From Octopus sinensis (lineage: Eukaryota), in NCBI RefSeq assembly GCF_006345805.1, contig NW_021834520.1, positions 1 to 47,500 on the forward strand: DNA of 47,500 nt, given 5' to 3'. Under the pieces are notes generated by a model. The model saw only the letters and a program-made list of their open reading frames with translations, had not been told where the DNA came from and made no database searches. Position numbers and translations under genes: made by a program. The stretch's first letter is position 1; each line of letters starts with the position of its first letter. This document shows positions 1 to 47,500 of the stretch, in pieces.

Positions 1-417
1 TGCGTGTGTTTGGGGTGGGTGTATGTGCGTGTGTAGTTGGGATGTGTTTTCGTACGTCTGTATATCCCCGATAAATTACCCGAAAGATAGGTGGAGGTGA
101 CGTTACCCCCCGAAAGTTGAAAGCAGGTCGGGTTGCGGTGGAAGTGAGGTGAGGCTGAAGGGGGAAAAAAACCTTTTTAAAAATCCAATCAGCAAAACAT
201 GCACATACGTGTCGCAGACCTTTCTTGCCCTGTGTCGATAAGAAGTAGCACCCCTCCCCCACCTCTTCCTTAAAAGCAAAAACAAGCAAACAAAACACAC
301 CAGCTATATCTATCAACCCACGTTATTAAACATGATCTCACACGTTTGCTCCTACGACATACGTAAAATAGAGGCGTGCGTGTGAGTGAGCGTGACGTGC
401 ATATATATATATATATA

Positions 418-559
418 GGAGCAGGAGTGACTGTGTGCTAAGAAGCTTGCTTCCCAACCACATAGTTCCTGGTTCAGTCCCACTGCGTGGCACTTTGGGC
501 AAGTGTCTTTTATTTTACCCTCGAGCCGACTAAGTTGGTGAGCGGATTTGGTAGACGTC

Positions 560-562
<3 letters not shown>
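418..562 (+). mobile_element. tRNA-derived SINE family A (CORE-like), 5' part
   Basis: Same head as the copies at 29367-29758 and 40519: A-box-like tgactgtgtgc, B-box ggttcagtccc, and gcactttgggcaagtgtc. Confidence 0.8.
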
Positions 563-605
<43 letters not shown>

Positions 606-660
606 TGAATACTTGGTGAAAATTGATTAATAATTAATTTAATTTTACCCTCAATTGTTG

Positions 661-712
<52 letters not shown>

Positions 713-717
713 TATAT

Positions 718-761
<44 letters not shown>

Positions 762-902
762 GGTAAATAGAGTTAGCTGTTGAAATAACCATCTAAGGGA
801 TAAGAAATCCGTTCTCTTTTACGGGTAGCAATTACCTATGTTAACTATGGACATGGGTATGCAAGCAAATATGTAATATATAATATATATATATATGTGT
901 GT

Positions 903-937
<35 letters not shown>

Positions 938-1660
938 CAAATACAGTGTATATATATGAATAATATATAGTCTATTGACTAATTTTTCTATACTCTATGC
1001 CACTGGTAGTAAAAATTTCTAAAATCTTTATTACCCTGATATTATTTATCATATATATACAAACATATACACATACATAACTATATTTTTGTGTGTCGAA
1101 GCATAAGTGATGTGTGTGTGTGTGTGTGTATGAGAGAGAGAGAGAGAGTGTGTGACTAATCTGCAGTGAAATAGTCTCGAACCCACCTTCCTAAAAACCC
1201 ACCCACCCTTTCTATCTATACTATACATGCTAATAAACTTACGCTCATATTAATTCGCATACACACAAACACACATACATAAGTACAACATATAGACACA
1301 CAACACACACACACACACACACACCACACACACACACAGAGGTCTGGTTCCTTACACCTTAGTCATTCGACCCAACTTACTTTAGCAATATCTACCTTGA
1401 CTTGTCTACTTTCTGTAACCCACTCCCAGCCTCACATTAACCCTTTATTTTTCTCCCGGTAAACCATGTATGTGTGTGTCTGTGTGTGTGTGTGGTGTGT
1501 GTGTGTGTATGGATAATATATGTAACTAAATATATATATATATAATATATAATATATTTATATATATATAATTATATAATATATATATATATACACTATA
1601 TATACACACAGACACAAGGCAGACAGACAGACCACACATATATTATATATACATATATAT

Positions 1661-1782
1661 ACGACGAGCTTCTTTCAGTTTCCTTCTACCAAATCCACTC
1701 ACAAGGCTTTGGTTGGCCCGAGGTTTTAGTAGAAGACACTTGCCCAAGGTGCCACGCAATGAGATTGAACCCGGAACCATGT
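1661..1782 (-). mobile_element. SINE family A fragment
   Basis: Reverse complement of the family A head/body (ttctttcagtttcc...gacacttgcccaaggtgccacgc). Confidence 0.8.
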
Positions 1783-2356
1783 ATGTCTCAGTCATCGGAG
1801 TGCGGTTATGCTGGGGAAGAAGACTCGCAGGGTCGATCTATCAAATTTTGTTTCTTTTATTACATACCCCTAACTTACGATGTGTGTGTGTATGTATGTA
1901 TGTATATGTATGTATGCATGTATGTATGTATGTATGTATGTATGTATGTATGTATGTATGTATGTATGCATGCATGTTTGTATGTATATATGTATTTGTG
2001 TTTATGTATCCTATCTGACACACCCCTTTTTTATAACATTAGTGCTTAGGATCTGTCCCAGTTACACGCTATCAATTTTGTTCTAATCTCTACCAGCCTC
2101 AGCACCCTAACTAACCAAATAACGAAGGTATATTTACGCGCTCTCTCGATCTGCAGAGAAAGCAGCCAGATTTCCTGAAATTCCTCCTAAGTTTCCAGAA
2201 AAGAAAACCGATAGAAGGTGGGTCGGGAGCAAACATTAGTTAGCGTAATCCTAGATAATCAAAAAGGCAAGAAGGCCAAGCCTTGGGTACCTTTATACAA
2301 GGACTGCTTGATCTGGATTTACCTGATTAAACAACACAACTACCTATGTCACTCAG

Positions 2357-2398
<42 letters not shown>

Positions 2399-2499
2399 TC
2401 TCTCACTTTCTCTCTTAGACACATCACACTCACACACATACGAAAAGGTAGTTGCATTGATCTGGACATGCTCGCACACACTCACAAACACACACACAC

Positions 2500-2544
<45 letters not shown>

Positions 2545-2876
2545 GCAATCACAAGTAAATCTCCCTTCGAATCAGACATTCGCGTTTCATAGCCAAAAGG
2601 GGATGCATCAAATATGGCTCTCTGGTCCTCGATGCTCCTTCCTAGAAAGGTTGAAAGGTTGAATGATTTCGGTGTTGAAACAGGTTCTTTGATCAGAGGT
2701 TCGTTTTTCTCGTGTAAAGCTGATTTGAGTCCTAACCAAGCACAACATAGATTTTTTTCTCTCTAGTTTCAGCGCAGAGCTGCGGCATATGCTGATGCAC
2801 CGCCGCTATATACGTAGATACACGCAATTGTTGTTAAAACTTACTTTCACTTGCATGTCGTTATTACTTACTCTGT

Positions 2877-3500
2877 TAAAGGTAGCCTGCTGGCAGAACC
2901 GTTCGCACGCTAATATGCTTAGCGGCATTTCGTTCTGATTTCGAATGCTGCTGAAGTTAACTTTGCCTTTCATCGTTTCCGGGTCGATAAAATAAGCACC
3001 AATCAAGTACTGGGGTCCATGTAATCGACTAGCCTCTTCCCACAAAATTTCAGGCCTTGAGCCTATAGTAATAGAATGGATATTACTTACTCCGTTAAGG
3101 CGGCGAGCTGGCAGAAATGTTAGCACGCCGGGCGAAATGCTTAGCACTATTTCGTCTGCCGTTACATTCTGAGTTCAAATTCCGCCGAGGTCGACTTTGC
3201 CTTTCATTCTTTCGGGGTCGATAAATTAAGTACTAGTTACGCACTGGCGTCGATATAATCGACTTAATCCGTTTGTCTGTCCTTGTTTGTCCCCTCTATG
3301 TTTAGCCCCTTGTGGGTAATAAAGAAACAGGTATTTCGTCTGTCTTTACGTTCTGAGTGCAAAATCCACCGAGGTCGACTTTATCTTATGTCCTTCCGAG
3401 TTCCTTAAGATAAGTATCAGTCAATTACCGGGAGTCGATTACATCAACTTCTCACACCCTTCAAAGACTGCTGACCCGGTGCCAAAATTTCAATCCGATA
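2877..3500 (+). mobile_element. Cluster of tRNA-derived SINE family B copies (Meta-domain-like), including a head-to-tail dimer at 3097-3500
   Basis: Repeated ggcggcgagctggcagaa...gagttcaaattccgccgaggtcgactttgcctttcat.ctttcggggtcgataaa.taagtac with Pol III A and B boxes. Confidence 0.85.
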
Positions 3501-3913
3501 TTACTTTGTCCTATAACAATGCATCTGAGCTTATTTATGCATCAAACATTCATTGGGGTCGAATGAATGTGTAAAACTGCTCAATTTCACAGTTAAACTC
3601 ATGAACAGATTGACCAGTGTTAGAGTATAGTTCTAAAATATATTTATAATGCTGAAACGTGTACTGGATAAGGAAATACCGGACCGACTCAAGCGTATTG
3701 ATTTACACTCACGGGCGTGCATGGAAATGCATGCAGACACACAGGGTCGTCCCTAGGGTTCCTGGCGCCCCGGGCAAGCTGAACTTTGGTGTGTACAAGC
3801 TGACTGTCGTGGAAATTCTATTGAATGCAATGTATGCAAAGTATGTCTAAATGAATGCAAATGACAAAATCGGATTCTAATATAAATCTTACATGTTTAT
3901 GGAAGGCTTCTGG

Positions 3914-4120
3914 AAGACGGCGAGTTGGCAGAACCGTTAGCACGCCTTACAAAAGGCTTAGCGCCATTTCGTTTGTCTTTACGTTCTGAGTTCAAATTTC
4001 GCTGAGGTCGACGTTTGCCTTTCGTCCTTTCGGGAACGATAAAATATGTACCAGTTGAGAACTGGAGTCGATGTAATCGACTAGTCCCCACCCCTAAAAA
4101 TTTCAGGCCTTGTGCCAATC
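3914..4120 (+). mobile_element. SINE family B copy
   Basis: Matches the family B consensus seen elsewhere in the window. Confidence 0.8.
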
Positions 4121-4304
4121 GTGTGCCAGATTTGCCTCAAAACATTTTGCAGCATTCTTTGAAATGTTTTTGTGATGCCAAATTCAAAGTATTTATTTCG
4201 TAAATGAAAAGTAAACAAATAAAAGTTTCACATGCGCGCAATATATATTTATGCATGCACAAGCACTCGCATATCCGTATCATACGCATATTCTTTTCTA
4301 CTCT

Positions 4305-4694
4305 AGCTAAGCACAAGGTCCGAAATTTTCGGGGAAGAGGCCAGTCGATTAGATCGACCCCAGTACGCAACTGGCACTTAATTTATCGACCCCGAAAGAA
4401 TGAAAGGCAAAGTCGACCACGGTGGAATTTGAACTCAGAACGTAGCGGCAGACGAAATACCTATTTCTTTACTACCCACAAGGGGCTAAATACAGAGAGG
4501 ACAAACAAGGACAGACAAGCGGATTAAGTCGATTATATCGACTCCAGTGCGTAACTGGTACTTAATTTATCGACCCCGAAAGAATGAAAGGCAAAGTCGA
4601 CCTCGGCGGAATTTGAACTCAGAACGTAACAGCAGACGAAATACCGCTTAGCATTTCGCCCGGGGCCTGCTAACAACTTTGCCAGCTCATCGCC

Positions 4695-4697
<3 letters not shown>
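4305..4697 (-). mobile_element. SINE family B dimer
   Basis: Two tandem reverse-complement units joined at gacgaaatacc|tatttctttactaccc (about 4460). Confidence 0.85.
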
Positions 4698-4748
<51 letters not shown>

Positions 4749-4796
4749 CTAGAATAATTAAATGCATGATAATGTGTGCATATCGGCGAGAAAGCA

Positions 4797-4884
<88 letters not shown>

Positions 4885-4900
4885 ATAGATAGATGGATAG
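4697..4900. repeat. (AAT)n and (GATA)n microsatellites
   Basis: Directly visible at 4697-4747 and 4797-4900. Confidence 0.95.
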
Positions 4901-5111
4901 ACTGACAGACGCGTAGAGACTGAGGTATGTAGAATTAGAGAAAAGCGGAGAAAACTAGTGAATGTTTGCATGAAGTTTGACAATGTGCGTACGTACATGC
5001 GGATTTGGAAACATGCATGAGTGTGTGTATGTATGTGTGTGTGAGGGATGTATGAGTGAGTGTGTGTGCAAGTGTATACACACACACACGCACACGCGCG
5101 CACACACACAC

Positions 5112-5142
<31 letters not shown>

Positions 5143-5249
5143 TGATGGTAAGAAACGGCGAGTATTTTGATAAGTAGGGGTTAAAGATCGATAGGACAAT
5201 AATAAAGTACATTTATTAATTATGGATAAGCGCTGTCAAAAAGTGAAAG

Positions 5250-5304
5250 TTTGATAGATAGACAGATAAATAGAGAGAGAGAGAGAGACGAGGGAGATAG
5301 AGAC

Positions 5305-5349
<45 letters not shown>

Positions 5350-5650
5350 GTGAAAAAGACATGGTCGATGAATTCAAAAGGCAATGAAGACCGAGCGAAG
5401 TTAAAAAGAAAAGGAGAATAAGAGAAGAGAGAGAGGGAGGGAGGAAGGAAAAAGAATGAGAAAAAGAGAGAGAGAGAGAGAGAGAAAGAGAAAGAGAGAT
5501 TACAAGTTGATGCAATGTATACTGGAAAACAAGCAAATAACGATAAGTTAGAGCATAGTGATCTTGAAAGATATATAATTATATATATATACACACGTAT
5601 GTGTGTGTGTGTGTGTGTGTGTAGAAAGAGAGAAATAAGGGAAAGAAGGT

Positions 5651-5694
<44 letters not shown>

Positions 5695-6081
5695 GAGGAA
5701 AGGTGGCAGGAAGGGGAGATGACACTCATTAGACAGAAAAGAACAGAATTTGAACTGTGACAAGTCGAAACTTGCTTAGGCCTGTATGCTATTTTCGAAC
5801 GTTACACACCCCCTTAAAAAACACAATTACATTTATGTATATATAAACACATACACCTTCACATACATTCACATACATACACATTCTATATTATTCATCG
5901 TGTGTGTGTGTTTGTGTGTGTGTGTGTATACAATACGTACATATGTACATAAATATATAGCTACGTACGTAATACTTACATATATGCATACGTGCATGCA
6001 TACATACATACATTCGTACGTGCATATAAATATATATACATACATACACATATATATATACATACATATATGTGTATGTAT

Positions 6082-6165
<84 letters not shown>

Positions 6166-6186
6166 CATATGTGTATGTATATATAT

Positions 6187-6226
<40 letters not shown>

Positions 6227-6281
6227 TACATATATATATATACATATATATATACATGTGTGTATGTATATATATATATAT

Positions 6282-6362
<81 letters not shown>

Positions 6363-7340
6363 CACATATATATATACACACATATATATATATATACATA
6401 TGTGTGTATGTATATATATATATATATACATACACACATATGTATATATATATATATTTATATATATATGTATATATACTGTGCGTGTTTTTGCATGTAT
6501 AGCTAGGGTACGTGTGTTATGCACATACATGTTTATAAACACTGTTGTACTGGACAGTTTTAATTTCTACTGCAACGGTGACTACTACTATAACAACAAC
6601 AACAACAACAATAATTCTTGTTGCATCATATCTTTCTATAACGACTAAACTATGCAATACCTTCGTCAACACATCTATACAATAAGAGAGTAGGGAAAAA
6701 ATTAGAGGAGAAAGAGAGAGAAAAGGAAAGGGTGAGAAAGTAGAGCAAAAGAAAGGATGAGATTAAAGTTAGTAAGTGGAAGGAATGGTGGGGAGAGTGA
6801 AAGAATTAGAAAAGAGAGAGAGTGAGTAGAATGATAGCAAAAGAAGTGAGAGAGGGGGAGAGAGAAAATGAAATAATTATAGAGAGTGGGAGTGGGAGTA
6901 TGAGAGAGAGAGAGGGAAAGAGTGTGTGTGTATGTGTGTGTGAGCGTGTGTGCGTGTCAATGTGTGTGCGTGTGTGAGAGAGAGAGATACAGAGAGCGAA
7001 GTGAAGTGAGAGAGAGAGAGATAGGCAGAGAGCGAAGCGAAGAGAGAGAGAGAGATATAGACAGAGAGGGAAGTGACGAGAGAGAGAGAGAAAGACACAG
7101 ATATAGGGAGGCAAAGAGAGAGAGAGAGCGCATATGTGTGTGTGTGTGTGTGTTTATTTAAAAGAGAATTAGGCAGTGGTATAGAAAAAGAGTGAGAGGA
7201 TGAGTAAATGGAAGAAAATATTAACAGAGAAAGAGAGGGAAAGAGTGAGGGTGAGAGTGAGATTTTGAAAGAGAAGGGGAAAAGGAAACATAATAAAAGC
7301 ATCAGAGTGAAGAGAGAAGGGGAGAGAAAGAGTAACATAC
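5250..7340. repeat. Compound (GA)n/(TA)n/(TG)n microsatellite field upstream of the CKI gene
   Basis: Directly visible. It is the source of the YIYI, SLSL and ERER pseudo-ORFs. Confidence 0.95.
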
Positions 7341-7381
7341 TAATAGAGAGGGGTAATGAAAATGATGGCACCACCCACAGT

Positions 7382-7480
7382 AGGCGTGGTTTACTGATTA
7401 AAATTTGAGGAACGCTCATCACAACATTTATTTCATACGTTGCTTCTCAGCGAAGAAGCTTGCCACGCAACGAGTACAAG
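7382..7480 (+). promoter_or_regulatory. Possible core promoter / non-coding first exon of the host CKI gene
   Basis: GC-box-like AGGCGTGG, then TTAAAA, then CpG-containing unique sequence directly after a long purine microsatellite. Weak donor AAG|GTAGAC at 7480/7481 and possible acceptor ttctcatag at 7718. Confidence 0.35.
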
Positions 7481-7787
7481 GTAGACAAGAATTATATATA
7501 AACATATACGCTAACAATTACGTACTAAATTTTACTATGTACTGCTAATGATTGGAACTATTTAACGTCAAATTTGTTAACCGAGGAAAAGGAATATATA
7601 CAATAAATATATATATGTATATTATATATATTTGAAAAAACACCAATCGTAATATATGTTCTACATACATGCATGTCTGAGCGTATGTTTACAAGTGAAA
7701 ACAGATAATTTCTCATAGATAGGATTTGATATCTATCTATATGGAAATTTTGACAACTTTATTTTTTTATTGGTGATTATTTAAACT

Positions 7788-9114
7788 ATGAAGCTAATGG
7801 AAGGCGAATGCATTTATACTCCGGCCAGACCTAGCGGTCAGTTTCCGACACCTAATCGCAGAATGCCACAAACTGTTATTAATACGGGCTCTAGCAGCGG
7901 GACCCGCATTGCTGCTCAAATTTTGGATCCTCGCCGTTTGTTAAAGGCTCGCCGAAAACTTTTCGATGGTGATTCTGAACCATCATCGGAACTGAATAAT
8001 CCATTTGGAAAGACGGCGGCGGCAGCGGCAGCTACAGAGAAGTCCGAAATCTGCCAACGATTATTAGAAGAATGCCAAAACAAATGGAACTTCGATTTGG
8101 TTAATTGTGTACCACTGGAAGGTCGTTACGAATGGGAAAAAATGGAACCAGAAAATGTACCAGGATTCTACTCGAGACCTTACACCAACCCCAAACGTCC
8201 TGTCCCAAACGTCCGAGAAAGTTATTCTCCAAATATGGTTGCCAATGGAAGTTACAGCAGAATACGATTCAGGGAAGACAGCCAGTCTAACGAAAGTACT
8301 TCTAGCTGCCCTCCTGGTATGGATGTTACAGTGCTTACTAAACTGAACAGCGGTAATAACGACAATAACAACAGAAACAACAACATAGCTACCAACAACA
8401 CTAAAGGTTGTGATCCCAATGATATTTATAATGTCCCTACTGCCTCTATCTCAACTTCTACTACGACTTGTGAACTGGAAAATACCAACGGTAAACAACA
8501 GGATATTACTGACGTGTGTAATGACAACCTAACACACAGCAGTACTTACTCTTGTAGTAATCGTAGTAGCAGTAGTACTAGTAGTAGTATTAGTAGTAGT
8601 AATAATAATAATATGGGTAGTAGTATATTGTCTACGACAAACCGACAGAGAGGTAAGTCACCTCTGTGTTTTTCAGCTTCTGTGAAAAACGTAAACACTA
8701 GTAACCTACATGGATCTCACGAACAAGACAGTAATAATGATGATAATATTAACAACAACAACAACAACAACAATAATAATGTTTTCTCTGGAAAGTCTGA
8801 CACTTGTGATACACTAACCAATAGACTCAGCGAACAGCTGGACAATAAGCAATGTTCGAATTTAACGGCAATCGATAAGGCCACCATTTCATTACCGTCA
8901 TTATCATCGTCATCATCATCATCGTCCCCTTCCTACTCTTCATCAGCACCATCATCACCATCATCTTTATCACCACCATCCTCATCACCACTATCCTCGT
9001 ATTCTTCTTCTACATTACCTGTATCATCATCATCATCATCGACAACAACAAAATCCTACTCTATGGAAACACTTAATGAGACGAAAACGTTGCCAAAACA
9101 AACCAAGATAGTCG
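7788..9114 (+). CDS. CDKN1-like: Cip/Kip-family cyclin-dependent kinase inhibitor (p27/p21/Dacapo-like), coding exon 1
   Basis: Contains the Cy motif ARRKLF and the CDI core KWNFDLVNCVPLEGRYEWEKMEPENVPGFYSRP (p27: RKWNFDFQNHKPLEGKYEWQEVEKGSLPEFYYRP). ATG has A at -3 and an in-frame TAA at 7782-7784. Consensus donor G|GTAAGT at 9114/9115 (phase 1). The rest of the exon is an Asn/Ser-rich low-complexity tail. Confidence 0.93.
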
Positions 9115-10380
9115 GTAAGTCGAATTTTTAATTTATTTAATTATTATTGTTGATGTTGATTATAATTTATGATAATTGCTTGTATTGTTAATTATATCGA
9201 CCTGAAGGGATAAAAATTCAAAATAAAATTGGCCAAAGTAAGATTTAAAACCAGAACGTAAAAAGTCCGGATAAGACACCGCAATGTATTTTGTCCGAGG
9301 TTCTTAGTGTAGATTCAATGCGTGAAAGTGTCCAGTGTTAGCTCATATATGCATGTAAATGTGTATATATTTGGTACTTGCGAATGTATATAAACAAACT
9401 CTTTCTAATTGTTCCTTGCCTTTTTTGAAACACGAAACACTTTGCAGTAAATTATTATTTTTCTATGTTACTAATCTACATACGCTTCAGACAGACACAC
9501 AGACAGACAAATAGATAGATAGATGATTGATAGATAGATAGATGATTGATAGATAGATAGATAGATGGATAGATAGATAGGGTTGTATTCCTCGTTTTGC
9601 TTCATCAATACCATACCCGCCCACTTTATATATAGATTCGTGTCATGGATTACCTATTACACACACAGGCGCACACCACCCTTCTCCGTGAAGGTGAAGG
9701 GAACAGTCCTTCCCTACACACCACCATCTGGTCAATCTGTTACAGTTCATGTACGATAGAACCGAAGGTCAATCGTTTTCGTTCAACCTACTCGATTATG
9801 ATTGATTGATATCTATCTCCCGATTTATTAATATCCTACCGTCCTAGAAAAAAAATTGAAGGGATTTATAAAAGAAAAAGAAAACAAAAACACATTGGAT
9901 TTTGTGTCGCAGTATGGCTGGTAGGTACACTTACGGAAAAGACAGACAGAATGGCCCCAGCTGCAGTAGTATCGTCGAGGAAATCCCGTTAGTAGAAAAT
10001 TAAAACATTGATGCCGTCTCGCGAAAATAACATCCTAGATGAAATAACTGAAAAAAAAAAATTGAAGCACCAATGTTACTGCTGGTGTGTAAGAACGTAA
10101 CCATTACTTTTTGCTTCTGTTGTTGTTGGCCCCTATTGTAATCGAGCAGACATTTAAGGCATTTTTCAAGGTGGTGTTTTTCAGAGTGGGGTTCCATCAA
10201 ATAATATATATATATTTTTTTTTAATGGAATCGAGCTCTTGGTTTTAATGAATTTCATTTTATAAATATGTATTTATTTTAAAATAAATTGCTAGTTGAC
10301 CTTTTCAAAATTATTATAAATTACACGAAATTTTCGCTTTTAGGAAATATATATATATATAGGCTTGTGTACACACACAC

Positions 10381-10423
<43 letters not shown>

Positions 10424-11031
10424 TACGTCCATACAGAGAACGAGAGATAATAGTTTTATTGATATTACATTGCCAGCCTCTGCGACCCACCTTCCAAAAT
10501 AGATGTGGGCTACAGCTATTTTCTGGGAAATATTCACAAGGGTTCCGTAACGAGCAAACTAGTTTAGGAACCGCTGCCTTTTAGGGTATTCTCCCACGTC
10601 TGACCAACTGACAACGTTCCTCCCTTTTCAACATTTTCTACAGCGGCAAAGTTGTGATTCGAAATAAACTTCATTGCTATTTCTGGAAGGTCAACCCTTC
10701 CACGTAGAGGTTCCTTCTTTGGCATTATATGTTTCAGGGAAAGGAGTAATGACTAGCTGTAGTACTGTTGTTTTTCCCCCCCACTTCTTTCTCGTTTCCT
10801 TATACCTCTTTTTCTCTTCCCCTCCCCACCGTTTCACTTACTTACAACACGCGCACACACACACACATTGTATTCTATGACATCTGATTGTGTGTGTGTG
10901 TGCTTGTGTACATTATTTCGTTATTGAAGATAGCATATATGAACGTAAAAACTATTTTAAAAAAAGCGATATATGCTATACACACATACACATACATATT
11001 GTGTTGTGTATATATATTTATGTTTATATAG

Positions 11032-11070
<39 letters not shown>

Positions 11071-12934
11071 CATACATACATATGATAGACTTAAATGCAA
11101 AACATTTTGTGTATATACAGATTACAACTATTAGAGTTGATTATGCGTGTGTGTATGTGTATAGATACACACACACATAGATAGATAGATAGATAGAAAT
11201 TTGAATGCAAAACTGTGTGTATACAGATTACAATTTGTGTTGATTATGCGTGTTCATATATATATATATATATATGTCAAATAGAGGCTTGAGTGCAAAA
11301 AAATTGTGTTACAGATTACAAACATACATACATACGGGCCCCGCCTTTTATCGAGCTAACAATTAATTGTACATTCTCGGGGCCTACGATTAATTATATA
11401 ATAATTATGCACACGTATACACGCAAACAAAAATTGCATATATTGTTTGTGTGTGTGTTTGTGCATGCATTCATGTATGTATGTTAATGTTCGCAGTTAT
11501 GGAAGTAATTAGTCATATATAGAGAGAGATAGAGAGATAGTCATATATATATAGATAGATACACACACGCACACACATAAATACATTTTGTGTGTATGTT
11601 TGTATGTACTGTCACACACACACACACACACACGTACGCACACACACGCTACATTTTCTCTTCCACCCAAGGTTACTTTTTTTCTGTGTCATCCAGGCTT
11701 TACAACTACAACTCGCTGTGTGCACTATTCGTATAGTAAACATTGTAGTAGCATAGAGTAGTATACACACACACATTTATTCACGATCAAGTATCGTAAA
11801 GTTGTGTGTGTGTATATATATATTACTAATGATATTAGTAATAATTGCTGATTATAATTATTTCAAAACCTTTTTTTTTTTTTCGACTGATAACGTCTTT
11901 TTATAGTCTCTATAGTAAATATTGCTAGCGAGTAGATATTTTTTTAGATATTTTTTTTTTTTGCTTTTTTATTGATCGATAGAAACCTAATATCCAAATT
12001 TCATCAATAATCCTTATAGATTTTAAAAAGGAAAATAGATTTGCGTTCATTATTATTTTTGTTAAAAGAATACTAAACTTAAGAAAAAATACCGAAATTT
12101 GGGCTGCTTATTATTTTGTGATGTTTTGCGTACTTTAACTACTACTAAAAGTTTTTCTTAGTTTCAACTACTACTACTACTTCTACTACTCGCATCTATA
12201 TGCGTGTGTAATAATATATGTAAGAAAATCGTTTATGTTAAGAAATTTACTAAGTGCTACAACGTTGTCGTATTGGATTTTGTGTTTACAAGACCGAGGG
12301 GTGGGGAGCAGCATCCCAATATTCACAGTAGTAGTTGTATTTTTTTTCCCCTAGTTCTAGACATAGACACGCTGTGAAAATGGGAGCTTTTTGGATAGGT
12401 ACAACTCCTCTCTCGTCGATATCAATGTTGAAATTATTTAAAAAATTTTAAAGCTATCTTGATTATTAATAATAACTGCAAATATTTTTATGCTATGCAT
12501 GTAGTTTTATTACTAAAGTATGCATGCAATCTGTATGCGCATGCATATTCTGCACACACACACACACACACACACTCTGTACGTATACACTCAAAATCTG
12601 CAAGTGCGTGCTTAATATGCATGGTATGCGCGCACTATTTGCTAACACTATAATTATTGTGCGATACGTAGAATGCATTAATTGCAATAAGCAGAGAAGC
12701 AATATAACGAATATATATGTATGTAAAAATTAGAACTGGAATGGGATATTGCAGTAAGAAACTACAGAATATATATGGCGTCTATATAAATGCAAGGAAT
12801 TAGAGAGGAAGGGAGTAAAATGTGGATTAAGTTTGTTGTAGAGTGCCCGAGAGTGTGTGTGTGTAATGTCGAAAGAAAACGACAGAGTAGAATTGTAAAG
12901 GGGGTAAATGCGAGAGAGTAAGAGTGCGACTGAC

Positions 12935-13030
12935 TGACGTATCGTGTTAGACGCTAGTGCGTGATGGGCGGAGCTTATTTGGCTTGACTTATAAATACTG
13001 AGCGAGCGCCCAGCCTGTACTATTTAGTGA
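12935..13030 (+). promoter_or_regulatory. Putative core promoter of the nested CKI gene
   Basis: CRE-like TGACGT (12935-12940), GC box GGGCGGAG (12966-12973), TATAAATA (12990-12997) and Inr-like TTAGT (13024-13028), in a locally CpG-rich stretch about 660 nt upstream of the ATG. Confidence 0.6.
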
Positions 13031-13685
13031 CTTGTTCTCAAGCAGACTACTGCTCTTGCGACCCGTTATGAGCGTCACAGTCGAGACGAATTTAACGTTA
13101 CTATTACTACTATCATCAATATTGCAATCGTCATCTTCACTTCGACTGTTGAACAACCTAACTGAAGGGAAACTAATGACTCTCAGTTTCTTTAAAGTTT
13201 TTGAGAAACTAAAACGGAATACTTATTCGTGTTCGGCAAGCGATTTTAAGAATATAAGGCGTTAGTAAATAATTCTATATGCCACCGTGGATTCCTTACC
13301 ACAGTCGTCACATCATTAAACAGATACATCATCACATCTAATTTACAACACGAATTTTCATCGAAATTTCTTTTATTTCTGAAAACGATCGAACTACTAT
13401 TAACGAGAAAATCACGGAAAAAAAAAAAGGAAATTATTCGGAAGATTATCTTTCTCTCATTCTCACGCATTCTATGACTCATACACATACACTGTGTTTA
13501 TAACAATACACACACCTACTGAATCACAATTAACAGTACAACTTCGATTATTTTTATTTTCTCAAACTTTTTTACAAAACGGAACGGATATAAAAAGCGA
13601 CTAAATTTAGATTTGGATTTTTTTGTTGTTGTAGTCAACAATTTTCCATCATTATTAGGATTTTTAAAAGAAAAAATATTCCAAG

Positions 13686-14351
13686 ATGTCAAAGGTAGCA
13701 GTAAAACGCCCAGCTCAGTATTGCTTAACGTTCGACGATGACAACTGCAGACCGAAGCGCTTTGACAGTAATATTGCGACGGAGAGAGACACTGGTCGAC
13801 AATATGAGCAAGATTTTAACAACAACATTTACAAAAAAGCTCTCGAAGATTTGATAGTTGCGGAGCTCAAAAAGAAACTCGAAGAGGAGGCACGCCGTTT
13901 TAAAAAGAAGTGGAACTATGATTTAACAGATCAAAAATTCCTGTCTGGTGACTATTGTTGGGAAGCAAAATCTGCCAAGTCCTTTCCAATATCTTACGCT
14001 AAGCATTGTTTTTATTCGTACTACGGAGCTCAGCCGCTGTACCTGAACAGTGATGAGTCGGGGGTGGAACCTGACTGCAATTCAAAATCTTATGACAACA
14101 ACGATAGCGGAACTGTTACACCACAACAAACTACAACTGTTACTACTACTGATGTACTATCATCGAACGACGAAATAGCAACAGAAACATTAACAAATAC
14201 TAATGATACTCGCTCAATTGGAAATCCTGTAACTACTATTTGTAACGAAAACGCGGAAAACGCTGATGGCTCCTTACGCTTAATACCTATAATTTGTTAC
14301 AAACCCAGGGATTCAGAAGGCGATATTCTTGATCGTCAAAGGCCAAACTGA
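13686..14351 (+). CDS. Nested, divergent Cip/Kip-like CDI-domain protein (221 aa) with an uninterrupted ORF
   Basis: Non-repetitive 666-nt ORF. ATG has A at -3 and an in-frame TAA at 13665-13667. CDI core LEEEARRFKKKWNYDLTDQKFLSGDYCWEAKSAKSFPISY matches the KWN[FY]D..L.G.Y.W....P..Y pattern. Thr/Asn/Asp-rich tail. Confidence 0.85.
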   Translation: MSKVAVKRPAQYCLTFDDDNCRPKRFDSNIATERDTGRQYEQDFNNNIYKKALEDLIVAELKKKLEEEARRFKKKWNYDLTDQKFLSGDYCWEAKSAKSFPISYAKHCFYSYYGAQPLYLNSDESGVEPDCNSKSYDNNDSGTVTPQQTTTVTTTDVLSSNDEIATETLTNTNDTRSIGNPVTTICNENAENADGSLRLIPIICYKPRDSEGDILDRQRPN

Positions 14352-14600
14352 GAAGCTTGAACATAAGTTGTATTTCAACAAATTCTGTCCTGCTGAACAT
14401 ATTCTTGATATATATATATATATGTGTGTATATATATATATACCGTCCACTGAAGAATCTGTCACACACACCTTTGTCCCTACCTCTTCGATTCGCCACC
14501 GCTATCACGTTTCAAATTGTATTTATTTCTATTTATTGATCATCATACAGCTATCATGCCTGAACTTTATCCAATTTTGTTTTCTTCGATGAAAAAGTTC

Positions 14601-14620
14601 ATATTTATTTAATTTATTTC
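14601..14620 (+). promoter_or_regulatory. AU-rich element cluster in the putative 3' UTR of the nested gene
   Basis: Three clustered ATTTA pentamers in atatttatttaatttatttc, 250 nt after the stop. The AT-rich background weakens significance. Confidence 0.3.
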
Positions 14621-16699
14621 TGAATAACTTTAAGAGAGAGAGAAAAAAAAACTCTTTGGACTTATTTTTGGGCGAAATTCCACCCGCCTTTTCTGGAAAG
14701 CCTTCCACGATCTCAAAAACAAAAAAAAAGTAACTTGATGATGTGAGGGTGGCTAAGCTTGTTTTGTCTTCTTACCGCTTTCCCCCGCTTCCTTCTTTCC
14801 TATGTGTGTAACTCGTTCGCTCCTTTTCTATAATATTGTGATAATGAGTTCAAAAGTGATCGTGTACGAACAGTTTATATAACCCGTTATCATAACTGCT
14901 CGATGTTGGCAGCAGGATTTATATCCGACTCACAAAATATACATCAAAATTGATCTCGTTTAAATAGAAAGAAACAAGACGAAACAAAACAAAAAAAAGG
15001 GCAACAAAACTTCGCTTGATTATAAATTAAATATGCAGCACAGAAAGAAAAAATGCTTAAGGATAAAAACCTCCGACGAGGCTGCATATTATTCTGATCT
15101 CGAGACTGCAATGTATAAAAATTGTCATTTACTAAAAAAAAAAGAAATGATCGAAGTAAAAGATTCCCAACGGTTAGTATGTAATTATGTTTAAGTACTA
15201 ACGCGCATGACTGCTGAAATTAACAATATTCTCACTCTGACACACACACTCACACACCCCTTTTACTCTGTGTATGTAAGCAAAAACATGGGTTGTTCAG
15301 CAAGTTGGTAGAAAAGTGTCTTATTAAAACGTCTCTTCGTATATAGATTTGCAACTATTTAGTCTTAAAATATAACTACATGATTAGGTTTTTACTCCTC
15401 AATTTTCTTTTGATAGTTGCGACCTCGTCTTTTCGATTACCACCGCCAGCCTGTTATTGGGTACCAAATACATATTTTCTCAGTTGATGCAATTTACATT
15501 ATTATACAAATAATAACGGGTTTAGATACACTTCTTCCAACTAAAATACATTAATCACATCACAAATAAGCATGTATGTCTTTTTAACATCTTGTTTTGC
15601 CGATTGTGTATCTTGTTTTGCCGATTGCGTGTCTCTCTCAAAATTTCTTTAGTCTATAAAATATTGCAAATGTTTCTTAAATTTCTAGATTTTCGTTCGG
15701 AACTACTACTTATTGTTTTTTTCATTTTTATATATGGATATTGTTTGCTTTATTGCTTTCTAAAAAAACAATTAGTCTAACGGTAGTATAGTAACAATCT
15801 GTCTAATCTTCAAAAAACAAAACTGCTTTTTCTGAAACTTTTCGATAATTACAAATGCCAGAAAATGTTCGTAACCAGAATGTTTAACGCGAGAGAGAGA
15901 GAGAGATGTGCGTGTGTGTAAAGACAACAGATTTGGAGGGAGGCGGGGGCTTAATGTCAGTTGACAGCAACGTACTTCCTTGTAACTAATTTAAAGGGGT
16001 CAGACCTTGTTATATATATAGTTTTACTCTGATTCTATACGAGTTTACCCTTTTTAAAAATACAAGTCGTCTGTGGAATACTCGGCCACTTGCACTACTG
16101 TTATATAATTGAGTACGTTCAATTTGTTCGAACAACTGGAATGCTTCATCATCGAAACTGATGACAATAACTACATCCATCATACATACCCCTTAAATTG
16201 ATATTTTAGCAACAGTAATAGTTGCTATTGTGGTGTGGGAAGCTGTCTGTGTGTGCCTGTGCGTAGTTTTCCAGACCTTGCCTCCTTTCCTTGTGCACAT
16301 TGTGTGTGTGTGTGCGCGCCTCACACACACACACACACACGCACTACATAATAAACACACATCTGGAACCGATGGAGGTTGTGATGAAGTAATCAGGCTT
16401 ATAGTAACTGTGTGTACTAAACGTGATTTGAGGAGGGAGGGAAAATTTGTATTACGAATTTTGTTGAATTTAAAGAGTTTTTAGTACGTCAACTACTTTA
16501 TATTACATGTTCAACATAATATTGTGTTCTTTAAAGGCATTGCAAAACAACAAATTAATACCTTTTATGACAGATTTTATCAATATGTGAAATACGTGTT
16601 ACGTGTTTGTATCTATCGTCACAGCTCGTCCTATCGAGGTTATTTATTGGAATCGATGAAATTCCTTTTAAAAATATGAAGCCTTGTGCTTAAATTGGA

Positions 16700-16915
16700 A
16701 ACTTATTGTTAACACAATTGTTAAACCGTCGGACAAAGATATTTAGAAGCATTTCGACTTATTTTTACGATTCTGAGTTCAAATCCCGCCGAAGTTGTTG
16801 ACATTTTATCCTTTCGAAGTCGGTGAAATAAAGTAGTGGTACCAAACAAACACCCAATTCATGTAGTAGTAAATCGACCTTCCTCTAAATTTCTGGCCTT
16901 GTACCCAAACTTGTA
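16700..16915 (+). mobile_element. Degenerate SINE family B copy in the host intron
   Basis: ttctgagttcaaatcccgccgaagttgttgacattttatcctttcgaagtcggtgaaataaagta...ctggccttgtacccaaa. Confidence 0.7.
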
Positions 16916-17244
16916 AACCTCAGTTGTATATGATGATGTGATGCGTTAGTCATCATTATAACCAGGCTCGTTCCCCATATCCCTCCAATTCTTTCGCAGC
17001 GTGGATATATAATCCTAAATGCGCGCGCGCTTCTTTTCTCTCTATCTCTTCTCTTCTGTTGTTAATCCAAACAATTCCCCTTCCCTTTCCCGAAACAAAA
17101 AAGAATTTTGTATTGTGTAACAAAATAATTTCATTATTATTATTATTATTATAAAAAAATATTGTAATCCAATAATCTTGATTTATTTTACTGCAAGTTT
17201 AGAATAAAAATTAAAAGTAGACACTTTTTTTTACTTTTTTGCAG

Positions 17245-17321
17245 ATTTTATGCCACACAGAAAGCGAACGCTATCTTATTGCCACACTGGAAACAGAGAA
17301 AAAAAATTAAGGAAAGAATAA
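17245..17321 (+). CDS. CDKN1-like: Host CKI coding exon 2 (second half of PIP box/degron plus basic NLS-like C-terminus)
   Basis: In frame with exon 1 it reads (D)FMPHRKRTLSYCHTGNREKKLRKE*, with TAA at 17319-17321. The junction QTKIVDFMPHRKR resembles Dacapo QPKITEFMKERKR and p21 QTSMTDFYHSKRR. Total CDS is 1404 nt (467 aa). Confidence 0.85.
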
Positions 17322-17355
17322 AAAGAATCAACCCCATATTGCTGTAACAATCAAC

Positions 17356-18645
17356 GTGAGTTTTGTTTTTGTTTAAAAAAGCATTCAACTTCTTTTAGCT
17401 GCTTTGCTCGAAGATCTCCGAGGGATGCGATAATCTTAGTTTAGTTATCTCCCTTGGTATTAATGTGTGTGTGCGTGCTTCATATTATAATATTTCGTGT
17501 GTAGAATAGATGTACGACTGCTTTAGAGCCACGTAAAATTGTCTCCCGTCTGCTTCCAGCGTAGTGTTTTTTTTTTAGCTACGACTAAATTCTGGATGTA
17601 CAGAGCAAAATATAGGAGAAATTACGATAAACATAAGCTCAAGTTTATTATATATCCTTTGTTCTTTCGACGTTTCACCGTTGAACTCTTCATTTTGCTC
17701 TTCCGGGGGAGGGCACTTTATTTGTTATTATTACATTATGTTTATGGCCGACACTTAGAAATAAAAATGCTTGTATAATATAAACTATCATAATACGGAC
17801 TAATTAGATCCAGCAAGTACTCGCACGAAGGAATCCTCGTAAAAGCGTGAATGCTCAAATCCCGTATGAAATGTCGTTATCGCGAGACTTTTTATGTAGT
17901 CTTTTATTATCTCCCTTACTTTTCCAGAAAGTTATTTTTTCTACTAATTTCTGATTAATGTATAAATGCATATTGTATTGTTTTGTGTTGTATAAATATA
18001 GTATATAGTGTAGTGCGTGAATTATATTATGAGAAAGAAATGCACATAGGTACAATATATGTCGATGCAAAATCTAACGCCATAGGTTTTTTTTTTTTTT
18101 TACATATATAGTTAGTCTCAAAGTAAAATAATAAATAGTACGTATCGTTTTTCTCTCGATTATAAACTATAAGATCTCGATTCGGAGATCTTTTAGAAAT
18201 TAATCTAGAGAGATCGTATAATAACAGTCTACATTATAATAGAGTTCATATTATATAATATATAGATTTATTTTGCTATGAGGTTGTACAGGTGGGAAAA
18301 CATCCCATGTTTTCAGTTTTCCTAGTCAATTTAGTTACGGCATACCTATACTATACAACTAACCGTTTTCTCCCCGCAAACGATCCAACTTCATTTCCGG
18401 CCAACTCTCAGAAAAATGAATATTTTTTTTTCAATTAAAATTTTCCGTGAAGACGCTTCAGATTGTATAGATTTGAGATTGTATTGGACTTTGCAGGGCG
18501 GGGACGACACTTGTGTAATATGTGTATGCCTTGGTTACCTAGTAAAATGATTCCTATTATATATAGTATGTCTGTCTTAATTAATTACCTTTAAATTTTG
18601 CATTTTTAAATATTTATTTTATTTCTATATTTTTTTTTATTGCAG
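17356..18645 (+). other. Probable 3'-UTR intron of the host CKI gene
   Basis: Donor AAC|GTGAGT 34 nt after the stop. Acceptor ttttttttattgcag ending at 18645, with an alternative cacag at 18656. Confidence 0.6.
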
Positions 18646-21600
18646 TTATTTCACAGAATGAACTCACTCAAGCAATAAATAAAAGAATACGTATATACAA
18701 GGACACTTCGTGACAAAATGAAATGGTCGCATCGTGAAGAATTTTCAAATACAAACAAGACTATAATTTATATATGTATATATATATATAATATTAATAT
18801 CTTGGTTGAGAAACCAGACTGTTCTTTCCACTCTATGGTGCTTTTATGGCAGCACAAAAAAGTTACTGATGATGACATTAAAATACATATGTAATTTTAA
18901 AGGCTGCGAAGAGACTGAAATAAGAATGCTGGAAGAAAAAGCAAAATTTATTCAACTCAACTCCTATAGCTGGAAAAAACATTCACCCCCACCCCCCTCT
19001 TGGGAGAAGTGTGATTCCTTTGCAGAGAAATGCTTGAGAAAAAGCTATTTAGAATAATTGAGTGAAATCATCTATTATCTCTGAGTTTAAAAAACCCTTT
19101 TTGGCATTGAAATTATTCTGTCAAATATATAATACTTCAATAATATTCATTGTTTTGAATTAATCATGTATATTATCTCGTAAGGTTTTCAATGATGTTC
19201 GTTTATTTTAAAGAATGACATTGTAGGATTGGTGTAAATGGCCTGACCTGGCTAATTTGAATGAACACACGGAAGAATAATTTGAGCCAGATATGTCTGA
19301 TTCAAATGCTAAAAAGGGTTAAGGAATCGTAAGGCACTTGCATCATTTCCCCTCACATCCAGTCTTTTGTGGTTTTTATAAAGATCTCTCTCTACATTGA
19401 TTTATTAATTTAAAATATTGAACTGGAGGTTTAGGTTCAAAGAATATATATTATTATTAGATATAGGAGAGTATGAGAGTTTGTGCGTGTGTGTATATGA
19501 GTGTGAAATTTTCATTCAACTGTTGCATTCCTTTTTTTTTTTTTATGAAATGACAAAAATCAATCACATCATTAAATTTATATTTTTATATTTAAATATC
19601 ATTCTTATATAAAAAACAATAATTGAAAAAAAAAAAAGTTAAGGTAGAAAGAACAATTCAATCTTAATGTGATAATATTTTGCTGTTGCAGAAATCACTT
19701 CAGGGAATCAATGTATGTTTTTTTATACCAATATAATAATGATAAATAATTAAAATTTAATCAGTTTGTTATGAAGAAGAAAATCTGCAAACATCAAAAG
19801 TAGTGTTTAAAAGAAGCTTATGTGTTGTGTAGTAATTCTGATTAAAAAACAAAGAAATTAAGTTAGCTAAGTTAGCTTAACGGTCCAGCATTGAACAATA
19901 TAAAAATATTTTTCCACTGCTCGATGTACGATTTGCTGGGACCAAGAAGGAATCATTATTTTTAATTAACTTTTTCAACTTAAACCCCCCCCCCCATACA
20001 TGGTAATTAAATCTTGCTGCTAAAAGAATCTCCATTTGAAAATTGGAAGAAAATCTTGAATAGATTTTTTTCCTCACCTCTTGAAAAATTTTTGTCTTTA
20101 GCTAGTTTTTTTTTTTTTTTTTTTTTTTCCAATATTGTAGCATTTGTGTATGTGTGTGTCTGTGTAACACAGTAGGCAGCATATCTAGTTTGACTGCAAC
20201 AGGATGTGAGTGTGAATGGGAAACTGTATCATTCAAAATATTAGTTTTAAGTGTGAATAGAAAAAAGCGAAGTATTATAAAGCATTTAAGAAGCTGCTTG
20301 CTGCAGAATTTACATTGCTTCTAATGAATGTGGTACACAAAAATGAATCATGATTATTAGAATTGTATTATTTATTTTTCACAGATTCTTTTCAAAATTC
20401 TCTTTCATAAATGATTATCATTTTCAAAGGTACATATAATTATTATTATTTATATATTTAAAAACAGAAAAATTAACATTAAAAATGAGTTAGAAATAGA
20501 CAAAAAAAAATATATTTTTCAATGAATCTAATTAATATTATATTTATAGATTGAGTATTCTTAAAAATTCTGTGATAAGGCTTAAGTGATCTCGAGAATC
20601 TTATTATGATTGATCCCATTAAATTTAAACAGTTGGATCAGTGTGATGTTTGAAAAGGAAAATTGTGTTTGCATATTATACATATATATTATATACATGT
20701 GTATGTAATATATATATATATATATATATAGTGTGTGTGTGTGGTTATGTACATATTATTACTGCTGCCAATATGTTTTTTTGCTCCATTTCATTATTTA
20801 TTTAATATGCTCATAGAAAAAATTCTTTTGGTTAGATAAATATAAAATGAATGGATTCTTTTTGCTTTTCCAAATGTGCATAGAATATATGTACTGTGCA
20901 AAATTTCTATCATACAGAGAAAAGAAAAACTTCATAATTTAAATTCTCTTTGTAATAATAATAATAATAATAATAATGATGATGATAGCTTTGACTTAAT
21001 AAGTGAACAAGATATGTAAAGAAGATAATGACTTAATAAGTGAACAAGATATGTAAAGAAGATAATGACTCATTTTTCATTAACTATACATATAATTAAT
21101 ATACAACAAATTTTGATGCAATTAAACAGGTTTTTTCCAGCAGTAAGTTAGTTTTTAGATTTAAATACTTTTTTTTTTTTTTACAAGTAGCATCATCTTG
21201 GCAGCAGTATTTTTTACATCGTTAGCTTTTAGTAATGGGGGTAAATTATTAAAATAGTTTTAAATATTTTGACAAATGCAATTTTTTTATTATATAATAA
21301 TAAATGCTGCTGTTTATTTTTGTTCTTTGAGCCTTACATGTTCAATTTGACTTAATGTGTGAACTCGTGAAGATTTGATCTCCATCTTAAGAAAATCTTA
21401 TGAGCTTTACAAAAAATATGAAAATATATTTTTCTTTGTTGAATTATTTTATTTATGCATGTGAAAAATAATGAACATATTGTACATAATTTATATTTTC
21501 AATTTCTCATTTAATGGATAGAAAAAAACTAAAAGAAAACTCAACAACAGTAAAAATACATACTACATACACTTACTTATCAGTCACATCAGAATGTTGA

Positions 21601-22030
21601 AGCTCAGTTCACATTTATTGACAAATATTTTCCATTTTCTTTTATCTTTTTCCTTCTATTTACCTACAAAAAATCTTTTCTTGACTTCTTTCTTTCTTCA
21701 AGATATTTTCATTTATATTTTAACATGCTTGCACAAAAAAATCATCTCTGCATGTGCACACACACACACACACACATACACACACATGAACGAACACGCA
21801 TATAAACAACACACTAAGCATAATTCAGATGGTACCTCATCCATCTCATTGAGTGTGTACAAAAAAATGTCCATAAAATTATTAAATTGAAAAAATCTAT
21901 TTATTTATTTAAAAACATATTGTTAAAGTTTTTTTATGTGTAAATTATATTAAAAAAGTAATTATGAAGAAAATTTGGAAAAGAAACACATTGAATGAAA
22001 ATGTAATAAATATTATTATATTGTTTAATT
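18646..22030 (+). other. Putative long AT-rich terminal 3'-UTR exon
   Basis: TE-free AT-rich sequence after the acceptor. AATAAA at 22005-22010 is followed by a TG/T-rich tract (ttgtttaatttgtttgctcttgtttgtc). Earlier AATAAA hexamers exist, so the end is uncertain. Confidence 0.4.
20992..21070. repeat. Perfect 37-bp tandem duplication
   Basis: tgacttaataagtgaacaagatatgtaaagaagataa occurs twice, followed by tgact. Confidence 0.95.
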
Positions 22031-22531
22031 TGTTTGCTCTTGTTTGTCTTTAACATCAATTTTTATAACCCCTTTTCACTGTGGTTATTTTTCATCACTG
22101 ATGTTTATATACCAAGAAGTAAAATTGGTATTTTCTGTGAATCAAGTTGCCTCGATAAACTTGACTTGACTTTTATAGTAAATCTAATCTCAAACAAAAA
22201 TAGTTTCAAGCATAATAACAAGTTTGGTATATAAAAAAAACTGTGTTATGAAGTTTGGAGGTAATTGAAATTTTGAATGGATATTATCTAATATGCACAG
22301 TAGAAGGGTTAAAATGGCTTTTTATTGATTAGTTTGCTGAGTGTGAGGCAGCTTGCTTTTCTCATCTGACTCCTTACTCAAGAATGTTGATTTATGCCTA
22401 GAACTTTTCTCCAATAAATGGTGGTGGATTAATTCTCATAAAAATATTGAGTGCAAAGCACTTCTTCCACAGAGTGTGGTTGATATATAAGAAAGGCAAG
22501 ATTATTATTGATTCATCGTTGTTGTTTGACT

Positions 22532-22900
22532 TGCAAAATCCTCTGGGATTTCCCAATCCAAACAGATCAGGTGATGGAGCATAAAACAGAGTGGACGGAC
22601 CTAGTGGTGGCCGACAAGATGCACCACATGTGCTATATATATAGTTGACGTTGTGTGCCTCTTTGATCCACGAACGGTCAAGAAGGAAGGCGATAAAACA
22701 TAAGTACAACCCTCTTAAGTATGAAATAGTCCAGCTATGAGAAAATGAAGGTGAAGAAAGTGCCAGTTTATTGTTGGGTCCTTGAAGACCGTATCGAGAG
22801 GAATATATAAAGGAAATTGGAATAGAGTGCCCAGTAAGAACACTTACAGTTTGCTTCCTTGGCATGGCCTAAATAATCAGTAAATTAATTAGATACTTGA
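22532..22900 (+). pseudogene. Relic of an RLE-endonuclease non-LTR retrotransposon (R4/Dong-like), C-terminus
   Basis: Frameshifted + strand translation: CKILWDFPIQTDQVMEH / WTDLVVADK / IVDVVCLFDPRTVKKEGDK / KYNPLKYEIVQL / IGIECPV. This matches the ILWDF.IQTD...RPD.VV.DK....ID..P.D....KE..K..KY restriction-like endonuclease signature. Confidence 0.75.
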
Positions 22901-23683
22901 AAAAACAGATAGCATGGTTACTGTAGGCTGCCTCTCGCCATATCATGCCCTCAGTACATCGTGGATATATCTGTAAATTTATATATTGCAGACTCATCCA
23001 GTCAGTATATCCATGGGTTTCTTGCTTCTCTGCTCATTTTGTTGTCACCTTTCCTTTCCTTTCATGATAAATACCTGGTTGATCCTTGCTAGTCAGTAGT
23101 TAATGTTTGTTCACAGGAAGAATCTTTCTATATAAGCAAGCCATGCAAAAAAGCGGAAACTATTAATAGGCTCCAGAGCTGAGGACCTTCATTTGAGATT
23201 TTTATTCCTCACTGCAAGTGGGGAGAGATGATAACTGGCAATTTCTAGAGCTCAACCAGCCGTCCAAGAATTTGTACCTGGAGATCTCCATTTCCAGTGA
23301 CTTCGAGGGCCACCTCCCAGTGGTGTCGGGCGTCAATGAAGAGCCCTCGACTACAACAAGATGACCAAAGTTTTTTTTTTTCCAAGGTCTGGGCCTCCCG
23401 CCCCTAAGGCCTAGACCATCACCTAATCACCCTTACCCGTCTTGTTGCTTAACAACAAGAACTTCAACCAAGAAATGAATTGAAGTCAAGATGGAAGAAA
23501 TAGTTGCAGTAAAACAGCTTAATACATGATGGAGCCACTGCTGCTGCTGCAAAGGTCATAATTTCTGTTGCAAAACAAGTAGAGAAAGAGCAGTAATTTG
23601 TTTCACTTTTAAATATGTCCAATATATATATATATATATAATCTTTCTGAATGGCACACCAAACAAAAAAAAAACACTACCTT

Positions 23684-23717
<34 letters not shown>

Positions 23718-24174
23718 AATGCAGCCCACCTGCTGATGAGCCATGTCTCATGCAGACTACTTCTCAAGAATATTTGCCCATGCCAGCTTGCTCTTCTAAA
23801 TCAATTTTTATAAATTTACATTGAAGGATATTGAAATAGAAGTAATTTTAATAAAATTCTTCTTTTTTTTTTTTTGTGCAAAAGGGCTGAGATATATATA
23901 AAATGTCAACCATACAAAAATTAAATGTGGGTGCTAATTAAATTGCCAGTCTTGCCTAACAAATAACAAAATCCTTAAATTCAAAAAGTATACAAAATAC
24001 TTTGCATCAATTAATTACCCATGCCTGCTTTGCTCTATGTCAATTTTTAAAAATTTACATTGAAGGATGAAATAAAAATGATATTTGGTAAATTTTTTAC
24101 TAAAATCCTTTTTTTGTGCAAAAGGGCTTGAGAGATATGGCCGATTTCAGAAACATAATTTTATTCTGGAAAAA

Positions 24175-24700
24175 TTAATAGTCAAAGTATGAGCAGTATC
24201 TATGCATCTCAGCCAATCAATCAACAAGATTATTTATGCTTTGTTGATAAAAAACTTGTTGGTTTGATGCTAAGAAATCTTTGAAAGTTGATTCTACCTC
24301 TGGTTTGGATCTGAAAGTTTTACCACTTGAAAATGTGTTAAAATGTTAAAAAAAAATGGTAGTCAGTGGATGAAAGATCAGGAGAAAAGGGAGGATGTGG
24401 TAAAAGTCTCATATCCCTAGTCTGTGAGTTTCTGCAGTGTCATTCTTGTGACATGTGACTTTGCATTATCATGGAGCAGAATTGGGCCATGCCAATTCAC
24501 CATTTTTTTTACAAGTGAGCATGCATTTCAGTGATTTAATTGCCGTAAACCTCTGCTGTAATGCTCTGATTGGCTTCCAGAAAGCTGTAATAGACAATAC
24601 CAATTGAAGACCACCAGACGGTCACCGTAATTATTTTTGCTGATGCAATTTTGGCTTTGGGAAAATGTTTGAGGGACTCATCATGACCAAGCCATTGACC
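24175..24700 (-). pseudogene. Mariner transposase relic (C-terminal catalytic half)
   Basis: Minus-strand translation with stops and frameshifts: KHFPK...VTVWWSSIGIVYYSFLEANQSITAE, GPILLHDNAKSHV...LQKL, LPHPPFSPDLSSTDYHFF. This matches mariner (Hsmar1-type) HDNA and YSPDL motifs. Confidence 0.88.
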
Positions 24701-24994
24701 TTGATCATTTACAGTTATCTTAATCACTTAAGAGAGCAGCCAATTATTTTCAGAACAACTTAATATATTTAGAACCTGGAATGTAGAGAATTTCAGTGCT
24801 GAAGAAAAACAGCATTTCAAGCTGACAATTAAGCTAGAGCATTGAAATGGCTTTAAAAAAGTAACGACAAATCACTCCTACTACATAATAATAATAAATA
24901 CTACAAAATATAAATCTTGTACTCTGAAGTGACTATTTAGGAAGTATAAATAAAATGATTTTGATCATAGGAAATAACTAGAAGGATTCATATT

Positions 24995-26320
24995 GCTGTT
25001 CCTTAAGAAGGCAAAATCATTAACACACTGGGAAAAATGCTTAGCAGCTTTCCATCCATCTTTATGTTCAGAGTTCAAATACTACCAAGATCATCTTTGC
25101 TTTTCATCCTACTCAAGGGACAATAAAATAAGTACCTATTTCTGTACTACCCACAAGGAGCTAAATGCAGAGAGGACAAACAAGGACAGACAAACGGATT
25201 AAGTCGATTATATCAACCCCAGTGCGTAACTGGTACTTATTTAATCGACCCCGAAAGGATGAAAGGCAAAGTCGACTTCGGCGGAATTTGAACTCAGAAT
25301 GTGAAGACAGACGAAATACCGCTAAGCATTCCGTCCGGCGTGCTAACGATTCTGCCAGCTCGCTGCCTTAAAATAAAATAAGTACCAGCTGAGCACTGGG
25401 GTTGATATAATCAACTTGCCCTCTCCCTTGAAATGGCTAACCTTGTGCCAAAATTTGAAACCAAATATTTAATGTTATTAAGGTGGCGAACTGGTAAAAT
25501 CAATAAGCTTATCAGACAAAAAAACCCTGCTGCCTAACAGGTCCTGTTTAACACATGCTCTAATTTTAAATTCTGCCAAGTTCAGTTTTGTACTTCATCC
25601 TTTCATGGTCAATTCAGGGTTGATTAAAATAAAAGTACCAGTCAAGTCCTGGGGTCGAAATAATACAAGTGGCTCCTTCCCCTCGGAATTATTAACCTTG
25701 TGCCAAAATCAAAGAATTATTATTAATGTTGCTAAGATGGTGGGTGAGCTGGCAGAATCGTTACCACATCATGGACACTGAGGTTGATGTAAATTGATTT
25801 CCCCATTCCTTTAAAATTGCTGGCCTTGTGCCAAACTCTGAAACCATTATTATTATTATTGTTGTTGTTGCTGCTGCTAAGGTGGTGAGCTGGCAGAATC
25901 ATCATGCAAAAAAATGCTTAGTGATATTTCATTCATCTTTACATTCCGAGTTCTAATTCCAACAAAGTCAACTTTGCCTTCCATCCTTGTGCGGTTGATA
26001 AAATAAGTACCAGATTGAACACCAGGGTTTTTTATATAACTGACTTACTTCTTCCCCCGAAATTGCTGGCCTTGTGCCAAAATTCGAAACCATTATTGCT
26101 GCTGAACTAAGGTCAATTGATAGAATCTTCAGAAGACTAGGGAAGACTGTCTCGCAAGTATTTCTTCTGACTCTTTTACATTTGAGTTCAAATCCAGTCA
26201 AGCTGATTTTTGCTTTTCATCCTTTCGATGTTGATATAAAATGAAGTACATGCCAGATCTGTATTTGGTTTGGTGTAATCCTTTAAATCCTTCCCTCAAA
26301 TTTACCAACCTTGAGCTAAT
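24995..26320 (+). mobile_element. Array of about 5 old, CpG-decayed SINE family B copies
   Basis: Repeated aaggtgg(c/t)gagctggcagaatc...gccttgtgccaaaa units at about 24995, 25478, 25735, 25878 and 26105. Confidence 0.8.
25137..25371 (-). mobile_element. Young SINE family B copy inserted into an older copy, with a 15-bp TSD
   Basis: TSD aataaaataagtacc at 25122-25136 and 25372-25386. CpGs largely intact. Confidence 0.9.
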
Positions 26321-26744
26321 TAAATTAGCAGTAACTATTACTACTACTTTCAAGTTATAAGGACTAACTCAGAGCAACAGTGAAAGCCACTGGAATCGAG
26401 CCTAAATTGTTTGTAATATAAGCTCAAGTCTGTACCACGTGGCTATATTCCATCATCATCAGAACCAAAAACTTCAAAACCACCAGTTGAGAAAGGAAAG
26501 AAATCAAAGATAGGAGTGAAAGGCTCAACAAAATCAATCTCGTCCTCTACCAAACAATTACCATGCAGTCATCAATGCTATTACCATAAAGGAAGCTTTT
26601 AGCAAAGAAGAAACTAAGTTCTCTGATATGAGATAAAGCTGACAACAAATTATTAGTACTGTTGCTGCTACTAGAATAGAAGTTAACAAGAGAAAGAATT
26701 GGGTGGAACTTGGCCAACAAAGTATCTTGTGATATTCATTTAAA

Positions 26745-27040
26745 TACCTTTGCGCCCTTTTCAAGCCTAGCCAGGCTCATGGGCCTGGTTTCCCGGTTTC
26801 TGTAACGTATGTGTTCCCCTCAGCTGGACGGGACACCAGTCCATCACAGCGTGACTCAAAAAACAGGAAGAGAGAGTGAGAGAAAGTTGGGGCGAAAGAG
26901 TACAACAGGGGAAGCCACTACCCCCTGCCAGAGCCTCGTGGAGCATTTAGGTGTTTTCGCTCAATAAACACACACAATCGAAACAGCAATCCTTCGACCA
27001 TGAGTCCACTGCCCTAACCACTGGGCCATTGCGCCTCCAC
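26745..27040 (-). mobile_element. tRNA-derived SINE with the family C head and a different 3' module
   Basis: Head gtggaggcgcaatggcccagtggttagggcag matches 41992-42377. The 3' part (tgtgatggactggtgtcccgtccag...) differs. Confidence 0.8.
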
Positions 27041-27472
27041 ATGTTATATCAAGCTGAAGTTAAACTGGCAATCCCCTCTCTTTCAGAGATTGATAACAAA
27101 ACAACCCCAAGCAAAAATTGGGGAACCTATTTTGGTGGGCCAGTTTAAATTAGATCTCAATGAAGTGTGTGGCTTTGTGCTTCTATATAAGGTATTGTCA
27201 TGACTGATTTATTATTATTACTGCTACTGTTACTTACAAGTTTGCTTTTTTTAGTTTATTAGTGGAAAACATTATTCTCGTACTCTCACATGAAACATAT
27301 TCACATATTAAAAAAAGCAAGTACAATCATTTGCGAATATTGACACACATTAACAACCATATAATAAAATATTAATAATATAATTAGTTAGCACTAATCG
27401 ACCGGATATTAAAAAAAAATAATGGAAAATGTGTACAAATAAATCTCTTTAAATGTGCACTCAGAACCTTGT

Positions 27473-27520
<48 letters not shown>

Positions 27521-27626
27521 GTGTGTGTGTGTGTGTGTGTGTGCATGTGTGAGTGTGTGTGTGTGTTACAGCACTTAGAAACAATATTATATATTCATTA
27601 TATATATGCATAATATTTATATACAT

Positions 27627-27658
<32 letters not shown>

Positions 27659-27688
27659 AATTTGAACAATATATTTATACATAATATA

Positions 27689-27765
<77 letters not shown>

Positions 27766-27868
27766 GATAGATAGATAGATAGATAGATGATATAAACATT
27801 AACATATATGTATACATAATATAGCTATCTATCTACCTATCTATCTATCTATTTATCTATCTATATAC

Positions 27869-28033
27869 ATGACAAGCTTCTTTCAGTTTCCATCTACCAA
27901 ATCCTCTCATAAGGCTTTGGTAGGCCTGAGGCTATAGTAGAAGACACTTGCCCAAAGTGCCATACAGTGGGACTGAACCCGGAACCATGTGGTTGGTAAG
28001 CAAGCTACTCACCACACAGCCAGTCCTGCACCT
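27869..28033 (-). mobile_element. SINE family A, 5' part, CpG-decayed
   Basis: Family A consensus carrying CpG>TpG/CpA changes. Confidence 0.85.
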
Positions 28034-28079
28034 CATATATATTATATCCATACATACATACATACATACATACATACAT

Positions 28080-28113
<34 letters not shown>

Positions 28114-28319
28114 ACTTATATACACACACACACACACACATATATATATGTATATATATATGTATATATATGTATGTATATGTATATATGTATATTATAT
28201 CTATATATGTGTGTATATGTATGTATGTATATATATACATATATATGCATATAAATATGTGTGATATATACATCATATATATATATATATATGTGTGTGT
28301 GAGTGTGTATATATGTATG

Positions 28320-28354
<35 letters not shown>

Positions 28355-28857
28355 GTATATATATATATAGGTATATATATGTATGTATAGTATATGTATA
28401 TATATGTATAGTATAAACCATATATGTATAAATTATCCATAGACGTCGTATGTATAGTTGTGTGGGTATGTGCGTGGGTGCATGTGTGTGTGCGTGTGTG
28501 TGTGTGTGTTTGTGTGTGTGTGCGTGTGTATGTGTGTGTGTGTGAGTGCTTCCTTGTGTTTGTGCCTACCCCACTGCTCGACAGTCGGAACTGATTTTGT
28601 TTAACTACTCTTAACGTAGTGACTCGGTAACAGATAAACCGAAAAAATTAATAGCAGACTTAGAAAATAAGTATTGAGGTCGATCAGTTCGACTAATTCC
28701 TCGAAGGTGGTGTCCTAGCATGGCTGCAGACCAAGGACTATAAAAGATAATGTGGCGAAACTGCAGGCCACACATGAAATCCATACTTTCAGGAACTGAA
28801 AACATGTAGGGATAAAGAAACGGTATAACTCGAAGCGACGAGTTCTTGCTTATGATT

Positions 28858-29360
28858 TTAGACCTGTACCCGTTATAGCCCAAGAAATTCTGATTATTGT
28901 TAGCACTTCAGGATAGTTATTTATTTTCTGATTTATCAACAGAAACATGAATGAAGAAATTATCATGGTGGTGGAAGAGATTTCATATCTGGAGCAGTTT
29001 CCATAAAAATTAACCATGTTTGAGCAGGATTCCTCAAGATGCAATCTCACAAGTTGTTAATAAATATTTGCCCTCGTGATCTCTTATTGCTTAATAGATC
29101 ATTGCTTAAGAGTACTACTAGAAATTGAGGTTAGCTCAGTCGATAGGGTAAAATCTGTTGATATGAATGGAATTCTGGGTATGACTGCATTTTTCCTTCA
29201 GTATAATCAATGAGAGTACAGATCCTAATATGTGTCCTAAATTTCTTAACAGATAGTTTCGTGTGCTACTGCATGGTCGCAAGCAACGCAACAACATTAT
29301 TGGAGATGAATGACAATAAACCTCAAGCTTTCATAGAGCTTTAAAATTATACGCAGTAGT
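28858..29360 (-). pseudogene. Degraded Helitron RepHel C-terminal PIF1-helicase fragment with remnant 3' end
   Basis: Minus-strand fragments SPIMLLRCL / LSVKKFRTHI / VIPRIPFISTD / SRGQ / LHLEESCS..FY..CSR match the Helitron helicase end (PIMLLRNL...IPRIP...INKSQGQ...L.LEEPCF.HGQ.YVACSR). A hairpin remnant and CTAA lie near 28858. Confidence 0.65.
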
Positions 29361-29366
29361 AAACAT

Positions 29367-29758
29367 TACTCTTTTACTTGTTTCAGCCATTTGACTGCGG
29401 CCATGCTGGAGTACAGCCTTTTTAGTCGAGTAAATCGACCTCTGGACATATTCTTTTTAAGCCTGGTACTTATTCTCTTTTGCCGAACCGCTAAGTTACG
29501 GGGACGTAAACACACCATCATCGTTTGTCAAGTGATGCTGGGGGTGGGACAAACAAAGACGCACAAATACACACACACGCACATATATATATATGACGGG
29601 CTTCTTTCAGTTTCCGTCTACGATATCAACTCACAAAACTTTGGTCGGCCCGAGGCTATAGTAGAAGACACTTGCCCAAGGTGCCACGCCGTGGAACTGA
29701 ACCCGGAACCATGTGGTTGGTAAGCAAGCTACTTACCACACAGCCACTCCTGTGCCTA
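29367..29758 (-). mobile_element. Full-length SINE family A
   Basis: tRNA-like head, CORE-like body, internal (TA)/(TG) microsatellite, and tail ...tgaaacaagtaaaagagta. Confidence 0.9.
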
Positions 29759-30059
29759 TCTTCACAGTGCCCATTGATTTGCAGGTATAGTTATTTCCAT
29801 TATTCTTTTACTCCTTTCCTTGTTTCAGTCATTTGACTGCGGCCATCTGGAGCACCGCTTTTAATCGAACAAATTGACCCAAGGATTTATTCTCGAATAT
29901 AAATTTTCAACTTATATGTGTATATAAAGTAAATACACGTAGTTCAAAAACTCGTTTTGTGTGGCTTATTTCGTAACCAAAAAACAGGTACAGATTATAA
30001 ACAATGAAAGGCCGATTTTGGTGATTCATTTGACAGAAGTAGCAGAGAATCAATCCGAT

Positions 30060-31208
30060 GATAAATCTGACCTTGGTTCTTGAAAGTTTGCATGAAACCT
30101 GGCTCAGTTAAATCTCTTGTGGCTCCAAATGATGTCACTTTTGGAAGTTCTTGGAACTTTGGTCAGTTGATGACAACACTTTCTTCAATGGCTCTGGAGG
30201 TTGTGGGGTGCAGGGAGTTTAACCTTTCCACCACTGTAGCACAGTGCTGGTGTCTCTGCAGGCCACTTCCTTGCTTTATAATGTATGCACTTAGATGACA
30301 TTGCACCAATGGAAACTCTAGTGTCATCTGCATTAGGAACTACTGGATCATAATTGAAAGTTGCTTCATAGAAGTTGCATCTCTGAGCTGTTGCAACTGC
30401 TCTTCGTACTGTAGTGGAAATCCTATTCCTTCTCAGCCGAGCATACCTCAGTTCATCACTTTGAGATGCTCTGGCTTTTGTAGTGCACAGTCTGTTCGTT
30501 TCTTGGTGTGCTTCCCTTTCTGCAGCTGTCTCTCTCTCCCTGGACAGAGACATTCTTTTGGCTGACCTTGACATTGTAGACAAATTTGACACTTTCCATC
30601 TAGGCATGGTTATATACGTATAGAGAAATACACGGGTGCAGCAGATAGTAAAGAATGAAAATAACTGGATAACGGAAAATACATTTCTTAATGCGACGGG
30701 CAGAAAGTAAATAAGAAATTTTTACGGAAAATAAAGAACTGCACGGGTTGAAGCGAAATGTCATTGAACCAAAGAGCCAGTATCGAAGGAACCAGATAGA
30801 GAGATAGAGATAGAGAGAGAGAGAGATGGATAGAGAGATATAGATAGAGATATATAGACGTCACTGACGCAGAGAATACCGCAGAGTAAACATTTTAGAA
30901 ACTTTCAAAGACGTGAATCTAATATAAAAAGTAGTATTTTTAAAAATTTTTTCATGACCAATGGATTAAGGGAGACAATCAATTTCTGAAAGTTACTTCG
31001 CAAAGAGTTACATCTATTCTCCACGTAACCCAGCAACGGGTGTTTTCTGCCTCCAGGGGGGTGCGTTACTCATGTGAAAACTTTCAAGAGTCTAAAGCAA
31101 CCACTGGAACATAAGTAATGTATGTTCCCAGTTTGGAGAAAATCAGTTGAAAAATACGGCCGTTATAATCTTTTACACGCACAGACAGAACGGAATTTAT
31201 ATTATAGA
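30060..31208 (-). mobile_element. Helitron 5' portion with a RepHel N-terminal zinc-finger relic (ORF 30185-30607)
   Basis: ORF reads MPR.K.SNL...ATFNYDP...VSIGAMSSKCIHYKARKWPAETPALCYSGGKVKLP, then frameshifts to QPPEPLKK, typical of the Helitron N-terminus. The 5' terminus A|TCTATAATATAAA...CTGTCTGTG lies at 31208. Confidence 0.82.
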
Positions 31209-31215
31209 TATATAC

Positions 31216-31250
<35 letters not shown>

Positions 31251-31278
31251 CGCATACGACGGGTTTCATTCAATTTCT

Positions 31279-31686
31279 TATTTCTTTACTGCCCACAAGG
31301 GGCTACACACAGAAGGGACAGACAAGGACAGACAAAGGGATTAAGTCGATTAGATGGACCCCAATGCGTAACTGGTACTTATTTAATTGACCCCGAAAGG
31401 ATGAAAGGCAAAGTCGACCTCGGCGGAATTTGAACTCAGAACATAGCGGCAGAAGAAATACCTATTTCTTTATTACCCACAAGGGGCTAAACATAGAGGG
31501 GACAGACAAAGGGATTAAGTCGATTAGATCTACCCCAGTGCGTAACTGGTACTTAATTTATCGACCCCGAAAGGATGAAAGGCAAAGTCGACCTCGGCGG
31601 AATTTGAACTCAGAACGTAGCGGCAGAAGAAATACCGCAAAGCATTTCGCCCGGCGTGCTAACGTTTCTGCCAGCTCGTCGCCTTC
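31279..31686 (-). mobile_element. SINE family B dimer inserted into a family A copy (31255-31835)
   Basis: Two tandem units flanked by TSD ttcaatttct (31269-31278 and 31688-31697). Family A sequence resumes on both sides. Confidence 0.85.
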
Positions 31687-32340
31687 GTTCAATTTCTGTC
31701 TACCAAATTCACACACACAAGATTTTGCTTGGTCGGCTCGAGACTATAACAGAAGACACTTGTCCAAGCTGTCACGCAGTGAGACTGAACCCAAACCCAA
31801 AGGGTTGGGTAACAAACTTCTTTACCACACAGCCGCGTATGTAACTGGGAGGAAGAAAATGCGATAAATGTTTACAGGTGTTGGACCGTTCACCCTAATG
31901 AGAATGCATATGGATTACCTTGTATATACAAGCATCGTGTACATAGGTCATTACCTACGCTCCTGAAATTGTTTTGGTCATGGAGTCATACTTCGAGTGG
32001 GTTTATTTACCGTGTGTGTATATACATATGGTATGTGTATGTGCTTGTGTGTGTGTTCTTACATACATGCATACATGCATACATACATACATACATACAT
32101 ACATACATACATACATACATACATACATGCATACATGCATGCATACATACGTACATACATGTTTTTATGTTTGTACGTGTGAGTGTGTTTGTATGTATGT
32201 AAATATATGCGTGTGTGTGAGTGTGTATGCATATGTATGTGTGTATGCATATATATATGCATGTGTGTCAGTATATATATGTATGTATGTGTATGTGTAA
32301 ATGTGTTCACACACATATACTCATTAACAGTAACATATGT

Positions 32341-32392
<52 letters not shown>

Positions 32393-33208
32393 GCATAGAC
32401 ACACACACACACTCACATACGTATATGTATGTTACTGTGTGTATGTGTATATGCGTGTTTACACATTTAGACACACATGCACTCACATAAACGCAATCTC
32501 ATAAATAACACTAAAACCCGTAACTGGTAAATCACGTACGCACGCATGCTCACACACACACACACACACTCACACGCACACACACATACACACACACACA
32601 CACACAAGCACACACATATATAAAACATACGTATACACGCACATACGTACGTAAGTACGCTACGCACGCACACGCTTTCTCGCTCATAAAATACACGTAA
32701 AAATCTGAACAGGTAAATCAGTAAGCAGGTGAACAATATGATATAAGGGCCAATGACCAAAACTAACCAAACAGATGTGTACATATTAGGTGTTAGGCTC
32801 AGGATATTTGATATGGACATCACCTGTGAAAGAAGGATCTATATTGCAGTTGACGCTGCTGTTAATGATCTCTCGGTGAATTGGTAACGCTTCAGCAGAA
32901 AAGAGGAATCAAATTCCAAGCTTGTTTCTTATTGTTTATTTCTTATGTTTTCGATTTATTTATTTACTTACTTATTGCATTTATTTATTTATCTTTATTT
33001 TTTCTATATTTGCATGTTTGTTTATTTACCTAACCTTATATAGATTCTCTGATACGTATTAATTTGTTTGTAAATTTTCTCTCAGTGACTTCGAATAGCA
33101 TTTAGATATCATCTACGTGTTCTGGTTGTTGTTGAGTTGTTTCGTGTTGCCATTGTTGTTTGGCCCCTATGTTAGTTCTGATCGAGCAGGGACCTATGAT
33201 CATAGTTA

Positions 33209-33661
33209 CCGTAAATCCTCGAGTATAGTCCGCCCTTGAGTATAATACGCAGGGGATTTTTAGCGGACTGTACTTCTGAAAAACCTAAACCTTGTGTATA
33301 ATACGCACCCCTTCTCTAACTTGAGTCGTGCGTAATTAAGCCAGCAGTACCTAGTTGAACAAACACTTCCGCGCATGCGTAATACAATAATGGTGATGTT
33401 CTTAACTCTTATATGGGAATGTAAATATGTTTGCAAATTGTTTTTGTTACATGTTATTCTGTGTTTTGAATACTTTTATTTTAATAAATGTTGCTTACTG
33501 AAAGTTAAGGATGATTCTTTTATGACTTCATTGCTTTCAGGCTTAGATTAAGGTATTTTCGCGCCCGACATCACAAAATACATCTGAATAAATAGTACGC
33601 ACTAGGGATTTTGACCTTTAAATTTTGGGGGAAAATGCGGATTATAATTGAGGATTTACAG
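33209..33661. mobile_element. Tc1/mariner-superfamily (Tc2/pogo-like) MITE
   Basis: TIRs CCGTAAATCCTCGAGTATA / TATAATTGAGGATTTACAG. TA on the left, CA (probably a mutated TA) on the right. Confidence 0.8.
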
Positions 33662-34150
33662 CATTTCAACCATGACCAACTTTCTTGTATTTTTTCTTAC
33701 TTTGTTTCTAAATTTTATGATGTCCAATATATCCTTTAAAAAAGCAAACGCGGTGATGTGAAGGTGGGGACATGGCTGTTATTTCTAATCGCTCGATTGC
33801 TCGAGTATTTGCTTAAACAGCGATCAGCGGAATTTTTTAGTATTGCGGCCTGTCTGATGATGAGTCATGTAGCATGCGGCCCGCTTTTCGTAAAAGGTTG
33901 CCAGTGCCTGGCTTAAACGCTTCTTTGTTGATTCGTTATCATCTAGCTCTTACTGTTTGGGTCGTTGATATGTGAGTACTCTGAAGATTTGTCCCATTCT
34001 ATTCCATATATATGATATCATAATCGAACAAAACAATAAGGAAAACTACGTAGATGCCCAACCTGCTAGAAATAACAACTAAGTATCTTTCAAATTACAC
34101 GTCACTTTTTTTTTTAATTTCTTAAAAATAGAAAGCTAACACTGTATACT

Positions 34151-34318
34151 GCAGGCGTGCCTAGGTGGCAATAGGCTTGCTTCTCAGCTACATCGTTCTG
34201 GGTTCAGTCCCCCTGCATGGCACCACGGGCAAGTATTTTCTATTATAGCCTCGGGCCGATCAAAGCCATATGAATGGATTTAGTGGACGGAAACTGAAAG
34301 AAACCCGTCATGTATATA

Positions 34319-34378
<60 letters not shown>

Positions 34379-34617
34379 TGTGTGTGTATGCCTTTGTGTC
34401 TGTGTTTGTCCCACACCACCGCTTGACAACGGGTGTTGGTGTGTTTACGTCCCCGTAACTTAGCAGTTTGGCAAAAGACATCGATACAATAAACACCAAG
34501 CTTAAGAAAAAAGTAAGTACTGGGGTTGATTCATTCAACTAAAAATTCTTCAAGGTAGTGCCACAGCATGGCCTCAGTCTTATGACTGAAACAAATAAAA
34601 GATCAAAGATAAAAGAG
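34151..34617 (+). mobile_element. Full-length SINE family A
   Basis: Head, internal (TG)n, and tail tgactgaaacaaataaaagat. Confidence 0.85.
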
Positions 34618-35018
34618 ATATTCTGAGACGGACTTCAAACACCTTTGATCATGGACTCTGCCCTATCAGAACAGATCTTGTCTTAAACATCAGAAATAAT
34701 ACAATAAGAGTTCAAAAGTGTACCTTTCATCTTTTCAGGGTCAATAAAATAAAATACCAGTCAAGTATTGATGTCAATCCCATTGACCTCGTCCTACTCA
34801 CAAAATCTGCTGGCCTTGTGTCTAAAGTCAGAATCAATTAATCTATGAACTATACTTCGTACGCATGACAAACTGCTTCCTGCGAGAACAATGTTTCTTA
34901 ACGTGGGCAGTGACACTGAGGATTGGGAATTCATTATGGGAACACCAAATATCAAGAGAGCGTTATGTGGTGGGGGTGTTTAGAAGGATAGGGACTTTTT
35001 TCTTTTAGAAATAATATA

Positions 35019-35181
35019 CTGTATTTTAATGTGTATAAGGAACCCTCTAATTTTGGGGGCTTAAAATTTGGAAAAAAGGTTTATTAAGGGTTTACAATAC
35101 TATCCATGTATAAGAAACTCCCATGTTTTTTTAACCTAATTTTTGACAAAAAAAGGGTTCCTTTTACACGTTAAAATACGG
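35019..35181. mobile_element. 163-bp Tc1/mariner-superfamily MITE
   Basis: 28-bp imperfect TIRs CTGTATTTTAATGTGTATAAGGAACCCT / AGGGTTCCTTTTACACGTTAAAATACGG with a TA TSD. Confidence 0.85.
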
Positions 35182-35209
35182 TATATATCCCAGCGCCGAG
35201 CTGGGATAT

Positions 35210-35763
35210 ATACTACTATAACCTCAGGTCGACCAAAACCTTCTGAGTGGATTTGGTAGACGGAAACTGAAAGAAGCAGGTCGTATTCATACATACATAC
35301 ATACATACATATTTTCTTTTCTTTTACTTGTTTCAGTCATTTGACTGCGGCCATGATGGAGCACTGCCTTGAAGGTTTTTTTTTAGTCGAACAAATCGAC
35401 CCCAAGACTTATTTTTTAAGCCTAGTACTTATTCTATCGGTCTCCTTGCTGAACCATTAAATTACACCAACACCGGTTGTCAAGCGATGGTAGAGGACAA
35501 ACACAGACACAAAGACACGCGCGCGCGCATATATATATATACGTATGTATGTATATACGACGGGCTTCTTTCAGTTTCCGTCTACCAAATCTACTCACAA
35601 TGCTTTGGTCGGCCCGAGGTTATAGTAGAAGACACTAGCTCAAGGTGCTACGCCTTCAATTTGAGTAATGTAGTATATATTATTACTTTTTGTTACTATT
35701 CTTTTACTCTTTTACTTGTTTCAGTCACTTGATTGTGGCCATGCTGGAGCACCGCCTTTAGCC
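35210..35763. mobile_element. SINE family A pieces (+ 35210-35285; - 35315-35655; - 35698-35763)
   Basis: Match family A body and tail. Confidence 0.8.
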
Positions 35764-36328
35764 GTGGGCCAGTATTGGAACGTGGACCATTTGGTCCCGG
35801 GCTGCACAGAAAGAAGATATTTTAAAATTTTATTTCTATTTTATTGACTATCACAGCCTGCAGAGTGTTTTGTTATATACCTAATATATGTGTATTATAT
35901 CTTTATATATAAAAGTGAGGTTGTGTGTCTGTCTCCTACGATTTAGATTCCTAACTACTCCCACATTTTGCGGTGCAGTTTAACCAAAACCGGGTATCTT
36001 ATAGTCGTGATTCATATCGAGCCCTTCTGGGTATTAGCGCGCGTCTACGATGAGTCTACGATTTAAAAAAAAAATTACCATCATTTTTTTTTCATTTTTG
36101 ATGCATTTTTTGCTATTTTTTGGCTATAACTCTCTAAAAATGCTTATATAGTTATTTCCCTTACAAACCCGAGCAACGCCGGGCGATACTGCTAGTATGT
36201 AATAATCAAATAAAATATAACGTACTTTATTGTGTTTTGTTATGTGCGTGATCCCACTGGTGCGTGGAAAAAACCTTTTTGGACGAAACCAGACCGGTCC
36301 ATGGTACAAAAAACGTTGGGACCTGCTG
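35762..36328. mobile_element. hAT (Charlie/MER1-like) MITE interrupted by a Helitron
   Basis: Right end cgtggaaaaa...accggtccatggtacaaaaaacgttgggacctgctg and left part ...cccgggctgcacag resemble MER1-type hAT ends, as recalled. The left TIR is missing. Confidence 0.6.
35900..36195 (+). mobile_element. Non-autonomous Helitron (296 bp)
   Basis: Inserted between A and T. 5' TC, subterminal hairpin CCCGAGCAACGCCGGG (36168-36183), 3' CTAG, no TSD. Confidence 0.9.
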
Positions 36329-36335
36329 GATTACA

Positions 36336-36408
<73 letters not shown>

Positions 36409-37134
36409 GATATGACAAGTGATTGGAGGAAGGCCGAGTGATGATGGAGTAGTATGCTAGCAGAGTAAAGTATGTGTTGGTTAATGATACGTGTACGCAG
36501 CTGTAAGGGATCATACATACAAGCGTATATGTATAGTCCTTTCAAGAAAACACACAAAGCGTCAAATAGCGACAAAGGAACAAGATGGAGTAAGTTAAAG
36601 AAGGAAATAAGGGAACTGGAAGTTCTCATACCGCTGGAAACTAAGGTTCATAACCGGAAAATGAGCCGTTAATTTCTAAGCTGTCGGGTTGCCTTTGGAC
36701 CATATAGAGAAAAGGCGAGAGAAATTGATGTAACAACAGATATCCTATGTTGGGTGTGAACATTGACATAATATTGTTTTACGGATGTTATGTTACGAAT
36801 TAGTATGACAAAAATAAACTTGTGTCAGGACGCGATCAGTGGTCAGATGAAAGCTATTGAAACTTTTACCTTTCAGTATTATTATACAGACAGGTATACA
36901 CCTGTGTTGAATTTCTACTACACCTACCTTAGTTTTTTTTTTTTTTAAACAAACGCCCATACTTTGAATCTCTCTCTCTCTGTCTCACTTTACTTCTCTG
37001 TCTCTCTCCTCTTCTTTTTCGCTTCTTCTCTTTCGATTCTTTCTTTTAATTTTTTATTTAAGAAATTTAATATCGAATCTAAAATGTATGACGTTAGAAC
37101 GAAGCTGGTATAGGATAGTATGACTTCTCATATA

Positions 37135-37340
37135 CCAGTGAGTTGGCAAAATCGTTGGCATACTGGGCAAAATGCTTTGCAGTATTTCTTCCAACTTGAA
37201 TGTTCCGAGTTCAAATTCCGCCGACGTCCATTGTGCCTTTCATCTTTCATGATCGATAAAAAAGACTGCCTGCTAAGGACTGGGGTAGATATAATCGACT
37301 AGTCCTCTCCAAAATTCAGGCATTGAGCACATAGTAGAAG
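37135..37340 (+). mobile_element. Degenerate SINE family B copy
   Basis: gagttcaaattccgccgacgtcc...gccttttcatctttc...gataaa. Confidence 0.7.
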
Positions 37341-37731
37341 TATTTTTGTCAACGTTGTGTCTTTTCAATACGTGATAAGGTGTTTATTTTCCAAAATAGT
37401 GCTGGTTCCCATTTTTTTCAAGAAGAAAGAGTAGCACCTATGGTCTCCGCCAACTCTTTGAAACTAGTCGGAGTGATGCAGCTGAGGTTCAGCATGATCT
37501 CCTCAAACTCAACAACTTCAGGATATTCCAGAGTATTGACTTACTTAGCAGGAAAAGCAGTTCCAAGTAATTTGGTGGAAGTTATAGTATGCGTGACGAG
37601 AAAAAAAAGTCAAGAGTATTGAGAGGCTTGGTTTGAGGTGGTATGTTGATATAGCAGCAATAGATGAGACAGAGCAAGAAGACAGCATATCTGGACTGTT
37701 GAATAGGAACAAGTATAGTTCTATATATATA

Positions 37732-38752
37732 CTAGCAGTATCGCCCGGCGTTGCTCGGGTTTGTAAGGGAAATAACTATATAAGCATTTTTAGAGAGTTA
37801 CTTCCCTTATAGATGCCAATTCGGGCTTTCTTAGCCATTTCTGTTTTGGTGGCTTCAAGCCATGAAGTCGTTGTTCTAAAAGAACGCTGGTCTCCTTGAC
37901 AACGCTTTACGACGTTGATTTCCTTACACTCCCTTCCCCACAGCTTCACGAGGGAGGGAAGAAGGGGGAGAAGCAGACAGGTGCAGGTGTGACCATGGAC
38001 GCCAACTCCGCCGCCATCGACACACGAAAAAATATGCATTAAAATGGAATAAAAAATGATGTTAAATTATTTTTAAAATCGTAGACTCATCGTAGACGCG
38101 CGCTAATACCCAGACGGGCTCAATATGAATCACGACTATAAGATACCCGAATTTGGTTAAACTGCACCGCAAAATGTGGGAGTAGTTAGGAATCTAAATC
38201 GAAGGGGACAAACACTCACACAACTACAGTTTTATATATATACTAGCAGTATCGCCCGGCGTTGCTCGGGTTTGTAAGGGAAATAACTATATAAGCATTT
38301 TTAGAGAGTTACTTCCCTTATAGATGCCAATTCGGGCTTTCTTAGCCATTTCTGTTTTGGTATCTTCAAGCCATGAAGTCGTTGTTCTAAAAGAACGCTG
38401 GTCTCCTTGACAACGCATTACGACGTTGATTTCTTTACACTCCCTTCCCCACAGCTTCACGAGGGAGGGAAGGGGGAGAAGCAAACAGGTGCAGCTGTGA
38501 GCGTGGACGCCAACTCCGCCGCCATTGATACACGAAAGATTATGCATTAAAATGGAATAAAAAATGATGTTAAATTATTTTTAAAATCGTAGACTCATCG
38601 TTGACGCGCGCTAATACTCAGACGGGCTCGATATGAATCACGACTATAAGATACCCGAATTTGGTTAAACTGCACCGCAAAATGTGGGAGTAGTTAGGAA
38701 TCTAAATCGAAGGGGACAGACACTCACACAACTACACTTTTATTTATATAGA
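37732..38752 (-). mobile_element. Head-to-tail pair of about 510-bp non-autonomous Helitrons (37732-38242 and 38243-38752)
   Basis: Each unit starts on + with CTAG and the hairpin cccggcgttgctcggg. The outer 5' TC is at 38752-38751. Termini match the 35900-36195 element, with a longer interior. Confidence 0.9.
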
Positions 38753-39557
38753 TATAACAATGGATACTCTAACTTCTGAAACCACACGCATACGGTTTCA
38801 GAAGTTAGTGTAACACACAGACACTGCTTAGTCAAAATATGGGCCTTAACAGATAAACACACCAATGTCAGCATAAATATCTTTTTATTTGTGCGGAACC
38901 ATAAAGTCATTTTTCAAGCTTTTGTATGCAGTTTTGGGAAGCATGAAATTTTGTATCATTGCGGAAATAATTTGAAGAGGATTTCAAGTCATTTTACCGA
39001 TACAAGATACAAACATTCACTTTTACAAAAATAAAAAATAAAAATCTTTTTAATCTATCAGATACGCTATCGCTACTTATTTAATTAAAACAAGTATATT
39101 TTCTATGAGAACAAACACAACAGTTAGCCTTTTGTCACATTCATTGTTCTATTTGTCCCATTCACATAAATTTCCATAAATTTTTATAAATTTCAGTTAA
39201 TGTAACGCCCTCACATGTAATACTGTACAATTCACAATTATCTTTTGCATTTCTGCCGATAGCCATGTTTCATATTTCTCTCTACCCTCATTCTTTAATT
39301 TCATATCCTCTCAGTCTTGATTGCTATTTTATAAATAAAACACCACAGAAATCCTCTTCAAAACAACCTGTTACGCGATGAAATATGTCTCCTTGCATTC
39401 ATATTTCAGCCATATCCACTCTATGCCATTTGTTATTAACATACATCACTAATAAAAACACATTCTAAACCTTCAAATTTTCTTTATCTTTTTCTGATTT
39501 CTTTCATCTCCAACAGCCAACTCACGACCTTCATACGACACATTTCTTTTCAAACTA

Positions 39558-39558
39558 C

Positions 39559-39590
<32 letters not shown>

Positions 39591-39680
39591 CTTCTTCTTC
39601 TTCTTCTTCTTCTTCTTCTTCTTCTTCTTCTTCTTCTTCTTCTTCTTCTTCTTCTTCTTCTTCTTCTTCTTCTTCTTCTT
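39558..39680. repeat. (CTT)n microsatellite, about 40 units
   Basis: Directly visible. Confidence 0.95.
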
Positions 39681-40407
39681 TCTACCCCCTTACAATTCTT
39701 CCCTCAACCATCCTATCGATTTCCAACAGCCGTTCAAATTATGTCATTATAATCCCCCTGTTGGGTGGTAGTCACGTTAGTGTTTCGCTATCTAAAAATA
39801 TCTCATCTTTGCACGCAACGACAACAGATGATAGCAGTAGTCCGTAAACTGAACTTGCTGATCCTTCTTGGCCGTTGACAGTTTGTTGTCTGTTCATCCA
39901 CTCAGCATTTAGTGATATTCGTCATTGACGCAATAAGTTCATTTGCCGAAATGGTTCGCATCCACCGTGCTACATTCCATGATTTCATCGTAATCCTGGC
40001 TGGTTAGTTACTGGGTGCTAGTTCTTGCCAAAAAGGGTCACTCATGATTTGGTCCGCATCTGTTTATTCATATATCAACAGCTGACCTTTGTTTTATTCC
40101 TATTTAACCCATAGCTAGGGCCCTTAAATATGCTACCACTCCAGATCATAGTAGATCAGCGAACAATAGCATAGTGGCTAAGAGGCTCCACACTCCTCAA
40201 AAAACCAGGTCCCCACTACCGGACACACGTTAAAGTCATATCCAATGCTTCAAATTATGTACTTTTAAAATACTGTCTTTTGTAACTTGACTAGGGAATA
40301 TCAATTTATAATTGTTTGTTGTATATTGAATCACTTCAGAATGATAAACCCAAAGGTGGAACTCAGAGTCACGCTAGATCAGTTCTTGTTAAATACACAC
40401 ACACACA

Positions 40408-40453
<46 letters not shown>

Positions 40454-40518
40454 CTATATATATTATATATATATATATATAATATATATATATATGTGTG
40501 TGTGAGTGTTATTTCCAT

Positions 40519-40708
40519 AGGCGCAGGAGTGGCTGTGTGGTAAGTAGCTTGCTTACCAACCACATGGTTCTGGGTTCATTCTCGCACTGCGTGGCACCTT
40601 GGGCAAGTGTCTTCTACTATAGCCTCGGGCCGACCAAAGCCTTGTGAGTAGATTCGATAGATGGAAACTAAAAGAAGCCGTCGTATATATATGTATATAT
40701 ATATATAT

Positions 40709-40740
<32 letters not shown>

Positions 40741-40823
40741 ATCTATATATAATATATATGTGTGTGTGTGTAAGTGCGTGTGTTTATGTGATTGTGTTTT
40801 TCCCCCAACATCGTTTGACAAGC
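40519..40823 (+). mobile_element. SINE family A, 3'-truncated
   Basis: Near-consensus head ggcgcaggagtggctgtgtggtaag... and internal microsatellite. Confidence 0.88.
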
Positions 40824-40901
40824 CATGAGCATTTTAACAAGTTCAATCTTACGAGAATGAAGGACAACTGAGAAGAACGTGAACCCAGTATATATAACAA
40901 T

Positions 40902-40961
40902 CGGAATAACAATCATGTCGAACATAGCTTACCATATATCACTATATATGTATATATACTC

Positions 40962-41027
<66 letters not shown>

Positions 41028-41271
41028 CACACACACATATATATATAATACAAAATGGTACAAGAACGCAAAATATCCGGACAGCTAAGTGATACAAAAA
41101 TGGGACAACAAAACATCCACATAGACGATACAAAGAAAACAAGGGCGAGTCATTCGAAGTTTTCTTTCCTCAGTGAAGCACCAGATTATCCTTGCAATTT
41201 CGGCTGATTATACTTGAGATTCCTCCAATCTGGCCAGCCCCAAGGAAAAATGAAGATAAGAGCATTAGATT
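40902..41271. repeat. Unclassified interspersed repeat, copy 1 (copy 2 at 43340-43648)
   Basis: Near-identical direct repeat cggaataacaatcatgtcgaac...agagcattagatt, differing mainly in the internal microsatellite. Confidence 0.85.
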
Positions 41272-41450
41272 CCTTGGAAGAAAGCAGCGAATGTATACAA
41301 AAACAAGGACGGGAAAAATGGACAATGTTACACAAATACAAATACACATATATATATATACATACATACATACATACAATACATACATACATACATGCAT
41401 GCATGCATAATACATACATACATACATACATACATACATACATACATACA

Positions 41451-41481
<31 letters not shown>

Positions 41482-41703
41482 TCGTGACACTCCATCGGTT
41501 ACGACGACGAGAGTTCCAGTTGTTCTGATCAACGGAACAGCCTGCTCGTAAACAGATAGCTAGATAGATAGATATATAGATAGATAGAGAGAGAGGGCGA
41601 GAGACAGACAGACAGACAGACCAACAGACTGACAAACCGACAGACGAGACAGACAGACAGGTGCGTATTCTTTATTCGTTTCTTTTTTGTGAGAATGTGT
41701 ATA

Positions 41704-41917
41704 CGAGTGGGTACTGAAAACCTGGTTTTCGGTAAAAGAAAATACATGAGGATCAGTTAATTATGCTTTTATTTAACATATTCCCCTTTCAGATTCACAC
41801 ACTTGCTGCAGCGGTCCTTCCGTTTTTCTAAGCCCTGTAAAAGAACTCGGAAGGTCGGGACTCCTGTCAGGCCTTTCGCGAGACACTTGAAGCCAGGAAT
41901 TTTTCAGCATCTCCTCG
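41704..41917. mobile_element. Mariner-type MITE
   Basis: Imperfect TIRs CGAGTGGGTACTGAAAA-CCTGG / CCAGGAATTTTTCAGCATCTCCTCG with TA on both sides. Confidence 0.75.
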
Positions 41918-41991
41918 TATGAGTGTGTGGTCGAGTGTTTACAATTGTTATTTTCTTTACAAATTTAACGAGCACTATCATAAACCACTAT

Positions 41992-42377
41992 GTGGAAGCA
42001 CTCCGTCTGTTACGACGACGAGGGTTCCGGTTGATCCGAATCAACGGAACAGCCTGCTCGTGAAATTAACGTGTAAGTAGCTGAGCACTCCACAGACACG
42101 TGTACTCTTAACGTAGTTCTCGGGGATATTCAACGTGGCACAGAGAGTGACAAGGCCGGCCCTTTGAAATACAGGTACAACAGAAACAGGAAGTAAGAGT
42201 GAGAGAAAGTTGTGGTGAAAGAGTACAGCAGAGATCACCACCATCCCCTGTCGGAGCCTCGTAGAGCTTTAGGTGTTTTCGCTCAATAAACACTCACAAC
42301 GCCCGGTCTGGGAATCGAAACCGTGATCCTACGACCGCGAGTCCGCTGCCCTAACCACTGGGCCATTGCGCCTCCAC
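41992..42377 (-). mobile_element. Full-length tRNA-derived SINE family C with an 11-bp TSD
   Basis: A box TGGCCCAGTGG, B box GTTTCGATTCC, TSD taaaccactat at 41981-41991 and 42378-42388. A 3' fragment of the same family lies at 41487-41552. Confidence 0.9.
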
Positions 42378-42453
42378 TAAACCACTATACCTAAATGCAA
42401 ATTGATATATTGTTTGAAATCTTCGTGTCTTCCTCGCCGTCTGTCTTTATGTG

Positions 42454-42523
<70 letters not shown>

Positions 42524-42879
42524 TGTCTGTGTGACAGTATGAATGTATGTATATATGTATACATGTGTGTGTGCGCGCGCATGTTTATGCATGTATGTGT
42601 GTATGTATGTATGGATGGATGGATGGATGTAGTTTCCTCTGCATAATCTGTCGGGTCCAGTCTTCATATGCAAAGGTAGACAAGCCGAGGATTTAAGAAT
42701 CGTCGGCTATCTTCAACATGATTTAGTCGGCTTGTGGAAACCGTTGCCCGGGCAGTGGCTGCTGTGACACGCAGAGAGCTTACAGGAGCCACAGATGAAG
42801 ACCAAAGCGGACGAACTACTCCGAAGAACACCGTGTGTTTCCCCCGTCTGAGTACTACCCTGCCATGAGACCTCATGCA

Positions 42880-43374
42880 CCACTTCAACGCCGAAGGTTG
42901 TTGATAAATACATGTTGATTAATACATAGCACACACTTCAGAGCTGTGAACATTGACGATGAAGTCGACACACACATCGTTACGGGAAGCTCTGCATTTG
43001 CACGGCTAGATGAATTATTGTGGATGAGGTAAAGCATAAGACTGACTACCAAGTTGAAGGTTTACCAAGTTAAAGGTGTACCAAGCTGAAGGTGTACCAA
43101 GTTGAAGGTGAACTGCCTACGCTACTGCACACCTACGAGACTTGGATGGTTTACAAATGCCACGCCAAGAAGCTAAACCGCTTCCACATGAACTGCCTGA
43201 GAAAGCTGCTGAAAATCACCCGGCAAGAACGGAATACTCCTCTCGGGTTGATCTGCCAAGCATTTACACTTTGCTAGGGAGAGCCCATGTCAGGTGGGCA
43301 GGCCACTTTTTTTTCGAATAAACACTCTTTGTTTATTCACGGAATAACAATCATGTCGAACATAGCTTACCAGA

Positions 43375-43408
<34 letters not shown>

Positions 43409-44030
43409 CTCACAAGCACACACACACATATATGGTACAAGAACGCAAAATATCCGGACAGCTAAGTGATACAAAAATGGGACAACAAAACATCCACATA
43501 GACGATACAAAGAAAACAAAGGCGGGTCATTCGAAGTTTTCTTTCCTCAGTCAAGCACCAGATTATCCTTGCAATTTCGGCTGATTATACTTGAGATTCT
43601 TCCAATCTGGCCAGCCCCAAGGAAAAATGAAAATAAGAGCATTAGATTGTTTTACAGCGAATTGACAGAAGGCAAGTGCATGCAAAGTGGACAGGAAAAG
43701 CGCTTCAAGGACACACTGAAAGCGTCACTGAAGAGCTTTGAGACCAGTGCCAACATCTGGAAAACGCAAGCACAAGACTGCACTGCCTGGCGAAGCTGCA
43801 CCAAAAGAGGTGCCACCTCCTATGAACAGAACATGACTATAGGGGGAAAAAGAAAATGCGAACTACACAAAACCAGAGCCAACTCCTTGCTTTTAGTCCC
43901 AGCTGACCACTAGTGCCCGAGGTCCAGCAGAGCCAACCAAGCAACAGCCGGACACACCGTGCCCCGTCTTCTCCTCCGATTCGATGTCCTATGTGATGTC
44001 ATCGTCGACAACGACGGACGAACTAATAAA
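42880..44030 (+). pseudogene. RTE-clade LINE 3' relic (RT C-terminal region and tail), interrupted at about 43310-43648
   Basis: Translates to AVNIDDEVDTHI..GSSAFARL...TKLKVYQ, LPTLLHTYETWMVYKCHAKKLNRFHMNCLRKLLKI and RLFYSELTEGK..SGQEKRFKDTLKASLKSF, characteristic of RTE/BovB-like ORFs. Tail gtcatcgtcgacaacgacggacgaac. Confidence 0.88.
43340..43648. repeat. Unclassified interspersed repeat, copy 2, inserted in the RTE relic
   Basis: See 40902-41271. Confidence 0.85.
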
Positions 44031-44219
44031 TAACAATGTATGTGTGTGTGAGTGTGCATGCCTATACATGTGTCTGCGTTTGAGTGTTGTGTGTGTGTGT
44101 GTGTGTGTGTCTGTTTGTCTGTCTGTGTGTGTGTGCGAGTATATATGCTCGCGCGCTAATCGATAGACAGAAGATAGATAGATAGAAAAATAGATAGATA
44201 GATAGATAGATAGACAGAC

Positions 44220-44254
<35 letters not shown>

Positions 44255-44414
44255 GAGGAGTGTTAGAGACATATAGGGACAAAGAGAAAAAATGAAGGGG
44301 ATTAATACGGTGGTCCTATGTTGCATTACGAGCAATATCGAAAAAGCCAAAAACAAAAAATTAAAAAGCCTGGCACAGTATCATATTCAGTGAATTAACT
44401 CTGATATAATTAGT

Positions 44415-44426
44415 CCATATATATAT

Positions 44427-44512
<86 letters not shown>

Positions 44513-44514
44513 CT

Positions 44515-44546
<32 letters not shown>

Positions 44547-44706
44547 ATATCTTATAATATATATATATATATAATATATATATATATACATACTGATATA
44601 TATATATATATATTATATATATATACATAAATACATAAAAAAAAATATTATATATATACAACATGATATATATATATATACATGTATATATATATATATA
44701 CACATG

Positions 44707-44755
<49 letters not shown>

Positions 44756-44847
44756 ATATATTATATATATATATACATATATATATACATATATATATAT
44801 ACATGTATATATATATACATATGATATATATATATATATATATATAC

Positions 44848-44887
<40 letters not shown>

Positions 44888-44946
44888 CCATACATACATA
44901 TATATATTATATATATATATATATATTATATATATATATATATATA
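44415..44946. repeat. Long imperfect (TA)n tract
   Basis: Directly visible. Confidence 0.95.
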
Positions 44947-45726
44947 GGCGGCCGTCTGGACACAACGTCAGTGGTACGGTGTTATACTCGTAACCGTGGG
45001 AAGAACCAAACTTGATCAACCGTTCTTTTTTCACTGTCTGGACAAGCTGGGTTTTAGCTGAGATCCCACGCTATTATTTCCTTATGTACTTGTTACTGCA
45101 GCCCTCTCTTTTACTACAACTTCTAATGTTGGTGGTGGTGGCAGTGGTGGTGGTGGTGTTAGTGGTGGTGGTGGCGGTGGTGGTGGTGGTGGTTTTATGA
45201 TCACTACAACAATTGATGTAGTTGTTTGTTCAGCCCCAAGTCTGCACTTATCGAGTTTACATATGTTCAAAGGCGTTCCATCCATTACCACCTAGCCATT
45301 TTTCTTTTCTTTTTCTTTTTTCTTTTATACTGCATTGTCTGAAATACGTTGCACTTTTTTTCTTTTTAGAGACGATTGCGTGTGATTTTAGAAACATTTG
45401 TCTTCTATTTCTCACTGGTCGAACGGTTGCATGTAGTTCCCACGTTACCTGCACATCACCTAACTCCCAAGGCAATGCTTAGACACAGTAGAAAACAGAT
45501 TTTCGCAATGTTAAACATAAGCTTTCTTTTGTGTCTAGCATTGCAAAGATCAATAACAAGAAATCAATCAGTAAAAAATATATTGCTTCCCGTATGATAC
45601 ATTGTCGTCACATTTAGTTTCAAACAACAATTGAACATCTCTCTCTCTCTCTCTCTCTCCCTCTCTCCCTATCTATCTATAAAACTATTTATCTTTTTTC
45701 TTTCCTTCTTTCTTTTTTATATCTCT

Positions 45727-45770
<44 letters not shown>

Positions 45771-45939
45771 ATATATATATATATATATATTATATATTAT
45801 ATATTATATTAAATTAGAGATAAAACCACTATTAGGCAAATCAAACAATGAAAAACTTAAGCCAATACATAAAATTAATCAATTTATATTATTTTAAATA
45901 TATATCAAAAGTATTAAAAGTTTAATAAAAAATAATGAG

Positions 45940-46015
45940 TAAAACACTACGATCGTTCATGGCTGTCCAATTCGTTTAATTCGAGTTATGGTTACAGTCA
46001 ATCTTCAGGTAATTG
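45940..46015 (-). ncRNA. Degenerate Penelope-type minimal hammerhead ribozyme motif
   Basis: Minus strand reads CTGAAGA, stem II (TGACTGT...ACAGCCA), GAA(A missing), palindromic stem III ACGATCGT, and a GTA triplet. Confidence 0.45.
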
Positions 46016-46092
46016 AATATTTATCTTAGCGAGGTTTCCCTGTAAGTTTGGATTTATTACATAATATTTTATTATATATATATATATATATA

Positions 46093-46134
<42 letters not shown>

Positions 46135-46413
46135 CAACAATTGAGGGCAAAATTAAAATATTAATCAATTCACCAAGTGTTCAGTATGCAAAGGGACCAT
46201 TCAAGGCGATTCAAATTATTACATTATATAAAAGGGCTTAGTAAAATAAATTACTTTGCCGCATACTGAACTCATTAGAAATAGCAGCTAAATATATATA
46301 TATATATATAATTTAAAATGAGGGTGAAAAATTGGATATTAATTTGATTAACAATCAATTTAAAACCAGTGGTCGAGCATATTAAAATCTGAAGGTTCAG
46401 TAAATTGTATAAC

Positions 46414-46532
46414 ATATGAGAGGGATGACCACTATGTGGACAACCCTTATGCTAGAAGTAGATCCGCTATGGTCTTACCACTAAGAAATGTTCTCAAGAA
46501 AATTTAGCAAATAGGGGTCATCCCTCTCATAT
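46414..46532. mobile_element. 119-bp MITE-like element with a perfect 17-bp inverted repeat
   Basis: atatgagagggatgacc (46414-46430) / ggtcatccctctcatat (46516-46532) in TA-rich context. Confidence 0.6.
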
Positions 46533-46562
46533 ATATGTAATATATATATATATATATAATAT

Positions 46563-46735
46563 ATTCTTTTATTCTTTTACTTGTTTCAGTCATATGACTG
46601 CAGCCATGCTGGAGCACGGACATCGACTCCAGGACTTATTTTTTGTAAGCTTAGTATACTTATTCTATCAGAGTCTTTTGCAGAACCGCTTTGTTACGGG
46701 TACATAAACACACCAGCATCGGGCGGACACACACA
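46563..46735 (-). mobile_element. SINE family A, 3' part
   Basis: ttttacttgtttcagtcatatgactgcagccatgctggagcac... matches the family A tail. Confidence 0.8.
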
Positions 46736-46827
46736 TACACCTATTGACTTCTGTCTAGCGTTCATTTTATTCTATTAGCTCTTACGTTTTCAGTGGTCTA
46801 AGGACCTTGTAACGAGCGCATGCTTTA

Positions 46828-46879
<52 letters not shown>

Positions 46880-47500
46880 TAATAGATGCAGCACGAAGTT
46901 TTGTCAGGAACAGATCGCGGTCTCAAAGCGGCGAAAATATTTTGACAAATAAAATTTAAATGTTGAAGTGAATCTAACGGTTTTTGTATGTTTCTTAAAT
47001 GGCTTATAAACACTTCACGTTGCATTGTTTTCGTTCCAGCACACGATCTCAGATCAAGTCACTCGCTATGCAAGTACATCTCCGTAATATATATATATAA
47101 TATATATATTATATATATATATATATTATATATTATATATATATACACGAGTTCTTAAACACCAAAGAAGGACAAAAGACTGGATGTAGTTCTAGGATAT
47201 AATATTTTTGAGTTTTGTATATGCTGAGGTCTTTCTAAAGCCTTGTCTTTCGGTCATTTAAGGAAAGAGCCTAGATGACAGAATTTCGAATATTGATCTA
47301 GTCTCTAAATATAAAATTAAGCTAACCTGAAAATGACAAAATCCCTGCAGAAACATTTGCAAAAGCTACATCGAATCGGAACAACTGGATATTAACTTGC
47401 TATAAACACATCAAGAACTTTATGTCGCCCGAATCATCTTAAAGACCTACTCTTGATTATAGCTTTATGTACTTCGAGATCCACTGTTGCAAAAGGAAAA

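What the first reader, a model, noticed from the sequence alone, without database searches (positions are those of the whole stretch)
13686..14351. Inner paralogue looks rewired: degenerate cyclin-docking motif, longer linker, no PIP degron
Seen: the host has ARRKLF (RxLF Cy motif), whereas the inner protein has KRPAQYCLTF at the equivalent N-terminal position, lacking the Arg of RxL. About 59 residues separate that Phe from the WNYD Trp, versus about 40 in the host and about 26 in p27. The CDK-binding motif is retained (WNYDL...LSGDYCW). The ATP-pocket helix reads FPISY, keeping the Y88-equivalent but replacing the F87-equivalent with Ser. The C-terminus has no QxxhxxFF-like PIP box or basic cluster. 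Known: RxL docks on the cyclin hydrophobic patch, and the PIP degron drives CRL4-Cdt2 destruction in S phase. Inference: an S-phase-stable inhibitor for lasting cell-cycle exit or endocycles, a CDK-only binder or assembly factor, or a decoy of the host.
Basis: partly seen in the sequence, partly recalled or inferred. Interest (0 to 1): 0.75.

Follow-up and report, generated by a model that had tools for sequence, protein, structure and literature searches.

The report
One octopus locus, two CDK inhibitors
An octopus p27-like cell-cycle inhibitor locus makes a second, shorter reading frame on an internal exon that splices onto the main gene's last exons; its protein lacks the S-phase destruction tag and has a conserved, altered cyclin-docking motif that is predicted to favour mitotic and D-type cyclins over cyclin E.

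Summary
The sequence observations hold: Y[C/R]LTF replaces RxLF, the linker is 59 residues (host 40, p27 26), the CDK-binding core is kept, and no PIP box is present. Two readings change. (1) It is not a free-standing nested gene. In 4 of 4 transcript-like assemblies the inner unit splices 15172→17245 onto the host's last two exons. It is likely a duplicated first exon with its own promoter. Its stop lies 821 nt before the shared exon that carries the second half of the host's PIP degron, which explains the missing degron. (2) The motif is not decayed. Residues 1-16 are the best-conserved block between Octopus and Argonauta (15-16 of 16 identical, about 46% elsewhere). They fit the atypical LxF docking class; 5 of 7 human LxF peptides bound cyclin B1 and none cyclin E. 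A cyclin A complex prediction gave weak support only. Best reading: a Cdt2-insensitive Cip/Kip variant with likely shifted cyclin preference. Translation, binding and stability are untested, and the mRNA has NMD-like geometry. The protein is in RefSeq as uncharacterised and in one published CKI tree. New variant of a known kind; interest 0.5.

The parts
7417..9114 (+). Host first exon (exon A): 5' UTR plus codons 1-442 of the 467-aa CKI; ATG at 7788; ends in a phase-1 donor CG|GTAAGT
   Evidence: Contigs begin at 7417-7448 (a true start cannot be shown by contigs) and join 9114->17245 in 4 of 4 runs; the spliced translation equals P0005
7950..7964 (+). Host canonical cyclin-docking motif RRKLF (residues 55-59)
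8034..8141 (+). Host CDI domain match
9099..9114 (+). First half of the host PIP-like box (QTKIV), cut by the intron
12935..12997 (+). Likely inner promoter: TGACGT (12935), GC box GGGCGG (12966), TATAAAT (12990)
   Evidence: Pattern matches only. One contig starts at 13018, the others at 12891, 12916 and 13097. Promoter function is inferred.
13018..15172 (+). Inner first exon (exon B): about 670-nt leader with 4 upstream ATGs, the whole 221-codon ORF, and 821 nt of 3' UTR; donor CG|GTTAGT
   Evidence: contigs to 14397 and 14449-15172 in 4 of 4 runs, broken only at a dinucleotide repeat. The 5' end is approximate.
13686..14351 (+). Inner ORF, 221 aa, CDI-domain protein (same letters, by eye, as XP_036355746.1 / LOC118761713 printed in Table S7 of PMC12693960)
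13710..13742 (+). Conserved atypical LxF-type motif PAQY[C/R]LTFDDD (P-4 Ala, P-2 Tyr, acidic flank)
   Evidence: class described in PMC12356897
13860..13964 (+). Inner CDI match: end of the linker helix and the CDK-binding segment WNYDL..GDYCW
13983..14024 (+). Region equivalent to the p27 3-10 helix, FPISYAKHCFYSYY, with two possible registers (S103-Y104 or F109-Y110)
17245..17355 (+). Shared exon: codes DFMPHRKR (second half of the PIP-like degron) and the stop (17321) for the host; pure 3' UTR for the inner transcript
   Evidence: both joints, 4 of 4 runs
18646..19300 (+). Shared last exon (3' UTR); continues beyond the stretch that was laid
   Evidence: joint 17355->18646 GT..AG in 4 of 4 runs

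Best explanation
The inner unit is an internal first exon, likely a duplicate of the host's, that holds a complete 221-codon CDI-domain reading frame and splices onto the host's last two exons as 3' UTR, so its protein has no PIP degron and would escape CRL4-Cdt2, while likely still gripping CDKs through WNYD..Y.W and likely docking on cyclins through a conserved non-canonical LxF motif predicted to favour cyclins B, A and D over cyclin E. Shown: the ORF, the shared splice acceptor, the stop 821 nt before the junction, the missing degron and RxL arginine, and conservation of the N-terminal motif and CDK-binding block in three octopod proteins. Inferred: origin by exon-plus-promoter duplication, translation, CDK and cyclin binding, cyclin preference and stability. 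The likely role is a separately switched, S-phase-tolerant brake on G2/M (and possibly D-type) CDKs beside a conventional S-phase-degraded host inhibitor. Rough odds per step: shared-exon architecture 0.9; functional CDK-binding protein 0.75; LTF docks on the cyclin patch 0.55; cyclin E is relatively spared 0.35.
For: Joints 9114->17245, 15172->17245 and 17355->18646, all GT..AG, in 4 of 4 runs from 4 studies and 2 organism codes; no joint from 9114 into the inner exon is listed. Both donors read CG|GT[A/T]AGT. Only 2 CDI matches in the genome, both in this window. CDI over the Pfam cut-off in 3 of 3 orthologues. Block identity to Argonauta: residues 1-16 15/16, 65-99 28/35, 100-120 16/21, against 10/39 in the linker and 28/80 in the tail. 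In Table S7 of PMC12693960, read by eye, 20 of 21 spiralian CKIs have [RK]xL(x)F and the inner protein is the one exception; a Helobdella CKI reads VCRRLTFDSD, the same LTFD core with Arg at P-2. In PMC12356897, LxF motifs without a P-2 basic residue bind cyclins; Ala is favoured at P-4; acidic C-flanks suit D and B cyclins. Of 7 LxF-type peptides, 5 bound B1, 2 bound D1, 1 bound A2, 2 bound only F, 0 bound E1 or E2. Complex prediction, inner 1-45 with octopus cyclin A (P0007, O. bimaculoides): weak support, score 0.45, best of 3 controls 0.00, contact agreement at least 56%, partner pLDDT at least 48; at 0.60 or under the mark was reached by only 5 of 78 solved complexes and by all 4 mismatches that passed, and like complexes (p27-cyclin A) are solved, so the pass may be from memory.
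Against: No protein-level or binding data. No Tyr-at-P-2 variant could be checked: the full mutational-scan files of PMC12356897 were too large to read. All 5 cyclin-B1-binding LxF peptides have Lys or Arg at P-1, whereas this species has Cys. The cyclin preferences come from human cyclins and free peptides, not from a motif tethered to a CDK-binding domain. The inner N-terminus aligns without gaps better to the host's Met4-Arg25 (Met-anchored p 0.003, anywhere p 0.05; above all 116 control N-termini) than to RRKLF, which would mean that the Cy segment was deleted; free local alignment supports neither register (p 0.5-0.7). No DNA-level similarity between the two exons beyond low-complexity matches, so duplication rests on protein domain, position and donor. 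The mRNA has two junctions downstream of its stop and 4 upstream ATGs. The runs are contigs whose RNA nature is guessed, no single contig spans ORF to donor (break at a dinucleotide repeat), the two joints into 17245 have 29 letters on the short side, and no DNA-run control was obtained. The complex job gave no interface, so it does not show that LTF is the contact.
Confidence: 0.5

Rival explanations
1. CDK-only binder or decoy: the host's RxL segment was deleted in the duplicate, and the conserved N-terminus descends from the host's own N-terminus and serves something else (nuclear import through VKRP, or PP1 docking through RLTF).
For: The best gapless register of inner 1-22 on the host is Met4-Arg25, score 15 against negative scores for the RRKLF registers; it beats 116 of 116 control N-termini and 634 of 634 Met-anchored windows. 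RLTF matches a PP1 RVxF-like pattern (pattern recalled) in 2 of 3 orthologues.
Against: Local alignment is not significant in any register. A leech CKI has RRLTFD as its Cy motif. The window's species has Cys for Arg, which breaks the PP1 pattern. The motif has the P-4, LxF and acidic features of cyclin-docking peptides.
Confidence: 0.17
2. Ordinary broad inhibitor: avidity from the CDK-binding segment makes up for the lost arginine, so the protein inhibits the same complexes as the host and differs only in promoter and turnover.
For: CDK-binding block, Y74- and Y88-equivalents are kept. Linker length and the F87 position vary among spiralian CKIs: 43 residues in a leech protein; at least 6 of the other 20 lack Phe there (by eye).
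Against: Tyr at P-2 is fixed in 3 of 3 orthologues while 20 of 21 listed spiralian CKIs keep Arg or Lys, which points to selection for a different property.
Confidence: 0.17
3. Cyclin D-CDK4/6 specialist (assembly factor or stand-in for the missing INK4 inhibitor).
For: Ala at P-4 and an acidic flank suit cyclin D1; the closest LxF peptide (PKN2 QxLxF) bound D1, A2 and B1 but not E. Cdkn2/INK4 was not found in 2 of 2 coleoids but was found in Nautilus (PMC11555623 passages). p27 assembles cyclin D-CDK4 through the patch (bioRxiv 2026.01.14.699544 passages).
Against: Only 2 of 7 LxF peptides bound D1 against 5 of 7 for B1. Bivalves also lack Cdkn2, and the bivalve CKIs keep a canonical RxLF. 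No cyclin D test was run here.
Confidence: 0.1
4. Little or no protein: the transcript is an NMD-sensitive or translationally repressed isoform whose role is regulatory.
For: Stop 821 nt upstream of the first of two downstream junctions, whereas the host stop is 34 nt from the last junction; 4 upstream ATGs, one opening 65 codons.
Against: The frame is intact, with strongly uneven motif-centred conservation, in three octopod proteins down to 51% identity. Spliced contigs occur in 4 of 4 runs. The junction-based mode of NMD is uncharacterised or absent in many lineages (PMC6173133 passage).
Confidence: 0.06

Closest known systems
Cip/Kip inhibitors p27Kip1/p21Cip1 (Pfam CDI PF02234; PDB 1JSU, 6P8E-H)
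   Same: CDI match over cut-off; WN[FY]D..G.Y.W segment, Y74- and Y88-equivalents align with p27; predicted linker helix and an otherwise low-confidence model.
   Different: No RxL arginine; type-2 LxF spacing; 59-61-residue spacer against 26; variable F87 position plus a second FY; the only S/T-P site is absent from one orthologue.
PIP-degron CKIs: p21, Drosophila Dacapo, most spiralian CKIs and the host of this locus
   Same: Same locus and shared terminal exons; the host has Q..I..FM followed by RKR; 18 of 21 spiralian CKIs show such a tail (by eye).
   Different: The inner ORF stops before the exon that carries the degron's second half. The two other PIP-less entries end near QTL/QTI and may be models that lack the last exon (inference).
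Atypical LxF cyclin-docking motifs (PKN2 QxLxF/TxLxF, DNAH7, DBF4, CDC42EP1; PMC12356897)
   Same: LxF core, no basic residue at P-2, acidic residue after the Phe, basic P-1 in two of three orthologues, small non-polar P-4.
   Different: Those sit in human proteins other than CKIs and were tested as free peptides; none has Tyr at P-2; here the motif is coupled to a CDK-binding domain.
Loci with alternative first exons and shared 3' exons (CDKN2A INK4a/ARF, UGT1A, clustered protocadherins; recalled, no call)
   Same: Two first exons, likely separately promoted, splice to common downstream exons.
   Different: Here both first exons code for the same domain family, and the shared exons are coding for one product and untranslated for the other.
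Mitosis-selective CDK inhibitors such as Drosophila Roughex and plant SIAMESE (recalled, no call)
   Same: Only the predicted function: restraint of mitotic CDKs while cyclin E-type activity is spared.
   Different: Unrelated in sequence as far as recalled; the function is not shown for the octopus protein.

Membership tests
CDI-domain proteins (Pfam PF02234) | Score above the curated cut-off (25 bits) | tested here: met
   30.5, 26.6 and 28.7 bits for the three orthologues; 10 of 10 best named Atlas hits share the family
Canonical Cip/Kip inhibitor | N-terminal [RK]xL(x)F cyclin-docking motif | tested here: not met
   Tyr at P-2 in 3 of 3 orthologues; no match upstream of the CDI. Filed therefore as a Cip/Kip-derived variant, not as a canonical member.
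Canonical Cip/Kip inhibitor | CDK-binding segment WN[FY]D[FL]..G.Y.W | tested here: met
Canonical Cip/Kip inhibitor | Linker helix between the cyclin and CDK sites | tested here: inconclusive
   Helix 40-76 in an AlphaFold2 model of mean pLDDT 33, three sequences only
Canonical Cip/Kip inhibitor | 3-10 helix with F87-Y88 in the ATP pocket | tested here: inconclusive
   Y kept; F87 position is Ser, Phe, Ser; a second conserved FY lies 6 residues on
Canonical Cip/Kip inhibitor | Binds and inhibits cyclin-CDK | not testable with these tools
   No assay; only a weak cyclin A prediction without CDK
PIP-degron CKIs (p21/Dacapo type) | C-terminal PIP box with basic residue at +4 | tested here: not met
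   No strict or relaxed match in 3 of 3 inner orthologues; met by the host
Atypical LxF cyclin-docking motif | LxF core without P-2 basic residue, small non-polar P-4, acidic C-flank | tested here: met
   PAQY[C/R]LTF[D/S][D/E]D against the rules in PMC12356897 sections 12 and 15
Atypical LxF cyclin-docking motif | Basic residue at P-1, as in 5 of 5 cyclin-B1-binding examples | tested here: inconclusive
   Arg in 2 of 3 orthologues, Cys in the window's species
Atypical LxF cyclin-docking motif | Binding to the cyclin hydrophobic patch | tested here: inconclusive
   Weak support, 0.45 against 0.00 for the best control, no interface given
Independent nested (intronic) gene | All exons lie inside the host intron, none shared | tested here: not met
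   Splices to the host exons at 17245 and 18646 in 4 of 4 runs

The most novel reading that the evidence does not exclude
A Cip/Kip inhibitor re-aimed at mitotic CDKs: one Arg-to-Tyr change in the docking motif plus loss of the Cdt2 degron yields an S-phase-stable inhibitor that blocks cyclin B/A-CDK1 but spares cyclin E-CDK2. Octopods would then have, from a second promoter in the same gene, a switch for G2 arrest or endocycles that works like Roughex or SIAMESE, with its dose tuned by upstream ORFs and 3'-UTR introns.
Probability: 0.18. Interest if true: 0.8.

Novelty: new variant of a known kind. Interest (0 to 1): 0.5.

Why it matters
If true, one locus would deliver two inhibitors with different degrons and cyclin preferences from two promoters and one shared 3' end, an economical way to separate 'brake removed in S phase' from 'brake kept'. 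It would be a natural case of the recently described non-canonical LxF docking code being used to retune a Cip/Kip protein. It would also give a marker and a testable lever for cell-cycle exit in octopus neurogenesis and regeneration, in a lineage reported to lack INK4 inhibitors. For annotation, it matters that two gene ids here share exons, so read counts on the common 3' end cannot tell the two products apart.

Tried and rejected
Search for more orthologues: 3 of 295 candidates with the inner protein; 2 hits among 1.84 billion representatives with the 3-sequence profile. The host search returned 1 of 120 candidates and missed even an Argonauta host, so the lack of squid, cuttlefish or Nautilus hits is no evidence of absence. 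No RNA holder was listed as RNA on record; the four runs laid are guessed RNA or unlabelled. A DNA-run control for the joints was not obtained. Contig depth was not used to rank the two isoforms. Further paralogues in the genome: none; the best outside match (E 0.03) is a stop-ridden non-coding frame. In-frame splicing of the inner ORF to the PIP exon: no joint from inside the ORF is listed, and all three frames from the 15172 donor lie far behind the stop. DNA similarity of host and inner exons: not above shuffles apart from low-complexity matches. Tail similarity host/inner: p 0.27, 0.41 and 0.017. AlphaFold2 monomer: pLDDT 33, not sent to a fold search. No Rfam match in 7000-20500. The 5' leader folds no better than shuffles (z 0.42). 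The bacterial promoter scan does not apply. Earlier findings of this scan: none by place, sequence or words. PMC87195 (p21 Cy-motif mutagenesis) was not held. Cyclin B, D, E and CDK complexes were not predicted.

Full report
Setting. The window is a whole 47.5-kb contig of a 2.7-Gb genome with two CDI matches, both in this window. The first, at 8034-8141, belongs to a 467-aa protein; splicing 9114 to 17245 gives exactly P0005, which the collection labels XP_029656860.1, Octopus sinensis. The second is the finding: an ORF at 13686-14351, 221 aa, Pfam CDI 30.5 bits against a cut-off of 25. By eye it is the sequence printed as XP_036355746.1, 'uncharacterized protein LOC118761713', in Table S7 of PMC12693960.

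Check of the observation. The motif KRPAQYCLTF, the spacings 59, 40 and 26, the CDK-binding segment, Ser at the F87 position with Tyr at Y88, and the lack of a PIP box or C-terminal basic cluster are all in the sequence. The host has RRKLF and QTKIVDFMPHRKR, the latter cut by the 8130-nt intron in which the inner ORF lies.

Architecture. Contigs of four runs (4 studies, 2 organism codes; RNA nature guessed or unlabelled) were laid on 7300-19300. All four show three GT..AG joints: 9114 to 17245, 15172 to 17245, and 17355 to 18646. So the inner unit uses the host's acceptor and both terminal exons. No joint from the host donor into the inner exon, and none from inside the inner ORF, is listed. 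Inner contigs begin at 12891-13097, around a GC box (12966) and TATAAAT (12990). The simplest reading is a second first exon with its own promoter. Its stop lies 821 nt before the donor, so the exon that gives the host DFMPHRKR is untranslated in the inner mRNA; this is why the degron is missing. Limits: contigs cannot show starts; none spans ORF to donor, because all break at a dinucleotide repeat (14398-14448); the two joints into 17245 have 29 letters on the short side; no DNA-run control was obtained; the splicing was not tested in more distant octopods; RefSeq's exon model of LOC118761713 was not visible to me and may already hold the shared exons. Origin by duplication is inferred from the shared domain (12 of 40 identical around the Trp), tandem position, and matching donors CG|GTAAGT and CG|GTTAGT. 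No significant DNA similarity remains outside low-complexity sequence.

Conservation. Two orthologues were found among 295 candidates: P0002 (83%, unnamed assembly) and P0003 (51%, Argonauta hians). A profile of the three found only P0001 and P0003 among 1.84 billion representatives. The host search found 1 of 120 candidates, so coverage of cephalopods is thin and the range is unknown. Against Argonauta, residues 1-16 are 15/16 identical (P0002 16/16; chance about 0.001 over all windows at the 46% background), 65-99 are 28/35, 100-120 are 16/21, the linker 26-64 is 10/39 and the tail 121-200 is 28/80. All three end in QRPN with no PIP match. This pattern is what a selected protein looks like, and it makes 'degenerate' the wrong word for the N-terminus. 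The orthologues read YRLTF; this species has Cys (TGC) for Arg.

What the motif is. In Table S7 of PMC12693960 (21 spiralian CKIs, read by eye) 20 have [RK]xL(x)F and the inner protein is the exception; a Helobdella CKI has VCRRLTFDSD with a 43-residue spacer, and Lingula has RRLDF. PMC12356897 (outline, sections 10, 12, 13, 15, passages, and rows of two supplementary tables) shows that LxF motifs lacking the P-2 basic residue can bind the hydrophobic patch, that cyclin E1 tolerates the loss worst, that Ala at P-4 and acidic C-flanks are favoured, and that of 7 LxF-type peptides 5 bound B1, 2 D1, 1 A2, 2 only F and none E. The inner motif has these features, except Cys at P-1 in this species and an untested Tyr at P-2; the full scan files were too large to read. 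Against this reading, inner residues 1-22 align without gaps best to the host's Met4-Arg25 (Met-anchored p 0.003, anywhere p 0.05; above 116 of 116 control N-termini), which would mean deletion of the host-type Cy segment; free local alignment favours neither register. RLTF also fits a recalled PP1-docking pattern, but this species' Cys breaks it.

Complex prediction. Inner 1-45 with the cyclin box of octopus cyclin A (P0007, whose patch-helix exon is identical to this genome's) scored 0.45 against 0.00 for the best of 3 controls; runs agreed in at least 56% of contacts and the partner's pLDDT was at least 48. The tool calls this weak: the mark was reached by 51 of 78 solved and 2 of 108 mismatched pairs, but at 0.60 or under by only 5 of the 78 and by all 4 passing mismatches; peptides are untested; p27-cyclin A is solved, so memory may explain it; no interface was given. 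It moves my odds only slightly.

The 3-10 region. The F87 position is Ser, Phe, Ser in the three orthologues, and a conserved CFYSYY six residues on resembles the host's GFYS. At least 6 of the other 20 spiralian CKIs lack Phe there (by eye). The substitution is therefore not a reliable sign of lost inhibition. The monomer model shows one long helix (40-76) at very low confidence.

How it likely works. Shown: two reading frames, shared 3' exons, degron present in one product only, fixed Tyr at P-2. Inferred: the inner protein binds CDK through its conserved core and cyclins through LxF, with reduced grip on cyclin E, and is not removed by CRL4-Cdt2. Dacapo is destroyed in S phase through its PIP degron and excess Dacapo blocks endocycles (PMC5586379 passages), so a stable broad inhibitor would stop cycling; only a cyclin-E-sparing one would allow G2 arrest or endocycles. 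Stability is not assured, since Skp2-type turnover exists (PMC6170502 passages; PMC3667721 search listing only); the single TP site is absent from P0002. The mRNA has four upstream ATGs and two junctions behind its stop, so output may be damped; whether junction-based NMD works in molluscs did not complete by my search (listing; PMC6173133 passages). Coleoids were reported to lack Cdkn2 (PMC11555623 passages and supplement rows; 5 of 17 supplementary files not searched), which keeps a cyclin D-CDK4/6 role open (bioRxiv 10.64898/2026.01.14.699544 passages).

Novelty. Both proteins are database entries and both are in the CKI tree of PMC12693960 (passages and supplement), whose main-text passages say only that the O. 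sinensis sequences group with CDKN1B. Searches for octopus CKIs, for alternative first exons with CKIs in octopus and for the locus id in main texts (0 papers) listed nothing on the shared exons or the motif; subscription papers are not covered. PMC3973624 (passages) was read for an invertebrate CKI comparison and added only that RXLF is the marked cyclin-binding motif. Each part has a precedent (paralogous CKIs, PIP-less p27, alternative first exons, LxF docking), but the combination is unusual. Verdict: real feature, new variant of a known kind, interest 0.5; 0.8 if mitotic-CDK selectivity is shown.

Noticed in passing
L003, L004, L006, L007, L008, L014 (G000 contigs C10954, C12468, C12461, C12597, C8703): At least six near-identical cyclin-box reading frames with the N-terminal box in one exon; their patch helix reads CYARAKLI[H/Q]WL in place of MR.IL.DWL (Cyclin_N about 104 bits for the two scanned). 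A recently expanded, divergent cyclin family; one copy (L014) is split over two frames.
   Followed up: partly
G000:C8:7904203-7959142 and G000:C4:67756225-67894653: Tandem clusters of weak Cyclin_N matches in long open frames: 6 on C8 and 5 on C4.
   Followed up: no
window 8025-8087 (host residues 67-100): The host has a second LF-like site, ELNNPFG, at exactly p27's spacing (26) from the Trp, 14 residues after RRKLF; the O. vulgaris protein has Ser for that Phe, so it is probably not needed.
   Followed up: partly
window 16483-17245: A minor GT..AG joint from 16483 to the shared acceptor in 1 of 4 runs, on a low-depth contig covering 15495-16483: a longer 3' UTR variant or a third upstream exon.
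   Followed up: no
window 7417-7787 and 13018-13685: Both leaders are rich in upstream ATGs: 8 short uORFs for the host, 4 for the inner exon, one of 65 codons.
   Followed up: no
window 17321-17355: The host stop lies 34 nt before a 3' UTR intron (17356-18645), within the distance usually taken to escape junction-based NMD (rule recalled), while the inner stop does not.
   Followed up: partly
window 14270-14351 (inner residues 196-221): The inner C-terminus has a moderately conserved block LIPI.C[YF]K..D.E.DI...QRPN (12 of 21 identical in all three) with no counterpart recognised in the host; function unexplained.
   Followed up: no
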